From NCBI GenBank assembly GCA_045629645.1, contig JAZQRR010000026.1:1-63626 (forward strand): 63,626 nucleotides of DNA. The letters are read 5' to 3'. The stretch is from Candidatus Enterousia sp. (GTDB taxonomy: Bacteria; Pseudomonadota; Alphaproteobacteria; Rs-D84). The position numbers and the translations under genes were made by a program. This document shows, in pieces, positions 1 through 63,626 of the stretch (the first letter of the stretch is position 1; each line of letters opens with the position of its first letter). The notes beneath the pieces were generated by a model, which saw only the letters and a program-made list of their open reading frames with translations, did not search any database and was not told the DNA's origin.

Positions 1-9
1 ATTAAAGTT

Positions 10-384
10 ATGATTCAAAATGAAACAGTTATGACAGTTGCAGACAACAGTGGTGCACGCAAAGCTATGTGCATCAAGGTTTTGGGCGGTTCTCATCGTC
101 GTTATGCAACAGTTGGCGACAAAATCGTCGTCGCAATTAAAGAAGCCATTCCACGTGGTAAAGTTCAAAAAGGTACAGTACAACGTGCAATCATCGTTCG
201 TACAAAGTTCCCTGTAAAACGTCCAGACGGTTCTATTATCCGTTTTGATCACAATGCGGTTGTTTTAACCAATAAAAACAACTTTGAACCAATTGGAACA
301 CGTATCTTTGGACCAATCGCGCGTGAAGTTCGTCGTAAATACGATGTACAGAAAATCGTGTCTTTGGCACCGGAAGTAATATAA
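10..384 (+). CDS. rplN: 50S ribosomal protein L14
   Basis: Translation [27 protein letters not shown]... matches the L14 signature. First gene of an spc-operon order. Confidence 0.95.
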
Positions 385-405
385 TAACAGATGGAAGGTC
401 ATAAA

Positions 406-708
406 ATGAAAATTAAAAAAGGCGACGAAGTCGTAGTTATTTCGGGAAAATACAAAGGCGTCAAAGGTAAAGTGCTGGAAGCGCGCCCATCCGAATCACG
501 TGTTGTGGTCGAAGGTGTCAATCGTCATAAATGGCATGTAAAACCAACACAAGAACAACCAGGTCATATTATTGATCGCGAAGCGCCTGTTCATGTATCC
601 AATGTTGCATTGGTTGATCCAAAAACAAAGAAAGCAACACGCGTTGGTTACAAAGTAGAAGCAGGTAAAAAAGTTCGCGTTGCAAAAAAATCTGGTGCTG
701 AAATATAA
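406..708 (+). CDS. rplX: 50S ribosomal protein L24
   Basis: [23 protein letters not shown] is a KOW-motif L24. I chose the ATG at 406 because of the GGAAGG RBS upstream. The ORF-track start at 391 is an alternative. Confidence 0.9.
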
Positions 709-763
709 TAACAAGTGAATTGTTGCCCGCTGTTACGGGGACACAACATTAAGGAAAAAAGAA

Positions 764-1309
764 ATGCAAAGCAGATTGCGTGAAATTTATGAAAAAGAAG
801 TTGTACCTGAATTGGTTAAAGAATTTGGGTATACAAATACATTTGCTGTTCCAAAGCTGACAAAAATCGTTCTGAATATGGGCGTCGGTGAAGCTGTTTC
901 TGATAAAAAGAAATTGGATGCAGCTGTTGCTGATTTGACAGCGATTGCGGCACAGAAAGCAATTAAGACGTGTGCAAAAAAATCAATTGCAACATATCGT
1001 CTGCGCGAAGGTCAGGAAATCGGTACAAAAGTTACATTACGTGGTAAAAGAATGTACGATTTCTTGGACAAGTTAATTACAATTGCTTTGCCACGAGTAA
1101 AAGACTTTCGTGGATTGTCAAAATCAAAGTTCGATGGTCGTGGTAACTATGCCTTTGGTATCAAAGAACATTTGATATTCCCAGAAATTTCTGTTGATAA
1201 AATTGACGCTATCCGTGGTATGGATGTCGTTATTGCAACAACAGCAAAAACAGATGATGAAGCACGTGCATTGCTGACCAAAATCGGCTTGCCATTGGTT
1301 TTGAAATAA
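764..1309 (+). CDS. rplE: 50S ribosomal protein L5
   Basis: 181 aa with L5-like sequence ([13 protein letters not shown]..., [15 protein letters not shown]) and the expected operon position. Confidence 0.95.
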
Positions 1310-1327
1310 TAAAAAAGGTAAAAAAAG

Positions 1328-1630
1328 ATGGCGAAATTAGCGTTAATTAATAAACAAAAAAGACGTGAAAAGTTGGTCGCAAAATATGCAAAGAAACGCG
1401 AAGCGTTGAAGGCACAGATGTCAGTTAATGCGACACAAGAAGAAAGAATCGATGCAATGAAAAAGTTGGCAAAATTGCCACGTAATGCAAACCCAACACG
1501 TTTGCGCAATCGTTGCAGTGTCACAGGTCGTTCACGCGGTTTCTCTCGTTTGTTCGGTTTGTGCCGTCAGCAGGTTCGTACAATGGCCAGTGAAGGAAAA
1601 CTGCCAGGTGTACGTAAGTCTAGCTGGTAA
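1328..1630 (+). CDS. rpsN: 30S ribosomal protein S14
   Basis: 100 aa ending [39 protein letters not shown], the long-form S14 C-terminus. Confidence 0.93.
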
Positions 1631-1708
1631 TATTTAACCCAACTGTGGACAATGCAGTTGTAGAAACCCTGTGGGGCGCAAGCCCCGCAATGTTAAGGAG
1701 TAAAAAAG

Positions 1709-2107
1709 ATGTCACTATCACACCCAATCGGCGATATGATTACCCGCATCCGTAATGGTCAAAATGCTGGTAAAGAAACAATCGTCGTACCAAACAGCAA
1801 ATTGCGTGCAGCAGTTTTGTCTGTATTAAAAGAAGAAGGTTTTATTACTGATTTCCGTATCGAAGCAATCGATGAACATCGTTCAAATTTGGTTGTTGAA
1901 TTGAAATATGTAAGCGGAAACGGTGCAATTCAGGAAATTTCAGTTGTTTCTAAGCCAGGTCGCCGTGTTTATTCTGGCAGTGCAAAGATGCCAAAGGTTT
2001 TAAATGGCTTGGGTATTGCAATTGTTTCTACACCAAACGGCGTTATGACTGATCACAAAGCACGCTTGATGAATGTCGGTGGCGAAGTATTGTGCAAGGT
2101 TATATAA
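1709..2107 (+). CDS. rpsH: 30S ribosomal protein S8
   Basis: MSLSHPIGDMITRIRNGQNA... is the S8 N-terminal signature. Confidence 0.95.
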   Translation: MSLSHPIGDMITRIRNGQNAGKETIVVPNSKLRAAVLSVLKEEGFITDFRIEAIDEHRSNLVVELKYVSGNGAIQEISVVSKPGRRVYSGSAKMPKVLNGLGIAIVSTPNGVMTDHKARLMNVGGEVLCKVI

Positions 2108-2125
2108 GAAAGTGAGGATTGAATT

Positions 2126-2677
2126 ATGTCTCGTGCAGGAAAATATCCAGTTAAACTGAGTGATGGCGTTAGTGTGGCGATTGCTGACAACGCATTGGTA
2201 GTCAAAGGCCCAAAAGGTGAATTGAAATTAAGCTTGGATACAAAAAATGCAGGCTTGGTAGATATTGTTATCGAAGAAGGTCAAATCGTTATTAATCCAA
2301 AAGACGCAGAAGAAAAAGCATCTAGAACAATGTGGGGCACAATGGCGCGCAATGTTCGCAATGCAGTAGAAGGTGTTTCAAAAGGTTTTGAAAAACCTAT
2401 GTATATGAAGGGTGTTGGTTATAGAGCGTCTGTTAAAGGAAATCAATTGGTTTTGGTCGCAGGTTATTCTCATGATGTTATCATGGATATCCCAGCGGGC
2501 TTGACAGTTGTTATGGGCGATACACCAACAGAATTTACTGTCCAGGGTATGGATAAATGCTTGGTTGGTCAATTTGCGGATAAAATTCACAAGGTTCGTA
2601 AAGCAGATCCATATAAGGGCAAGGGCATCTTCTATAAGGGCGAAAGAATCCGTCGTAAAGAAGGTAAGAAGAAATAA
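2126..2677 (+). CDS. rplF: 50S ribosomal protein L6
   Basis: MSRAGKYPVKL... and ADPYKGKGIFYKGERIRRKEGKK are L6-like. Confidence 0.95.
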   Translation: MSRAGKYPVKLSDGVSVAIADNALVVKGPKGELKLSLDTKNAGLVDIVIEEGQIVINPKDAEEKASRTMWGTMARNVRNAVEGVSKGFEKPMYMKGVGYRASVKGNQLVLVAGYSHDVIMDIPAGLTVVMGDTPTEFTVQGMDKCLVGQFADKIHKVRKADPYKGKGIFYKGERIRRKEGKKK

Positions 2678-2729
2678 TAATTAACTTTGATTTCCGCTGT
2701 TACGGAAATTGGAAAAAAGGGAAAAGAAA

Positions 2730-3086
2730 ATGTTGAAACATTTATCTAGAGAAGAAAGACGCACATTGGCAAATCGCGGTGCGTTGAAGAGAAAAAATCC
2801 TGGCAAGATTCGTTTGTCAGTATTCCGTTCTGGTCGCCATATTGAAATTCAGGCGATTGATGACACCAAGGGACACACAATTTGTGCTGCGTCTTCAAAA
2901 GAAAAAGCCTTTGCAGGAAAAGGTTGGAATGTTGCTGGTGCAGAACTGGTAGGTAAGGCTTTTGCTGAACGTGTCGTTGCGGCAAAAATTGCTGATAATT
3001 GTTACTTTGATCGTGGTGGTTATCGCTATCATGGTCGTGTAAAGGCGCTGTGCGAAGCAATCCGCGCAGGTGGCGTTAGAATATAA
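2730..3086 (+). CDS. rplR: 50S ribosomal protein L18
   Basis: RLSVFRSGRHIEIQAIDD... and FDRGGYRYHGRVKALCEAIRAGG are L18-like. The ATG at 2730 is preferred over the upstream TTG at 2709. Confidence 0.9.
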   Translation: MLKHLSREERRTLANRGALKRKNPGKIRLSVFRSGRHIEIQAIDDTKGHTICAASSKEKAFAGKGWNVAGAELVGKAFAERVVAAKIADNCYFDRGGYRYHGRVKALCEAIRAGGVRI

Positions 3087-3108
3087 TTGAATAAGACGGA
3101 GTATTATA

Positions 3109-3663
3109 ATGGCACGTTTTGATGATAAAAAATTGCAGACAGATAACTTGGTAGATAAATTGGTATCTATCAACCGTGTATCTAAGACTGTAAAAGGTGG
3201 TCGCAACATGTCTTTCTCGGCATTGGTTGTGGTCGGTGATAAATCTGGTCGTGTTGGATTTGGTAAGGGTAAAGCGTTAGAAGTCCAAGCTGCGGTACAG
3301 AAAGCTACAAAGGCGGCAAAAGCAAAAATGATTCGTGTACCACTGAAAGAAGGTCGTACATTGCATCATGATAGTGCTGCGAAATATGGCGCCAGCAAAT
3401 TGGTTGTACGTTCAGCTGTTCCTGGTACTGGTATCATCGCAGGTGGTGCTTTGCGTGCTGTTTTTGAATGTTTGGGCGTTCAGGACGTTGTTGTAAAATC
3501 ACAAGGTTCTAATAATCCAAACAATATGATTCGTGCTGCGTTCTTGGCGTTCAATAAAATGAATTCTCCAAAAACAGTGGCTGCGCGTCGTGGCAAAACA
3601 GTTGCAGAAATCATCGCTGGCCGTGATGGTAAAAAGTTAGAAGTAGCAACAGAAGATAAATAA
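3109..3663 (+). CDS. rpsE: 30S ribosomal protein S5
   Basis: [27 protein letters not shown] is the S5 signature. Confidence 0.95.
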
Positions 3664-3689
3664 TCTGGGTATAAATAGGAGTTTGAATT

Positions 3690-3866
3690 ATGGCTAAAAT
3701 AGTTGTAAAACAAGTAAAAAGTACTATCGGTCGCCCAGAATCTCAGGTCAAAATCGTAAAAGCGTTGGGCTTGGGGCGTATCGGTAAAACCAAAGAATTG
3801 GAAGATACAGCTTCTGTTCGTGGTATGATTGCAAAAGTTTCTCATTTAGTAGAAATTGCGCAATAA
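3690..3866 (+). CDS. rpmD: 50S ribosomal protein L30 (58 aa, below the ORF-track size cut-off)
   Basis: Hand translation gives MAKIVVKQVKSTIGRPESQVKIVKALGLGRIGKTKELEDTASVRGMIAKVSHLVEIAQ. An AGGAG RBS lies upstream and the position between rpsE and rplO is as expected. Confidence 0.8.
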   Translation: MAKIVVKQVKSTIGRPESQVKIVKALGLGRIGKTKELEDTASVRGMIAKVSHLVEIAQ

Positions 3867-3878
3867 TATATTAGATAG

Positions 3879-3925
3879 TGCAAAGATTGATTACATATAT
3901 TGTGAATCAATCTTTTGCATTTTTT
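3879..3925 (+). terminator. Hairpin plus T-run inside the spc operon, between rpmD and rplO
   Basis: TGCAAAGATTGATT...AATCAATCTTTTGCA followed by TTTTTT. Confidence 0.45.
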
Positions 3926-4008
3926 AAACCGAGTATATAAACAAGCACTTGTTTATATGCGACAAAGAACTATGTAAAAAGTAGTTATAGGACAAAAAGG
4001 AATATAAA

Positions 4009-4467
4009 ATGAAATTAAATGCTTTGATGGATAATTTTGGTGCACGTCAGAACGCAGTACGCGTTGGTCGTGGTATGGGATCTGGTTCTGGTAAAACTGC
4101 CGGTCGTGGTCACAAAGGTCAAAAAGCGCGTAGTGGTTCACGTAAACAGGCAACATTCCAAGGTGGTCAGATGCCTATCTTGCGTCGTTTCCCAAAATTT
4201 GGTTTCAATAATCCATTTGCAAAAGAATATGTAACAATCAACTTGGGTGATATTGAAAAATTCATCGCATCAGGTAAGATTGATGCATCAAAAGAAATCA
4301 ATATTGATTCTTTGCTGGCTGCAAAAATTATCAACCGTAAATTAAGTGGTTTGAAAGTTTTGGCAAAAGGTGAAATCAAATCAGCAGTTAATGTTGTTGC
4401 AGATAAATGGTCTAAATCAGCAGAAGCAGCAATTGTAAAAGCTGGTGGAAGCATTAAAAACAACTAA
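4009..4467 (+). CDS. rplO: 50S ribosomal protein L15
   Basis: RVGRGMGSGSGKTAGRGHKGQKARSG is the L15 signature. Confidence 0.95.
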   Translation: MKLNALMDNFGARQNAVRVGRGMGSGSGKTAGRGHKGQKARSGSRKQATFQGGQMPILRRFPKFGFNNPFAKEYVTINLGDIEKFIASGKIDASKEINIDSLLAAKIINRKLSGLKVLAKGEIKSAVNVVADKWSKSAEAAIVKAGGSIKNN

Positions 4468-4532
4468 TCTTAATAAAATATTCAGGTATCCGATAATCAC
4501 GGGTGCCTGACAACGGTTAAAAGTTCATTCGC

Positions 4533-5849
4533 ATGAAATTCTTAAAAGGCTTTTTCGGTAATCTTAGCGATTTGCAGAAGCGTATTCTGTTTACGTTGGG
4601 GGCGCTGATTGTTTATCGTATTGGGTCCTTTATTCCATTACCAGGGGTAAATGCATCGGCTGTGTTGCATTTGTTCCAAGGCGATAATGGGATGATGGGA
4701 ATGTTTGATATGTTCAGTGGTGGTTCTTTGTCACGTATGTCGGTGCTGGCGCTGAATATTTTCCCGTATATTTCTGCTTCGATTGTGTTGCAGTTGTTAT
4801 CTGCAACCAGCAAGTCTTTAAATGATTTGCGTAAAGAAGGAGAGTCTGGACGTACGAAAATTAACCAATACACACGTTATTTGGCGGTTGTGTTGGCGAT
4901 TGTTCAGGGTTGGGCGGTTATTCGCGGTTTGGAAATGATGGCGCCTGTTGATGGTGTGGCTGCGGTTGTTAACCCTGGGTTTGCGTTTGAATTATCTGCG
5001 ATTATCGCGTTGGTTGGTGGTACTGTTTTTGTCATGTGGTTGGCAGAACAAATTACTGCGCGTGGTATCGGGCAGGGTGCTTCGTTGTTGATTTTTGCTG
5101 GGATTATTGCAGAAGTTCCAGGTGGTATTGCGCAACTGATTTCTTTGGGGTCGGTTGGTCAAATTTCACCAGCGATGATTGCGTTGGTATTGGCGTTTGT
5201 AGTTGGTATCGTCGCATTGATTGCGTTCTTTGAACAGGCGCAACGTCGTATTCAAATTTTATACCCTCGTCAAGTTATGGCGAACGGTGTGATGAATACA
5301 AACGCGTCTTATTTGCCAATCAAGGTAAATATGTCTGGTGTTATGGGACCTGTTTTTGCATCTTCTATTATGATGTTGCCTGCATTTATCCAGCGTTTTG
5401 TTCAGAGTGATAATTTGACTGTTCAGACGATTATGGGATTCTTTACATATGGAACGTGGTCTTATATCATACTGTTTACAGTATTGATTGCGTTCTTTGC
5501 ATATTTTCAGACTGCGGTTATCTTTAATTCAGAAGAAACCAGTAATAATTTGAAAAATGCGGGTGGTTATATCCCAGGGGTTCGTCCAGGTGAACAGACA
5601 ATTAAATATCTGGATAATGTTGTATCACGCACGACAGCGATTGGCGTTGTATATTTGATTGTTGTTTGTGTATTGCCAATTGTTTTGAATACACATGTTG
5701 GTATGCCTTTGACAATTGGTGGTACAAGTGTATTGATTGTGGCAGGTGTGGTTTTGGACACTGTGAATCAGGTTCAGTCATACTTGGTTGCAAAGCAATA
5801 TAGTGGTGTTGTTAAGAAAACACAAAAGAAAGGGCGTTTTCGCGGTTAA
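4533..5849 (+). CDS. secY: Preprotein translocase subunit SecY
   Basis: 438 aa polytopic membrane protein with SecY-like motifs (GSFIPLPGV, LNIFPYISASIVLQLL) and the expected operon position. Confidence 0.95.
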   Translation: MKFLKGFFGNLSDLQKRILFTLGALIVYRIGSFIPLPGVNASAVLHLFQGDNGMMGMFDMFSGGSLSRMSVLALNIFPYISASIVLQLLSATSKSLNDLRKEGESGRTKINQYTRYLAVVLAIVQGWAVIRGLEMMAPVDGVAAVVNPGFAFELSAIIALVGGTVFVMWLAEQITARGIGQGASLLIFAGIIAEVPGGIAQLISLGSVGQISPAMIALVLAFVVGIVALIAFFEQAQRRIQILYPRQVMANGVMNTNASYLPIKVNMSGVMGPVFASSIMMLPAFIQRFVQSDNLTVQTIMGFFTYGTWSYIILFTVLIAFFAYFQTAVIFNSEETSNNLKNAGGYIPGVRPGEQTIKYLDNVVSRTTAIGVVYLIVVCVLPIVLNTHVGMPLTIGGTSVLIVAGVVLDTVNQVQSYLVAKQYSGVVKKTQKKGRFRG

Positions 5850-6008
5850 TAAAAATCGTGAAAATGAAAACAAGATTTGACTTTTGTCGATATTTATATA
5901 AAATTAATCGGCAAAATAAAAATGGCCTGTGGTGAAAATCATAGGTTTTGGTATCGAGATGCTGGGTGGACTTGGCATTTCGCAGTTAAATAAAAAGGAA
6001 AAAGAAAA

Positions 6009-6386
6009 ATGGCACGTATAGCAGGTGTTAACATTCCGACAGAAAAACGCATTGAAGTTGCGTTGCAATATATTCACGGTATTGGTCCAGCCAAGGCTGC
6101 CCAGATTTGTGAAGCGTTGAAATTAAAAGACGGTTTGCGCGCAAAAGATTTGACAGACGCGGATGTTATCAAAATTTCTAAATATATTGAAGAAAACTTT
6201 ACAGTAGAAGGTGATGTTCGTCGTGAAGTTGCAATGAACATCAAACGTTTACAAGATTTAAAAGCATATCGCGGTATCCGTCATCGTAATCGTTTGCCGG
6301 TTCGCGGTCAGCGTACACAAACAAATGCCCGTACACGTAAAGGTAAACGTGTAGTAGTTGCAGGTTCAGCAACCAAGGGTAAGTAA
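6009..6386 (+). CDS. rpsM: 30S ribosomal protein S13
   Basis: [26 protein letters not shown] is the S13 signature. Confidence 0.95.
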
Positions 6387-6488
6387 AAATTAATCTAATG
6401 TCATATCTGTGCGCGTTGGGCCTTGGTCATGTAGCTGTATGTACACCTCCGTCGCCCAACATACACATCTGTAACATTATCTTAATTT
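6387..6488. repeat. 102-bp palindromic intergenic element (RPE-like), copy 1
   Basis: The left arm AAATTAATCTAATGTCATATCTGTGCGCGTTGGGC is complementary to the right arm GCCCAACATACACATCTGTAACATTATCTTAATTT. The centre contains TCATGTAG. Confidence 0.6.
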
Positions 6489-6551
6489 TTTAGAATAAGG
6501 TAGAGATTAACACCATAGTTAATTGAAGACATCGAAAAAGGAAAATAAAAA

Positions 6552-6935
6552 ATGGCAGGTACAAAAGCTAAAAAGAAAGTCGTAAAAAAAGTATCACATG
6601 GCATTGCACATGTTGTTGCGACAAATAACAATACTCGTATTACAATCACAGACCAGTCAGGCGCTGTTTTGGCATGGGCAACCGCTGGGGCAAATAACTT
6701 CAAGGGCGCAAAAAAGTCCACACCATACGCGGCAACAATTGTTGCAGATGCTGTTGGTAAAAAAGTCGCCGAAATGGGTATGAAAACAGTTGATGTTTTG
6801 ATGCGTGGTATTGGTCAGGGTCGTGAATCTGCTGTACGTGGATTGGCAAATGCTGGTCTGATTGTGCAGTCCATCACTGATACAACTCGTATTCCTCATA
6901 ATGGTTGCAGACCAAAAAAGGTACGCAGAGTATAA
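6552..6935 (+). CDS. rpsK: 30S ribosomal protein S11
   Basis: GIAHVVATNNNTRITITDQSGAVLAWATAG... and IPHNGCRPKKVRRV are S11-like. Confidence 0.95.
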   Translation: MAGTKAKKKVVKKVSHGIAHVVATNNNTRITITDQSGAVLAWATAGANNFKGAKKSTPYAATIVADAVGKKVAEMGMKTVDVLMRGIGQGRESAVRGLANAGLIVQSITDTTRIPHNGCRPKKVRRV

Positions 6936-7061
6936 TCAAAAACCGTCCGTATGGGCGGGTTTTTTGTTACGCAAATTATTTTTTTATAGATTTTTGATGT
7001 CGGCTTGTTATAATTCCTGCGAAATCAGAGGTCGAGAGAAAAAACATAAAAAGGTATTAAG

Positions 7062-7388
7062 ATGAAAAAAATGTTTTTCGTTGTTTTATCTGGAATTTTG
7101 ATGGCTAATGTTGCGGTTGCGTGTGCGCCTTCTTATCAGACAGAGCAGCTAGTTGTAACAGAGCAGATAACAGTTGTTGAAAATACTTATTCTGCGCCAC
7201 GTGTGCATAATGTTGTCGTGCGTCGTCCGTATGTAAGTCGTGTTGCAGAACCTGTGCGCGTAAAAACGCATACTGAAATTATTGATCATTATCAGGTATA
7301 TCAGCCGGTAACTGTATATCAACCTGTTGGCACACAGATTCAGCGTCGTGTTGTGCCTGTTTCAAGTTGCTATCATTGTGATTTTTAA
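7062..7388 (+). CDS. Small exported protein or possible lipoprotein of unknown function, inserted between rpsK and rpoA
   Basis: Signal-like N-terminus MKKMFFVVLSGILMANVAVAC followed by a Val/Gln/Pro/Tyr-rich body. I recognise no homology. Confidence 0.5.
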   Translation: MKKMFFVVLSGILMANVAVACAPSYQTEQLVVTEQITVVENTYSAPRVHNVVVRRPYVSRVAEPVRVKTHTEIIDHYQVYQPVTVYQPVGTQIQRRVVPVSSCYHCDF

Positions 7389-7565
7389 TTTTTTTAATTT
7401 GTCTTGTTGTCTGAATTATGTTCGGGCGCAAGACAAAAATAATTTATAAAAGATTAAGATTTTATTTGATTTTTTGTGAATTGTGATATAAAATACGCGC
7501 ACGCGTACGATTTTTGTATGCTGCCATTTGGCGAAAATGATAAACTAAGCTAAAAGGAACTATAA

Positions 7566-8594
7566 ATGATCGAAAAAAACTGGATGACTTTGATTAAGCC
7601 AAAAAAATTGACAATCAAAGCAGATGAACACAATCCAAATATTGCTACACTGATTGCGGAACCTTTGGAAAAGGGTTTTGGTTTGACATTGGGTACGGCG
7701 TTACGTCGTGTATTGATGTCTTCTTTGCAAGGGTGCGCACCAATTTACATTAAAATTGATGGCGTTCAACACGAATTCTCAAGCATTTCTGGCGTACGCG
7801 AAGATGTAACAGATATTATTTTGAATTTAAAGGGTGTATATTTCAAGGCCCTGACCGAAGGTCAACACAAGGCTTATTTAAAGGTAAAAGGCCCAGCTGT
7901 TGTTACTGCGGGTATGATTGAAACATCGGGCAGTGTTGAAGTTATGAACAAAGATGCAGAAATTTGCACTTTGGACAAGGGCGCAAGTCTGGATATGGAA
8001 ATCACATTGGGTTCGGGTCGTGGTTATGTTCCAGCGTCTCAACATGCGGGTGATTTGCCATTGGGTGTTATTCCGGTTGATTCTATCTTCTCGCCGGTAT
8101 TAAATGTTGCAAGTGATGTTTTGCCAACACGTGTTGGTCAGTCAACAGATTATGATAAATTGGAATTGACAGTTAAAACAAACGGGGCTGTTTCTCCGGA
8201 AGATGCGATTGCATATGCTGCGCGTATTTTGACAGATCAGTTGGTTGTATTTATCAACTTTGAAGATCCTGCACAAATCACAGGCGCAACAGAAGAAGAC
8301 AAAGCAAAAGATACATTGCCATTTGATCCAAAATTGTTAAAGCATGTTGATGAATTGGAATTGTCAGTTCGTGCAAATAATTGCTTGAAAAACGACAAGA
8401 TTAACTGGTTGGGCGAATTGGTTCAAAAGACAGAAGCAGATATGCTGAAAACACCAAACTTTGGTCGCAAGTCTTTGAACGAAATCAAGGTTCAATTGGA
8501 AGCAATGGGCTTGGGCTTGGGTATGGAAGTACCGGGTTGGCCACCAGAAAATATTGCAGAGTTGGCCAAGAAATACGAAGACCCATACAAATAA
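7566..8594 (+). CDS. rpoA: DNA-directed RNA polymerase alpha subunit
   Basis: 342 aa. Both the N-terminal domain ([20 protein letters not shown]) and the C-terminal domain ([13 protein letters not shown]...[10 protein letters not shown]) are recognisable. Confidence 0.95.
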
Positions 8595-8694
8595 ATTAAA
8601 TTCTGTGGACCATTGTCGTGTTTGCCGGTTTTCATGTAGGTCAACTACACATCAAACCGTCAAACACTTCCACTGGTCGCACATAATTTAATTT
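8593..8694. repeat. 102-bp palindromic intergenic element (RPE-like), copy 2
   Basis: The arm AAATTAAATTCTGTGGACCATTGTCGTGTTTGCCGGTTT is complementary to AAACCGTCAAACACTTCCACTGGTCGCACATAATTTAATTT. It has the same length, the same AAATTAA...TTAATTT termini and the same central TCATGTAG as copy 1. Confidence 0.6.
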
Positions 8695-9007
8695 CTTGAT
8701 TTCTTACATTGCAAGGGGGATTTTCCCTTGCAAATTGTGGGAAATATGGTATAAAAAGGAACGCATAATGACAAAAAAGAAAGATTGTTTTAATAAAGCA
8801 ACAGCCAGGGTGGCGGAAAAAAAGGTAAAGCCAAACACCAAAGTGGCAAAAAGCGATAACGTTTTTGTGCAGATTTTTAACTCTATCTTTTTTGGTCGTT
8901 CACAGTACTAATATTTTAATCCCGTGATACTGACAATGGTTAGGTTGCGGACGTCTCAAAAGAATCCCGTCCGTTTGGGGCAGGGCAGAAACAAAAAGGA
9001 GTAATCG

Positions 9008-9433
9008 ATGAGACACATGAAAGCAGGTCGCACATTTAATCGCGATACAAATGCACGCAAAGCCTTGTTTATTGGTTTGGCGAAAAACTTGATTGAAAAA
9101 GAACAGATTAAAACAACTTTGCCAAAGGCAAAAGATTTGCGTAGTGTTGTTGAAAAACTGATTACACGCGCCAAGGTTGATACAGTTGCAAACCGTCGTT
9201 TGACTGCGTCTGAATTGGGCAATTCTTCTGCTGCAACGGTCAAGAAATTGTTTGATGTTTTGGGCAAACGTTATGCAAATCGCCCAGGTGGTTATACACG
9301 CGTATTAAAGGCTGGTTTCCGTTATGGCGACGCGGCACCAATGGCAATTATTGAATTGGTTAATCGTGATGAAAATGCCAAGAAAGCAGCACCAGTTGCA
9401 GAAGCGGTTGCAGAAGAAAAAACAGCTGAATAA
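9008..9433 (+). CDS. rplQ: 50S ribosomal protein L17
   Basis: [21 protein letters not shown]... is the L17 signature. Confidence 0.95.
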
Positions 9434-9525
9434 TATATCAGTTGCGATAATTAAAACACCCCTGTTGGGGTGTTTTTTTATAGAATTTAAGAACATTTTT
9501 TTGTTAATCTAGAAATTCTTCCCCT

Positions 9526-9727
9526 TGTCATCCTGTGGCTTGACCACAGGACCCAGGTAGTAAAATCCGCATTATAATGTTTGGAAAAGCTTTTTCTGTT
9601 TATGTAATTTGGTGGCTTTTTTATTGTACGAAAGCTTGATGAAGTAGGAATCATAGGTTCCAAGGTAATGCATTCCGTATAAATAAGCATTATGACCTGG
9701 GTTCTGGTGTCAAGCACCAGAATGACA
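9526..9727. mobile_element. MITE-like ~200-bp element with 32-bp hairpin-containing terminal inverted repeats
   Basis: TGTCATCCTGTGGCTTGACCACAGGACCCAGG (9526-9557) against the reverse complement of CCTGGGTTCTGGTGTCAAGCACCAGAATGACA (9696-9727). No coding capacity. Confidence 0.5.
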
Positions 9728-9853
9728 AAGTTTTTTTACAAAAAACTTTGTTTAGCAAAGAAGGAAGTTAATATATAAAATATGAATAAATTATTTAAAC
9801 AATAATATTTGTAGTAATTAAGAACGGTTTTTATTAATTTTAGATATATCTTT

Positions 9854-9892
9854 CCTTGTCATCCTGGGGCCTGTGGTCAAGCCACAGGATGA
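9854..9892. repeat. Compact palindromic relative of the 9526 TIR
   Basis: CCTTGTCATCCTGGGGCCTGTGGTCAAGCCACAGGATGA. The upstream context (AGATATATCTTTCCTTGTCATCCTG) also resembles 9511-9535. Confidence 0.4.
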
Positions 9893-9989
9893 TAAGTGTT
9901 TTGGAGCCCCAAGGGGAAGTAGGGTCCCTGTTCTGGGATTTTTTTTGATTTGTATATATGATAAATATGAGACAAATAGCACTTTTTTG

Positions 9990-12900
9990 TTACTGGGCTC
10001 CCCATCCTTCTTTTATTTTTTGCCATCCTACTGATTCTTCTGTTTCTATTTTAGGAACCATTGGAGTGCTTTGGTTGTTTTTGTTTGTGTCTTTTTTGAC
10101 TATATTTATCAGAGAATTTTGTAGAACAGGATCTAAGTTTTTGTTGTTTTTTATTGATTCTATACGACTTTGTTCCATTTCTTTTTCCATTTCAGCTCGA
10201 TGTTGGTCCATCTGTTGTTGTCTTCTTTCTTCTTGTTGTGTCTGGAATTCTTTTTCTGTGAGCCCTGCTTTTTTTAGAGCTTCTTTACGTTCTTTTTCTC
10301 GCTTTTTTCTAAGTTCCCTGTCTCTTTTTTCCTCTTCTTTTTCTTCTTGAATTCTTTCTTTTTCTAATGCTTTTTCAAGCTTTTTTTGATCTTTGTATTT
10401 TTCATAATCTGTTTTTTCACCTTGATTATTTGTTGTATTAAAGTTTGATTGGTTGTTGTTAATGGTGCCGCTGTTGTCGCCCATTTCTGTAATCTGGTTT
10501 GTAGATACCGCTGCGGACAGGCTTAGATTAAAGCCGTCGTTCTGTATGCTGGTAGAACTGGAATTGTTCTGATAGTTTGATTGCAGGTTGCTGCGACTGA
10601 CCTCGCCAAAGACCGCTTCGCCAGATGCAAAACTGATAATTTGTTCCGATACAACTGGTTCTGCGTATGAATTACAGAATTTTCCTTGGTATGTAGAAGA
10701 ATCGTTGCTGCCACCAAATCCAACACCCGCGCCGACGCTTGCACCGGCGCCCAGTGCACCAATTGAGCCACCTACATTAGCGTTTAAACTAGCATTCCAA
10801 CTGCTGGAATTGGTGTTGTATATTCCTTCGTATCCGGTACATGCGTATAAACGGCGTGTCAGACGGCATACCTGTGGGCCGGGTTCGTACATTGATGTAA
10901 TTTCTTCGGCTGCAATTTGCAGGCCATCAATTTCAATCTTGCGTGTTTCAGTTGCGTTTGTTTGTGCGGCGGCAATTGTATCTTTGTTTGATGTGCCAGA
11001 TAATATTATATATCCATCGCCAGATTCTTTTATACCGTATTTAGATTCTTCTAAATTTGTCATCATATTTTCTTGGTCTGTGTCGCCACTGGTCAAAGAT
11101 AAATCAGCCATTGCGTTACACATCAATATGTTACGCAATTCTTGTGAGTGGGAATTTGCCTGTGATATCTCACGTGCGTATTCGCGTTGATAATTATCCT
11201 TGGCCGTGGTTAATAATGAATCAAACATTGTTTCGGCGTATGAATTTATCAGGTTTGGAAAACGCGCCGCGGTGCGTGTGGATGTCTTACGTGTGGCACC
11301 ACTGATTTGTGACATATCACGACCGGTTAAACACATGTGCACCGTTGGATCACTGGCCAATAATGATATTTTGCGATTGAATTCTGCCCCCAGTTCAGCA
11401 ATTACATTTCCGCTGCCAGAAGTTGTTTCTGCGCCCGTGTAAGCGATATTGTATGGTTTTTTTTCTAACGAGAAGTCTAGCCAATCATTTTTTTTGTTTT
11501 CAGGGTGTTTTAATGTTATTTGACCAAAATTTATTAAACCGCTGATCTTATAATCGTTGTTATCAAGTTGTTCAGTTTGTATACTGCCCGAGCCAATCAG
11601 TGTGTTTGCGTCTGCGAATGAACAATAAGATGTACTGCCGCAGATTTCAATCATTTTTGTGTTTATTGCATTTTCGCATGCCTGTAACATATTGTTGTCA
11701 ATGTTTAAAAAGATCCCCTGGGCAACGTTGGCAATATAATTCCTTTTTTCATCTGCGTTTGTGCCATATTCACTGGAATCACATGCAACCAATTTGTCCA
11801 ATGGGCACATGTCCATAATGGCATTCAAATCCAGACCGATACACTGGGTATAATCTGTGCCACAACGGTCGTTTGATTGCAGGCAATCACGTACAGATGT
11901 TGTACATGCGTCAACACGAATCGCCGCCAAACGCGCCGTTATGTGTTTCCAAATATCTGATTTTAATGCCGCGTTCTTTTTTGTTGTGTCAATACCGCAT
12001 GCATTCAATGGAACCTTGCACACGTTTAACATTGTTTCAGGGCGACTTAGACACATGTCGTATGAGCCATCCGGATCATTTGGATCCATATTGTCTTTAC
12101 ATGCCTTTTGAAAACATTCAGAAACATTGTTTAAACAATTCTGGCGTGTATTATTTTCTGAAATTAATTCGGCAGATTTAATTTGTGGTGCAGATTCTTG
12201 TAAAAAAGTATCCCATACCTGATCCGCGACGGCAACACATTGTTTTGTTACCGTTTCACATAATGGTTTTTTTGCCATTAATGTATCGTATGTTGATGCA
12301 GCGATTTCAATATCGGATACAGCGCCCTTGATTTTTATTTTCTTGTTGGCACCAGCACCCTTTTTAGAATTGGTAGAATCCATTGCGAATATATTTGTAC
12401 ATCCAGAAAAGTCTTCGCCACAGCCACCTGTTGTTTGCATACATTCACGGAACCGAATCGTACACTGGGACAGACCATATTTGTTTGCCGCCTGGTGCGC
12501 TTCCAGTGCCGCTTCGCGTAGGGCGCGTTCAGCCGCAGCCAATTTTTCAGACGATTCGTTACGTTTCTTTTTTATTGTGTTTTCATATGCCATACAATCT
12601 GACTTTACACGTTGAGAATACAGTAACTTGATTGTCTTTAAACTGGCCGAACATTCTGGGATTTGTTCAGAACATACCTGATCCGCCATTTTGTACAGGG
12701 CATCCCCTTCGGTCGGGGTGGCGTCCGATTGGCTTGCAGATTTGAATACATCAATTTCTTCAAAGGCGTTGGTGTCAAATGCGGAAAAGTCCAGTTTGCG
12801 TTCGCCAGATTTATTTGCACTGTCGCGGTTGCGGATGGAATTTGCAACGTTGTTGGCCATGGAAATTACAGCGTCGGCATCAGATCCCATTTCAATTTGT

Positions 12901-13436
12901 TCAATGCCAACAGTTGCCATTTGGTAAGATTGTTCGTCTATTTTTTCAATCTCTGCCAAGGCTTTGTTTAATTCCATGCTTTTATCGCTGCATACGCAAC
13001 GTCCACCGTTGGCGTTATCCATCATACAAAAAGAATCCATACAACCGTTATACTTTGTTGTACATTCTTCATCTGCAATAACGTTTTGTGTTGCGGTTGT
13101 AACCTTGGTTCCAGTACTGATAACCTTTTGCGTTGTTCCAGCGCGTGCAGCGACCGTTTTTGGTGCAGATGTCGCATTTTGTTTTGGTGTCGCACTGCGC
13201 GCCGCAGTCGCACGTGGGGCAGTTGTGTTGCCGGATACAGGTGCGCGTGCCGCACCACGCGATGAGGCCGCACGTGCAGATGTTGCCGCAGGGGCCGATT
13301 GTGTATTCTGGGCAGGTTGGGCGGTGGTGCCAGACACCGGTGCGCGTGCAGAACGACGTGCAGTCGCAGCAATAGATGCGTCGCTGTGTGTCAAACCAAT
13401 AATAACTAGTAATGATAATAATGCACGATTAATCAT
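9990..13436 (-). CDS. Giant Cys-rich secreted protein, family member A (about 1148 aa), with a C-terminal Glu/Lys/Arg-rich coiled-coil tail
   Basis: GGAAGGGA RBS followed by an ATG at 13436. Signal peptide MINRALLSLLVIIGLTHSDASIAA, Ala/Arg/Ser/Thr low-complexity region, then the CMDSFC core motifs. Confidence 0.8.
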   Translation of the reverse strand: MINRALLSLLVIIGLTHSDASIAATARRSARAPVSGTTAQPAQNTQSAPAATSARAASSRGAARAPVSGNTTAPRATAARSATPKQNATSAPKTVAARAGTTQKVISTGTKVTTATQNVIADEECTTKYNGCMDSFCMMDNANGGRCVCSDKSMELNKALAEIEKIDEQSYQMATVGIEQIEMGSDADAVISMANNVANSIRNRDSANKSGERKLDFSAFDTNAFEEIDVFKSASQSDATPTEGDALYKMADQVCSEQIPECSASLKTIKLLYSQRVKSDCMAYENTIKKKRNESSEKLAAAERALREAALEAHQAANKYGLSQCTIRFRECMQTTGGCGEDFSGCTNIFAMDSTNSKKGAGANKKIKIKGAVSDIEIAASTYDTLMAKKPLCETVTKQCVAVADQVWDTFLQESAPQIKSAELISENNTRQNCLNNVSECFQKACKDNMDPNDPDGSYDMCLSRPETMLNVCKVPLNACGIDTTKKNAALKSDIWKHITARLAAIRVDACTTSVRDCLQSNDRCGTDYTQCIGLDLNAIMDMCPLDKLVACDSSEYGTNADEKRNYIANVAQGIFLNIDNNMLQACENAINTKMIEICGSTSYCSFADANTLIGSGSIQTEQLDNNDYKISGLINFGQITLKHPENKKNDWLDFSLEKKPYNIAYTGAETTSGSGNVIAELGAEFNRKISLLASDPTVHMCLTGRDMSQISGATRKTSTRTAARFPNLINSYAETMFDSLLTTAKDNYQREYAREISQANSHSQELRNILMCNAMADLSLTSGDTDQENMMTNLEESKYGIKESGDGYIILSGTSNKDTIAAAQTNATETRKIEIDGLQIAAEEITSMYEPGPQVCRLTRRLYACTGYEGIYNTNSSSWNASLNANVGGSIGALGAGASVGAGVGFGGSNDSSTYQGKFCNSYAEPVVSEQIISFASGEAVFGEVSRSNLQSNYQNNSSSTSIQNDGFNLSLSAAVSTNQITEMGDNSGTINNNQSNFNTTNNQGEKTDYEKYKDQKKLEKALEKERIQEEKEEEKRDRELRKKREKERKEALKKAGLTEKEFQTQQEERRQQQMDQHRAEMEKEMEQSRIESIKNNKNLDPVLQNSLINIVKKDTNKNNQSTPMVPKIETEESVGWQKIKEGWGAQ

Positions 13437-13581
13437 CAAATTCCCTTCCAATTTAATTGATTTTATCATATTAATGGTTTTATTAAAAGTATAATTTTTT
13501 TATTTTTGTTATTTTTTATCTAAATATGGCTTTAAAAAAGTATAGATTTGTGATAAAATTAATCAAATTGGAAAGAGAGTA

Positions 13582-16491
13582 ATGAAAAAAATACTTGCTG
13601 TTTTGGCGATGTTTTCTTGGGTTGCAGGTGCTGCGGATGCGGCGACGGCGCGTCGTTCTGCGCGCACACCGGCGTCTCAGACAGCGCCAACGGCAAATGC
13701 TGCACGCAGTGCAACCAATGCCCGTGCGGCGCGTGCGCCGGCAACTGCGAATGCAGGGGTGGGGGTGCGTGCGACTGCGGCACGCAGTGCGACACCAAAA
13801 CAAAATGCGACATCTGCACCAAAAACGGTTGCTGCACGCGCCGGAACAACGCAAAAGGTTATCAGTACTGGAACCAAGGTTGCAACCGCAACGCAAAATG
13901 TGGTGGTGGGCGAAGAGTGTGCTGCGAAATTTAACGGTTGTATGGATTCTTTTTGTATGCTGGATAATGAAAATGGCGGCAGATGTATTTGCAGTAATAA
14001 ACATACGACTTTTGATTCTATTCTGGAAGAGATAGAGGCACTGGATCAGCGTTCTTATGAAATGGTAACGCTGGGGATAGAACAGGTTGAAATGGGTGCT
14101 AATGCCGATAAGGCTATTGATATGGCGGATGCTGTTACGGCAAAGCTGGATGCCAAGAAAAAACGTGATAGAATTGATTTGTCTATGTGGTCCAGTAAAG
14201 ATGATGAAGTAGATAATATAAGTATGTCTGAATTGGATGGTAAAAAAGGTGATGAATTATATGCCGCAGTTGCAAATATCTGTCGTGCCAGAATACCAGA
14301 ATGTGCGTCCGATTTACAAATGCTGCAAATGATGTATTCCAGACAAATTCAATCGGATTGTGCAGCGTATGAAAACAGTTTGAAACAAAAAAAGACCAAG
14401 GCAATTGAAAATCTGGATACTGCAGAAAGAAGTTTGCGTAAGGCGGCCTTGGAACAATATGAGTCTGCAAATAAATATGATTTGGGGCAATGTACCGTTC
14501 GATTCAAGGAATGTATGCAAACAACAGCAGGGTGCGGTGATGACTTTTCTGGGTGCGCACAGGTTGTTGCAATGGAATCTACAAATGTAAAAACAAAAAA
14601 TGATAAACAGAAAACTTATATTATCCAAGGGGCGTTGTCGGGGGTTCAGATTTCTGCGTCAACATATGATACATTGATGGCAAAAAAGACAATTTGCGAA
14701 AATGTTACAAAACAATGTGTCGATGTCGCAGATCAGGTATTTGATGCGTTTTTGCGCGATGTGGCGCCCCAGGTCAAGGCAGCGGAATTAATCGCAGAAG
14801 ATAAAATGCGTCAAAATTGTGTTGTAAATATTTCTGATTGTTTCCAGCAGGCGTGTAAAGATAATATTGATCCAAATGATCCAGATGGATCGTATGATCT
14901 GTGTTTAACGCGGCCAGAGGCAATGTTGAACCTGTGTAAGGTTCCATTAAACGCCTGTGGTATTAATACAATGCAAGAATCTACGGCACAGCAGTCGTCA
15001 ATATGGAACTATGTTCTGGACAGGTTGGCGTCAATGCGTGTTGATGCGTGCACAACGCAAATCAAAGATTGCTTGCGCGATAATGATAGATGTGGTTCTG
15101 ATTATACACAATGTATGGGGCTGGATATAGATTCTGTGGTTAATATGTGTCCATTAGATAAATTGGTCGCTTGTAATTCCAGTGCCTATGGTGTAGATGT
15201 GGCGCAAAAAGTAAATTATATTTATTCTGTTGCCCAAGGAATTTTGTTGGGAATTGATAATACTTTTTATGCACAATGTGAAGCCGCAGTAAAAAACAAA
15301 ATGGTCGAAATGTGCGGCAGCATTTATAATTGTAATGCAGATCAAAATGAATATCTGGGTAAAAATAGTTTGCGTGTTCAACAACAGACTTCGGGTGATT
15401 GGTTAATTGATGGAACAGTTATGTTTGGCAGTATTAATATGTCGCATCCAACAGATAATGGTGTATTAGATGGTGGTTATACAGTTACTTATAATGTAAA
15501 TAGTGCTGATGGCAAGGGGCAAGATGTTTACGAACGTATTAATCAAACCGTTGTCGCAGATATTCAAAGCGAATTGAACAGAAAAATGTCTATATTGATG
15601 ACAGATCCGACAATTAATATGTGTATAAATGGACGTGATATGGGACAAATTACACGTGGTGCAGGACGTGATACGGCCAGATTCCCGAATCTGTTGGTGC
15701 CGTATGCGAATATTATGTTTGATTCACTGATTGATACGGCGATGATTAATTATAATTTGGAATATGCAAATGCGTTTTCCAAGGCAAATTCATTGTCAGA
15801 GCAATATAAGAACACATTGTTCTGTAACGCAATGGTCAAGAAAAATCAAAGTCCAGTGGAAATGGCACAAAGTCAGACAGGTGTCAAGGAATATACGGAT
15901 TATTCAGTGTTAATTGCGGGAACATTTGATAAAAATATGCTGGATGCAATTAACGAAGGGGCCGAGGCTGAAAATATCGTTTATGTTGATGAAGTTGTTG
16001 CAAATGAAAAACATAAAACAGAAATTGCGCGTGAAAGAATGTCTGCGGTTTATGAACCGGGGCCCAAGGTTTGTCGTATAACCAAGACAATTTATCCATG
16101 TGTTGGATATGATTCTGCGTTTAATTCAGAATCTACATCATGGAATGCAGCGGCGCATGTAACGGTTGCAGGTACGGGTGGTGGATTTGAGGCAGGCGGT
16201 TCGGAATCTTCGACCAAGTACGTTGGTAAATATTGTTCGCAATATGCAGAGCCGTTGATTACGGAACAGATAATTAATTTTGCAGATGAAAATGTTATTG
16301 CGGGTAATATAACACGCAGTAATGTTACGTCAATGGTTGTTAATAATAATCAGGTTACAAATTCTACGTCTACTTCTGTTGGGGTATCGTTAAGTGCGGA
16401 TGTAAGTTCGGATCAAATTACAAATATTGAAAATAATAATGGTACTATTAACAATAATGGTAGAGGAACGGTTAATACAAATAAGAAATAG
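13582..16491 (+). CDS. Giant Cys-rich secreted protein, family member B (969 aa)
   Basis: Signal peptide MKKILAVLAMFSWVAGAADA. Colinear with member A throughout and divergently transcribed from it. Confidence 0.85.
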   Translation: MKKILAVLAMFSWVAGAADAATARRSARTPASQTAPTANAARSATNARAARAPATANAGVGVRATAARSATPKQNATSAPKTVAARAGTTQKVISTGTKVATATQNVVVGEECAAKFNGCMDSFCMLDNENGGRCICSNKHTTFDSILEEIEALDQRSYEMVTLGIEQVEMGANADKAIDMADAVTAKLDAKKKRDRIDLSMWSSKDDEVDNISMSELDGKKGDELYAAVANICRARIPECASDLQMLQMMYSRQIQSDCAAYENSLKQKKTKAIENLDTAERSLRKAALEQYESANKYDLGQCTVRFKECMQTTAGCGDDFSGCAQVVAMESTNVKTKNDKQKTYIIQGALSGVQISASTYDTLMAKKTICENVTKQCVDVADQVFDAFLRDVAPQVKAAELIAEDKMRQNCVVNISDCFQQACKDNIDPNDPDGSYDLCLTRPEAMLNLCKVPLNACGINTMQESTAQQSSIWNYVLDRLASMRVDACTTQIKDCLRDNDRCGSDYTQCMGLDIDSVVNMCPLDKLVACNSSAYGVDVAQKVNYIYSVAQGILLGIDNTFYAQCEAAVKNKMVEMCGSIYNCNADQNEYLGKNSLRVQQQTSGDWLIDGTVMFGSINMSHPTDNGVLDGGYTVTYNVNSADGKGQDVYERINQTVVADIQSELNRKMSILMTDPTINMCINGRDMGQITRGAGRDTARFPNLLVPYANIMFDSLIDTAMINYNLEYANAFSKANSLSEQYKNTLFCNAMVKKNQSPVEMAQSQTGVKEYTDYSVLIAGTFDKNMLDAINEGAEAENIVYVDEVVANEKHKTEIARERMSAVYEPGPKVCRITKTIYPCVGYDSAFNSESTSWNAAAHVTVAGTGGGFEAGGSESSTKYVGKYCSQYAEPLITEQIINFADENVIAGNITRSNVTSMVVNNNQVTNSTSTSVGVSLSADVSSDQITNIENNNGTINNNGRGTVNTNKK

Positions 16492-16493
16492 TA

Positions 16494-16527
16494 AAAATGT
16501 CCGTCATTGACGGATGTTTTTTTATAA
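16494..16527 (+). terminator. Intrinsic terminator after member B
   Basis: TCCGTCATTGACGGA hairpin followed by a T-run. Confidence 0.55.
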
Positions 16528-16533
16528 TTTTAC

Positions 16534-16562
16534 TTGATTTTCTGGTTTGTGTGCGGTATTAT
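16534..16562 (+). promoter_or_regulatory. Candidate sigma70-type promoter for rpsB-tsf
   Basis: TTGATT, 17-nt spacer, TATTAT, about 115 nt upstream of the rpsB ATG. Confidence 0.35.
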
Positions 16563-16676
16563 CTGGGCACGCACTTGGTGCGAAGAACACAACCGTTCTG
16601 CAAAAATTTGTGTCTGGATGTATGTCCGGTCTGGCGCAGACGGTGAGGATAATAACACAAAACAAAGGAAAAAATC

Positions 16677-17528
16677 ATGGCATTGCCAACATTTACAATG
16701 AAACAGTTGATGGAAGCTGGTGTGCATTTTGATCACCATACACGTCGCTGGAATCCATTGATGACACCATATGTTTATGGCGTTAAAGATAAAATTCACA
16801 TCATTAACTTGAACAAAACAGCACCGTTGTTGCATCGTTCTTTGGTTGCATTGGAAGCAATCGCGGCCGCAGGTGGCAAGGTTCTGTTCGTTGCAACAAA
16901 ACATCAGGCCAAAGATATTGTTAAAGATGCAGCTGAACGTTGTGGTCAGTTTTATGTTAACAATCGTTGGTTGGGTGGTATGTTGACTAACTGGACTACG
17001 GTTTCTCAGTCAATTCGTCGCTTAAAGAAAATGGAAGCGGATATTGCGAATGCTGACAAATTGGGCTTGACCAAAAAAGAAGTCGGCGTTATGACCAAAG
17101 AAGTTGAAAAATTACGTGGTATCTTTGGTGGTATCTTGGAAATGCACGGTACCCCACAGGCGATGGTTGTTATTGATGTGCCACGTGAAATGAATGCCGT
17201 ACGTGAAGCCAAAAATTTGGATATACCAACAATCGCTATTTGTGATACAAATGCGAATCCAGAAATGGTTGATTATCCTGTCCCAGGTAATGATGACGCA
17301 GCACGCGCAACACAGTTGTATTGTGATTTGTTCGTTGATGCAATCTTGTCTGGTATCGAAAAACGTTTGGGCGGCGCAGCAGGTAAAAAAGTTGAATCTG
17401 ATATGCGCGCAGATGCAGCAGATGAATTAGAAGATGATATCAAAGAAAAAGAAGCAAAAATCAAATCTAAGACATCCGAAGCACGTGCAGAACGTCGCAG
17501 CAAATTGGCAGACAAAGCAGATAAATAA
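16677..17528 (+). CDS. rpsB: 30S ribosomal protein S2
   Basis: LMEAGVHFDHHTRRWNPLM... is S2-like. Has an acidic/basic C-terminal extension. Confidence 0.95.
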   Translation: MALPTFTMKQLMEAGVHFDHHTRRWNPLMTPYVYGVKDKIHIINLNKTAPLLHRSLVALEAIAAAGGKVLFVATKHQAKDIVKDAAERCGQFYVNNRWLGGMLTNWTTVSQSIRRLKKMEADIANADKLGLTKKEVGVMTKEVEKLRGIFGGILEMHGTPQAMVVIDVPREMNAVREAKNLDIPTIAICDTNANPEMVDYPVPGNDDAARATQLYCDLFVDAILSGIEKRLGGAAGKKVESDMRADAADELEDDIKEKEAKIKSKTSEARAERRSKLADKADK

Positions 17529-17594
17529 TATCTGTGGTCTTAATCGCGCAGGGGTAACCCTGCGCAAATAAATTATTAACGGGAGAAAATTACA

Positions 17595-18464
17595 ATGGCA
17601 GAAATTACAGCAAAATTAATTCAAGAATTGCGCGAAAAAACATCCGCAGGTATGATGGATTGTAAAAAAGCATTGATTGAAAATGACGGTGATATCCAAG
17701 CTGCTGCAGATTGGTTGCGTCAAAAGGGTATTGTCAAGGCGGCTTCAAAAGCAGGTCGTGTTGCAGCGTCTGGTTTGGTTACTGTTGTTAAAACAGATGG
17801 TATGGGTTGCGTTGTTGAATTAAATGCAGAAACAGACTTTGTTGCAAAAAATGAAAAATTCCAGAAATTGGTTGCAGATGTTGCTGCCAAGGCTGTTGAA
17901 TTGGATGGAAATTTTGATGCAACAATGGATGCTGTGAAAGATGATATCGCTGCAACAATTGCAACAATTGGTGAAAATATGAATTTGCGTCGTATCGCAA
18001 AAGTAAATGGTGATAAAATCTTTACTTATATTCATAATGCGTTGGTTCCAGGTATGGGACAAATTGGTGTTGCTGTTGCAATCAATGGTGACGATGCAAA
18101 AATCGATGAAATTGGTTCCAAGGTTGCAATGCATATTGCAGCAAATAAACCTGAATTTATGACAATTGCTGATGTTGATCCTGTTGCAGTTGAACGTGAA
18201 AAGAAAGTGTTTATTGAATCAGGTGCAACAGCTGGTAAACCAGAAAACATCGTTGAAAAGATGGTAGAAGGCCGTATTAAAAAATATTATGGCGAATCTG
18301 TATTAGAAGAACAGCCATTTGTTATGGATCCTTCTAAGACAGTAAAAGATGTTGTTGCAGAAGCTGGTGGTAAATTGGCTGGTTTTGCATGCTTTGTGTT
18401 GGGCGAAGGTATTGAAAAACGTGAAGATAACTTGGCAGACGAAGTTGCAAAAATGTTAGCGTAA
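17595..18464 (+). CDS. tsf: Elongation factor Ts
   Basis: AKLIQELREKTSAGMMDCKKAL is the EF-Ts signature. Confidence 0.95.
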   Translation: MAEITAKLIQELREKTSAGMMDCKKALIENDGDIQAAADWLRQKGIVKAASKAGRVAASGLVTVVKTDGMGCVVELNAETDFVAKNEKFQKLVADVAAKAVELDGNFDATMDAVKDDIAATIATIGENMNLRRIAKVNGDKIFTYIHNALVPGMGQIGVAVAINGDDAKIDEIGSKVAMHIAANKPEFMTIADVDPVAVEREKKVFIESGATAGKPENIVEKMVEGRIKKYYGESVLEEQPFVMDPSKTVKDVVAEAGGKLAGFACFVLGEGIEKREDNLADEVAKMLA

Positions 18465-18472
18465 TAACAAAT

Positions 18473-18501
18473 AAAAAAATCCCCGTTTGGGGATTTTTTT
18501 T
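18473..18501. terminator. Stereotyped bidirectional terminator palindrome
   Basis: AAAAAAATCCCCGTTTGGGGATTTTTTTT between convergent genes. Confidence 0.7.
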
Positions 18502-18507
18502 ATGTCT

Positions 18508-19482
18508 TTATTCTGGTAATTCTGTTGGGGATGATATGATTGTTATGCCGTCTGATTCCCACTTTTTGATTAAATCGTCAATGTCTAAAATATTTTTTGT
18601 TTCCAGATATAAAACAGGTGTTACATTGTGTGTCTGTGCAATGTTTTGGACCGTTTTTATTGGGGATTGACGTGTTTTTCCACTGGCGAACCAATTGTCT
18701 TCGTCTGTTACCCAAAAGTCATTGTCGTCATGTGTTATGATGGCGTGTTTTTTTGTTATAATCACATCTTGTTCTGTTTTGTATTCTTGGTTTTTTGTGT
18801 CCAGATATTTTGTTATTGTGTTGGTTATATTTTCTGGTTGTGTTGGTGTGCTGTCAAAATTTATTTCTGAAAACACAGGCGCTGACATTGTGTCGGGTGT
18901 ATTTTCATTGTCAAACTGGATATCAAAATCTGTTGGCAGTGGTATTGTATCACCAAGGTCGTTTGGGGTGTCTGTAAATGTGTCTTGTGCGTTCAAGTTT
19001 TTCGGCGTTTCAATGTGAATTAATTGTGTCTTTTTTAATGCGCGTGCAAAACTGTTTTGTATCTCTAACGGTATTGCGGGGTTGATTGTGACAGTGTTTA
19101 CAGAATCAGAAGATTGTGTTTCTTTTGTTTCTGGGGGTGTTGTTGGGGCAGGTGTGTTTTTTTGTGATGGTTCATCTGGTGCCCACAAGTCAATAAAAAA
19201 TTTCGGAATTTTTAATGTTGGTAATTTAATCAGCATTTCTTTTTTCTTGATTACCAGTTTTGTTGTGGCGATGTACAAAGGAATTATTGCAAAGATAAAC
19301 ATCGTGAATATAAAACCGCCAAAGCCACTTAGGCGGGCATGTAATAATACTTGCCATTGGTGTAAGTTAAAAATATTAAAGTTGAATAAAATATACGATA
19401 TTGTCCATACGAAAAAACAGTACCATAATGTCCATGATATGGTGTGTTTATTGTTGTTAAAAAGTTCGAATATTTTACTCAT
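18508..19482 (-). CDS. Hypothetical membrane protein with N-terminal TM helices, a Pro/Thr-rich linker and an acidic C-terminal domain
   Basis: 324-aa ORF with hydrophobic segments in the first ~90 aa. No recognisable family. Confidence 0.55.
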   Translation of the reverse strand: MSKIFELFNNNKHTISWTLWYCFFVWTISYILFNFNIFNLHQWQVLLHARLSGFGGFIFTMFIFAIIPLYIATTKLVIKKKEMLIKLPTLKIPKFFIDLWAPDEPSQKNTPAPTTPPETKETQSSDSVNTVTINPAIPLEIQNSFARALKKTQLIHIETPKNLNAQDTFTDTPNDLGDTIPLPTDFDIQFDNENTPDTMSAPVFSEINFDSTPTQPENITNTITKYLDTKNQEYKTEQDVIITKKHAIITHDDNDFWVTDEDNWFASGKTRQSPIKTVQNIAQTHNVTPVLYLETKNILDIDDLIKKWESDGITIISSPTELPE

Positions 19483-19618
19483 ATTTTTATTATAGACAAC
19501 ACAAAACGTTTGTCAAATATAAAATAAATGTTTATTTTTTTATTTCATTGTTAAAAAAGTCTTTTTTTGTTTGTTGTTTTATGGCATAATATAACAGATA
19601 AATAGGGAGGATATTTTT

Positions 19619-21691
19619 ATGTCTGGATTATTGAGATTGTTTGGTTTGTCTGCGATTTCTGCTGGAATTTGCGCGTTTGTCTTTTCTGCGGATGCGGTTC
19701 AGGCCACGGGACGTAACGCTTATAATACGGTGCGTACGACAGCGGGTGCTGGTGCAACAACAACTGCGCGTATGCCCAGTATGCCGACATTGCCGATAAT
19801 TTCTGTTGGAAATATATCCCAAGGAACAAATGCTCCGGTGCCAAATCCATCCCCAGATCCAGCGCCGTCCCCATCGCCGTCGCCAATTCCACCAGTTGAA
19901 CCTGTGCCGGATAAACCAGTTAGTGATTGTCCAGATGGTAAACCGCGTAATTCAGATTATACGGTTGAAATGTGTATGACGGATATTATGAATTGTATTA
20001 ATAATGGTGCTTTGCCAAATGGTTTGAACGATATGTTTAACGAAGATGTTCGTAATTCTATTGTTAATGGTATGCGCCTGTGTTCTGTTCAAGTTGATAG
20101 ATGTGTAACAGATGTCAGACGTGATTGTACGAATGTTTATCGTTCTGCGGCGGATGTTTGGATTGATTTTAATTCACGTCGTGTACAGCCGGAATATTAT
20201 AATTTTGTCTTGCGCAAGACTGGTTTGACACCAAATCAGGCCGAAAATACATGTTTGTTGTTGGACAGAAATACTTATGGAAATTCATTTACAGCGGTTA
20301 ATTCGTCTGGGGTAACAACGTCTGAATATAATCAACAGGTTGGTGCATATAATTCCCAACAGGATGGAACACTGGTAAAACAGAATCCGTTGGGGGTAAC
20401 TGTAAATACAAATGGTGCAGTTGATGCACAGCGTGGACATTATGCGCGTTGGGATGCGACGACTGCGACATGTTATATCCGTGTTGCTGCATATAACAAG
20501 GATAAACAGATTACAAACAGCTGGTTGTTTGGTGGTGCCGGTGATGACAGACTGGCCGAAGTTTGGAAGCCTGCTGGCGAATCGTTTAATTGTAACAAGG
20601 ATTTGTTTGGTTTTAGTTTGATGAAGGATACTGCAACAGCTGCTGTTGTTGGTATTGGTGGTGGTGCCGTATTGGGTGTCGGTATTGGTGCAATTGCTGG
20701 ACACGGCGATCGTAATTTTGACTGTTCTGATGATAAAAATCGCGAGAAATTGTTCGAAGTGTTAAAGAAGTCGGGCAATATTGGTGTATTAAATGCTTAT
20801 CTGGATAATCAATTGAGTACAGTTGGTTCTGGTATAAGTGAAGCACAATGTCAAGAAGTTGCGAAGCTGTATGATGTTTATGCAAAATATGAATCTGCTG
20901 TTTCGGAATGTGAAGAAGCGGGGGTTAATATCAGGGCTACTTTTGAGGCGAAGTTGGAATGTTCAGGCTATGATAATATAGATGATTGTTTTGCGGCAGC
21001 AGGTGAACCATTTACACAGTGTCAAGGTCAGGGATATACTGCTCAACAGTGTGTTGAGTTCTTGGCGAATCAATTTAAAGCTGGTACGTTAACCGGTGCA
21101 GAAACAATTGTTGCTGGTAACTGTTCGTTTAACATGTTAAATAAAGAAAAAGCCAGAACGAACGGTATTTATTGTACAGCACAAAGTGGTTGTGTGCCAT
21201 ATACCAGTGTTCGTGCTGATTTGAATAAGTTGGCGCCAATTATGTCAGGATTAGATTTGTTACAGGGTGAAAAATCTAATTATGGTAAATCAATTGGTAT
21301 CGGTGCTGCGGCGGGTATTGGTGCCGGTGGTTTGGCGACCGCAATTACAGCATTGGTAGAACAGGGGAATATTAATTGTCGTGTTGGTGATGGTTTGGCA
21401 CAGGTTGGGTTGAACAAGTCTTATTCAATTGGTAATTTGAAAGACTTTTATGTAAAGTGGAATTTACGTTTGCCAGATGTTATTGGGCCAACAGCATTGA
21501 TTACGGATTGTCAGTCTTGGAAAAATACATGTGCGACATTCTATGACAGAAATCAGTGTAATGCAGCGCAATTTAACTATAAACCAGCAGGTGCGCCAAC
21601 GGTAACATTGGTTCCAACTGCGTGTCAGATGTCGGGCAGTGTGTGTGTGGAAAATTATTCTGTGGCAAAATCGCACGGTGCATGTGAATAA
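19619..21691 (+). CDS. Secreted Cys-rich protein (690 aa) with a Pro-rich linker and two glycine-zipper segments
   Basis: GGGAGG RBS, signal peptide and PNPSPDPAPSPSPSPIPPVEPVP linker. Glycine zippers are AAVVGIGGGAVLGVGIGAIAG and IGIGAAAGIGAGGLATAITAL. Confidence 0.75.
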   Translation: MSGLLRLFGLSAISAGICAFVFSADAVQATGRNAYNTVRTTAGAGATTTARMPSMPTLPIISVGNISQGTNAPVPNPSPDPAPSPSPSPIPPVEPVPDKPVSDCPDGKPRNSDYTVEMCMTDIMNCINNGALPNGLNDMFNEDVRNSIVNGMRLCSVQVDRCVTDVRRDCTNVYRSAADVWIDFNSRRVQPEYYNFVLRKTGLTPNQAENTCLLLDRNTYGNSFTAVNSSGVTTSEYNQQVGAYNSQQDGTLVKQNPLGVTVNTNGAVDAQRGHYARWDATTATCYIRVAAYNKDKQITNSWLFGGAGDDRLAEVWKPAGESFNCNKDLFGFSLMKDTATAAVVGIGGGAVLGVGIGAIAGHGDRNFDCSDDKNREKLFEVLKKSGNIGVLNAYLDNQLSTVGSGISEAQCQEVAKLYDVYAKYESAVSECEEAGVNIRATFEAKLECSGYDNIDDCFAAAGEPFTQCQGQGYTAQQCVEFLANQFKAGTLTGAETIVAGNCSFNMLNKEKARTNGIYCTAQSGCVPYTSVRADLNKLAPIMSGLDLLQGEKSNYGKSIGIGAAAGIGAGGLATAITALVEQGNINCRVGDGLAQVGLNKSYSIGNLKDFYVKWNLRLPDVIGPTALITDCQSWKNTCATFYDRNQCNAAQFNYKPAGAPTVTLVPTACQMSGSVCVENYSVAKSHGACE

Positions 21692-21721
21692 AAAAAATCC
21701 CCAGTTTGGGGATTTTTTTTA
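21689..21721 (+). terminator. Stereotyped terminator palindrome
   Basis: AAAAAAAATCCCCAGTTTGGGGATTTTTTTT. Confidence 0.7.
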
Positions 21722-21836
21722 TTTGTATGCAATAATGATGTTTTTTTTGTTTTGCTACGGTATGGTAGGCGGGGCTTTTGCTGCTCGGGATGATAAAGTG
21801 GGGGCGGGGAAATATTGTTTTGGTGGGTATGCGGAA

Positions 21837-21866
21837 ATAAAAAAATCCCCGTTCGGGGATTTTTAT
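21837..21866 (-). terminator. Stereotyped terminator palindrome
   Basis: AAAAAAATCCCCGTTCGGGGATTTTT, at the end of the minus-strand gene 21871-23337. Confidence 0.65.
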
Positions 21867-21870
21867 TTTT

Positions 21871-23337
21871 TTATTTAAATATACTGCTTAAATCAAGGTC
21901 CTTGAAATCGTCGTATTTTATATTTTTAAAATCTGTGTATGTTTGTCCTTGGTCTTTATTAATTGTTTCTAATATTTTTTTGCAGTCGTCTGTGTTGGGG
22001 TTTTCTTCGCAATTATAATCAGATACCATCTTTTTCAGACTGGAAAAATCTTTGCGTTGGCAGCCGGTTTCGTCGTTGAATTTATAACCGTCTGTACATT
22101 TACACAGATTGGTTGTTTTGTTCCAAGTACCCTTGGTTGTTGTGCATAATTTTTCGCCCAGTTCACGTTCTGCCTTGGATCGGTCAATGGCGCGATCTAT
22201 TGCGCCTGATGTCAAAGCGCCAACACCGATGCCCATCCCTGCGCCCAGCATTGCAGAAGATGCAGATGTTTGTTCGCGTGTCAGGCGGTATGCGTTTTCT
22301 TTGAATGTTGTAACGTCAATGCCGAACCAGTCAGGTGTGCAACTGAATGATGAGCCTGCGTATGCTTTTTTAGATGCAAATAATGTGCCTTGGTCGCCGG
22401 CGTAAAAGTTTATAGTATAGACGCAATCCAGTGTGCGTTCGTCAAACATTGCACCCAATGTTTTACACGTTTCTGCCATTTTGTCGCGTAATTCATACAG
22501 GCGTTTTTCATCGCGTGTAATTGTTTTTTCTGCATCTTGACGAAGTGTGCCAAAAACACCCATTGCGCGCGCGGCCAGTCCATTGTCTTGTTCTTGACAT
22601 GAATCTGCAATTTGTTTGCACTTTGCAACCGCGGCGTCACCAGCGGTTTTTCCCAGACATTTTGTAAACTTTTGTCCGCATTCAGCGATTATGCAGTTGT
22701 TATAATCGTTTCCGCAACCAACAATAGAATTGTATAAAGCTAGTTGTTTGTTTGCGTCGCGGTCGGCCTTGATTTCTGTTGTGAATAATCTGTATTCTTC
22801 GCCTGTGCATTCGATTTTTAGACGGCAGTTATCCATCTTGCTGCCCCAGGTTGTGTCTGTATCGTTTGCGCATTTTGAAAAATCCTTTCCGCATTTTTCT
22901 TGCATACATGCACGAAGATTTTGGTCGCATAAATTTTTCCCGTTACTGAATGCGCGTTCTTGCGCTTGTGAATTAGCTGCGGTGGCGTCGCGTGCGTCCA
23001 GTGCAGCGCGTTGTTCACGTATTTTTTTTGCCAATTCTGTGTCGGCGCTGTTTTCGTTGGCAAAGCTGTCTGCCAATGCCTCAGAAAATTGGCTTGCTTT
23101 GTTTTCAACATGAATTTCTGGTTCAAATGCTTTTGTTTCTGTTTCTTTTTTGTTTTCTGCGATTTGTTCTTGTTGTGCGGTCGCAACGCGTTGTGTTGAT
23201 GCGCGTTGTGCTGCAACAGATGGTCTTTTTGCGCGTGATACAACCGCTGCAGCATTTGTCACGTCGCAGTGCAAAGCTGCGCATATCATAATTATTATGC
23301 TGGCGGATATTCTTTTAAGATGACGTGTTGTTTGCAT
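21871..23337 (-). CDS. Secreted Cys-rich protein (about 488 aa), a short relative of the family with a glycine-zipper segment
   Basis: The ATG at 23337 gives MQTTRHLKRISASIIIMICAALHC... Motifs CDQNLRACMQEKCGKDFSKC, VGCGNDYNNCIIAECGQKFTKC and SAMLGAGMGIGVGALTSGAI. Confidence 0.7.
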   Translation of the reverse strand: MQTTRHLKRISASIIIMICAALHCDVTNAAAVVSRAKRPSVAAQRASTQRVATAQQEQIAENKKETETKAFEPEIHVENKASQFSEALADSFANENSADTELAKKIREQRAALDARDATAANSQAQERAFSNGKNLCDQNLRACMQEKCGKDFSKCANDTDTTWGSKMDNCRLKIECTGEEYRLFTTEIKADRDANKQLALYNSIVGCGNDYNNCIIAECGQKFTKCLGKTAGDAAVAKCKQIADSCQEQDNGLAARAMGVFGTLRQDAEKTITRDEKRLYELRDKMAETCKTLGAMFDERTLDCVYTINFYAGDQGTLFASKKAYAGSSFSCTPDWFGIDVTTFKENAYRLTREQTSASSAMLGAGMGIGVGALTSGAIDRAIDRSKAERELGEKLCTTTKGTWNKTTNLCKCTDGYKFNDETGCQRKDFSSLKKMVSDYNCEENPNTDDCKKILETINKDQGQTYTDFKNIKYDDFKDLDLSSIFK

Positions 23338-23348
23338 TTTTTTTATGT

Positions 23349-24215
23349 CTAGTCCAGTGTTGTACATGCGGATTGATAGAACTTGCACAGGCTGGCTGCG
23401 GCGGATTTTTCCGACTCAAAGTCAGTGGCGCATTTATTTGGCATATTGTTTTCACATACTGTTGCAATACAATTGTTGTATGCACTGTTGTCTTGGCAGC
23501 CAGATATTATTTGTTTCAGTTTCTTGTCGCGTGCGTCCGCGTATGTGGCGACGATCTGTTTTAGTATTGTGTCCGCGTTCTTGATTGCGGTGTCGCGTGA
23601 TGCAATCAATGTTTCGCGCAGGGCAGATATATGTTCGTCACAGCCACCAATCTGTACGCTGCAATCAGAAAAATGTTTGTTAAAGTCGGTGTCCGATTCG
23701 CATTTACGCCAGTCAGACAAACATTTGTTGTCCGCAATGATGCATGCTGTTATTGTAGATTCGCATTCGGATTTGGATTTTGTTTTTGTAATATTTTCTT
23801 GAATCTTTTGTAATTGTGCAGATATGCCGGCCGCAGTACAAGATTGTTCAATCAATTTGTCGTATGTATCAGATACGTCGTCGGGTGTACATCCGGAAAC
23901 CTTGGTAATACATTGTTTTGTTGCCCAAGCATAACGTTCACCAGGGTCGGTTGGTGCACTTTTTAAATCTTTTTCTGAAATATTGTATTTTGCAGAAGAA
24001 CCAACGTTAACACTGCGCATTCCTTTGGGTGTCTGGGGGGTGCCGGCGTCCGATGTGCCACAATATTGACAGCGTGCAGATGGATTCGCAGAAATATTCA
24101 GTGCGCATACGGAATCCAGACACTTTGTCAAGTTCGCACGCGAACAAGTTGTTGCGGCGTGGGCCCCAAAACATATGGTTAATATCGGTAAAAAATATAG
24201 AATACGTGTGTGCAT
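23349..24215 (-). CDS. Secreted Cys-rich protein (288 aa), a short relative of the family
   Basis: Signal peptide MHTRILYFLPILTICFGAHA, then TCSRANLTKCLDSVCALNISANPSARCQYC, which has the same Cys spacing as the CMDxFC motif. Confidence 0.7.
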   Translation of the reverse strand: MHTRILYFLPILTICFGAHAATTCSRANLTKCLDSVCALNISANPSARCQYCGTSDAGTPQTPKGMRSVNVGSSAKYNISEKDLKSAPTDPGERYAWATKQCITKVSGCTPDDVSDTYDKLIEQSCTAAGISAQLQKIQENITKTKSKSECESTITACIIADNKCLSDWRKCESDTDFNKHFSDCSVQIGGCDEHISALRETLIASRDTAIKNADTILKQIVATYADARDKKLKQIISGCQDNSAYNNCIATVCENNMPNKCATDFESEKSAAASLCKFYQSACTTLD

Positions 24216-24292
24216 TTTCTCTCTTGGTGAAGATTATAACAAATATTATAATTGCGCGCAAAGAAAAAATAAAAAAGTTTTAACAAACACTA

Positions 24293-24321
24293 TTGACAAA
24301 TGCTTCTTGTTTGTCTATAAT
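24293..24321 (+). promoter_or_regulatory. Consensus sigma70 promoter
   Basis: TTGACA, 17-nt spacer, TATAAT, both hexamers exact, 32 nt upstream of the 24353 ATG. Confidence 0.6.
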
Positions 24322-24352
24322 GAGGGTATGAAGTAATAAAAAAGGATAATGT

Positions 24353-24871
24353 ATGAAAAAAAATGATTTGAAAAAATACGCATTCATTGTTGGTTCTGGT
24401 TTTGTAACATTGTTTGGGACTACGGGATGTACAGAAAATAATACTTATAACAATGACTGTTGTTCTGATACATTACGTTATGTTATTGTTAAACCGGGGC
24501 AAAAATATGTTGTCCCAGGTAATGTTGTTAATTTGGGCGAAGGTGCGGTAAATAATGGTAATATCATTATTATAAATGACAATAGTGTGAATTATAATGA
24601 TGTTGCACCAGTAAAACCAGCGCCAGTAAAACCAAAACCAGCGCCGGTAAAACCAAAGCCTGCACCAGTGCAACCAGTACGACCTGTAAAACCGGTACAA
24701 CCAGTGCAACCAGTACAACCGGTGCAACCAGTGCAACCAGTACGACCTGTAAAACCAGTGCAACCAGTGCAACCAGTGCAGCCAGTACAACCAGTACAGC
24801 CAGTACAGCCGGTACAAAGGGCAGAAGGCTATGCCAGGGTAGTTATCGAATACAATCAATGTATCCGATAA
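24353..24871 (+). CDS. Probable lipoprotein with a PVKP/PVQP tandem-repeat tract
   Basis: Signal [26 protein letters not shown] with a Cys at the end of the hydrophobic segment. The C-terminal half is (P-V-[KQR]) repeats. Confidence 0.7.
24607..24818 (+). repeat. In-frame 9-bp tandem repeats (CCAGTGCAA / CCAGTACAA / CCGGTACAA variants) with a higher-order ~63-81 bp unit
   Basis: Direct reading of 24601-24820. The higher-order unit starts with CCAGTACGACCTGTAAAACC at 24674 and again at 24737. Confidence 0.8.
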
Positions 24872-24985
24872 AAGGTTTTTATGTGTTTAAGGTCCGTCCT
24901 GTCAGGGCGGACTTTTTTGTTTTTTTCTGGACTTGTTATGGGGGGTATGATAAAATTTATCTGTAATAAGTAAGAGAATGTAGTT

Positions 24986-27900
24986 ATGAAATTTATCAAA
25001 GCTTTTGTTTTTGCACTGTTTTTTGCACCTTGTGTGTCGTTCGCGGCATCTAATGATTTTATGGTGGCGGCACAGTTGTTGGCTGCGGCAAAAAATGCAG
25101 ATGTACAGCAGGTACAGTTGTTGGTAAATAATGGGGCTGATGTTAATTATGTTGATGCAACTGGGTTGTCTATTGTATGTACGGCTTTGTTAAATAACGA
25201 TATTCGTGCTGCGCAGATTTTGCAGATGTATGGGGCGGATGCGTCAAAGTGCGATAATCAAATTAAAAAGTACAAGAATAAAAACAAGGTCAGGGATGCG
25301 GGGGGATTATTCAGTGGACTGTCGTCAGTGCAGACGCTATCATTGGCGGCGGCAGGGGCCGCCGTTGTCGTAGGGGGCTTGTTTTTGTTGACAGATGCTT
25401 TTGATCCTGGAAATGATAATGATGCGGGTGGTGCAGGTGGTGGCGGCGGAAACACAGATGAACCGTCTGGACCGGTTACGCCAGGAGCTGCGGGGTTAAA
25501 GGTGGCGTATGGGCCTGCGTATATGAACGCAGATGGCACGATGACCCAAGATGATACGGTGTATCAAAATAATTTGACAACATGGAATCCCAGCTATGGC
25601 GGTTTACGTCAGCTGGATTTTGATTATTTCAGACCAGATGTTCAGGCAGCTAATAATTTTTATGTCGATGGTATCAAGGTGCCTGTACAGAATTATTTGT
25701 TGATGATGCACGGGTATTCTGCGTTTGCAAATGGATATATGGGAAAAACAATCTTTCGTGAAAAAACAAATCATAACCCTGTGCCAGTTGGAAATGCCGC
25801 AGGTGGTGGTGAACCTGTGCGTGTCGGTCTGATTACAGCAAACGGTTTAAACCCAACAGGGTCGGCGGGACGTGCCGAAGGCGTTTTGTTCGCAGCCAGT
25901 GCAGCAACAGATGCAAATACTTTTTTGGTCGATAAATATTTGAATTATGAAAATCCTGTAAATAATGTTTTGGGGGCAGAAAAAAATAATTTTGATTTGT
26001 CTGGCAGTGGTACTGCAATGAATCCGTTCGCAACGGCGTATGACAGTGCGCTGGGCAAGATTGTTGCAGGTTGGGAATCTGGCGGACGTTCTTATGGCGA
26101 CTTTTATGGTTTTGTGCCAAATGGCAGATTGGCAATTCACAGAACAGGAAATGGTAAACAGTGGGCGGATGTTGAAAATCCAACCGAAGGGAATGCTGTT
26201 GGAACTGTAACAGATACAGATGTAAATAATAAAATTAGTGCAGGTGATACAATCGTTTTGGATGAACAATCTTATCTTGTGTCTTTGGCAACGGATTCTG
26301 CGGTTGTAAGACCGGTGATTACGGTTAATGGTACAAATTATGATGTTGCACAGAACAGTAATTTGTTGGTTGCGAAATGCACTGGGGATAATTGCACGGA
26401 TGTGTCTGATATCGCGATATATCAAGGAACGGATGGTTTGTATTATATTAATACATCTGGTGGAAATGGCGCTGATAGTGTCTTGGTGTTGGATGCGGGT
26501 AATTTATATGCGCAAAAAGAATTAGTAGATGCTGATTATAAAAACTTTCAGGCGTTGTATAATTCGCGTAATGATGGCGCAGATGTTATCGCAAACGTTT
26601 CTGTTATTGTGCCTGCGCGTGAAAATGATTACTTGACGATACGCGATATGCCTGCGTTTTTGGCATTAAGCTCATTGGCTGATATCGAAGATTTTAAAAA
26701 TCAGATAGATGCTGTTTATGAAAAAAATTCATTGGATGCGACATCCCAAGGTGCGTATGCAAATCTGTTATTTAATTCTTATGGATCTTCTTCGCCGATA
26801 ATGGTTATGCCAGCAGGTGAATATGTTTTAAAAGTTGGTGATGTTGTTAAGTCGCCGTCTGTTTTGGATGCAACATTTGAAAATTATGCACCGTTGTTGT
26901 ATGGCGCGAATTTAAATCAGCGTTTTATGACAGTCGTTGCTGTTATGCAATCAAATGGTACCGACAGTGCTGATTCTATTGCAGATTATGGTAATGGCGG
27001 TGGCGAATTTGGCAAGCTGTATTTATCAATGTGGTCTGATGCAGAAACAGATACAATGTATTCTTCACGTAAATGTGGTGTTGCAGGCAGTGGGGCAGGT
27101 GGTGTTGACCCATGGTGTTTCGCAGCTGCGGGTGCAACCGCAGAAATGGCAACTGCAGCGGCAGCAGGTGCGGTGGCTTCGGTTCAGGCGGCATTTGATT
27201 ATATGTCAAACGAACAGGTTTATCAATTGTTGGCATTGACTGCGGATGGTTATTTGTTGGGGACAGATGCGTCGGGGGCCGCATTCCAACCAGATACGCT
27301 GGCGGCATATTTGCAGGCAAAATATTCTTTGCCACCAGAATATTATCAAACTTCATTAAGTGCAGATGAATATTTGAAAGCTTTTGCAGATGTGTATGGA
27401 TATGGCTTGATTAACCTGGAACGTGCAATGACGCCGGGAAAGTCTGTTTATTATTATAATGGTAATCGTATTGTTTCTGCAGATGGTAATGCGTATTGGC
27501 GTTCTGCAACTAATACGACATTCAGACCGTCTGCTGTGTTGAATTTGCGTGGCGCGTCTGTCAGTGCACCGTTTTATGATGTGGTACAAAGTGTTGATGG
27601 CAAGATGACTTTGCCACGTGTTTGGAAAAACGAATTTGCGATTGGACCAACGGATAAAAGCGGTTTGTATATGGGGGATGTATTGGGCGAATTGAAAACA
27701 CGTCGTGAAAATGATGTGCAAACTATGGTTGGTAATATCGGATTGTCAATGGCAATGTCAGAACGCGCGTATGATGATAATATGAACGGGCTGGATAATT
27801 TAAGTTTAGGTTATGCGTATGGAAATTGGGGATTTGGTGCGGATTATCAACGTTATTTTACAGATGGAGAATCGCGTTTTGATGGATTGGCAAATCCGAT

Positions 27901-28669
27901 ATTAGGATTGGCGTCAAATGTTATTTCTTCGGATGTGAAATATATGTATGGAAACTGGATGTTTGGTGGTCGTGTTTTTTCTGGGGCGATTACAGATGAA
28001 GGTTTGCTGGAAAATGACCCTGCGATTTCTGCGCAATATATGCCTGCTAAGTTGGGATTAATTCAAGGAGGCAGTGCGGATATTGCATGGAAAAACGGCG
28101 CGTTAAATATTGGAACGTCCATAGGTTTTGTTCGTGAATCAGATACTTTGTTGGGGGCGCAGACGGGTGGTCTGTTGAATTTGGGGGCCGGTGATACAAC
28201 ATTTATTGACGCGGTTGTTAAATACAATTTATTTGAATCTGTAAATTTTGTGGCGCGCGCAACATTTGCCAGAACGGTTTCAGATGCATCGGGGGATGTT
28301 ATTTTGGGACTGGGGGATATTTATTCTGATTCTTTTGCGATTGGTGCAAATGTTGGGAATTTTGAGTTTGCAGTTTCTCAACCGCTGGCAATCGTTAATG
28401 GCGATTTGCAGTATGCGTATGCAGATTATCGTGTGACAGGTGATGAAATGTCAGGTTATGTATTGGATATTGCAGATGCTTATGTTGCGGATTTGTCGCT
28501 GAAACCAGATTCCAGAGAATTACGTTTTTCGGGGACATATCGTCATAAATTTGGTGAGTTTACAGATGGTGCGTTTGGATTTATTTATCGCGTGAACCCA
28601 AATCATACAGATGATTTTGGTAATGAATCTGTATTTATGATGAAATTAACCCATCGTTTAGGTATATAA
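24986..28669 (+). CDS. Large exported protein (1227 aa) with N-terminal ankyrin repeats, a possibly degenerate subtilase(S8)-like region and a C-terminal beta-barrel (autotransporter-like) region
   Basis: Signal peptide present. LLAAAKNADVQQVQLLVNNGADVNYVDATGLSIVCTALLNNDIRAAQILQMYGADAS fits the ANK consensus. YGYGLINLERAM resembles the end of an S8 domain. The C-terminus has alternating-residue beta-strand patterns. Confidence 0.6.
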   Translation: MKFIKAFVFALFFAPCVSFAASNDFMVAAQLLAAAKNADVQQVQLLVNNGADVNYVDATGLSIVCTALLNNDIRAAQILQMYGADASKCDNQIKKYKNKNKVRDAGGLFSGLSSVQTLSLAAAGAAVVVGGLFLLTDAFDPGNDNDAGGAGGGGGNTDEPSGPVTPGAAGLKVAYGPAYMNADGTMTQDDTVYQNNLTTWNPSYGGLRQLDFDYFRPDVQAANNFYVDGIKVPVQNYLLMMHGYSAFANGYMGKTIFREKTNHNPVPVGNAAGGGEPVRVGLITANGLNPTGSAGRAEGVLFAASAATDANTFLVDKYLNYENPVNNVLGAEKNNFDLSGSGTAMNPFATAYDSALGKIVAGWESGGRSYGDFYGFVPNGRLAIHRTGNGKQWADVENPTEGNAVGTVTDTDVNNKISAGDTIVLDEQSYLVSLATDSAVVRPVITVNGTNYDVAQNSNLLVAKCTGDNCTDVSDIAIYQGTDGLYYINTSGGNGADSVLVLDAGNLYAQKELVDADYKNFQALYNSRNDGADVIANVSVIVPARENDYLTIRDMPAFLALSSLADIEDFKNQIDAVYEKNSLDATSQGAYANLLFNSYGSSSPIMVMPAGEYVLKVGDVVKSPSVLDATFENYAPLLYGANLNQRFMTVVAVMQSNGTDSADSIADYGNGGGEFGKLYLSMWSDAETDTMYSSRKCGVAGSGAGGVDPWCFAAAGATAEMATAAAAGAVASVQAAFDYMSNEQVYQLLALTADGYLLGTDASGAAFQPDTLAAYLQAKYSLPPEYYQTSLSADEYLKAFADVYGYGLINLERAMTPGKSVYYYNGNRIVSADGNAYWRSATNTTFRPSAVLNLRGASVSAPFYDVVQSVDGKMTLPRVWKNEFAIGPTDKSGLYMGDVLGELKTRRENDVQTMVGNIGLSMAMSERAYDDNMNGLDNLSLGYAYGNWGFGADYQRYFTDGESRFDGLANPILGLASNVISSDVKYMYGNWMFGGRVFSGAITDEGLLENDPAISAQYMPAKLGLIQGGSADIAWKNGALNIGTSIGFVRESDTLLGAQTGGLLNLGAGDTTFIDAVVKYNLFESVNFVARATFARTVSDASGDVILGLGDIYSDSFAIGANVGNFEFAVSQPLAIVNGDLQYAYADYRVTGDEMSGYVLDIADAYVADLSLKPDSRELRFSGTYRHKFGEFTDGAFGFIYRVNPNHTDDFGNESVFMMKLTHRLGI

Positions 28670-28696
28670 AAAAACCGGCGTTGCGCCGGTTTTTTT
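28668..28696. terminator. Bidirectional terminator
   Basis: AAAAAACCGGCGTTGCGCCGGTTTTTTT. Confidence 0.65.
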
Positions 28697-29405
28697 AATT
28701 GGCAAAATATTTTGATTTTTGTTGTTGTGAAATAGAATACATTTTTTCAAATAATTTTTCTGCATCAGATTGGCTGGCCACGGTTGTGTCAGAGTTTGGA
28801 TTGTATTCCGCGCCATTTAAAATGATTAAGCGGTTTGGCAATATTTCACTGTTGCCACATTCAATATAATAACGTGCAGAATCATAATATTTTCCGTAAC
28901 ACTTACCGTTCAGTACAGCTGCGTAACCATCGTTTGCCAACTGTTTACATGTTGGTTGATTTTTATATACTATTTCACCATTTGATAATACTTCATCAGC
29001 GTTATCAAGAATCCCGTTACACCATATGTTTTTGTATTCGCCATTTACCATCGCCATTGTTCCGTCCTTGTTTAATTTTCTGCGACCGAAACATTCGTTG
29101 GCATTATCTAACAGGTCTGTGTCAAAATCTGAACTGATACCTTGTTTTCTTTCTATGGCTTTCTGAGATATTAATTTTGCAGTTTCACCAACGGGGTTTA
29201 ATGCGTTGGGGCAAATATATTTCATTCCACGACAATTACTGTCCGTGTCCCAGATTTGGAAATCAATTCCAGTGCCACCGGATAAATAACATTTTGTTGT
29301 GTCCAATTTGCATACGGTTGGTTGTTCCCACCATTGATTGGCGTTTGCATTGGTAATTGATGCGCATATAATAAAAATTGTCGAATATAAAAGTGTGTTT
29401 TTCAT
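28695..29405 (-). CDS. Secreted Cys-containing protein (236 aa), apparently co-transcribed downstream of family member C
   Basis: Signal peptide MKNTLLYSTIFIICASITNANA. A 13-nt gap separates it from the upstream gene. Confidence 0.6.
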   Translation of the reverse strand: MKNTLLYSTIFIICASITNANANQWWEQPTVCKLDTTKCYLSGGTGIDFQIWDTDSNCRGMKYICPNALNPVGETAKLISQKAIERKQGISSDFDTDLLDNANECFGRRKLNKDGTMAMVNGEYKNIWCNGILDNADEVLSNGEIVYKNQPTCKQLANDGYAAVLNGKCYGKYYDSARYYIECGNSEILPNRLIILNGAEYNPNSDTTVASQSDAEKLFEKMYSISQQQKSKYFAN

Positions 29406-29418
29406 TATTTTTTTCCTC

Positions 29419-32199
29419 TTATTTCCATGTTGCTTCTAGTGTTACCTGTCCCCCATCTATATCGGTTAGATTTGTTACTGTGGCACCGTCTTGATATATG
29501 ATGTTGTTTAGTTTCCAACCATTGAATTTGCCACCACTTATACCGGTGCTTCTGTGTATGGTTATGCTAAAATTATTGTTACGTAGTGTGCACTGTTTTC
29601 CGTAAGTGCATACAGTTGGTTCCATTGATCCTGTTGGTTTTTCGCATGTATGTTCGCCGCAGTGCTTACTAGAATTTTGATATATGATAGTATATGTTTG
29701 TTCGTTTGCCTGGCCTTTACAGTATCCCCATTTTGTGTTTGCAGATGTTTTCTCGTAAAATAATTTATATAATGAATCGCCATTAATATCGTGAAGTCCG
29801 TCAGATATGGAATGTTCGGGGTTTGTGCCGATGTCTTTCCATTCGGTGTCAACCCACAGACCGCCAAGACGTTCACATTCTGCGGATAATTGTTTTGACA
29901 TATCTGCGCGTATTTGATCCATCATTTTGTTTACGTCTTGTAATACACTTTCTGGTAATATGGGGTTTTCAGTTGTTGCTTCGGATGGTCTGATGCACAT
30001 TTGTTTCGCGTATTTGACCATCAGTTGATATAAACTGCCAGGGTAATCTCCACATTTAGCATATTTTGTCAGGCTATCAGCTTTTATAGCCAATTCTGGA
30101 GCATCTTTTCCTCCTACGCATACATATCCGCCTGGACAGCCTCTGCATATTGTGCCGTTGGATTCTGTGTATTTATAATAAGCTTCAAATATGCCGTCGG
30201 CGGGGTTAATTTCTCCTTTATATTCATTTGTTCCCGGATGTATATTTGCCAGATAAAAACCTGTATTACAACTGGTGTATCGTTTTTGGTATCCACATGA
30301 ATAGTGGCTTGGGGTTTTTTTTACGGGACTTCTTGGTATTTCGGTTGTTATTGTTATGTTTGGAACACTTGTTACGTCTTGGCATGTTATGTTGTTATTT
30401 ACAGCTACGTTCATGTATTTCTGTTCGCCAGGGGCGTATGTACGACAACTGTAGGGGTATGCGTGTGTAGAATCGTTGCTGGGAACAAAACATTGTTTTT
30501 TTGCAAATGCCTGTAATGCGTCAAAACATTGCTGTGCAATTTTTTCATTTGTTATTTCGTGCATTGTGTTAACCAATTTTTCCATGCCTGTGCTGCCACC
30601 ACCGTACAAATTGCTGCATGCGTTTAATTTTTCCTGACACATTTGTTCGGACAATTCCAGACGCATACCGTATGTTGTTTCGTCGGCATTTTTGCTGAAA
30701 TCCTTTAACGATTTGTTTTGTTCGTCATAACAAGTGTTCACAACGTTCAGGCATTCGTCTTTGACATTACGGATTCTGTCATGTTGTCCCTGATATATTT
30801 CTGTAAGTGCCTGACGTATGAATTCGTCCCATACTGTGTCTGATACGTCGCGACAAGTGTCTAAACTGGTAGATGCGAATTTACGCATGTTATCCAATTT
30901 ACTTATGGTCATACGATTGGTCGGGTTTTTTAATATGTCACCAGATAAAGATAACATATTTTCCAACTGAAAGAAATCTGCTGTGTATATAGGTTCGCCA
31001 GTTGTATAGTTCAGATATTTTCCTGTGATATCCAGACAGTGTACATAATCTGTGCCGCATGCAACATCAGATGTAACGTCTTGTCTGACGCGGGCAATGC
31101 ATTCATTGATTGTCAAAGAATTATGGGCGTCGTAATTGTTCAGGCGTGCCAGATTCATATCACGTTCTGTGGAACGTATGTCAGAATTTGCAGCAGTTAA
31201 TTTTTTGTCCAGACTGTTTTGTAATAAAGAACAATCGTTTTCAATGTACATTCCGTATGCAGAAACAACCATTGTACGTGTTGCATCGGATTGACATACG
31301 TCTTTGACCATTTCGGAACATTGGGCGTGAACTGCGTTGTATAACGCTTCGCCGGTCAGGTTTGCAATATTGTTTCCGCCGGCTAAATCAACGGTTTCCC
31401 ATATCGCGCTGATATCACCTGCGATATCTAATGTGCCTTGGTTGGACAGCGAATTACTTTTTGTTTTTGATAAAACTTCGCTGATGCCGGCTAATTGTTT
31501 GGCACTGTTGGATGTGTCTTTTGCGTTTGCCTGTGCGATTTCGCCAGCACTGGCAGACAGCATCGCTGTTACTTCGGCACTGGTCTTGTCAATGACAGAC
31601 AGATTTAAGTCTTTGAAATCTTGTAATTGAGTTGTTGCCTGACCAAGTGCGTTTTCACGTGTTATTATGTCATTTAAACGCGAAGAACATACGCATCTGC
31701 GGTATGTGTCGTCGTTTGATGCACAAAATTGATCCATACATGTAAAATATGCGTCGCGACATGCGGTGTATCCGGTGCCGAGTGCACTGGATGCGGTTGG
31801 CGATAATGCAGCGCGTGCGATTGTCGAAGCAATATTTGCGGTGTTTTTTGCACTGCGTGCGGATGATGTTTTTTTTGTGGCGCTGCGTGCGGTGGTTGTT
31901 GCAGTTGTGTTTTTTGCGCTGCGTGCGGTTGAATTTTGCATCGCACTGCGTGCAGCTGTTGTTTGGATGGCGGTGCTGCGTGCGCTGGATGTATTCTTGA
32001 TGCTTGTGCTGCGTGCTTTGTTTTCAGTACTGTCTGCACGGGCTGTGGAAACACGCTTGGTTTCAGTTGAACGTGTTACGATTTTTTTTACGTTGTCTGT
32101 CGTTGCGCTGCGTGCGACAGAATTGCTGTCACGAACAGCAGCGTTGGCACCGCCAACGCATAATGCAATGGATATAATGTATAATAGAATCCTTGTCAT
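29419..32199 (-). CDS. Giant Cys-rich secreted protein, family member C (about 926 aa), with a C-terminal TNFR/ephrin-receptor-like Cys repeat
   Basis: The ATG at 32199 gives MTRILLYIISIALCVGGANA. Degenerate ARSA repeats follow, then ACRDAYFTCMDQFCASNDDTYRRCVCS. Confidence 0.8.
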   Translation of the reverse strand: MTRILLYIISIALCVGGANAAVRDSNSVARSATTDNVKKIVTRSTETKRVSTARADSTENKARSTSIKNTSSARSTAIQTTAARSAMQNSTARSAKNTTATTTARSATKKTSSARSAKNTANIASTIARAALSPTASSALGTGYTACRDAYFTCMDQFCASNDDTYRRCVCSSRLNDIITRENALGQATTQLQDFKDLNLSVIDKTSAEVTAMLSASAGEIAQANAKDTSNSAKQLAGISEVLSKTKSNSLSNQGTLDIAGDISAIWETVDLAGGNNIANLTGEALYNAVHAQCSEMVKDVCQSDATRTMVVSAYGMYIENDCSLLQNSLDKKLTAANSDIRSTERDMNLARLNNYDAHNSLTINECIARVRQDVTSDVACGTDYVHCLDITGKYLNYTTGEPIYTADFFQLENMLSLSGDILKNPTNRMTISKLDNMRKFASTSLDTCRDVSDTVWDEFIRQALTEIYQGQHDRIRNVKDECLNVVNTCYDEQNKSLKDFSKNADETTYGMRLELSEQMCQEKLNACSNLYGGGSTGMEKLVNTMHEITNEKIAQQCFDALQAFAKKQCFVPSNDSTHAYPYSCRTYAPGEQKYMNVAVNNNITCQDVTSVPNITITTEIPRSPVKKTPSHYSCGYQKRYTSCNTGFYLANIHPGTNEYKGEINPADGIFEAYYKYTESNGTICRGCPGGYVCVGGKDAPELAIKADSLTKYAKCGDYPGSLYQLMVKYAKQMCIRPSEATTENPILPESVLQDVNKMMDQIRADMSKQLSAECERLGGLWVDTEWKDIGTNPEHSISDGLHDINGDSLYKLFYEKTSANTKWGYCKGQANEQTYTIIYQNSSKHCGEHTCEKPTGSMEPTVCTYGKQCTLRNNNFSITIHRSTGISGGKFNGWKLNNIIYQDGATVTNLTDIDGGQVTLEATWK

Positions 32200-32268
32200 T
32201 CCGAATATATAAATATATTCTATCAAAATAAGAAGGTTCAGACAAGGGAAATGAATAGTTTTTTGTAA

Positions 32269-32292
32269 TAAAAAAACCGCAGTCGCGGTTCT
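32269..32292 (-). terminator. infA terminator
   Basis: Reads AACCGCGACTGCGGTT followed by a T-run on the minus strand. Confidence 0.55.
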
Positions 32293-32300
32293 TTATTTTC

Positions 32301-32543
32301 TTATGCGTTTTCTGTGCCAGTCTTGTTGCGTTCAACAAACGTTATGCGACCCTTGTCCAAATCATAAGGGGTCATTTCAACGCGTACGCGTTCGCCAACA
32401 TTTACCCAAATGCGTGCCTTGCGCATTTTGCCGCAAACAGTCGCCAAAATCTCGTGCCCGTTTTCCAGTTTAACACGGAACATTGTGTTTGGCAGTTTGT
32501 CTTCGACTGTGCCACTAAAAACAATTACATCGTCTTTTGCCAT
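32301..32543 (-). CDS. infA: Translation initiation factor IF-1
   Basis: [42 protein letters not shown]... is IF-1-like. Confidence 0.95.
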
Positions 32544-32625
32544 AAATTTTTGTCCTTTGGCTGGTTGTTTTTACTGGTGTTATGATATTGTTTTTGTGTA
32601 TAAAAATCAAGTTGTTTTTATATGC

Positions 32626-32654
32626 TTGCACGGGGCAAGATTATCTGATAAAAT
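32626..32654 (+). promoter_or_regulatory. Candidate promoter for family member D
   Basis: TTGCAC, 17-nt spacer, TAAAAT. Confidence 0.3.
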
Positions 32655-32694
32655 ATCTTCATAGTATGCTATATCATTATGTAGGAAGGGCCCA

Positions 32695-34854
32695 ATGAAA
32701 CTAGGAATTTTAGTGACTTTGTTGTCGTTGATACCGTGTGTGTCTGGCGCGGCTGCGCGCGATGATTCTGCACGTGTCGGTGTAAAACGTGCGTCTGCCA
32801 GTGGGGTGCGTGCGCCGTCGATGACTGCGTTGAAAACGACTGCGATGCTTGGTGCGGGGGCGGCGGTAGTGTCTGATGCGGCGAAGACATCGGTTGATAC
32901 TGCTGGGGATGAATCTGCGACAACGACATCGGGTGGCGATTGTCGTGATGCGTATCGTGCCTGTATGGATGAATTTTGTCTGTTGGATGAGTCGGAAGGT
33001 TATCGTTGCGCCTGTTCTAATAATATAAATGCGTCAAAACCGTTGATTTTAGAAATTCAAAATATCCAAGCCGAAGCAGATAAGTTATATACCGAGGGTG
33101 TAGAACGTGAAAAATTGGGTGCCACGGCGGATTTGGTTTTTGGTAAAGAGAAAGAAACAAATGAACTTGCGGAAAGTATAAGAAAATCGGGGGATATTTA
33201 TAAGGATTGGCTGGAATCGGATTTAGATTCGGACAGTGATATTGGCGATGCTTTGTATGAAATGGCGTCTGGTTATTGTGCAGCGGAATTAGAAAAATGC
33301 GGTGATGCCAAGGCAGAAATGGAACAAGCGTTATATACACGTCAAATTGTCTCGGACTGTAAGGCTTTTAATTCTTATTTGGCGGATCAGAAGATAAATG
33401 CCCAGGCAAATAAACGCACGGCCGAGGCGGCAGTGCGTCAAGCACGTTTGTCTATGTTGGATACAACAAATAAGTATAATACAGGTGAGTGTTTGTTGGC
33501 TTATCGTGGTTGTATCGCGGACAAAGGTGGTTGCGGAACAAATTTTGAAAATTGTTTAAATGCTGATTTGTTGGAACGACGTGCACGTGCGTGCGACAAT
33601 GTCTTGGATCAATGTATGTCTGTGCGAAAAGATGTAGCTGCCTTATGGGAAGAAGAGGCACAAGATATCTTGGTTGAGGCAAATAAGTACGCGGATAAGT
33701 ATTATCGTCAGACGTGCTTGGCACAGATTCAACTTTGTTTAGAAGATGGATGTTCGACAACAACAGATTCTACTTGTTTAAGTGATATAAAGGTAGCGGC
33801 TGGTGTTTGTCCTATTATTGAAGATTGTGATGCTAAAATCCCAGGGTTAAAGGATGTTGTGAAAGACAAGTTAGGTTACTTGCGTTTACAATTCTGTCAA
33901 AATGATGTTGATGCTTGTTTGCGTGATAAATGTGGGGCAAACTTTACGGCGCCAGAATGCTTGGGTAAATCAACAAAAACTATTATGGGTATGTGCCCAC
34001 AGAACTTGTTCCCAACATGTAAAAATGAAACTGCGGACACTTTTACTGCGATTACAAGTTCTGCATTGTTGCAGATGGATTATAAAATGGTGCAGGGATG
34101 TATTAATCATTTCAGTAATTTGTTGGGACAAACATGTGGAACGGATATGAATTGTTTGCCATCTGATGAAACAGTTGCTGCACTGACCTATGAACAGTTA
34201 GTTGGTTCTGATAATAAGTTGAATTCTGAAAAAATTACGGAATTGCGTACGTCTGTTCGTAAAAATGCAAAAACAGCGGTTGATAACTTCTTTATAAAAT
34301 TTGAAAATGAAACCACTGTTTTAGCATGTAAAAGTGCGATGACGGATGTTATTGATGCAAAACAAAAAGGCAACTCGATTGGAGATAGTGTATTTTCAAC
34401 TGCAAAAATTATTGCTGAAATCAGTGCAGAAAATCGTGCATTGCGTGCATTGGAAACAAAAATTGCCGATATCTCACGCAAGGCAGATATCGAAGCAGCG
34501 CGTGATTTGTGTTTGGAAACGTACAAGGTTGAAACGCCTGATACCAGTGCGGATAATAAGAATTATAGTTATATAAAAAGCGTTTCGTTTGAACCTTCGT
34601 TAAGAAATTGTCATATTTGCCGTATTCAACAGGTTTGTGAGACGGGTGGTGAAACACAGGCGTCTGCGGGTCTGAAATCTGCCGCGGGTGGTTTGGCGGC
34701 TGGCGCGTCAATGGGTACAATGATCAGCCCAGGGTGGGGCACTGCAATCGGCGGTGCAATCGGTGCAATTGGTGCAGGATTGGCAGGTGGCTTGGGCGCG
34801 GGCGAAAAAGAATTTTGCCAGCAGATTGAAAGCTGTGAAGATGTTAATATGTAA
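32695..34854 (+). CDS. Cys-rich secreted protein, family member D (719 aa), with a C-terminal glycine zipper and a CEDVNM tail
   Basis: Signal peptide MKLGILVTLLSLIPCVSGAAA. Motifs DCRDAYRACMDEFCLLDESEGYRCACS and GGLAAGASMGTMISPGWGTAIGGAIGAIGAGLAGGLGAG. Confidence 0.8.
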   Translation: MKLGILVTLLSLIPCVSGAAARDDSARVGVKRASASGVRAPSMTALKTTAMLGAGAAVVSDAAKTSVDTAGDESATTTSGGDCRDAYRACMDEFCLLDESEGYRCACSNNINASKPLILEIQNIQAEADKLYTEGVEREKLGATADLVFGKEKETNELAESIRKSGDIYKDWLESDLDSDSDIGDALYEMASGYCAAELEKCGDAKAEMEQALYTRQIVSDCKAFNSYLADQKINAQANKRTAEAAVRQARLSMLDTTNKYNTGECLLAYRGCIADKGGCGTNFENCLNADLLERRARACDNVLDQCMSVRKDVAALWEEEAQDILVEANKYADKYYRQTCLAQIQLCLEDGCSTTTDSTCLSDIKVAAGVCPIIEDCDAKIPGLKDVVKDKLGYLRLQFCQNDVDACLRDKCGANFTAPECLGKSTKTIMGMCPQNLFPTCKNETADTFTAITSSALLQMDYKMVQGCINHFSNLLGQTCGTDMNCLPSDETVAALTYEQLVGSDNKLNSEKITELRTSVRKNAKTAVDNFFIKFENETTVLACKSAMTDVIDAKQKGNSIGDSVFSTAKIIAEISAENRALRALETKIADISRKADIEAARDLCLETYKVETPDTSADNKNYSYIKSVSFEPSLRNCHICRIQQVCETGGETQASAGLKSAAGGLAAGASMGTMISPGWGTAIGGAIGAIGAGLAGGLGAGEKEFCQQIESCEDVNM

Positions 34855-34881
34855 TCTTTGTTAATACGGAGAGGGAACCTG

Positions 34882-37464
34882 ATGTCTTGGAAGAAAATAT
34901 CTTTGTTGGGATTGATTGCTGTTGGGGTGCTGGCAATGCCGGACGTTTTTGCCGCAACTGCCAAAGTTACAAAACAGTCCGCGATTCAGGCTGGGACCAA
35001 GGTGCGTACCAAGGTTGATGTTACTGGTTTGTATGATCAGGAATGTTACGATGCCTTTTATGGGTGTATGGATCAATTTTGTATTTCCGATAATGAAAAC
35101 GGTGGCAGTTGCGCGTGCAGTGATCTTAACGCTGAATATGAAACACAACTGGCAGATATTAAAAAAATGTTGGAACAGGCCGAATATGTCAGCACTGTAG
35201 AGGTTGAAAAAGTTCAGGCTGGTGCGGATGCGGATATTATATTCAAGGGAACCAGACAATATGATTCGGATGGAAATCTGATAGCTGTTGATGAATTAAC
35301 CGAAGAAGAAAAGAAACAGCAAAAACGACAAAGTTTGATGGCGTTGTTTGAAAAAAATTACGACGAAGATGAAGATGTCTTTGCAGATGAAAGCGAAGAA
35401 GATATTTTCTCGAAAACGGGGGCGGCGTTGCACAAGGCTGCGGAAAATCTGTGTGTGCAGCAGGTGCCAGAAAAGTGCGAAAAAGATATAACTTTCTTGC
35501 GTCAGGTTTATGGACGTCAAATTACGTCTGATTGCAAAGGTTTTGAAAATAGTTTGGCAACACAGCGTAGGGATGCAGAAAAACAGTTGGCCAGTGCCGA
35601 AGCAGCAGTACGTTCCGCATTAAAAGATTCTTTGGCAGAATCGAACAAGTATGATTTGGGTACTTGTATGGTTGAATTTAAAAAATGTATGTTGACAGAT
35701 GATGCGTGTGGTAAAGATTGGACCAAGTGCGTGTCAACAATCGCAGATGTTAATATGCAGGGTATAAAAGAAAATGACGTTTTTACAAGTGGAAATATGT
35801 CAAAATCTGCACAGAAAGCATATACAGGCAGTACTTATGGTATTGCAGCATCTACGATGGAAGGTTTGGATTCAAAACGTTTAATTTGTGAACGTGTCTT
35901 GGATAAGTGCGTGGCGGTACGTAACCAAGTTTGGCCGGCTTTCTTGCGTGAGGCGGCGCCTACGATTAAGTTGGCAGAGTTGACGGCAGAATCAAAAATG
36001 CGTCAGTCTTGTTTGACCGATATTTCCGATTGTATCCAGACAGCTTGTAAAGATGATATCGAAGGTAAAGGGGTCGCATCAATGGATGCCTGTTTGGCTC
36101 GTCCAGATATGGCACGCAGTTTTTGCAAGGTTGAAATTGAAAGATGTGAGAAAATGGAACCTCAAATCTGGGCTTATGTTACAGATAAGTTAAAGGCAAT
36201 GCGTGTCGATGTTTGTACGCAAGAAGTCAAAGATTGTTTTACAGCAGATACACGTTGTGGTGCAAATTTCCAGAACTGTATCGGTATGGATTATGACTAT
36301 ATCCATGATATGTGCCCAATAGATAGTTTGGTCGTATGTAAACAAGATAATCCAAACTTCTCGATGGATGATTTGGATTCAATGTTGATGGGATTGTATT
36401 TGAATATTGATAATTCTGCATTGGATCAGTGTCAGGCATTGGTTGATGCAAAAATGACAGAAGTTTGTGGCAGCACAACAGATTGTAATAAATTTGCCGC
36501 AGATGAAATTATCGGTACAGGCAGTTTGCGTTCGCAAAAAGATGGAACAGTATATCGTGTAACAGGTATGATTTCATTTGGTTCAATCAAAATGGGCGAT
36601 GCCTTTGGTTCGACTGATAATGGCAAACTGTTAAAAGCAGGACAAATTGGTGTTGAAGATTATTTGGCGCATGTACGTGAAGTTAATGAGAAAGTACCAG
36701 ATAAAGATGCGATTATTTCTTCCATAGAAGCAGAATTGAATAATATCGCAGGTACAATTAATCGTACTATCCAGATGATAGAACAGGACCCAGAAATTCA
36801 GTTCTGTGTAAATGGGCGTGATTTGTCTCAAATTACAGGAGAATCCAAGAAAACAACAGCGCGTTTTCCGAATTTGTTAAATTCAATCAAAATGCAAATC
36901 GCAACTGCTGCGTTGCGTCAGGCCCAAGATAACTATAACAAAAAGTTCACAGATGAAGTGGCGCAGGCAACCAAGGATGCGTCTGCGGATATTGCGCAGT
37001 ATATGTGTCAAATGTTGCCAACAAATCATGGTGCTGCAATTGGTGGGGTTAGCGAAGAAAAGACATCATTGGCACCACCGTATGCCATTAGCTATGAAGT
37101 TGGTTCTGGCTTGGAAAAGGCGTTGTTGGCCCAAGGTGGACGTGGCAGTAGCGCAACCAGTGGAACTGCGGTTATGGAATCTGGTCGTGAAACAGGTGAA
37201 GCAGAAAATATTATCAGTTCTATTTTGACACTGGGGTGGAGTACAATGACAGGTGATAAAGTTAAACAAGAAATCCCAGGTGGAACACGTGAAATGTGGT
37301 CTGTATTTAACCGTGAAACCAGAAATTGTCATTTCTGTACTTCTACGGTAACCAAGACTTGCAAGACTGTTCATAAAAAAGGATTCTTGGGAATTGGTGC
37401 AACCGATGAAATGGATTGTCAGGAATCACAGCCGGTTGAAAAGTGTGAAGATATACCAATGTAA
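34882..37464 (+). CDS. Cys-rich secreted protein, family member E (about 860 aa), with a CEDIPM tail
   Basis: GGAGAGGGA RBS followed by an ATG at 34882. Signal MSWKKISLLGLIAVGVLAMPDVFA, then ECYDAFYGCMDQFCISDNENGGSCACS. Confidence 0.8.
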   Translation: MSWKKISLLGLIAVGVLAMPDVFAATAKVTKQSAIQAGTKVRTKVDVTGLYDQECYDAFYGCMDQFCISDNENGGSCACSDLNAEYETQLADIKKMLEQAEYVSTVEVEKVQAGADADIIFKGTRQYDSDGNLIAVDELTEEEKKQQKRQSLMALFEKNYDEDEDVFADESEEDIFSKTGAALHKAAENLCVQQVPEKCEKDITFLRQVYGRQITSDCKGFENSLATQRRDAEKQLASAEAAVRSALKDSLAESNKYDLGTCMVEFKKCMLTDDACGKDWTKCVSTIADVNMQGIKENDVFTSGNMSKSAQKAYTGSTYGIAASTMEGLDSKRLICERVLDKCVAVRNQVWPAFLREAAPTIKLAELTAESKMRQSCLTDISDCIQTACKDDIEGKGVASMDACLARPDMARSFCKVEIERCEKMEPQIWAYVTDKLKAMRVDVCTQEVKDCFTADTRCGANFQNCIGMDYDYIHDMCPIDSLVVCKQDNPNFSMDDLDSMLMGLYLNIDNSALDQCQALVDAKMTEVCGSTTDCNKFAADEIIGTGSLRSQKDGTVYRVTGMISFGSIKMGDAFGSTDNGKLLKAGQIGVEDYLAHVREVNEKVPDKDAIISSIEAELNNIAGTINRTIQMIEQDPEIQFCVNGRDLSQITGESKKTTARFPNLLNSIKMQIATAALRQAQDNYNKKFTDEVAQATKDASADIAQYMCQMLPTNHGAAIGGVSEEKTSLAPPYAISYEVGSGLEKALLAQGGRGSSATSGTAVMESGRETGEAENIISSILTLGWSTMTGDKVKQEIPGGTREMWSVFNRETRNCHFCTSTVTKTCKTVHKKGFLGIGATDEMDCQESQPVEKCEDIPM

Positions 37465-37471
37465 TAAAATG

Positions 37472-37502
37472 AAAAAAAGGGGGCATGAAGCCCCCTTTTT
37501 TT
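37472..37502 (+). terminator. Intrinsic terminator after member E
   Basis: AAAAAAAGGGGGCATGAAGCCCCCTTTTTTT. Confidence 0.65.
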
Positions 37503-37527
37503 ATACGGTTTTAGATGTTTATAGAAA

Positions 37528-37562
37528 TAAAAAAATCCCCGTGTTTTTGGGGATCATTTTTA
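37528..37562 (-). terminator. Stereotyped terminator palindrome (longer loop)
   Basis: AAAAAAATCCCCGTGTTTTTGGGGATCATTTTT. Confidence 0.6.
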
Positions 37563-38663
37563 TTATGCGGCTTGTTTCAGACCTGATTTGATCTGTCGTA
37601 TGTATTTGCGTAATTCGTCAATTGGTACCAATGTTCCGTCTTGTTTTTGGGCAGACCAATAATCCCAACCGTTAAAGCTGACGCTGCGTTGCATTTTTGC
37701 AGCCATAACATGAATAGATGCCTTGCCGTATAGTTGATGGGTTAATTGTCCGTCTTGTGTTATCATAACGCGTTCGCCACGTGGACTGACCAATGTTTGA
37801 CCTGTGTATAATAAGCCTGCATCCAGTAATTCTTTAAAGGCAACGCGTATCTCATCGCGTTTTGGTTTTGCAATTTCGATATCTGATAAATCCAGTGGTT
37901 TGATGTTTGCAATACGATTGCGCGCAGCAGAAACATAACTTTCGTCACGTTCGATGCCGATAAATTGACGCCCCAGTTCCAGTGCAGCCGCAGCAGTTGT
38001 GCCAGAACCCATAAATGGATCCAGTATAATATCTCCGGGTTTTGTAGATGCCAGTATTATGCGATGTAATAAATCCAGTGGTTTTTGTGTGTTGTGCAGA
38101 CTTTTGCCGTTGCTGTCTTTTACGCGTTCTTCGCCCAGACAGATGTTTAACCCCCAGTCTGAACGCATTTGTTTTCCTCCATTTAACTTCTTCATCGTTT
38201 CATAATTAAATGTGTATTTTCCTGTTTTGGTTGGTGTTGCCCATATAAGTGTTTCGTGTGCGTTGGTAAAACGGGTACCACGAAAGTTTGGCATCGGATT
38301 TGTTTTTACCCATACGATGTCATTTAATATCCAAAAACCCATATCTTGCAAGGCAGAACCAACACGAAAAATATTATGATAACTGCCGATTGTCCACATG
38401 GCCCCGGTCGGTTTTAATATGCGTTTACATTCGGCCAACCAAGCACGTGTGAATTCATCATACGCCGCAGATGATTCAAAAGAATCCCACGAGTCGCGTA
38501 CAGCACGTGCAGCAGTTTGATCTTCGGGGCGATACAATGTTTTTGCGCCCAGTTGCAAGTTATAAGGAGGGTCTGCAAATACTGCATCAACAGATGCGTC
38601 TGGAATTCCGCGCATCATTTCAATACAATCACCATGCAAAATTTTATTTAGATATTGTTTCAT
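37563..38663 (-). CDS. ccrM: CcrM-type N6-adenine DNA methyltransferase
   Basis: ILHGDCIEMMRGIPDASVDAVFADPPYNLQL contains the DPPY motif. The C-terminal extension is typical of alphaproteobacterial CcrM. Confidence 0.85.
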   Translation of the reverse strand: MKQYLNKILHGDCIEMMRGIPDASVDAVFADPPYNLQLGAKTLYRPEDQTAARAVRDSWDSFESSAAYDEFTRAWLAECKRILKPTGAMWTIGSYHNIFRVGSALQDMGFWILNDIVWVKTNPMPNFRGTRFTNAHETLIWATPTKTGKYTFNYETMKKLNGGKQMRSDWGLNICLGEERVKDSNGKSLHNTQKPLDLLHRIILASTKPGDIILDPFMGSGTTAAAALELGRQFIGIERDESYVSAARNRIANIKPLDLSDIEIAKPKRDEIRVAFKELLDAGLLYTGQTLVSPRGERVMITQDGQLTHQLYGKASIHVMAAKMQRSVSFNGWDYWSAQKQDGTLVPIDELRKYIRQIKSGLKQAA

Positions 38664-38830
38664 CTCTCTCTGCAAACTCTTGTCTTGTATTTTATCATAT
38701 TTTTATCGTTAAAAAAATTTACCAACGCAGAAAAAAATAAATAAAGCACTTGATTTTTATGAAAAAGCATTTTTTATGAAAAACAATTTATACTTGATAA
38801 GTCTGGATTAGATTGCTAACCTATATCAGT

Positions 38831-39331
38831 ATGAGATGCCCTTATTGTAATTCAACAGATAGTCGTGTAGCAGACTCGCGCCCTGATATCGAAGACGCGA
38901 TTATTCGTCGTCGTCGTGTTTGCGAACAATGTGGTGCAAAGTTTACAACGGTTGAACGTATTCAAATGCGTGATTTAATGGTTCGTAAAAATAGCGGAAA
39001 GTTAGAGGCGTTTGATCGTGAAAAACTGCGTCGCAGCATCCAGTTGGCATGTCGTAATCGCGAAGTTGGGGATGAACAAATTGAAAAGTTAGTTACTTCT
39101 ATCCACCGCAGACTTGAGACTGAGGCCCCAGACGATACGGTAAGTAGCGCAATGGTTGGACAAATGGTGTCTGATTCTTTGTTGAATTTGGACCCGATTG
39201 CGTTTGTACGTTTTGTGTCCGTTTATCGCAAGTTTTCGCGCGTTGCTGATTTTAAAAAAATCATTGATCAAATTCCAGAGGATGATGATATGGCAGTCGT
39301 TTGTAAATTGCCAAAAAATTCACTGTTCTGA
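38831..39331 (+). CDS. nrdR: Transcriptional repressor NrdR
   Basis: MRCPYCNSTDSRVADSR...RRRRVCEQCGAKFTTVE is a zinc ribbon followed by an ATP-cone. Confidence 0.9.
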   Translation: MRCPYCNSTDSRVADSRPDIEDAIIRRRRVCEQCGAKFTTVERIQMRDLMVRKNSGKLEAFDREKLRRSIQLACRNREVGDEQIEKLVTSIHRRLETEAPDDTVSSAMVGQMVSDSLLNLDPIAFVRFVSVYRKFSRVADFKKIIDQIPEDDDMAVVCKLPKNSLF

Positions 39332-39337
39332 TAAGAT

Positions 39338-41062
39338 ATGAAAAAATTTTTCACATTTTTAACAGCTGTTTTTATGCCGTTTGCTGCGGTTGCATTGGAT
39401 TTGCCAAATGTATTGTCCGATGTTGACGCCAGTTTATATAAACAAATTTTTGAATTGCAAGATAAAGAAAAAATTAACACCGCAATCAATGTGGAAAACC
39501 AAATTGCGGATAGATTATTAATGAACGAGGTTTTATATCAACGCTATATTTCTGATTCTTATCGTACGCGTGGTGCAGAAGTCGCAAAGTGGATGGAACA
39601 ATATTATAATATGCCGGGCGCTAAACGTATGGAAAAACTGGGCAAAATAAAAAAGACTGTTGTGCGCAAGGCATCGGTGCCAAATATTATTAGTGGTTCA
39701 GAATCTATTGAGGCAGCCCAGTCAGAAACATGGACCGCAAAAAAATATTCGGGAAATGCAAATCAAAAAATTAATGATTTTAAACGTGCAATCAGAACCG
39801 GTTCTACCAAGATTGCAAGACAAATATTAGAAGAAAAATCTTTTAAAAAAAGTGTCTCGGAATCAGATTATGGCAGATTGGCAGGACGTTTGTCTTATTT
39901 GTATTACACAAATGGTGAAGTTGAATTAGCAAAAAAGTGGGGTTTTGTTGCATCAGATGCAAATTCTGAATATGGGTTGTGGTCCATGGGATTGTTGTAT
40001 TTCAAAGATGGTAATTATATCGAAGCACAGAAATATTTCAGTCGGATTTTGGATTTGCCACAAATAAATAATGCCCGCAAGACCGAGGCAGCATTTTGGG
40101 CAGGGCGGTCTGCTGATTACAAGGGGGACAGGGTAACCGCAAAGAAGTATTGGCGTATTGCGGCAACTTATCCGATGGCGTTCTATGGCGCATTGTCTGC
40201 AACAATGCTGGGCGAGACGCCAAAATACGAATTCTTTGAAGCAGACGCAACCCAAGAAGATATTGAACAACTGATGAAAACAAGATACGGAAAAATGGCG
40301 TTGGCGTTATTGCAAATCGGACGCAAGGACAGGGCCGAAGAATATTTAAGATATTTAATTACACCAAATGTGCCAGACAGGGTTTTGCATGCGGTTAATT
40401 CTGTGGCGTCTGAATATGCGTTGCCACGTGTGTCTGTTCAATCGGCAGGGCTTATCAAAGACAGGGGAATTTTGGAAATTGATGACGATATTATTTATTC
40501 TGCACAATATCCGTTGCCAGATTGGGAACCGTTGGGTGGATGGTCTATTGACAGGGCGTTGTTATTAGCAATTGCAAAACAAGAAAGTAATTTCAGAACG
40601 TCGGCAACATCATGGGCGGGGGCAAACGGCGTAATGCAGATAATGCCAAGTACTGCAAAGCGTGTTGCACGTGCAAATAAGATGGATTTATCGCAAATGG
40701 ATATGTCAAACCCTGAACATAATATGTTCTTGGGACAACAATATATTGTCGATTTGTTACAACATCCCAGTATCGAAAATAATATTATAAAAATGTTGGC
40801 GGCGTATAATGCGGGTATGGGTACAATGGTTAAATTTGAAAAGTCTTTTTATACATATGATCCGTTATTATATATTGAAAGTTTCCCAGCATATGAAACA
40901 CGCAGTTATATCAAGCGTGTAATGTCTAATTTATGGTTATATCGTGCCAGATTAAATCAGCCATTATCTTCGATGGGGGAATTGGCAAATGGCAATTGGC
41001 CACTGTATAACAGTGAAGATGAATATGTTCAGCAACAAGTTGCAGAACGTATGATGATATAA
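39338..41062 (+). CDS. slt: Soluble lytic murein transglycosylase (Slt70-like)
   Basis: Signal peptide and superhelical N-terminal region. SLT catalytic motif AIAKQESNFRTSATSWAGANGVMQIMPSTA. Confidence 0.85.
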   Translation: MKKFFTFLTAVFMPFAAVALDLPNVLSDVDASLYKQIFELQDKEKINTAINVENQIADRLLMNEVLYQRYISDSYRTRGAEVAKWMEQYYNMPGAKRMEKLGKIKKTVVRKASVPNIISGSESIEAAQSETWTAKKYSGNANQKINDFKRAIRTGSTKIARQILEEKSFKKSVSESDYGRLAGRLSYLYYTNGEVELAKKWGFVASDANSEYGLWSMGLLYFKDGNYIEAQKYFSRILDLPQINNARKTEAAFWAGRSADYKGDRVTAKKYWRIAATYPMAFYGALSATMLGETPKYEFFEADATQEDIEQLMKTRYGKMALALLQIGRKDRAEEYLRYLITPNVPDRVLHAVNSVASEYALPRVSVQSAGLIKDRGILEIDDDIIYSAQYPLPDWEPLGGWSIDRALLLAIAKQESNFRTSATSWAGANGVMQIMPSTAKRVARANKMDLSQMDMSNPEHNMFLGQQYIVDLLQHPSIENNIIKMLAAYNAGMGTMVKFEKSFYTYDPLLYIESFPAYETRSYIKRVMSNLWLYRARLNQPLSSMGELANGNWPLYNSEDEYVQQQVAERMMI

Positions 41063-41088
41063 AAAATCCCCAATTTGGGGATTTTTTT
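41061..41088. terminator. Stereotyped terminator palindrome
   Basis: AAAAAATCCCCAATTTGGGGATTTTTTT. Confidence 0.7.
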
Positions 41089-41464
41089 ATATTTGTTTAT
41101 CTTTGTATATTACCGCTTTGTATATATCGATTGTCTGCGGACTTTTAAGCATTGCCCATGTCCGTAGATGTTCAAGATTGTCAGTATATATTTTTTTCAT
41201 AACTTTACGTTTAGCCGAACAATTAAGTGATATCATTGTGGCAGTCAAGATAATAATCGCAATGTGTGTGGGCAGATTTTCAAAATTGCCGTCATATGCA
41301 GATGAAATGAAATCAATCAATGTTAGCAAAGAAACACCAGAACACAAGATGTTAGATATGTTTAACATCAATTTTTGGTCTTTTGATTCTTTTAACTGCT
41401 TGCCCAGTCTTGTATATCTATCTTGTAATGCAGCCGGTGAAAAAGGGTCTTGTTTTGTATTCAT
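41087..41464 (-). CDS. Small two-TM protein (125 aa), array member 5
   Basis: Polar N-terminus, two hydrophobic helices (ISNILCSGVSLLTLIDFISSAY and THIAIIILTATMISLNCSA) and a Lys-rich C-terminal helix. Confidence 0.55.
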   Translation of the reverse strand: MNTKQDPFSPAALQDRYTRLGKQLKESKDQKLMLNISNILCSGVSLLTLIDFISSAYDGNFENLPTHIAIIILTATMISLNCSAKRKVMKKIYTDNLEHLRTWAMLKSPQTIDIYKAVIYKDKQI

Positions 41465-41470
41465 ATTTGT

Positions 41471-41869
41471 TTACCGTTGTTGGTTTTGTTGTTTTGTTAT
41501 GTCAATGATTGGCATGTTCTTTCTGTTTGATTTTATGAATGCCAAATCTGTTTTTATATCTTCGATTTTTGTTTTTATATTTGCAATCTTTTCTTTATAT
41601 TCTTTTTGGGTGTTTATATTAATGATGGTTGAACCAATCGCAAGCAGTAAAAATAATGCAGGGGTTGTCGCATCGGAATAATTATCTTGTGAAAATGACG
41701 CGCCTATTCTGGCAGAATGCGTAATTGTTGCAACAATAGTTATAATATGGGCACTATTAAGTACATATTTGTCCAGAACATTGTAAAATTTTAAAAGTTT
41801 TTCCTGTTCTTTCAGTTCTTGCAGTTTTTCATCGTATTCATCGATAGGTTCGTAGATAAAAGTAATCAT
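41471..41869 (-). CDS. Small two-TM protein (132 aa), array member 4
   Basis: Same architecture as the other array members. Its start overlaps the upstream gene stop (ATGA). Confidence 0.55.
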   Translation of the reverse strand: MITFIYEPIDEYDEKLQELKEQEKLLKFYNVLDKYVLNSAHIITIVATITHSARIGASFSQDNYSDATTPALFLLLAIGSTIININTQKEYKEKIANIKTKIEDIKTDLAFIKSNRKNMPIIDITKQQNQQR

Positions 41870-42210
41870 AATGTTTTGCCTTGAATTTGATGAGTGTTAT
41901 TGATTTTTTTATCCATTACAGATTTTATTTTTTCTTCTAATTCTTGCTTATTTTTTTTGGTCTTTTTTTTGATGTATTCTAAAGTAGCGCCCGAAAAAAT
42001 CGCACACATAGAGCCCATTATGTGTACTGGGCAATACATTAAAGTATTGTATTCAATGTTGCGTGTCAATGCCCATATATTAAATGCCAGTATCGTACCA
42101 AACAAAACCTGACCCAGGTATGTTGTGTTTATCAAGTTTCGATATTGTCCGACATGACGTTCCAACATATACAAATATTGTTTATCAAAATCTGTTTCTG
42201 AGAAAGACAT
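41866..42210 (-). CDS. Small two-TM protein (114 aa), array member 3
   Basis: Same architecture (YLGQVLFGTILAFNIWALT and CPVHIMGSMCAIFSGATLEYI, then KKKTKKNKQELEEKIK). Confidence 0.55.
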   Translation of the reverse strand: MSFSETDFDKQYLYMLERHVGQYRNLINTTYLGQVLFGTILAFNIWALTRNIEYNTLMYCPVHIMGSMCAIFSGATLEYIKKKTKKNKQELEEKIKSVMDKKINNTHQIQGKTL

Positions 42211-42215
42211 ATTTT

Positions 42216-42563
42216 TTACCGTCTGTTTTGTTGCGATTGCATTTTTTGTATTTTGATTTTTGTTTTTTCTATTTCTGTATCAAGTTCATTTATTTGCTGT
42301 TTGTTTTTATTTTTTATACACTGGTTTAATACAAACAATAAGGCAGCCAATGGGATATTTGCTGCTTGTAAATACATCCATAAATCGTTGTCAAAATCCT
42401 TGATAAACAGTGTTGCTGATGCAATGCCAATTGAAAATACGCACACAGCCTGAGCAAATTTTGTGCCCTTGATTGTCTGTTGAGACTTTTGCTTTTGTTG
42501 TCCAAGCCATTGTAAATGGTCTTGATTTATTTTGATTAAGTAAAAAGTTTCATCTTTATGCAT
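42216..42563 (-). CDS. Small two-TM protein (115 aa), array member 2
   Basis: Same architecture (FAQAVCVFSIGIASATLFI and MYLQAANIPLAALLFVLNQCI, then a KNKNKQQINELDTEIEK coiled coil). Confidence 0.55.
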   Translation of the reverse strand: MHKDETFYLIKINQDHLQWLGQQKQKSQQTIKGTKFAQAVCVFSIGIASATLFIKDFDNDLWMYLQAANIPLAALLFVLNQCIKNKNKQQINELDTEIEKTKIKIQKMQSQQNRR

Positions 42564-42568
42564 ATCTT

Positions 42569-42889
42569 TTACCGTTCTTTTGTATTATTGTTTTTATTTG
42601 ATTTATAGATATTGTATGCCTGTTGTGCCGCATATGCCGAATTTAACAGGAACAGCAATGCTATAACAAGTCCTTCTTTGTTACACCCATTGTCAAATGA
42701 TTGAACTGTTGTCTTGATTGCATAACCCATAGCCAATCCAGATATTATGGTAAAAACAATAACAAGGACGTTATGACCATTGTTATTTGGCGATTTTTGT
42801 TGTCCGTTATTATTGTATTTGTTTACTGATAGTGTACTCATATTTTGTTGTCCGTTATTATTGTATTTGTTTACTGATAGTGTACTCAT
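42569..42889 (-). CDS. Small two-TM protein (106 aa), array member 1, whose N-terminus is duplicated
   Basis: MSTLSVNKYNNNGQQ occurs twice, followed by two hydrophobic helices. Confidence 0.5.
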   Translation of the reverse strand: MSTLSVNKYNNNGQQNMSTLSVNKYNNNGQQKSPNNNGHNVLVIVFTIISGLAMGYAIKTTVQSFDNGCNKEGLVIALLFLLNSAYAAQQAYNIYKSNKNNNTKER

Positions 42890-42890
42890 A
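42795..42890. repeat. Perfect 48-bp tandem duplication covering the start codon of array member 1
   Basis: TTTTGTTGTCCGTTATTATTGTATTTGTTTACTGATAGTGTACTCATA occurs at 42795-42842 and again at 42843-42890. Confidence 0.85.
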
Positions 42891-42973
42891 GTGTGACAAA
42901 GTATATTGTAAAATATATTTTTGTCAACAAAAAAGAGTTTGTGTTTATTTGCATTTGTGCTATCTTGCAGGGG

Positions 42974-43600
42974 ATGAAAAAAGATATTCCTGATTTTGGA
43001 CCAGAGATAGATTCTGGTTATGAAATGGTTGCCGGCGTGGACGAGGTTGGACGCGGTCCGTTGTGTGGGCCTGTGGTTGCGGCGGCGGTGGTGTTCCCGA
43101 AACGCGATATTGAAATTCCGGTTATAATTCGTGATTCAAAACAGATGACACAGCGTCAGCGTGCGGCAGCGTATGATTGGATTTTACAAAATACTATATG
43201 GGCGGTCGCAGAATGTAGCCCAGCCGAGATTGACGAGATGAATATTCTGTGGGCGTCTATGTTGGCGATGCGTCGGGCGGTTGATAAATTAGATTGTGAT
43301 GTGCAATATTGTCTGGTGGATGGTAATCGTGTGCCAGATGGTATAACGGGTGCCGCGATTGTCAAAGGTGATGCAAAATCATTGTCTGTTGCCGCAGCGT
43401 CCATTGTGGCCAAGGAAACCAGAGATAGATTAATGGCAGACTTGGCAAAACAATACCCGCAGTATGGTTGGGATAAAAATGCGGGGTATCCAACAAAATC
43501 TCATTTACAGGCAATTGAAAAATATGGTATAAATCAGCATTATAGAAAATCGTTTGGACCAGTAAAAGGAAGGATAAAAAATGAAACTTCGCACAATTGA
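42974..43600 (+). CDS. rnhB: Ribonuclease HII
   Basis: VAGVDEVGRGPLCGPVVAAAVV... and DSKQMTQRQR are RNase HII motifs. The ATG at 42974 is preferred over the upstream GTG. Confidence 0.9.
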   Translation: MKKDIPDFGPEIDSGYEMVAGVDEVGRGPLCGPVVAAAVVFPKRDIEIPVIIRDSKQMTQRQRAAAYDWILQNTIWAVAECSPAEIDEMNILWASMLAMRRAVDKLDCDVQYCLVDGNRVPDGITGAAIVKGDAKSLSVAAASIVAKETRDRLMADLAKQYPQYGWDKNAGYPTKSHLQAIEKYGINQHYRKSFGPVKGRIKNETSHN

Positions 43601-44750
43601 AAATATCGATGTTCGTGGCAAGTTTGTCTTGTTGCGTGATGATTTTAACGTACAAATTGTTGATGGCGTTATAACAGACACTTTCCGTATTGATCAGAGT
43701 ATGCCAACAATAAATGCGCTGCGCAGTGCAGGGGCAAAAATCGCAATCGTTGCGCATCGTGGTCGCCCAAAAGGACAAAGAAATATGGAATATTCATTGC
43801 AGCCAATCGCTGATTATATGAAAATTCCATTAATCCCAGATTGTTTGGATAAAGATTTCTTGGAACAGATGCAAGAAGGCGATGTTGTTTTATTAGAAAA
43901 TGTTCGCTTTTATGCGGGTGAAGAACAAAATGATGCCGCGTTCGCAGCAGATTTGGCGCGTGGTTATGATATTTTTGTAAATGATGCTTTTGCGGTTTCT
44001 CATCGTGCGCATGCCAGTACGGTTGGTGTTGCAGAAATTTTGCCATCTTATGCGGGTAAATTGTTGGCAGATGAAATTGAACATTTATCAGCGGTTATGG
44101 AAAATCCGCAACGTCCATTGTTATCAATTGTTGCAGGCAGCAAGGTTTCTACAAAAATTGGTGTATTAAAAGCATTGGCAAAATTGTCTGACACATTGAT
44201 TATTGGTGGTGCGCTGGGGACTACGTTTAATTATGCGTGCGGTGCGCGTGTTGGTAATTCTTTGTTCGAAGCAGATCAAAAAGAAACGGCACTGGAAATA
44301 CTGGAATATGCAAAACAAAATAATTGTCAGGTCTTGTTGCCGTTGGACAAAGGTGTTGCCAAAGAATTTGCACGTGATGCAGTGCGCGAAAACAAGAATT
44401 TTGATGAAATCCAAGACGATGATGTTATTATTGATGCGGGGATTGAAACGACTGCGCGTGACGTTGCGGCGATTGAAAATGCACGTACTGTTATTTGGAA
44501 CGGTACTGTGGGTATGGCGGAATGGATGCCAACATGGTCTTATGGTTCGTTTGCGTTGGCAAATGCGATTGCAAAACAGACGCGTGATGGCAAGATAACC
44601 AGTGTTATTGGTGGTGGTGATACAGTTGCCGCATTAGAGGCATGTGGTGTCAAAGATGATATTACATATGTTTCGACCGGTGGTGGTGCGTTCTTGGAAT
44701 TTATCGAAGGGTGCGTATTGCCAGGAATTGCAATACTGGAAGACAAATAA
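43581..44750 (+). CDS. pgk: Phosphoglycerate kinase
   Basis: VLLRDDFNV...RIDQSMPTINAL...VAHRGRPKG...LLENVRFYAGEE are PGK motifs. Confidence 0.95.
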   Translation: MKLRTIENIDVRGKFVLLRDDFNVQIVDGVITDTFRIDQSMPTINALRSAGAKIAIVAHRGRPKGQRNMEYSLQPIADYMKIPLIPDCLDKDFLEQMQEGDVVLLENVRFYAGEEQNDAAFAADLARGYDIFVNDAFAVSHRAHASTVGVAEILPSYAGKLLADEIEHLSAVMENPQRPLLSIVAGSKVSTKIGVLKALAKLSDTLIIGGALGTTFNYACGARVGNSLFEADQKETALEILEYAKQNNCQVLLPLDKGVAKEFARDAVRENKNFDEIQDDDVIIDAGIETTARDVAAIENARTVIWNGTVGMAEWMPTWSYGSFALANAIAKQTRDGKITSVIGGGDTVAALEACGVKDDITYVSTGGGAFLEFIEGCVLPGIAILEDK

Positions 44751-44777
44751 AAAAATCCCCATTTGGGGATTTTTTTA
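44749..44777. terminator. Stereotyped terminator palindrome
   Basis: AAAAAAATCCCCATTTGGGGATTTTTTT. Confidence 0.7.
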
Positions 44778-45854
44778 ATTTATTGTTACAGGAATAATTG
44801 TTTGTTGTTTTGCGGTATCCAGTGAATGATACTGGAACGGTACTGTTGCAAAATCTATGTCTTGCATATTCAGACTGCGCAGTGTACGGTTGTACATTGT
44901 GTGATAATAAATAACACGGTTTTTTAAGTCGGTTGCAATTGTCCATTGTGTTGCAGATGGCATATTGTTTGGTGCGGCGCCAACTGCAAATTCAACCCCC
45001 AGTGGAACATCAAAATTGTTCAAGATATGAAACGCTTGTCTGATTGTGTCGATGGCGTTATCTTGTTGCAGTGAAAATGTTTTCAGAAATGCTGCGCGAA
45101 CAAAGCGTGATGGCGGTGTAAAGTCACCAGGCAGGCCATGAAACCCGGCCCCAGATCCAAAAGAGCGTAATGATATTGGACCGAATTTTAATGGGCCTGC
45201 GCCACCGGGGTGCAAGTTTACGTAATTATTCAGATTGGTCATATGCCATTGAAAACCAGGAGAATTTGTCAGTACGCCAATTTCATTTTCATAAAAGTTT
45301 GGAACACCGTTAACAATTTCCATAACAACCTGACGGCCGGATGGTTCTGTTATTCGCCAATGTACCGTTGATGAACGTTTGTCTACATTTATTATGCGAA
45401 CGTCATTAATTGCGGCTTTGACTTGGTCAATTGTGGCAAATCGCGACAGAATCCAAGATACAACTTGAAAGTCTGCCAATGAAATATCTTTGTCTTTTTC
45501 GTTGTATTCTTCGTATTTCCCATATTCAGGAAAGTAAAATAATGCGGCAGATAAACCGGCTTCGTTTGTGCCGTCTATGACAAATTCTGGTTGTTCAACC
45601 GCCAGTCCCGCATAGCCGTAAAGTGATATAAATGACAAGCCGTCCATTGTTCCATCAGGTAACAGCGATTGTTGATTATGTCCACGTGGAACGATTGTGT
45701 ACAGACTGTTGTTTTCTGATCCTGCCCAATCCATTGTTCGTGCAACGATTGTTGTGTTGTCGCGTGCTTTCAGGGTGATGCCGGTGCATGCATTTGCGTT
45801 TTGAATTAATGTCAGACACAGTGAAATTGTTGTGAATAAAATTATTTGTTTCAT
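44775..45854 (-). CDS. Choloylglycine hydrolase / penicillin V acylase family Ntn-hydrolase (exported)
   Basis: Signal peptide ending NANA, then CTGITLKARDNTTIVARTMDW. The Cys is the N-terminal nucleophile typical of this family. Confidence 0.75.
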   Translation of the reverse strand: MKQIILFTTISLCLTLIQNANACTGITLKARDNTTIVARTMDWAGSENNSLYTIVPRGHNQQSLLPDGTMDGLSFISLYGYAGLAVEQPEFVIDGTNEAGLSAALFYFPEYGKYEEYNEKDKDISLADFQVVSWILSRFATIDQVKAAINDVRIINVDKRSSTVHWRITEPSGRQVVMEIVNGVPNFYENEIGVLTNSPGFQWHMTNLNNYVNLHPGGAGPLKFGPISLRSFGSGAGFHGLPGDFTPPSRFVRAAFLKTFSLQQDNAIDTIRQAFHILNNFDVPLGVEFAVGAAPNNMPSATQWTIATDLKNRVIYYHTMYNRTLRSLNMQDIDFATVPFQYHSLDTAKQQTIIPVTIN

Positions 45855-46204
45855 ATGGTTTCCTTTGTTTGTATGAATTTATTATGTTCAAATTGCTGTT
45901 ATGAATCACTAGGAACGTTTGGACAGTAACAGGATAAAAATCAGTTGTTTCATTATCTGTAATGTAATATAATTGAATTAACATTGGATATTCCGGTGTT
46001 TGGGGTGTCACAACCTAAAAAAAAAATCACTCCGTCTGTGGGCAAAACGGACGTAAAAATTAATAGTGCTCCAACGTATAACAGGTTGGAGGGCTCGTGA
46101 ATATATTGAATAAGCGGCACAATTTTTTGAGTGAAAAATTGTTGTGAACCTCCAGCCACCTTGAATATTGGTGGCTTTTTTGTTTGGTTGTGTGGGGGAT
46201 TTTT

Positions 46205-46987
46205 ATGCGCAGGTTTTTGTTTTGTTTCGTTTTTGCCATGGTTGCGTTATGTAACGTGGCGTTTTCAGTTGTACCCGATTCGATTGATATAAAATGGATG
46301 GTTGATGGAAATCTGTACAGTCAGTCAACATGTGAATACGGTGGTGATGTAATTGTGCCTGATATTCCGACCAAGCGTGGTCATACATTTGTCGGATGGC
46401 GTCGTAATTATATTGAATTGGAATATTTGGAAAGTACCGGAACACAATGGATTGATACGGGGATTCGTGGGAACATGAGTTATACGTATGAAATTGATTT
46501 TAGGCAAACAAATACAAAAGAGTGTCGTAATTGGGGGGTGTTTTCAACAAACAAATATGAAGATTCAAATATGTCTCTTACCTGGAGTAGAGGGTGGGCG
46601 GTAAGGTGGGGTAGTGTATCTGGTGCAGATCCTAATCGAATAGATTTGTCTGTGATAGATACAAATAGACATGTATTAAAAATCATGGATGGTGTTGTTT
46701 ATTGGGATGGGGAGAATATGGGTAGAACTGTTGATCATAAATATAATTTTGTGTTTGAACATAATTTGTTTTTAGGAACAGTTAATCCAGGAGGAAATAC
46801 TCCCGAAATGAATGCGTATTCAAAATATTATTCATATAAAGTATGGAGTTATGATGGTGTGTTAATCCAAGATTTTATACCTGTTCTGGACTCGTATGGT
46901 GTGCCGTGTATGTATGACCGGGTGACAAATGAATTTTTCTATAATCAGGGTACGGGACAATTTATTGCGGGGCCGGTTAAACAATAA
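46205..46987 (+). CDS. Secreted protein with a Listeria-Bacteroides (InlB B-type) repeat
   Basis: Signal MRRFLFCFVFAMVALCNVAFS. YGGDVIVPDIPTKRGHTFVGW fits the GYTFxGW repeat consensus. Confidence 0.6.
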   Translation: MRRFLFCFVFAMVALCNVAFSVVPDSIDIKWMVDGNLYSQSTCEYGGDVIVPDIPTKRGHTFVGWRRNYIELEYLESTGTQWIDTGIRGNMSYTYEIDFRQTNTKECRNWGVFSTNKYEDSNMSLTWSRGWAVRWGSVSGADPNRIDLSVIDTNRHVLKIMDGVVYWDGENMGRTVDHKYNFVFEHNLFLGTVNPGGNTPEMNAYSKYYSYKVWSYDGVLIQDFIPVLDSYGVPCMYDRVTNEFFYNQGTGQFIAGPVKQ

Positions 46988-47763
46988 TGCGGGCGATATT
47001 GTTTGTATTTTGTTTGTTTTTATCTGTATCGGCGTATGCCGATGGTTTGATTGTGGAAAATACATCTGGTTTTTGTACAGTTGATGATTTGTATGTCACA
47101 GATAATGTCGCAATTATGCGTGCTGTGTTTCAAGCGAATACTTATGATTGTGGGGTGGGGTACTTTTTACCCGCCAATGGAACAGGTTGCGCGCCGTGTC
47201 CAGTTGAACATTCGTGTCCCGGTGGAACATATACTTTTAATGAAAATTATGCCCAGGGGATTGTTTATTCTGATTATGTAACCCGGGATGCGAATAACCT
47301 GTGTGCACCAGATTTTATCACCAAATCAGATGCCAAGATGTTTGCCGTATTTAAAATAAATACTTATGATTGTGGGGCAGGGTACTATTTACCCGCCGAT
47401 GGGGTTGAATGCGCGCCATGTGATGCAGGGCATTATTGTGTTGGTGGAACATATGTGTATAACGAAAGTATGGCCCAGGGAATATCGGCATGCCCCGATG
47501 GTTTGTTTTCGCCAACGGGTATGTGGGATGCGTCGCAATGCGGACGTAAATTGCATGTTGGCGAAGATGTGGTTTATTTACATGGCGTGAAAAAAACAAC
47601 GCCGTCATTAAATGTTGATATGAACGGTGATGGCGTGGCGGATTTCTGGGGAAATATGACAACGGTTCCAACAAATATGTCGCGTGATTCAACACATAAA
47701 TTAAAGATATTGTATAATGGCGTTGTTATGTATGTTCATGACGATACCGTTACACCAGAATAA
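46987..47763 (+). CDS. Secreted protein with two TNFR/ephrin-receptor-like Cys-rich repeats
   Basis: Internal duplication NTYDCGVGYFLPANGTGCAPCPVEHSCPGGTYTFNENYAQGI and NTYDCGAGYYLPADGVECAPCDAGHYCVGGTYVYNESMAQGI. Confidence 0.65.
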   Translation: MRAILFVFCLFLSVSAYADGLIVENTSGFCTVDDLYVTDNVAIMRAVFQANTYDCGVGYFLPANGTGCAPCPVEHSCPGGTYTFNENYAQGIVYSDYVTRDANNLCAPDFITKSDAKMFAVFKINTYDCGAGYYLPADGVECAPCDAGHYCVGGTYVYNESMAQGISACPDGLFSPTGMWDASQCGRKLHVGEDVVYLHGVKKTTPSLNVDMNGDGVADFWGNMTTVPTNMSRDSTHKLKILYNGVVMYVHDDTVTPE

Positions 47764-47780
47764 TCTTTTTTTGTGGATTG
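47728..47780 (+). repeat. Direct repeat X1 (3' end of gene 46987-47763)
   Basis: ATGTATGT..GACGATACCGTTACACCAGAATA..TCT..GTGGATT recurs at 50166-50213. Confidence 0.7.
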
Positions 47781-47842
47781 TAAAAATCTTGATATTATTA
47801 TGGCGCTGTATTACAATAAGTGACGTAATATACGGGGTTATA

Positions 47843-48745
47843 ATGAAACAATTACGACGTTTGTTCTTGTTCGCAGGATTTGATAAAGATAATATCGTGG
47901 ATGATACGGTTGTTTATTATGTTCGGGCGTTGTCTGAACTGGGGGATGTTGTTTTTATCGCAGATAACGATTTGCCAAAATCAGAAATTGAAAAAATATC
48001 TGAAATACCAAATGTATTGTATGCTGATGCTGTTCGGCATTGTGAATATGATTTCGGTTCTTATAAGCGTGGATATTTATGGGCCAAACATAATGGTTTA
48101 TTGGACAATTATGACTGGGTTTATTTTGTTAATGATTCTGTATATGGACCATTGTGGAACTTGGCCTTGACGTTGTCCGGTTTGGAAAAATCTGGGGCGG
48201 ATTTTGTTGGTATGACTTCTAACAGTGCGACCAACAGACCTGTGCATATTCAGTCTTGGTTTATTGGTTTTAGTGCGCCTGTTTTTACAGCAAAATTTTT
48301 TGATGATTTTATGCAAAAAATAACACGGCAACCTGATAAAACATCCTTGATTTTTAAGTACGAAGTTGGATTGTCTTGTTTAATTATGCGTCATGGTTTC
48401 CAGAGCAAGACGGTGTTGGATTCTGTGAAAAATAAAGCGTATCGGGACCCATGGTGGGCTGTATCACAGGGAATGCCTTTTGTGAAAAAATTGGCTGTGC
48501 AAAATCTGGGCAGATTATATTTTCTGTATCCGTTTGTTGATAATGACGTGGTGTTGAATCTGATGACGGAACATATGCGCAGACATAATATGGTTTTTAA
48601 TCAACCCAGTGATACATTGTATGAAATGCGTTTTCTGGGAGTGCCGTTAATCCGTATATGCCAAAGGGGTTCCGCGACGTACAAGGTTTATTTGTTTAAT
48701 TCTATTCCGATATTAAAGATAAAAAATAAATTATCTAAGAAATAA
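47843..48745 (+). CDS. Rhamnan-synthesis protein F (RgpF)-like glycosyltransferase
   Basis: FAGFDKDNIVDDTVVYYVRALSELGDVVFIADND and downstream motifs resemble the RgpF/WxcX family. Confidence 0.6.
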   Translation: MKQLRRLFLFAGFDKDNIVDDTVVYYVRALSELGDVVFIADNDLPKSEIEKISEIPNVLYADAVRHCEYDFGSYKRGYLWAKHNGLLDNYDWVYFVNDSVYGPLWNLALTLSGLEKSGADFVGMTSNSATNRPVHIQSWFIGFSAPVFTAKFFDDFMQKITRQPDKTSLIFKYEVGLSCLIMRHGFQSKTVLDSVKNKAYRDPWWAVSQGMPFVKKLAVQNLGRLYFLYPFVDNDVVLNLMTEHMRRHNMVFNQPSDTLYEMRFLGVPLIRICQRGSATYKVYLFNSIPILKIKNKLSKK

Positions 48746-48780
48746 GGAAACGCCCGTCAGGGCGTTTTGTTCAAGTAAGC

Positions 48781-48955
48781 TTATTCGTATTTTTTTAGTA
48801 AATCTATCCATGCCTGGGGGGCATCAACCTCATCAAAGTAATGTTGCAGAAAATTAATAATAATCTGATGCTTTTGTTCATGCAAAAAAAATTGGTCATC
48901 CGTTATGGACGACCTGTATGTATCAGTGTTGCTGTTCCATTAGATAATAATACTG
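48781..48955 (-). pseudogene. Mosaic gene fragment made of a copy of the HD-gene 3' end fused to a copy of the radical-SAM 3' end and terminator region
   Basis: 48781-48885 is near-identical to 51249-51350. 48883-48955 is near-identical to 50210-50290. The junction lies in the shared TTTTGTTC. Confidence 0.7.
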
Positions 48956-48978
48956 ATTGTTTGTATTTTGATAGAAAT

Positions 48979-49899
48979 TTATTTTCTTTTAATTTCTGTT
49001 AGTATTGAATTTAAGTCGTCGTCTTTTTTTGGGTTGTATATAATATCTTTGAATTCTTCTGACATGTAGAAGTCAAATTTAGAGGGGCGTGATTTAATTA
49101 TGACAGATTGATCTCCGCATTGTCCGTCGTATATCAAGTCTGTCCCTTGTTTATGAAAAGTTCCTTTACATGTTACAATGCATCTGAAAGATTCATTAAA
49201 AAATCTGTTTAATATACATTTGTATTTGTCTGTGTTTTCTGAATAAGAACAGATTGCAATGCTGTCTGTTTCTACAATCTTTACTGGAACTATTGAGCTT
49301 TCGTCCATGTCTGCGACCTGTTTGCCAGCGCGACATATATTGGCTGGGATATCAAACATATGTTGAACGAGTGTTGTTATAGGCAAATTTAATGGGCCGT
49401 ATGTGGTGACAGATGATTGGGAATTATATTTTTTTATGGAGTATTCGTATGCTTTTAAATATAAGTCTCGGCATTTTTGTCTGTTGAGTGTAGGGTATAT
49501 CTCTGTTGTTGCTATGCATGTAAAATAAATTTCAAATACAGATGCGGATGAATCGATTTGTTCTTCCCCGTATGGTTTAGATATTTTCTGTCCTTTTTCT
49601 TTTGAGTATTTTGAATCAGTTATGTTGTGCGTATATGCGCTGGCGAATGCCATCATATCGTCATGTGTAAAATTTGCTTCTTTCATCATATTTTCAAGTT
49701 CTTTGTATGTCCAAATAAAATGTTGTTTAAGTTCATAGGAGTCATCATGTTTATTTAAACGCCAAGAAATAAAGTCTTTGTCAATGTACGCTAATGATTG
49801 TTCTTGAAATTTTTGGACAGCAAATTCACCAAAAGTGGTTGATGCATACAAATTAAAAACATGAAAAAAAATTATTAAAATAGATATTATTTTTAACAT
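48979..49899 (-). CDS. Hypothetical secreted protein (306 aa)
   Basis: GGGGGAGAG RBS and signal-like MLKIISILIIFFHVFNLYAS. No family recognised. Confidence 0.6.
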   Translation of the reverse strand: MLKIISILIIFFHVFNLYASTTFGEFAVQKFQEQSLAYIDKDFISWRLNKHDDSYELKQHFIWTYKELENMMKEANFTHDDMMAFASAYTHNITDSKYSKEKGQKISKPYGEEQIDSSASVFEIYFTCIATTEIYPTLNRQKCRDLYLKAYEYSIKKYNSQSSVTTYGPLNLPITTLVQHMFDIPANICRAGKQVADMDESSIVPVKIVETDSIAICSYSENTDKYKCILNRFFNESFRCIVTCKGTFHKQGTDLIYDGQCGDQSVIIKSRPSKFDFYMSEEFKDIIYNPKKDDDLNSILTEIKRK

Positions 49900-49926
49900 T
49901 TTTCTCTCCCCCTTTTTTTCTGAGAT

Positions 49927-50142
49927 AAAATAAGACCACCTAGAAATCGGTGGTCGGGGAGTTCATAAATCAGAACATTGTTGATCCCATTGGTCTTTCG
50001 GATTACCGTATTTTATACACCAACAGCTCCCCGACATGGATCAGGGGATGACGGTACAAAAAGCACCGAATAATAAGATTACGATGCTTTCGCACCGAAT
50101 GTTCTGGGCTTATGAAGGCCCCGATTCCAATCACTTGGATTC
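49927..50142 (-). promoter_or_regulatory. Structured 5' leader, copy A of an unassigned RNA motif, ending in an intrinsic terminator
   Basis: Colinear with 59550-59751: CCAA-GNGA-UUGG hairpin, GGGC..GCCC, CGGUGC-loop-GCAUCG, CGGUGC-loop-GU[AG]CCG, CCCUGA, GUCGGGGAG...CUCCCCGAC, then a terminator. Confidence 0.55.
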
Positions 50143-50165
50143 TTTGGTATCATAACATAAAATAT

Positions 50166-50213
50166 ATGTATGTGCAAGACGATACCGTTACACCAGAATA
50201 GTCTGTGGTGATT
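50166..50213 (+). repeat. Direct repeat X2
   Basis: Copy of 47728-47780, with an exact 23-bp core GACGATACCGTTACACCAGAATA. Confidence 0.7.
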
Positions 50214-50264
50214 TTGTTCATGCAAAAAAAAAATTGGTCATCCGTTATGGACGACCTGTATGTA

Positions 50265-51221
50265 TCAGTGTTGCTGTTCCATTAGATAATAATAATAGGC
50301 AATGTTAAAGAGTTCTTGTTTGATTTGATTTATGTTTTTTATTTTTCCATTTTTGTCGCAATATTCTGTTTTTATTGTATCGTTGTCATTCGCATTTAAT
50401 ATCGCGTATCCGTTGCTGTCAAAACAAATGTCGTTGTTTGGATCGACAACGGGCGAAAGGTACAATGTTTCTTTTGAAAATGGTTCTTTGGTCGCGATTT
50501 TGTTGTCTTTGGCGCGCCCCATGTTCGTAATTCCCTGATAAGGCATGGTACATATCAATTTGTTTGATTCTGGGAATTTGCAACATGTGTTGCCGCCGAT
50601 GGTGCCTATTTCTTGTGGTGGTGTAATGTTGAATTTGTTTTGCAAGATTGTATAGAATTCTTGTAATATCTGTGGGCTGTCGTGCCACATGTATAAATGT
50701 GTTCTGTTTTGATTTATGGTTTTGTTTTTCAAAATCCAGTTTGCAAACGTCGCGTTCGCATTCAGTGCATCTGTGTGATATTTGTCCAAAGATAAACGAA
50801 ATGCTAACATTTGTTTGTTGCTTTTGATAAATTCTTCAAAATCAGAATAAATCATATCTGCCTGGTCGGACAAAGTCCATCTGGCATTTGTGTTAAAATA
50901 AACGTCGTATTTGTTTTTGCCGCAGTATTTTAATAACTGTGGGATGTAATGGCGTGATTTTGCGGTGTATGCCATCGTTGGTTCGCCGCCTGTAATTGTG
51001 ACAGCATTAGAAAAGTTTTTGATATGTTTAAAGTCTTGTAAAATATGTTTTAAATCAGATAATTCAATAAACTTAGGGTCGCAATTCGGGCCACTGCGTT
51101 CGCAACAATGCGGGCAAAAATTGTTACACAGGTTGGTTATTTTTAAAAGTGGTCCCCAGGTAAATCTGGTTTCCAGGTGTTTAATGAATTCTTCTTGGGA
51201 TTTGACTGCGGTATGAAACAT
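50265..51221 (-). CDS. Radical SAM protein of unknown specificity
   Basis: CNNFCPHC is a CxxxCxxC cluster motif near the N-terminus. A TITGGEP glycine-rich SAM motif is also present. Confidence 0.75.
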   Translation of the reverse strand: MFHTAVKSQEEFIKHLETRFTWGPLLKITNLCNNFCPHCCERSGPNCDPKFIELSDLKHILQDFKHIKNFSNAVTITGGEPTMAYTAKSRHYIPQLLKYCGKNKYDVYFNTNARWTLSDQADMIYSDFEEFIKSNKQMLAFRLSLDKYHTDALNANATFANWILKNKTINQNRTHLYMWHDSPQILQEFYTILQNKFNITPPQEIGTIGGNTCCKFPESNKLICTMPYQGITNMGRAKDNKIATKEPFSKETLYLSPVVDPNNDICFDSNGYAILNANDNDTIKTEYCDKNGKIKNINQIKQELFNIAYYYYLMEQQH

Positions 51222-51248
51222 GCTGTATGTCCTTTTTTATTCTGGTGG

Positions 51249-51926
51249 TTATATGTATTTTTGTAACAGGTCTCTCCATGCCTGGGGGGCATCAACCTCG
51301 TCAAAGTAATGTTGCAGAAAATTAATAATAATCTGGTGCTTTTGTTCGGCGTATTTGCGTCCTGGTTCGGTTAAGCACATATCGCGTAAATGAAATATTT
51401 TAACAAAAAAGTGATTTACACATGGATCAACTTTGGACTGTCTGTATGTTTCTGCATCCATTTCTGTGGGAAAGCAATCTGGGTCAAAAAATGGTTTGCC
51501 TGTCCCTGAACGATATTCAATACACCTTAATATACCTGTACATCCAGATGCATCACACATATCTGCATCTGATACAATGGCACCTTCGATACCGTATGCA
51601 TCGATACCTTTTAATCGTTTGCTGTATCCAATGGTTTTTACAATATTGATACAGTTTTCACAGAATTGTGTGTCAAACCCAGAATCAGATAGTATGCGTT
51701 TGGTGTTTGTCATCAGACGTTCTGATTCTTCGCCAAACAGTTTATAATCATCACAGTCATGCAATAATGCAGCGGCAGCCACCAAATCGCGATTTGCAGA
51801 TGGTATCTGATCACAAAATTTCATTGCCGTATTGTAAACGCGAAATACATGCTTGTCGTCGTGCCCATTAGAATTGGTGTTAAGTAATTCAAATACCGCG
51901 TTTTTTATGTATTCTATACCTGTCAT
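51249..51926 (-). CDS. HD-domain metal-dependent phosphohydrolase
   Basis: NGHDDKHVFRVYNTAMKF...AAALLHDCDD gives the H...HD...D pattern. Confidence 0.75.
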   Translation of the reverse strand: MTGIEYIKNAVFELLNTNSNGHDDKHVFRVYNTAMKFCDQIPSANRDLVAAAALLHDCDDYKLFGEESERLMTNTKRILSDSGFDTQFCENCINIVKTIGYSKRLKGIDAYGIEGAIVSDADMCDASGCTGILRCIEYRSGTGKPFFDPDCFPTEMDAETYRQSKVDPCVNHFFVKIFHLRDMCLTEPGRKYAEQKHQIIINFLQHYFDEVDAPQAWRDLLQKYI

Positions 51927-52158
51927 GAAGTGCCTTTTGTGGTGTGTGAAATGTGGTTATAATTGTTTTATCGTTCTATTATATTGTATCTGTCAGATTT
52001 TTTTAACAATATTTTACATATTTATGTTCATGCATTTCCCTTTGTTATGTTTTACTACAAGAATTTGAAAATGTTATGCAATTGTTAGATGCTTTTTAAC
52101 AGGGTAAAATATTAAGAAACAAAATAAAACTCGCCTTTATTGACGGGTTTGTCTATAT

Positions 52159-52178
52159 TGGTTGGGGCTGCTGGATTC
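52159..52178 (-). repeat. Duplicate of the 3' end of tRNA-Gln (att-like)
   Basis: TGGTTGGGGCTGCTGGATTC against TGGTTGGGGCAGCTGGATTC at 52348-52367, 19 of 20 identical. Confidence 0.7.
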
Positions 52179-52315
52179 CCTCGCTCGGCACGAAGCGCCG
52201 GCTGCGGGGCATTCGTTAGCGTTCAAACTGCGCACAATGCTTGTTTTCACTTACTTATTGTCGAACCAGGCAACAAATATTGTTGCGTGGCACGCTCCAT
52301 CGCACCACAGACCAA

Positions 52316-52341
52316 AATTAAAACGCCCACACGGGGCGTTT
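52316..52341 (-). terminator. Terminator hairpin after tRNA-Gln
   Basis: The minus strand reads AAACGCCCCGTGTGGGCGTTTTAATTTT. Confidence 0.5.
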
Positions 52342-52347
52342 GAATCT

Positions 52348-52421
52348 TGGTTGGGGCAGCTGGATTCGAACCAACACTGACGGAGTCAGAGTCCGGAGTT
52401 CTACCATTAAACTATGCCCCA
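52348..52421 (-). tRNA. tRNA-Gln (anticodon CUG), CCA encoded
   Basis: Hand-folded cloverleaf: acceptor UGGGGCA/UGCCCCA with the U1-A72 pair typical of bacterial tRNA-Gln. D stem GUUU/GAAC, anticodon loop CUCUGAC, T arm GUUGG-UUCGAAU-CCAGC. Confidence 0.85.
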
Positions 52422-52575
52422 ATGCGTCGCGCATTATAGGGCTTTTGTTTTGATATTGCAAGTATAAAGTTTTTTTATGTAAAAAAACATATAAAAATAA
52501 TACGTTATTTTATTTAATCTTTGACAAAATATAAATCTGTGTTATATTATGGCTGATAAACTATGGTGAAACACT

Positions 52576-53310
52576 ATGCAAAATGTAAAGATTGTTTACA
52601 AAGATATTGTTATAAACCAAGATAACATTGACGCGTTCAGAATGTTGCGTGGTGTTCGTGGACGATTTCACCCTGACAGTAACACAATTACAGTGCACAG
52701 ATACACCTTATCACATGATTTGCGCTTGGGTGCGAACGATATTGTGTACACAAAAATCCAGCAACTAAAAGACTTTGAGCCGTTTATACTGCGTCATGAA
52801 AAGCATCATGCGCAAAATTATGCGTTCATCGGCGACAAACTGTTATACAGTCATAATATTTATGAATACATATCGCTGTGCTGTTTGGATGAAGTTTCTG
52901 CGTACTCTGCCCAACATTTATTGCCACACGAAACATCTACAACGGCGATACTATCCGCGATTTTGGACGGATTTAAATACTTCCAAGACGTCCAGCACAG
53001 GTATTTGTCGATGTTTTACAATTATTCTATTCAGAATATCGCATCTTTTTCAAATACAAAAAACGCCAATGCTGTAATCAAAATACATGGCCAAAAGTAT
53101 TTCGAACAAGATTTCGGCTCTGATTTTCAATACGCGCTATGCAAATATTTTGTGTTTAATGGTGTTGCTGTATTCTCTAAGGAAAAACTGACACAAGACG
53201 TTATAGAATCTGCATTGTATCGCAATGTATATAAAAAAATACAAGAATTAAAGAAATCTTGTATCGCATACGCCGATCGCATTATTGATGTGGCCATACA
53301 ACATAAATAA
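52576..53310 (+). CDS. Hypothetical protein with an HExxH motif
   Basis: 244-aa ORF containing FILRHEKHHAQNY. No signal peptide is evident. Confidence 0.5.
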   Translation: MQNVKIVYKDIVINQDNIDAFRMLRGVRGRFHPDSNTITVHRYTLSHDLRLGANDIVYTKIQQLKDFEPFILRHEKHHAQNYAFIGDKLLYSHNIYEYISLCCLDEVSAYSAQHLLPHETSTTAILSAILDGFKYFQDVQHRYLSMFYNYSIQNIASFSNTKNANAVIKIHGQKYFEQDFGSDFQYALCKYFVFNGVAVFSKEKLTQDVIESALYRNVYKKIQELKKSCIAYADRIIDVAIQHK

Positions 53311-53513
53311 TTGCATTATTTCATCGCCCAAATGGGCGTTTTTTTTATAAAGCCATATTACCTGATGCGGAGATTATATCCGTTATTTGTGGATAAAGCA
53401 ATGAAAAAATTTTTTTGTATTTTCAAGGGTTTTAGGAATCTTTTTTTATTGATTAATTTATTTTTAATGTTACTAATAGTATTATCCAAAAGTGGGAAAA
53501 CAAAGGAGAAAAT

Positions 53514-56500
53514 ATGTCCAGTAATAAGTATTTAACAGACTTGTTAAAGGTTTGTAGTGTGTTGCCTGTGTTGGCGACTTTGCCGGCAATGGCTGATATT
53601 CCTGCACCCGTAGATGGTGTTGTTGCGGGCCAGAATATTTCTGGTGATTCATCTGGTGGGTATAGATTAGATAACTTGAATTCTGATTTGATAATATCAG
53701 AATCTGCTTTTACAGGTAATTCTTATGATGGAAATGGTGCTGCCGCATGGGCGACATCTGGACATAATTTAGAAGTAAAAGATTCAGTCTTTACAGGTAA
53801 TACTGTTGCTGGGATTGCCGGTGCTTTTGGTGGTGGTACCAAAGCGGGTTTTTTGAAAGTATCTGGTTCAAAGTTCATAGATAATCATGCAGAATTAGAT
53901 GGTGGTGCGATTGCTTCTTACGCCGGTTTAGCTATTTCCAATTCTGTTTTTGATGGAAACTCGGCTCAATATGCAGCGGATGAAAATGGTGAATATAATG
54001 TTCCTGTTGTTGATGGTACGCCGATTGGTGGTGGTGCATTAGCATTGGGGGCGGTTTCAAATACTACAATTGCTGCAATTGATTCAACTGTGTTTAAGAA
54101 TAATGTTTCTGGTGCAAATGGTGGCGCGATTGGTACACGTTTGGCATCGGATGCAGACAACAGTGCGGCGAAGTTGGATATTGCTGCAACATTTGAAAAT
54201 AATACCGCAGCAAAGAGTGGGGGTGCGATTTATAACACCTTTTATGCAAATAACGGCCTGGGTAAAGGTGATGGGGTAACAGTTACAGGTATCTTTACTG
54301 GTAATAAAGCGGGTGTATCAGGTGGTGCAATTTATAATGATGGCGCAACAGACAAGGCTGGTAATTTCGGTGGTGTTATGACAGTTAATAATGCTGCCTT
54401 TACAGCTAATTCTGCAACAGATGAAGGTGGTGCGATATTTAACAAGGGAAATATGACTGTTGTTGGTTCAAAATTTGCCGACAATAATGTGGTTGATGGT
54501 TTTGGCGGTGCAATCAAAAACAATGGTCAGATGACAATTGAAAATTCTGTTTTTGAAGATAATATTGCATATTCTAATGGTGCAGTATCTACGTCTGGAA
54601 AAACAGGTAGTACAAAAATATCAGGCGCAACATTTAAAGATAACTCTGCGCTGGCAGACGGTGGCGCGTTGGGATTATACTTGGATGCAACAGTAACTGA
54701 TACTGTTTTTGAAGATAATAAGTCTGCATTTGGGGTGGAGGTTGCTGGAACAAAATACGACGCAGCATCTGACGCAAACGGTGGTGGCGCTTTGATGGTT
54801 GGTCAAAAGGCAACTGCAACATTGAAAAATGTTAAGTTTATCGATAATGAAACAGGTGCAACTGGTGGTGCAATTCATGCGCGTCATCATAAAAAAGATA
54901 ATGCATATTTGAATATTGATGGTGCGTTGTTTGATGATAACGAAGCAAAAGTAAATGGTGGTGCGATTGCGACTATTTATGATGGTGAAGTAAATATCAA
55001 TAATGCACAGTTCGTATCAAACAGTGCCGCGAAAAACGGTGGTGCGATTTATAATGGTGTTGATATGAACTATGGCAGTTCTGATGGAACTGGCAGTTTG
55101 TCAACAGACCATGGTACAATTAACTTTACTGGTGAAAATGTTTTCCGTGGAAATGTTGCAGGTATCAATGGTGGTGCAATCTATAACGACGCAGGTGGTA
55201 CAATTAACTTTGCAGGCGTTAATACATTTGCAGATAATACATTGGCATCTGGAACCAAAAACGATATTTATAATCTGGGTACTGTGAATGTCTTATCTGG
55301 TACAACAAATATCAGCGGTGGTATTACAGGTAATACAGGTATCTTGAATATTGGTGCGGATGCGGTTTTGAATATGGCCACATCTAATATCAATCAAAGT
55401 GCAATTGTTATTGATGGTACTGTTAATGCAGACGTTCTAAATTCGGATAAATATGCGAAGTTGCAAGGGGCCGTCAGTGGTAATGGTAAATTAAACCTGA
55501 ATGTTGGTTCTGTTGGAACATATAGAATGTTCAGTTCTGCAAATGATATTGCGATTGATGCAGGGGCAACATATACCGTAACAAACAATGGTGCAGATGG
55601 CGTTATTATTGAAACAAAGTCTGTTGATGTTTTGGCAAAAGATACAGGTTTGTCTGAACGTGCCGCAGGTGCAATATCTGGGTTGGCAAATTCCAAGAAT
55701 ACAAATATTCAAAAAGTGTCTTTAGAGGCGCAAAAAGCGTTGAATTCTGGCGATGTTGAATTTGTTGAAAAAGAAACAGCAAAATTGAACCCAGAAGATA
55801 AACCTGTTACACAATCTGTTGCGTCTTCTGTTCAAAATCAGGTTTTGGCATTGACTTCGGGTCGTATGTCGGGTGGTGTTGCAAACATCGGTCGTGCCGG
55901 TGGTGATGAAACAGCACAAGAATCTGGTTTCTGGGCACAAGGATTGTTCAACAAAACCAAAAATGCAAGCAACTTCCATGGATATACTCGTGGGTTTGCG
56001 CTGGGTATGGATACGGTGATTGATCGTAAATATACATTAGGCTTTGGTTTTGCTTATAACAATACAGATGTACATTCTGGCAGCCGCAGTACAGATATCA
56101 ACAGTGATACACTGTTTGTGTATGGTCAGTATAAGCCAAGTGATTGGTATGTAAATGCAACATTGACATATACAATGGCAGAGTATACAGAAAATGTAGA
56201 TCCGTTCGGTGTCGCAATTGAAAGCAACTATGATGTTGATACATATGGCGCACAGTTGATGACTGGTTACGATTTGGCATATGGATTCACACCAGAAGCA
56301 GGATTGCGTTATCTGCATATCACACAGGATACTTATAACAATGGTGTGAACACTATCAAAGGTTCTGACACTGACTTCTTGTCTGGTGTTGCTGGATTAA
56401 AGTACACATTTGCAATTGAAACAGAAAATGCGTTGCAATTGCGTCCAGAAATGCGTGCCGCAGCAACATATGACTTTATCAGTGACAAGGCAGAAACAAC

Positions 56501-56687
56501 AGTTGTTATGCCAGGGACAGGATCTTATAAAGTTGGTGGCGAACGCTTGTCCAGATTTGGCGGCGAATTCGGTATCGGTTTGACTGCTGAGTATAAGGGT
56601 ATGGAATTCTCGGTATCTTATGATCTGGGATTGCATGAAGATTATACTTCACAGACTGGTATGATTAAGTTCCGCAGTCAGTTCTGA
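53514..56687 (+). CDS. Autotransporter with polymorphic-membrane-protein (Pmp-type GGAI / FxxN) repeats
   Basis: More than 12 GGA[IL] motifs alternate with FxxN (FTGN, FIDN, FKNN, FENN, FADN, FEDN...). C-terminal beta-domain ends in ...GMIKFRSQF. Confidence 0.85.
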   Translation: MSSNKYLTDLLKVCSVLPVLATLPAMADIPAPVDGVVAGQNISGDSSGGYRLDNLNSDLIISESAFTGNSYDGNGAAAWATSGHNLEVKDSVFTGNTVAGIAGAFGGGTKAGFLKVSGSKFIDNHAELDGGAIASYAGLAISNSVFDGNSAQYAADENGEYNVPVVDGTPIGGGALALGAVSNTTIAAIDSTVFKNNVSGANGGAIGTRLASDADNSAAKLDIAATFENNTAAKSGGAIYNTFYANNGLGKGDGVTVTGIFTGNKAGVSGGAIYNDGATDKAGNFGGVMTVNNAAFTANSATDEGGAIFNKGNMTVVGSKFADNNVVDGFGGAIKNNGQMTIENSVFEDNIAYSNGAVSTSGKTGSTKISGATFKDNSALADGGALGLYLDATVTDTVFEDNKSAFGVEVAGTKYDAASDANGGGALMVGQKATATLKNVKFIDNETGATGGAIHARHHKKDNAYLNIDGALFDDNEAKVNGGAIATIYDGEVNINNAQFVSNSAAKNGGAIYNGVDMNYGSSDGTGSLSTDHGTINFTGENVFRGNVAGINGGAIYNDAGGTINFAGVNTFADNTLASGTKNDIYNLGTVNVLSGTTNISGGITGNTGILNIGADAVLNMATSNINQSAIVIDGTVNADVLNSDKYAKLQGAVSGNGKLNLNVGSVGTYRMFSSANDIAIDAGATYTVTNNGADGVIIETKSVDVLAKDTGLSERAAGAISGLANSKNTNIQKVSLEAQKALNSGDVEFVEKETAKLNPEDKPVTQSVASSVQNQVLALTSGRMSGGVANIGRAGGDETAQESGFWAQGLFNKTKNASNFHGYTRGFALGMDTVIDRKYTLGFGFAYNNTDVHSGSRSTDINSDTLFVYGQYKPSDWYVNATLTYTMAEYTENVDPFGVAIESNYDVDTYGAQLMTGYDLAYGFTPEAGLRYLHITQDTYNNGVNTIKGSDTDFLSGVAGLKYTFAIETENALQLRPEMRAAATYDFISDKAETTVVMPGTGSYKVGGERLSRFGGEFGIGLTAEYKGMEFSVSYDLGLHEDYTSQTGMIKFRSQF

Positions 56688-56703
56688 TGGAACCAAGTCC
56701 AAA

Positions 56704-56732
56704 CAAAAATCCCCCAAATGGGGGATTTTTTG
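56704..56732. terminator. Stereotyped terminator palindrome
   Basis: AAAAATCCCCCAAATGGGGGATTTTTTG. Confidence 0.7.
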
Positions 56733-56749
56733 TTTTGTTATATAGTTTT

Positions 56750-57265
56750 TTATTTTGCAACAACAACCATTGCTGTGCGCAAGATATTGTCGCCAAACAT
56801 ATATCCAGATTGCATTTCATCAACAATAATGTTGGATTTTGTATCAGGAACTTCGATTGCCTGAATTGCATTGTGGTGCATCGGATTTAATGTTTCGCCA
56901 ATTGAATTTATCTTGGTAATGCCGATTTGTTCAAATGCAGATTCCATCGCCATTGCCATTGATTTTATGCCTGCGTCATCAGGATTGTGTTTTAATGCCG
57001 CATCAATCGCATCCATCACGGGTAATATTTTTTCGACAATGCCCATCGCACGGTTGCGTGCGCGTGATTCTGCGTCCAGTGCGCTGCGACGACGAGTGTT
57101 TTCCAGTTCTGCCGCCAAACGCAGATATTTGTCGTTCATTTCAGCCAGTTGTGCAGTCATTTTTTCAAGTTCTGTTGGTTCGTTAGATGTGTTTTCTGGT
57201 GTTTCGACCGTATTTACATCGTCAACAGATACTGATTCTATTTTTACTTCTTTGTCATCGTTCAT
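56750..57265 (-). CDS. grpE: Nucleotide exchange factor GrpE
   Basis: DKYLRLAAELENTRRRS... and ...GYMFGDNILRTAMVVVAK are GrpE-like. Confidence 0.9.
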   Translation of the reverse strand: MNDDKEVKIESVSVDDVNTVETPENTSNEPTELEKMTAQLAEMNDKYLRLAAELENTRRRSALDAESRARNRAMGIVEKILPVMDAIDAALKHNPDDAGIKSMAMAMESAFEQIGITKINSIGETLNPMHHNAIQAIEVPDTKSNIIVDEMQSGYMFGDNILRTAMVVVAK

Positions 57266-57294
57266 GTTTTTTCCGTTTTTTATATACTATAAGA

Positions 57295-57999
57295 CTATTT
57301 TACACTGGTTATTATAGGTATGAAATCGTCGCTTTTCAAGGATGCGCCACCAACCAGTACACCATCTACGTTTTCAATAGACATAATTTCGGCTGCGTTG
57401 TTGCCCTTGACTGATGCGCCATATAACACAGGTGTGCCGGACAAGCCCATATCTGACAATGTGTTTGCAATTAATGTGTGCGCTTCGGCGATTTCTGTGG
57501 ATGTAGGTGTCAGCCCCGCACCAATTGCCCAGCGTGGTTCATATGCAATAATAATATCGCCGGTTACATTTGTTGGAACCGATTCGCGTACGCCAGTTTC
57601 GATAATTTCCATTGTTTTGCCGGCTTGCTTTTCCGCCATTGTTTCGCCAACACAGATAATTGGTGTCAGACCATTTGATAATACTTGTTCGGCCTTGGCG
57701 CGGACAGAACTGTTGGTGTCACCGTGGTACTGACGGCATTCGCTGTGTCCAACAATTACGTATTTTGCGCCAGTTTGCGAAATCATTTGCGCAGAAACTT
57801 CGCCGGTATATGCGCCGTGTGAGTGTGCGCTGACATCTTGGGCACCCAATGCGATTTTGCCAGAATCTGTATTTAACATTGTGTATGGTACACATAAAAT
57901 AACTGTATTTTCTGTGTCCAACTGTGATAAATCTTCAATCATTTGTTTCAAGTTAGAAAAAGAACCGTTCATTTTCCAATTGCCAGCAATTATTTTCAT
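57295..57999 (-). CDS. tpiA: Triosephosphate isomerase
   Basis: MKIIAGNWKMNGS...VGHSECR...AYEPRWAIGAG are TIM motifs. Confidence 0.95.
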   Translation of the reverse strand: MKIIAGNWKMNGSFSNLKQMIEDLSQLDTENTVILCVPYTMLNTDSGKIALGAQDVSAHSHGAYTGEVSAQMISQTGAKYVIVGHSECRQYHGDTNSSVRAKAEQVLSNGLTPIICVGETMAEKQAGKTMEIIETGVRESVPTNVTGDIIIAYEPRWAIGAGLTPTSTEIAEAHTLIANTLSDMGLSGTPVLYGASVKGNNAAEIMSIENVDGVLVGGASLKSDDFIPIITSVK

Positions 58000-58066
58000 T
58001 AGATTTCTCCTTTTTTCATTGCTTTTTATCAGATTGTTTTGCTATGGTAACGCAAAAGGGGAACAA

Positions 58067-59479
58067 ATGCTAGAATATTTAAGAAATGCATCTGAAAAAC
58101 CAATTGCAAAATTCTTGATTGCAATATTGGCGTTTTCTTTCGTTGGTTGGGGCGCTGCGGAATGGATTTTTGGCGGCGCGGTTGGTGATAATGCACTGTT
58201 GTATGTTGGTGACGCAGAAGTGTCCGGACAACAGTTTAACGCAGAAAAGTCTCGTGAATTGGCGAAAATGGATCGCGAAACGCAGCGTAGTATATTTACG
58301 GATGCGGCGGCACAAAATAAGTTTGCTCAACGTGTGATAACAGATTTGTCTGTTCGTCAGATGGCGCAGAACCGTGCAAATGATTTAGATTTTGTTGTCA
58401 GTGATAAACGAATCGCGCGTGAAATTCGTGATTTTACAGAATTTCAAGAAAATGGTGAATTTTCTGAACAAAAATTTGATGAAGTGTTATATAATTCGGG
58501 CTATTCCGAGGCTGATTTTGCAGATGTTCTGCGTGGTCAGGTATTACGTTCAATGGTTCTGGGGTCTGTTGGTGTGCCTGTGCCGGTGCCAGAATTTGCG
58601 TTGATGGCGGTGTATAATGCCAGATACGGTTTGCGCGATATTGAATATGCGACTGTTAAATATTCTGAATTTAATGTTGGTGCGCCGACAGATGAACAAT
58701 TACAGGCGTTTTATGCGCAAAATCCGCAGGTTGTTCCAGAAACAAGAAGTGTTTCTTATGTCTTGGTGCCAGCAGAAATGACACAGCCAGATAAATATGA
58801 TGCGGCGTATAATATTGCGGTCAAGGTGGAAGACGATATTATCGCAGGCGATTCTATGAAACAGGTTGCAACGAAACATGGTGCAAAATATGTTGATTTG
58901 GGCTATTTTGCGCGTGATTCACGTCCTGTGGACAAGGTTTTGTCGGATACAATCGTTGCAAAAATATTTGATATGGAAGCAGGGGTGGAAAGTGAAATGA
59001 TTGAAACCAAAGATGGCTTCTTGTTCTTGCGTGTGGATGAAATTAATCCTGCACATACCGCAAAGTTTGAAGATGTAAAAAAGTCTTTGGTGGCAGATTG
59101 GAAAAAGGCAGAACAGAAAAAACAAGCCTATGTTCGTGCAAATGAAATGTTGGTTGATTTGAACAAGGGTGAAAAGTTGGCGGGCAAAAAGTCTGTCAGT
59201 GTTTCACGTGCGTCTGGTGCGCCAGCCAACGTCTTGGTTGCAGCGTTCCGTAATGAAGCAGGGCAAAATTTGATTGTGGATGGAAATGATGCTTTCTATG
59301 TTTTGTCGGTCAAGAAAGCAGTTCAACCAAAAGTTGATGCAAAAAAGAAACAAGCATTGCAGCAGGAATTAGAAAAAATGTCTGCGGCTGGTTTGATGGA
59401 CGATTATAATTCGTTCTTGATGCGCGAATATCCAATCAAGATAAATGATAAGGTATATAATCGTTTGTTTGCAAAATAA
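58067..59479 (+). CDS. ppiD: PpiD/SurA-N-type periplasmic chaperone (peptidyl-prolyl isomerase D-like)
   Basis: MLEYLRNASEKPIAKFLIAILAFSFVGWG is the N-terminal anchor typical of PpiD. The ATG at 58067 has an AAGGGGA RBS. The ORF-track extension to 57857 overlaps tpiA and was discarded. Confidence 0.75.
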   Translation: MLEYLRNASEKPIAKFLIAILAFSFVGWGAAEWIFGGAVGDNALLYVGDAEVSGQQFNAEKSRELAKMDRETQRSIFTDAAAQNKFAQRVITDLSVRQMAQNRANDLDFVVSDKRIAREIRDFTEFQENGEFSEQKFDEVLYNSGYSEADFADVLRGQVLRSMVLGSVGVPVPVPEFALMAVYNARYGLRDIEYATVKYSEFNVGAPTDEQLQAFYAQNPQVVPETRSVSYVLVPAEMTQPDKYDAAYNIAVKVEDDIIAGDSMKQVATKHGAKYVDLGYFARDSRPVDKVLSDTIVAKIFDMEAGVESEMIETKDGFLFLRVDEINPAHTAKFEDVKKSLVADWKKAEQKKQAYVRANEMLVDLNKGEKLAGKKSVSVSRASGAPANVLVAAFRNEAGQNLIVDGNDAFYVLSVKKAVQPKVDAKKKQALQQELEKMSAAGLMDDYNSFLMREYPIKINDKVYNRLFAK

Positions 59480-59507
59480 AAAAATCCCCGTTTTGGGGAT
59501 TTTTTTA
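59478..59507 (+). terminator. Stereotyped terminator palindrome
   Basis: AAAAAAATCCCCGTTTTGGGGATTTTTTT. Confidence 0.7.
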
Positions 59508-59549
59508 TTTATATATTTACATTTTTGTCTAAATGTTTTATACTGATAT

Positions 59550-59751
59550 GGAATCCAAGGGATTGGGTTCGGGGCTGTGGTGGCCCGCAAACACGGTGCA
59601 AATGCATCGTTATCTGATGTTTCGGTGCTGTTTGTGCCGTTATTATCCCTGACGTATTTTTTTTGGTCGGGGAGCCGTTTGCCGCAAGGCGCGGAGCATT
59701 TGTTTGCTGACACCAACTCCCCGACCGCTCTTTCTTGGGCGGTGTTTTTTT
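59550..59751 (+). promoter_or_regulatory. Structured 5' leader, copy B of the unassigned RNA motif, ending in an intrinsic terminator
   Basis: Same ordered helices as 49927-50142 (minus strand). The terminator ACCGCTCTTTCTTGGGCGGTGTTTTTTT ends 14 nt before the ATG at 59766. Confidence 0.55.
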
Positions 59752-59765
59752 ATAAAGGAGTAAAT

Positions 59766-60773
59766 ATGAAAAAATCTACGGCTTTAACTATTGGGGCTAT
59801 TGCGCTGTTAAGTGCGGGGCTTTCATTCGGTGTAAAATTTAAACAAAGAAAAGATTATGAAGAAAAATTGAAAACAATTTTAATTCCTGACGCAGAAAAA
59901 AAACTGGACGATTTGTTGCGTGAAGATGTCGCATTAAGAGATAGTGTTATTAAGTTCGAAGAAGCACAAAAAATGCTGCAAGAGAAGAAGGGTGCTGATG
60001 CAGAAGTGATAGATACAGCTTTCTTGGAATTAGAAGGCATAGTTGACACTTTATGGTCGCAATGGCACGATCGTCCGTCCGAAATTTTTTATGGTGAGTT
60101 TGGTAATGAGACACATGAATCACCAAGCAATTGGGATGTGCAGTCTTATTTGCCAGCAGATAATCCAGATGCACGAACAGATAAAAAAGCAATAGAACTG
60201 TACAAGGAAGTGTTTCATCGCACCGGTAATAAGTCGCATTATTATCCTGTTGTTCCAGATTATGGGGAAAAATTTATGCTTAAAGATGCATTGGTAATTC
60301 CCGCGTTATATGAAACAAGAGGAATACTTAATTTTTATTATGATGAAAATGACACAGAATTAACCCAAGATATGGAAGCGTTCTTTGCGATAATGGTAAA
60401 TGCGATTGGAAGTACCGTAGAAGACACTCGGGGTTGTGGTTTTAATAACTTTGATACATATATATATAATGGTAGCCCGAAACTTAGGTTAACTATATTA
60501 AAATCCTTGCAATCTTTTATTAATTCTGTTGACAATTCTAAGAATGTTTTTGATGCAAAAACATTGAATCTTTTGGATAAAAAAGTGAAAAAGTTGTTGC
60601 CAATTATTGAAAAAAAAGTCCAGATAGAAAATAAAGAAATACAGACGAAGCACAAATTGGAACATTTTAAATCTGCAAAAGAGTCTGTAGAAAATCGCGT
60701 GGTACAAGAAAGAAAGCATTTGGATGTTTTAAAGACAACGAATATAAGAGAATTGATGAAAAAAGAAAAATAA
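59766..60773 (+). CDS. Hypothetical exported or membrane-anchored protein (335 aa)
   Basis: AAAGGAG RBS and MKKSTALTIGAIALLSAGLSFG. The ORF-track start at 59577 runs through the RNA leader and was discarded. Confidence 0.6.
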   Translation: MKKSTALTIGAIALLSAGLSFGVKFKQRKDYEEKLKTILIPDAEKKLDDLLREDVALRDSVIKFEEAQKMLQEKKGADAEVIDTAFLELEGIVDTLWSQWHDRPSEIFYGEFGNETHESPSNWDVQSYLPADNPDARTDKKAIELYKEVFHRTGNKSHYYPVVPDYGEKFMLKDALVIPALYETRGILNFYYDENDTELTQDMEAFFAIMVNAIGSTVEDTRGCGFNNFDTYIYNGSPKLRLTILKSLQSFINSVDNSKNVFDAKTLNLLDKKVKKLLPIIEKKVQIENKEIQTKHKLEHFKSAKESVENRVVQERKHLDVLKTTNIRELMKKEK

Positions 60774-60800
60774 AAAAATCCCCGTTTTGGGGATTTTTTA
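60772..60800. terminator. Stereotyped terminator palindrome
   Basis: AAAAAAATCCCCGTTTTGGGGATTTTTTA. Confidence 0.7.
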
Positions 60801-61058
60801 ACGTTCGTTTGATTGTGTTGTTTGTTGTTGTTTTGTTTGTGATTGTTTTTTAAAGATGTTTTTTATTCCGTTCATCAGTTTTTTGAATTTTTCTTGTCGG
60901 TTTATCATTTTCTGATATGAACGTTCCAGGCGTTCGTTTTCGCGTTCTTCGGCTTCTTTTAATTTTTGTTCGGAATATTCGCGATCCAATCTTTCTTGGT
61001 CTTTGTCAACGGGAAAACGAAAGTTGTTGTCTATTACAACGATTTCATCTTTGTCCAT
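60798..61058 (-). CDS. Small charged coiled-coil protein (86 aa) downstream of the virB11-like gene
   Basis: AAAGGAGAAAAA RBS followed by an ATG at 61058. Starts MDKDEIVVIDNNFRFPVDKDQERLDREYSEQKLKEAEERENERLE... Confidence 0.5.
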   Translation of the reverse strand: MDKDEIVVIDNNFRFPVDKDQERLDREYSEQKLKEAEERENERLERSYQKMINRQEKFKKLMNGIKNIFKKQSQTKQQQTTQSNER

Positions 61059-61075
61059 TTTTTCTCCTTTTTTTT

Positions 61076-62035
61076 TTAAACAACCTCGGTCACTGCGCGC
61101 AGTGAACCATCGCGTGACAGTTGTACAACGCGGATTTTCTTTTTCATTTCTGTTATCAAATCTGTTCGGTCGTATGCAGGTTGGGTGTGTAATATCCGGT
61201 CTGCAAAGGCAGCGTATGCAGCCTCGGCACTTTCGGCGTGGATAGTAGTGTAAAAGTGATCGTGGCCGGTACCCAACATTTCCCACAGTACAGATGCGTT
61301 GTCGGTTGATATTTCACCACCAATAATTACGTCTGGGGTCATACGTACAACCAAGTCTAATAGACGTGCGTAATTCATGTCGTTTGTTTGTTCTGTTCGC
61401 GATAATATAAAATGAACGCGATTCTTTTGCGGAACACGAATTTCACGGGCGTCTTCGACCGTGATAACACGACTGTTTTGATCAATCAGTGTCAGCATAT
61501 GGTTCAAAAATGTTGTTTTACCGGTTGCTGTTGCACCACTGACCAGAATAGGGCTGCCATCATTAATGGCGGACATCAGGCGTTCGTATGGATCGTCTGG
61601 ACGAACGTTTTCACGTGGTTTTACCTTTAATAATTGTTGCCCACGACGCAGATGATAATTTTCAAAACTGGTTTCATGCGCGCCACCACCGCGGATGTTT
61701 AATGCAACGCCGCCAGTGATGTCACGTTCGTCGTATTGAACGTTTGGTCCCGCAATCGCAGTAAAACGATGGTTGCCAGGTAATGTCGCATATACCACCG
61801 GCATACCATGTGTCGGGTTAAAAGGGCGTTCGTATATATTTGCAACAGTGTGAATCAAGTCAACAAGATATTGTTTGCTAAGTGTTTCGGATTGATATGA
61901 TACCCATGGAACACGTGCGCCATGTAAACGCATCCAAACTTCGCCTGCGTGGTTGATAGCAATTTCTTCTACAAATGAAGGTTTGTAGAATTCTTCCAAC
62001 GGTTTTAATAAAGATTCCAGAACAACATTAGACAT
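61076..62035 (-). CDS. virB11: VirB11/TrbB-family type IV secretion ATPase
   Basis: EEIAINHAGEVWMRL N-terminal domain. Walker A VSGATATGKTTFLN, Walker B/Asp box RVITVEDAREI and PDVIIGGEIS. Confidence 0.8.
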   Translation of the reverse strand: MSNVVLESLLKPLEEFYKPSFVEEIAINHAGEVWMRLHGARVPWVSYQSETLSKQYLVDLIHTVANIYERPFNPTHGMPVVYATLPGNHRFTAIAGPNVQYDERDITGGVALNIRGGGAHETSFENYHLRRGQQLLKVKPRENVRPDDPYERLMSAINDGSPILVSGATATGKTTFLNHMLTLIDQNSRVITVEDAREIRVPQKNRVHFILSRTEQTNDMNYARLLDLVVRMTPDVIIGGEISTDNASVLWEMLGTGHDHFYTTIHAESAEAAYAAFADRILHTQPAYDRTDLITEMKKKIRVVQLSRDGSLRAVTEVV

Positions 62036-62113
62036 ATATGTGATTTTATCATAAATCGTGGCTTGAATCAAAACAGTTTATTTGATAAAATTAAAAAAAA
62101 AGAGAGATAGAAT

Positions 62114-62680
62114 ATGAAAAAATCACTTTTATTTGCTTTGTTGGGCGTTCTGTCGTTGGGCGCATGTGTTAACAATGATATGGATGTTCCTTATAACCAG
62201 ACTGATTTTGAACAGGGCGGTCCAGATGCGCCACTGTATAACGAAAGAACCAGCGGATTTATGCAGGCAAATAATCAATATGCAAATATTGATACGTACA
62301 AGCCAAAAACAGCTGCGGAAAAAGAAAAAAATTCAAATCGTTGGGATACATCACGTATGGAAACCCGTTGGCAGGAATACAAAGGTGCCATGGTGCGTGT
62401 TCAGATTTTGCTGGGGAATACCGATTTGCGTGAAATGCGTTTGCGCTTGATGCAAAATGCAGATGGTATGGATATTGATGGCGATTCGCGTTCTGTCTTG
62501 GCAGCGGTCGCGGATTTTGAAATGAAACGTGTTTGTGGCCGTAACGCAGATAGTATCGTTATGGTTTATGACAATCCTTCGTTCGAAGCAATGCGTCCAA
62601 CGCCTTACTTTGATTACAGAATCGAAGCCGAAGGTGCAACAATGCGCGAATATGGATTCAGATGTGTTTACAATAAATAA
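62114..62680 (+). CDS. Lipoprotein of unknown function
   Basis: MKKSLLFALLGVLSLGAC contains a lipobox. Confidence 0.6.
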   Translation: MKKSLLFALLGVLSLGACVNNDMDVPYNQTDFEQGGPDAPLYNERTSGFMQANNQYANIDTYKPKTAAEKEKNSNRWDTSRMETRWQEYKGAMVRVQILLGNTDLREMRLRLMQNADGMDIDGDSRSVLAAVADFEMKRVCGRNADSIVMVYDNPSFEAMRPTPYFDYRIEAEGATMREYGFRCVYNK

Positions 62681-62708
62681 TCTGATATTTAACCAAAAGG
62701 AAGCTTAA

Positions 62709-63038
62709 ATGAAAAAAATGGCAGCAATTATGGGGGTGTGTTCTATGTTAGGTTTGGCAGCATGTGATGGTGCAGATGTCGCAAAAAATGGCGATACAGT
62801 TGTTATTAATTTTGCTGGGTTCTTGGATGGGGTTCAGTTCCCAGGTGGTACAGCAGAAAACTTTCCGTTAACATTGGGCAGTGGTCAATTTGTCCCAGGT
62901 TTTGAAGAACAAGTCGTCGGTATGGCCAAAGGGGAAGAACGTGATATTAATATTACTTTCCCAACACAATATGTCCCAGACTTGGCTGGTAAAGATGTTG
63001 TGTTCAAGGTCAAAGTTGTAGATATCTTGGAAAAATAA
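62709..63038 (+). CDS. FKBP-type peptidyl-prolyl isomerase domain lipoprotein
   Basis: Lipobox LGLAAC. NGDTVVINFAGFLDGVQFPGGTAENFPLTLGSGQFVPGFEEQVVGM is FKBP/trigger-factor-like. Confidence 0.75.
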   Translation: MKKMAAIMGVCSMLGLAACDGADVAKNGDTVVINFAGFLDGVQFPGGTAENFPLTLGSGQFVPGFEEQVVGMAKGEERDINITFPTQYVPDLAGKDVVFKVKVVDILEK

Positions 63039-63066
63039 AAAAATGCTGGCTTACGTCGGAAAAAAT

Positions 63067-63095
63067 AAAAAAATCCCCGTTTTGGGGATTTTTTA
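63067..63095. terminator. Stereotyped terminator palindrome
   Basis: AAAAAAATCCCCGTTTTGGGGATTTTTTA. Confidence 0.7.
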
Positions 63096-63114
63096 TTTTG
63101 CCTTGTTTCCTTTG

Positions 63115-63626
63115 TTATTTTAATTCACATTTATTACTATTGTACGTTGTTGTATAATCCATTGCAGACATTGTATTTGTGATTTCGTTGCATTGGGCTT
63201 CGTTTGCGTTGCATGTGTTGCCCGATGCATTTGAACCTGTATATATTTTGCAGACTGTGCTGAATATATTTTTCTTTTGATCTGCGCTTTTCAAGCTGTC
63301 ATTAATTGTGAACTTTATTTCCCAATCATATTTGCCATCAGTGCTGGCGCATTTGATATATGCACGTTTGTTTGTGCTGTGTATGTCTGATTTATCGCAC
63401 GTTGCATCGTGTCCTTTGACTTTTTTCAGGTATGCGATTGATAGTGCAGACATTATATCTTTGTCCTTTTTGCTTAAAGGCGTGTTATTAAAATATGTTA
63501 TACAATTTGTATGACTGTCTGTTTCATAGTCGCATACAGATTTATATTCACCGTCTTTATTGAAATATTTATCTTTGTTTATAATCAGATTTCCCGCCAA
63601 AGATCCGATTGCGCCAACGCCGGCAA
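63115..63626 (-). CDS. 3' part of a larger gene running off the window: glycine-zipper segment followed by a Cys-containing domain
   Basis: The frame stays open to the window edge and reads ...AGVGAIGSLAGNLIINKDK... The ORF-track M at 63600 is an internal TTG. Confidence 0.55.
   Translation of the reverse strand, partial: AGVGAIGSLAGNLIINKDKYFNKDGEYKSVCDYETDSHTNCITYFNNTPLSKKDKDIMSALSIAYLKKVKGHDATCDKSDIHSTNKRAYIKCASTDGKYDWEIKFTINDSLKSADQKKNIFSTVCKIYTGSNASGNTCNANEAQCNEITNTMSAMDYTTTYNSNKCELK

Follow-up and report, generated by a model that had tools for sequence, protein, structure and literature searches.

A family of 5' leader RNAs from gut Alphaproteobacteria of the Rs-D84/Enterousia lineage: candidate transcription attenuators of riboswitch type

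Several described classes of leader RNA resemble the element reported here. The c-di-GMP-I and c-di-GMP-II riboswitches (GEMM in Rfam) are 5' leaders in which a covarying, pseudoknotted or tetraloop-rich aptamer-like domain is followed by an intrinsic terminator. They occur in several copies per genome, and the genes behind them encode adhesins, surface structures and proteins of unknown function, not one metabolic pathway. Four-segment attenuators, such as the trp and pyr leaders and the protein-dependent leaders of PyrR or BglG/SacY type, use consecutive and mutually exclusive pairings (1:2, 2:3 and 3:4), and the terminator stands right before the gene. T-box leaders are large multi-helix RNAs (~200 nt) that choose between a terminator and an antiterminator and are used many times per genome. 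In the SAM-II and preQ1-II riboswitches, a pseudoknot between a hairpin loop and a 3' strand restrains a strand of the expression platform. Processive-antitermination leaders (EAR, HK022 put and LoaP-associated) lie upstream of surface-polysaccharide and surface-structure genes and have terminators in the leader.

A leader RNA with likenesses to each of these systems occurs twice in the stretch of DNA analysed here (the window: 63,626 nt, contig JAZQRR010000026.1 of Candidatus Enterousia sp., assembly GCA_045629645.1). Copy A lies at 49927-50142 on the minus strand and copy B at 59551-59751 on the plus strand; they are the sole copies of one RNA family in the window. Unlike the c-di-GMP riboswitches, the Enterousia RNA is about twice as long, has pseudoknots from the P2 and P8 loops arranged around a four-way junction, and comes from the uncultured Rs-D84 lineage; no GEMM model matched it at E<=10, and it has no sequence or structure similarity to either class. 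It differs from trp/pyr-type attenuators by having no conserved leader peptide and by placing a proposed anti-antiterminator inside a large pseudoknotted fold. In contrast to T-box leaders, it is not matched by the Rfam T-box model, shows none of the T-box sequence or specifier-loop features, has an alphaproteobacterial host, and precedes genes among which a Pfam survey found no aminoacyl-tRNA synthetase or amino-acid gene match. SAM-II and preQ1-II are small H-type pseudoknots that act mostly on translation, whereas two loop-strand pseudoknots and a four-way junction are combined here and control of termination is proposed. Unlike the EAR, put and LoaP leaders, the units in the window are short and monocistronic, and the RNA runs straight into its terminator. 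A design with alternative pairings argues for local attenuation rather than polymerase modification.

Both copies are apparently members of an undescribed family of 5' leader RNAs in gut Alphaproteobacteria of the Rs-D84/Enterousia lineage. The covariance model R1 matches copy A over its full length with 188.8 bits and copy B with 169.2 bits, and the next best match of the same type in the window has 8 bits. A preliminary description of this DNA had regarded the two regions as colinear and the genes behind them as unrelated. Both statements hold: R1 matches both regions, a MAFFT alignment of the copies has 75% column identity, and the downstream proteins are unrelated (BLASTP E = 1.5). The resemblance is not due to chance, since a 20-base 5' signature recurs and 78 of the 81 genome loci that carry it are full family members. 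An exact-pattern scan of species-representative MAGs of gut and rumen Alphaproteobacteria identified 78 further copies of this type (type I), mostly in Candidatus Enterousia. A shorter subtype (type II) is present on at least 120 metagenome contigs, and the further copies of both subtypes number about 200. The search patterns fixed the P1 and G1 segment of type I and the C1, G2 and C2 segments of type II, so the invariance of these segments within each set is uninformative. The preliminary description had been unable to place the RNA in a known class, and database searches gave the same answer. Rfam 15 (4227 covariance models) at the gathering threshold found only tRNA and Alpha_RBS in the whole window, and at E<=10 the two window copies, the best type-I copy and one type-II copy gave only terminator-like or noise matches far below threshold. 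The literature held nothing on the lineage together with riboswitches, nor on the signature sequences. As judged from sequence, the family is a strong candidate for an orphan riboswitch or attenuator, and we estimate a probability of roughly 55% that both copies are cis-acting transcription attenuators of riboswitch type.

Each unit consists of a sigma70-type promoter, a structured RNA of ~200 nt, an intrinsic terminator, and an RBS and ATG ~10-35 nt further on. Over 76 family members the promoter register has the -10 hexamer at -13..-8 and a TTG at -36..-34 relative to the start nucleotide G1. Directly upstream of copy A is TGCACA-16 nt-TATGAT, which is TG-extended (50149-50176, minus strand), and directly upstream of copy B is TTTACA-17 nt-TATACT (59516-59544, plus strand). 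The leader measures 216 nt from the start nucleotide to the terminator U-run in copy A and 201 nt in copy B, where P7 is short. Their minimum free energies are -84 kcal/mol (z = -6.65) and -89.4 kcal/mol (z = -5.62), respectively, and for both copies 0 of 200 shuffles were equally stable. These folds and the promoters directly upstream bear out the structured leader of ~215 nt that had been proposed. A terminator is present in every family copy, and its helix is 97.4% paired across the family, with covariation. Both window copies have a G+C-rich hairpin followed by a U-run: GACCACCG-loop-GGUGGUC and UUAUUUU in copy A (49927-49955, hairpin 49934-49955), and ACCGCUC-UUUCUU-GGGCGGU and GUUUUUUU in copy B (59724-59751, hairpin 59724-59743). 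The RBS and ATG lie 27 nt past the U-run in copy A and 14 nt past it in copy B, which agrees with the earlier view of a terminator abutting the RBS. In copy A, A7 and G5 homopolymers and the RBS GGGGGAG (49906-49919, minus strand) precede the ATG of a gene for a 306-aa protein with a signal-peptide-like N-terminus (48979-49899, minus strand). In copy B, the RBS AAGGAG and the gene occupy 59755-60773 on the plus strand, with the ATG at 59766 and a 335-aa product that has an N-terminal hydrophobic segment. Neither protein has a Pfam or NCBIfam match. A longer copy B reading frame, which starts at GTG 59577 and crosses the RNA, is an artefact.

The RNA is modelled as a 5'-terminal hairpin (P1), a hairpin with a pseudoknotted loop (P2), and a long-range helix (P3) that closes a four-way junction with the arms P4/5, C1:G2 and P7. 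The PKa segment in the P2 loop pairs with PKb just upstream of CUCCCCGACC (C2), and the 3' strand of P3 sits in the loop of a small helix, P8. In copy A (minus strand), P1 is GAAUCCAA-GUGA-UUGGAAUC (50123-50142), and P2 (GGGGC...GCCC, 50106-50122) holds PKa CAUAA at 50110-50114. The P3 5' strand GAACAUU (50098-50104) has its partner at 49973-49979. The P4/5 arm (50052-50097) forms the long helix CGGUGCGAAAG:CUUUUUGUACCG, with local hairpins as possible alternatives, and the P7 arm (49987-50026) has an A-rich internal loop and a small capped hairpin. The segment at 49964-49986 contains P8a GAUCA, the P3 3' strand AAUGUUC, P8b UGAU and PKb UUAUG. In copy B (plus strand), P2 lies at 59571-59586, PKa GGUG (59579-59582) pairs with PKb CACC (59711-59714), the P3 5' strand GCAAACA (59587-59593) pairs with 59701-59707, and P8a, the P3 3' strand, P8b and PKb fill 59695-59714.

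Conservation of the helices by compensatory changes, which the preliminary description had claimed from two copies, is well supported by the larger set of about 200: covariation is very strong, and RNAalifold predicts 48 pairs, 27 of them with compensatory changes. The preliminary description had named an Rfam match, a lack of additional copies and a lack of covariation as grounds for refutation, and none of these applies. P1 covaries elsewhere in the family (at L007:5996-6206 and throughout type II), and its loop is GNGA in type I and GNGU in type II. P2 is 98.7% paired, pair 26:37 being C-G, U-A or U-G. The PKa:PKb helix is 99.5% paired in type I, with double changes at 5 of 5 pairs, and 98.2% paired in an unfitted alignment of type II, again with all 5 pairs compensated. 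P3 is 99.6% paired; all 7 of its pairs are compensated and all four Watson-Crick types are present. The pseudoknot and P3 are in register in 104 of 112 sequences with their own partner segments, as against 148 of 1235 combinations with the segments of other copies. The long P4/5 helix is 97.2% paired and the local P5 hairpin 93.9%; the latter cannot form in the L007 and L018 lineages. The base of P7 is 99.7% paired, with CG<->UA exchange in 16-26 sequences, and P7b is 97.9% paired. P8 covaries in type II, where pair 144:161 is AU in 22 sequences and UA in 11. A global MAFFT alignment of 120 type-II sequences with alifold did not recover the variable helices, and type II was judged by anchor-based tests of own against other-copy segments and by a curated alignment of 34 sequences. 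The conserved P4/5 sequence is missing from type II.

The abundance of G-U pairs indicates that the structure is strand-specific and exists at the level of RNA. A DNA-level repeat without RNA function (a MITE, REP or recombination site) would also be multi-copy and contain inverted repeats, but many of the conserved G-U pairs become C-A mismatches on the opposite strand, and R1 scores family members at ~160-240 bits on the correct strand versus only ~21-26 bits on the reverse. Furthermore, the orientation to promoter, terminator and downstream gene is fixed, and compensatory changes keep the pairing despite sequence divergence. A DNA repeat is effectively refuted by the strand-specific covariation, and we regard it as extremely improbable.

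The RNA structure described above is a substantial revision of the earlier secondary-structure model, which contained neither the pseudoknot nor the long-range P3 nor the C1:G2 hairpin. All seven sequence elements on which that model was built are found in both copies. The loop of the second element, which had been considered free, has its partner in the segment immediately 5' of AACUCCCCGACC; the interior of the sixth, also considered free, contains P7, the P3 3' strand, P8 and PKb. The third and fourth elements had been drawn as two hairpins. Their sequences are present, but one long helix explains them better, as it accounts for column 63 and for the lineages in which hairpin 4 cannot form; the two hairpins are at most a possible transient fold. 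A closing helix G1:C2, taken from the MFE/alifold model, was also considered. Its positions do not covary in type I, and type II does not conserve it but has covariation in P2; P2 with the pseudoknot was therefore preferred.

The putative switch is made of the strands C1, G2 and C2 and the terminator. C1 (CCCUGAC) pairs with G2 (GGUCGGGG), and G2 may instead pair with C2 (CUCCCCGACC). In copy A, C1 is CCCCUGAUC (50039-50047, minus strand), the proposed anti-antiterminator strand, and G2 is UGUCGGGGAG (50027-50036). C2, the proposed 3' strand of the antiterminator, lies at 49952-49961, and its 3'-terminal 3 nt are at the same time the start of the terminator stem. In copy B (plus strand), C1 UCCCUGACG, a loop and G2 GGUCGGGGAG form a hairpin at 59646-59674, and C2 (59717-59726) overlaps the terminator stem by 3 nt. 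C2 lies 2 nt downstream of PKb, and in both types its final 3-4 nt also belong to the terminator stem. Pairing reaches 95.6% for C1:G2, where G-C has been replaced by A-U and C-G by U-A in a compensatory manner, and 94.4% for G2:C2, which uses the same G2 columns. Pair 153:239 of G2:C2 is AU in 47 sequences, GU in 20 and UA in 8, and is unpaired in none; the pairing of column 153 with C2 never fails, whereas that with C1 fails 10 times. As the sequences of C1 and C2 are nearly the same, little of the covariation is unique to G2:C2. In type II, C1 is CUCCAAC, G2 is GGUUGGAGG and C2 is CCUCCAACC, so both C strands have changed to follow G2. This joint change of C1 and C2 points to an arrangement of anti-antiterminator, antiterminator and terminator. 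The G1 segment of type II remains GGGG or GAGG, and its partner is the P2 3' strand.

CCCUGA had been described as single-stranded and able to pair with either UCGGGG site. It is paired with GGUCGGGG. Mutually exclusive pairings among the UCGGGG and CCCYGA segments do exist, but the pairing of CCCUGA with the first UCGGGG (G1:C1) is unsupported and breaks where C1:G2 is compensated (L035/L037 and L064). The family combines a conserved, covarying structured domain in the 5' UTR with helices that exclude one another, a terminator among them. Of the former designation as a riboswitch or attenuator, an attenuator with alternative pairings is supported, and riboswitch is a candidate label only.

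Transcription would start at G1 from the sigma70-type promoter, and the RNA would fold with the P2-loop pseudoknot and the P3 junction. While the pseudoknotted fold is locked, C1 would hold G2, C2 would be tethered away, and the terminator would form, keeping the gene off. When the pseudoknot is unlocked, C2 could displace C1, and the G2:C2 antiterminator would let transcription enter the gene. The polarity, in which the effector turns the gene off, is suggested by the geometry alone. Energy models restricted to nested structures give the terminator state as the MFE in 67 of 77 copies and rate the antiterminator state as 14.4 +/- 4.5 kcal/mol less favourable. The terminator state is thermodynamically favoured, and read-through would therefore need to be kinetic or factor-driven.

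The near-consensus promoter and strong terminator of every copy mean that a discrete, stable RNA should accumulate, and in at least one case (L137) two copies stand in tandem without a gene between them. These traits would fit an abundant structured sRNA of ~170-230 nt that works in trans or as part of an RNP, the gene being expressed by incidental read-through of the terminator. We consider this quite improbable. Of the 75 type-I copies, 71 have an RBS and a same-strand ORF within 200 nt downstream, most of them 10-35 nt past the U-run, and the conserved overlap of C1, G2, C2 and terminator would be purposeless in a pure sRNA. P3 and pseudoknot sequences that vary from one paralogue to the next speak against a common seed for pairing in trans. 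Neither a shared single-stranded seed nor independence from a gene was found in the family, in which the variable segments are paired and the conserved ones lie in alternative intramolecular helices.

The dominance of the terminator state would also suit a constitutive 5' cassette, composed of promoter, stabilising leader and leaky terminator, that travels with accessory genes and holds expression at a low, fixed level. Switching on and off would then arise elsewhere, for example by slippage in the RBS homopolymer, and this tract alone differs between two otherwise identical copies. Among the many unrelated accessory genes that the element precedes are those for restriction-modification and helicases. 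But a passive cassette would not account for a 10-bp alternative helix maintained over the terminator, for the joint change of C1 and C2, or for pseudoknots whose elaborate structure is kept by strong purifying and compensatory selection. A spreading cassette also finds little trace in mobile DNA: blastn gave no match in phage or plasmid collections, and in IMG/VR viral contigs 0 matches for type I and 2 for type II. We hold it to be very unlikely, and cis-acting attenuation remains the preferred reading.

The genes under this putative control are diverse. About 36 unrelated protein families are found downstream of type I, and 47 of the 71 type-I downstream proteins have signal-peptide-like N-termini. 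Their Pfam domains include Flg_new, Chlam_PMP, GT8, GT92/GT2, RgpF, Acyl_transf_3, Ank and 8xMP. In type II, Flg_new surface proteins account for 50 of 104 downstream genes. Overall, the element precedes genes for secreted proteins, lipoproteins, autotransporters and glycosyltransferases, some defence genes, and unknowns; among the downstream genes surveyed, there was no transporter or biosynthetic gene pointing to a metabolite. Control by a translated leader peptide finds no counterpart either, as no conserved short ORF with an RBS was found inside the leader in the 77 type-I copies. The best-conserved leader ATG occurs in 51 of 77 type-I copies, in the apical P4/5 arm, a region missing in type II, and by eye no SD-like sequence precedes it.

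In view of the heterogeneous regulon, we favour a small-molecule global signal, for example a nucleotide second messenger, as the putative effector. Tentatively, we propose a new riboswitch class with two subtypes, in which a double pseudoknot would bind a global small-molecule signal and control much of the surface proteome and accessory genes by termination. The double pseudoknot would be reciprocal, joining the P2 loop to PKb and the P8 loop to the P3 5' strand, and the signal might be a second messenger of nucleotide type or a metabolite derived from a partner. Type I and type II could sense different signals. A heterogeneous regulon without metabolite-linked genes is also typical of regulons under protein control.

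Surface and accessory regulons without metabolic genes resemble those of RfaH, UpxY or LoaP-type and other protein regulators. The effector of the same attenuator might thus be a trans-acting macromolecule: an RNA-binding (anti)terminator protein, a specialised NusG-type factor or a trans RNA, acting at the P1 loop, the P4/5 arm or C1 to choose between C1:G2 and G2:C2. The heterogeneous regulon of surface and accessory genes without metabolic genes would suit such a factor. Pairing alone would not demand the degree of sequence conservation seen in the P4/5 arm and the P1 loop, and the strongly favoured terminator fold makes an active read-through factor plausible. However, type II does without the conserved P4/5 sequence, no candidate protein was identified, and the monocistronic units in the window do not need processive antitermination. 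An elaborate pseudoknotted core in which junction nucleotides are conserved would be more usual in a ligand-binding RNA. A macromolecular effector is rather unlikely on this balance, and the riboswitch-type attenuator is retained.

The Rs-D84/Enterousia bacteria are uncultured and genome-reduced, with genomes of 0.75-1.0 Mb (PMC12306168). The hosts of the element are gut symbionts with genomes below 1 Mb and probably few protein regulators, in which it may be the main switch for surface presentation to the host or partner. If confirmed, the family would be a large and well-supported orphan riboswitch candidate from such a lineage, and its ~200 natural variants are already enough to define the structure. 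The proposed design, which places an anti-antiterminator inside the junction, tethers the antiterminator strand by a pseudoknot and has two loop-strand pseudoknots in reciprocal arrangement, is distinctive. A model for the family is missing from Rfam, and adding one would improve the annotation of many rumen and gut MAGs. Another contig, L001, is otherwise identical and differs only in the homopolymer and RBS stretch at 49906-49919.

Two regions of the window described earlier as colinear, with unrelated genes downstream, are as stated. Copy A (50142 to 49927, minus strand) and copy B (59551 to 59751, plus strand) share 75% column identity in a MAFFT alignment. Their regulated units are monocistronic and encode proteins of 306 and 335 aa, respectively, that are mutually unrelated (BLASTP E = 1.5) and match no Pfam or NCBIfam family. 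For each leader, none of 200 dinucleotide shuffles folded as well as the native sequence (copy A, -84.1 kcal/mol, z = -6.65; copy B, -89.4 kcal/mol, z = -5.62). Directly upstream are sigma70-like promoters, TGCACA-16-TATGAT for copy A (50176..50149, minus) and TTTACA-17-TATACT for copy B (59516..59544, plus). Each leader ends in an intrinsic-terminator-like hairpin with a U-run (49955..49934, minus; 59724..59743, plus), and the RBS and ATG follow the U-run after 27 nt in copy A and 14 nt in copy B. A strong bidirectional-looking terminator (AAAAAAUCCCCGUUUUGGGGAUUUUUUU; 59474-59510, plus) closes the PpiD-like gene right before the copy B promoter, which makes copy B an insulated transcription unit. 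Neighboring genes in the window include radical-SAM, HD, RgpF, Flg_new, autotransporter, VirB11-like, GrpE, TpiA and PpiD-like genes. The sole tRNA-Gln (CUG) of the window (52348-52421, minus) is flanked by the HD-domain gene and a hypothetical gene; relative to copy A, it sits 2.2 kb upstream in the minus-strand sense, at higher coordinates.

The leader is a large family, and a two-copy coincidence is excluded. One genome per GTDB species was scanned with a 20-base pattern from the 5' end (AATCCAAGNGATTGG N1-4 TCGGGG), which identified 81 loci. Three were chance matches (a Vibrio, a Planctomycetota MAG and locus L047). The other 78 come from alphaproteobacterial MAGs of gut, rumen or faecal origin, many of which bear the name Candidatus Enterousia, and are colinear with the window copies over their full length, promoter, terminator and RBS included. 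The MAG RUG12675 alone has at least 5 copies on two contigs totalling 0.57 Mb. R1, a covariance model built from 75 non-identical copies, found only copies A and B in the window (188.8 and 169.2 bits), followed at 21.8 bits by copy A's reverse strand and at 8 bits by a terminator; on the fetched loci it recovered further copies beyond the reach of the pattern, divergent ones included. Enterousia, of the order Rs-D84, has genomes of 0.75-1.0 Mb without a TCA cycle, respiratory chain or standard transporters (PMC12306168). In several loci (L008, L011, L064, L077, L089, L097, L102, L105 and L130), a G+C-rich palindromic repeat (e.g. TTCCCCTCTGGCTAGAGGGGTGGCACGAAGTGACGGGGTG) is inserted between terminator and gene, just past the terminator, so that the gene begins ~100 nt further downstream. 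The repeat resembles a small REP- or MITE-like element of these genomes.

The family appears to be undescribed so far. At the gathering threshold of Rfam 15, the window gave only a tRNA and a borderline Alpha_RBS match. At E<=10, copies A and B, the best-scoring member (L042) and a divergent one (L037:7293-7464) gave only terminator-like or random low-scoring matches, so that neither window copy corresponds to a known family at either threshold. The leader is a member of no Rfam family, lacks the features of T-box leaders and has no similarity to GEMM riboswitches. Full-text literature searches with Rs-D84 plus riboswitch and the signature sequences found nothing relevant, blastn against phage and plasmid collections gave no match, and IMG/VR held 0 type-I and 2 type-II matches (type I being the subtype of both window copies, type II a shorter one). 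The Alpha_RBS match, to the gammaproteobacterial alpha-operon leader (5951-6041, plus; 39.1 bits versus a gathering score of 38), spans a hairpin and the beginning of the downstream coding sequence (AUGGCACGUAUAGCAGG...). Since this is an alphaproteobacterial genome, the score may largely reflect conservation of the coding sequence.

The 50 nt upstream of 76 copies, anchored at the first base of the RNA, have a T/A/a/A/A/T peak at -13..-8 and TTG at -36..-34, with flanking sequence otherwise without conservation. This fixed register places the transcription start at the first base of helix P1. An ORF with an RBS lies within 200 nt downstream in 71 of 75 copies, usually 10-35 nt past the U-run.

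Pairing in type I was counted over named structures in 77 sequences of an alignment fitted to R1 (A4, the source of column numbers); in an unfitted MAFFT alignment, RNAalifold predicted 48 pairs, 27 of them with compensatory changes. P1 (columns 1-8:13-20) is 99.5% paired. Its type-I sequence is fixed by the search pattern, and covariation is found in L007:5996-6206 (GAACUGACA-GGGA-UGUCGGUUC) and all through type II. P2 (23-26:37-40) is 98.7% paired, with pair 26:37 as CG47/UA10/UG10. The P2 loop, earlier taken to be free, is the pseudoknot strand PKa, which is 99.5% paired with PKb (31-35:230-234), with double changes at 5/5 pairs and 3-4 pair types at three positions. The interior of the long downstream hairpin, earlier called unrelated between copies, holds P7, PKb and the 3' strand of P3. 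P3 (43,45-50:215-220,222) is 99.6% paired, with double changes at 7/7 pairs and 3-4 Watson-Crick types at every position. The base of P7 (155-158:202-205) is 99.7% paired, with CG<->UA exchanges in 16-26 sequences; P7b (173-175:186-188) is 97.9% paired and the terminator helix (248-251:270-275) 97.4%. When partners were shifted by 1-3 columns as a control, pairing fell to 36-54% and covariation almost disappeared. G-U pairs are numerous among the conserved ones and indicate a strand-specific structure at the RNA level; the score of the reverse strand is only 21-26 bits.

The two central hairpins of the preliminary description can form locally (99.7% and 93.9% paired), but a long P4/5 helix (53-63:104-114; 97.2%), which joins the 5' half of the first hairpin to the 3' half of the second, is better supported, because it is retained in lineages L007 and L018, in which the second hairpin is impossible, and accounts for column 63 (GU48/GC14/CG5/UG5), where the local hairpin fails to pair in 11 cases. 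P8 (AAUCA/UGAUU in type I; pair 208:228 AU40/GC8) flanks the 3' strand of P3, which is thus the loop of the P8 hairpin. Either P3 and P8 alternate, or both form at once, giving a second loop-strand pseudoknot that is reciprocal to P2/PK. No conserved ORF for a leader peptide was found. An AUG at column 88 (UGAUGUU, apical P4/5 arm) occurs in 51 of 77 type-I copies with a frame of ~20 codons; inspection by eye showed nothing SD-like ahead of it. This AUG is absent from type II and reads UAU in copy A (50062-50064 region), and probably arises as a side effect of the conserved arm sequence.

Type II (~170-190 nt) was defined by divergent R1 matches such as L037:7293-7464, L018:7414-7591 and L030:1545-1734. 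A triple-signature scan of metagenomes placed it on at least 120 contigs, sampled from the rumen and from the gut of humans and other animals. Together with the viral matches, these are loci L083-L204. Type II often shares its genome and locus with type I; the window has none. It keeps P1 (variable stem, GNGU-type loop), GGGG-PKa-CCC, P3, a single P4 hairpin, C1:G2, P7, P8, PKb, an AA linker, C2 and the terminator. In an unfitted MAFFT alignment of 34 diverse sequences, pairing in the pseudoknot reaches 98.2%, with compensation at 5/5 pairs; 7/8 pairs of P1 covary, P4 has CG22/UA6 at pair 52:70, and P8 (ACAAUU/AAUUGU or ACUAU/AUAGU) is 94.1% paired with pair 144:161 as AU22/UA11. An alignment-free test, requiring PK of >=5 bp plus P3 of >=6 bp in the correct register, succeeded in 104/112 sequences with their own partner segments versus 148/1235 with segments of other copies; the P3 3' strands take 99 distinct forms. 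A tandem pair of type-II leaders lies ~200 nt apart at L137:2329-2604 (minus) with no gene in between; the first is an orphan whose product would be only a terminated small RNA.

Type II also bears on a nested closing helix between the GGGG of P2 and C2, the choice of MFE and alifold in type I. This helix is 99.8% paired with zero covariation. In type II, P2 covaries (GGGG:CCC; GAGG:CCU in 16 sequences; GGAG:CUC in 2) while C2 stays CCUCC, so the closing helix is not conserved. Judged by sequence comparison, the conserved solution is P2 plus the loop-to-3'-strand pseudoknot.

Segment G2 has two conserved partners, C1 and C2. In type I, C1:G2 (123-131:145-153; 95.6% paired, G-C to A-U in 5 sequences and C-G to U-A in 1) and G2:C2 (94.4%) share their G2 columns. 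With C2, column 153 is paired in all sequences (AU47/GU20/UA8); with C1, it fails to pair in 10. Compensation at columns 148 and 150 is specific to C1:G2 (L035/L037, L064). From type I to II, C1 changes from CCCUGAC to CUCCAAC and C2 from CUCCCCGACC to CCUCCAACC, tracking G2 (GGUUGGAGG(G) in type II), while the GGGG segment of P2 does not follow, a pattern that is difficult to account for unless G2 is a partner of both C strands. In both subtypes, the terminator stem begins with the final 3-4 nt of C2, suggesting that G2:C2 is an antiterminator and C1:G2 an anti-antiterminator. Only two A residues separate PKb from C2. From this geometry, a formed P2/PK-P3 stack would hold C2 too far from G2, which lies across P3 at the junction, and a locked pseudoknot would lead to termination. 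Under nested energy models, 67/77 copies have the terminator state as their MFE, and the antiterminator state lies 14.4 +/- 4.5 kcal/mol higher. Read-through would therefore be kinetic or need a factor. A kinetic decision would fall in an interval of ~15-20 nt, between synthesis of C2 and of the terminator 3' strand.

With its structured 5' domain, three consecutive mutually exclusive pairings and intrinsic terminator, the leader is predicted to work like a transcription-terminating riboswitch or attenuator. Mechanistically, it most resembles pseudoknot-locking riboswitches and classical four-segment attenuators; functionally, it is closest to multi-copy second-messenger riboswitches controlling surface proteins. 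We put the probability of a functional cis-regulatory leader RNA at about 0.85 and regard it as a high-value orphan riboswitch or attenuator candidate.

The downstream genes bear on the effector. The 71 type-I ORFs fall into ~36 unrelated clusters, and 47 have signal-peptide-like N-termini, 12 of these with a lipobox (heuristic). Their Pfam matches are confined to Listeria-Bacteroides repeat proteins (a 17-member cluster), Chlam_PMP-repeat autotransporters, GT8, GT92/GT2, RgpF, Acyl_transf_3, ankyrin repeats and 8xMP. In type II, 50 of 104 genes encode Flg_new surface proteins; others encode an ephrin-receptor-like Cys-rich protein, a trypsin-like protease, an EcoRI-type methylase and a UvrD-like helicase, and many are small unknowns. 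No transporter or biosynthetic gene hinting at a metabolite was found among those surveyed. The regulon looks like a variable surface/host-interaction and accessory gene pool, and is better matched by a global signal (second messenger) or by a protein regulator than by a metabolite of one particular pathway. We lean slightly towards the specific switch model with a small-molecule effector; a protein or other macromolecule as effector, which the regulon would also suit, seems rather unlikely.

Two window genes that resemble the types carrying the leader in other genomes, for a Listeria-Bacteroides-repeat protein (46184-46987, plus) and a 1057-aa autotransporter-like ORF (53514-56687, plus), have no leader by R1; only a terminator was found, at 46121-46183. 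Logan contig L001 (SRR25159584) carries the same leader and 306-aa gene as copy A. Over 360 nt they differ solely in the RBS homopolymers, A7 G5 AGAG in copy A (49906-49919, minus) versus A8 G8 AG in L001 (~340-356), and Flg_new-type orthologous genes at other loci have G5-G7 ahead of the ATG. The difference could be slipped-strand phase variation of translation initiation or a homopolymer assembly error.
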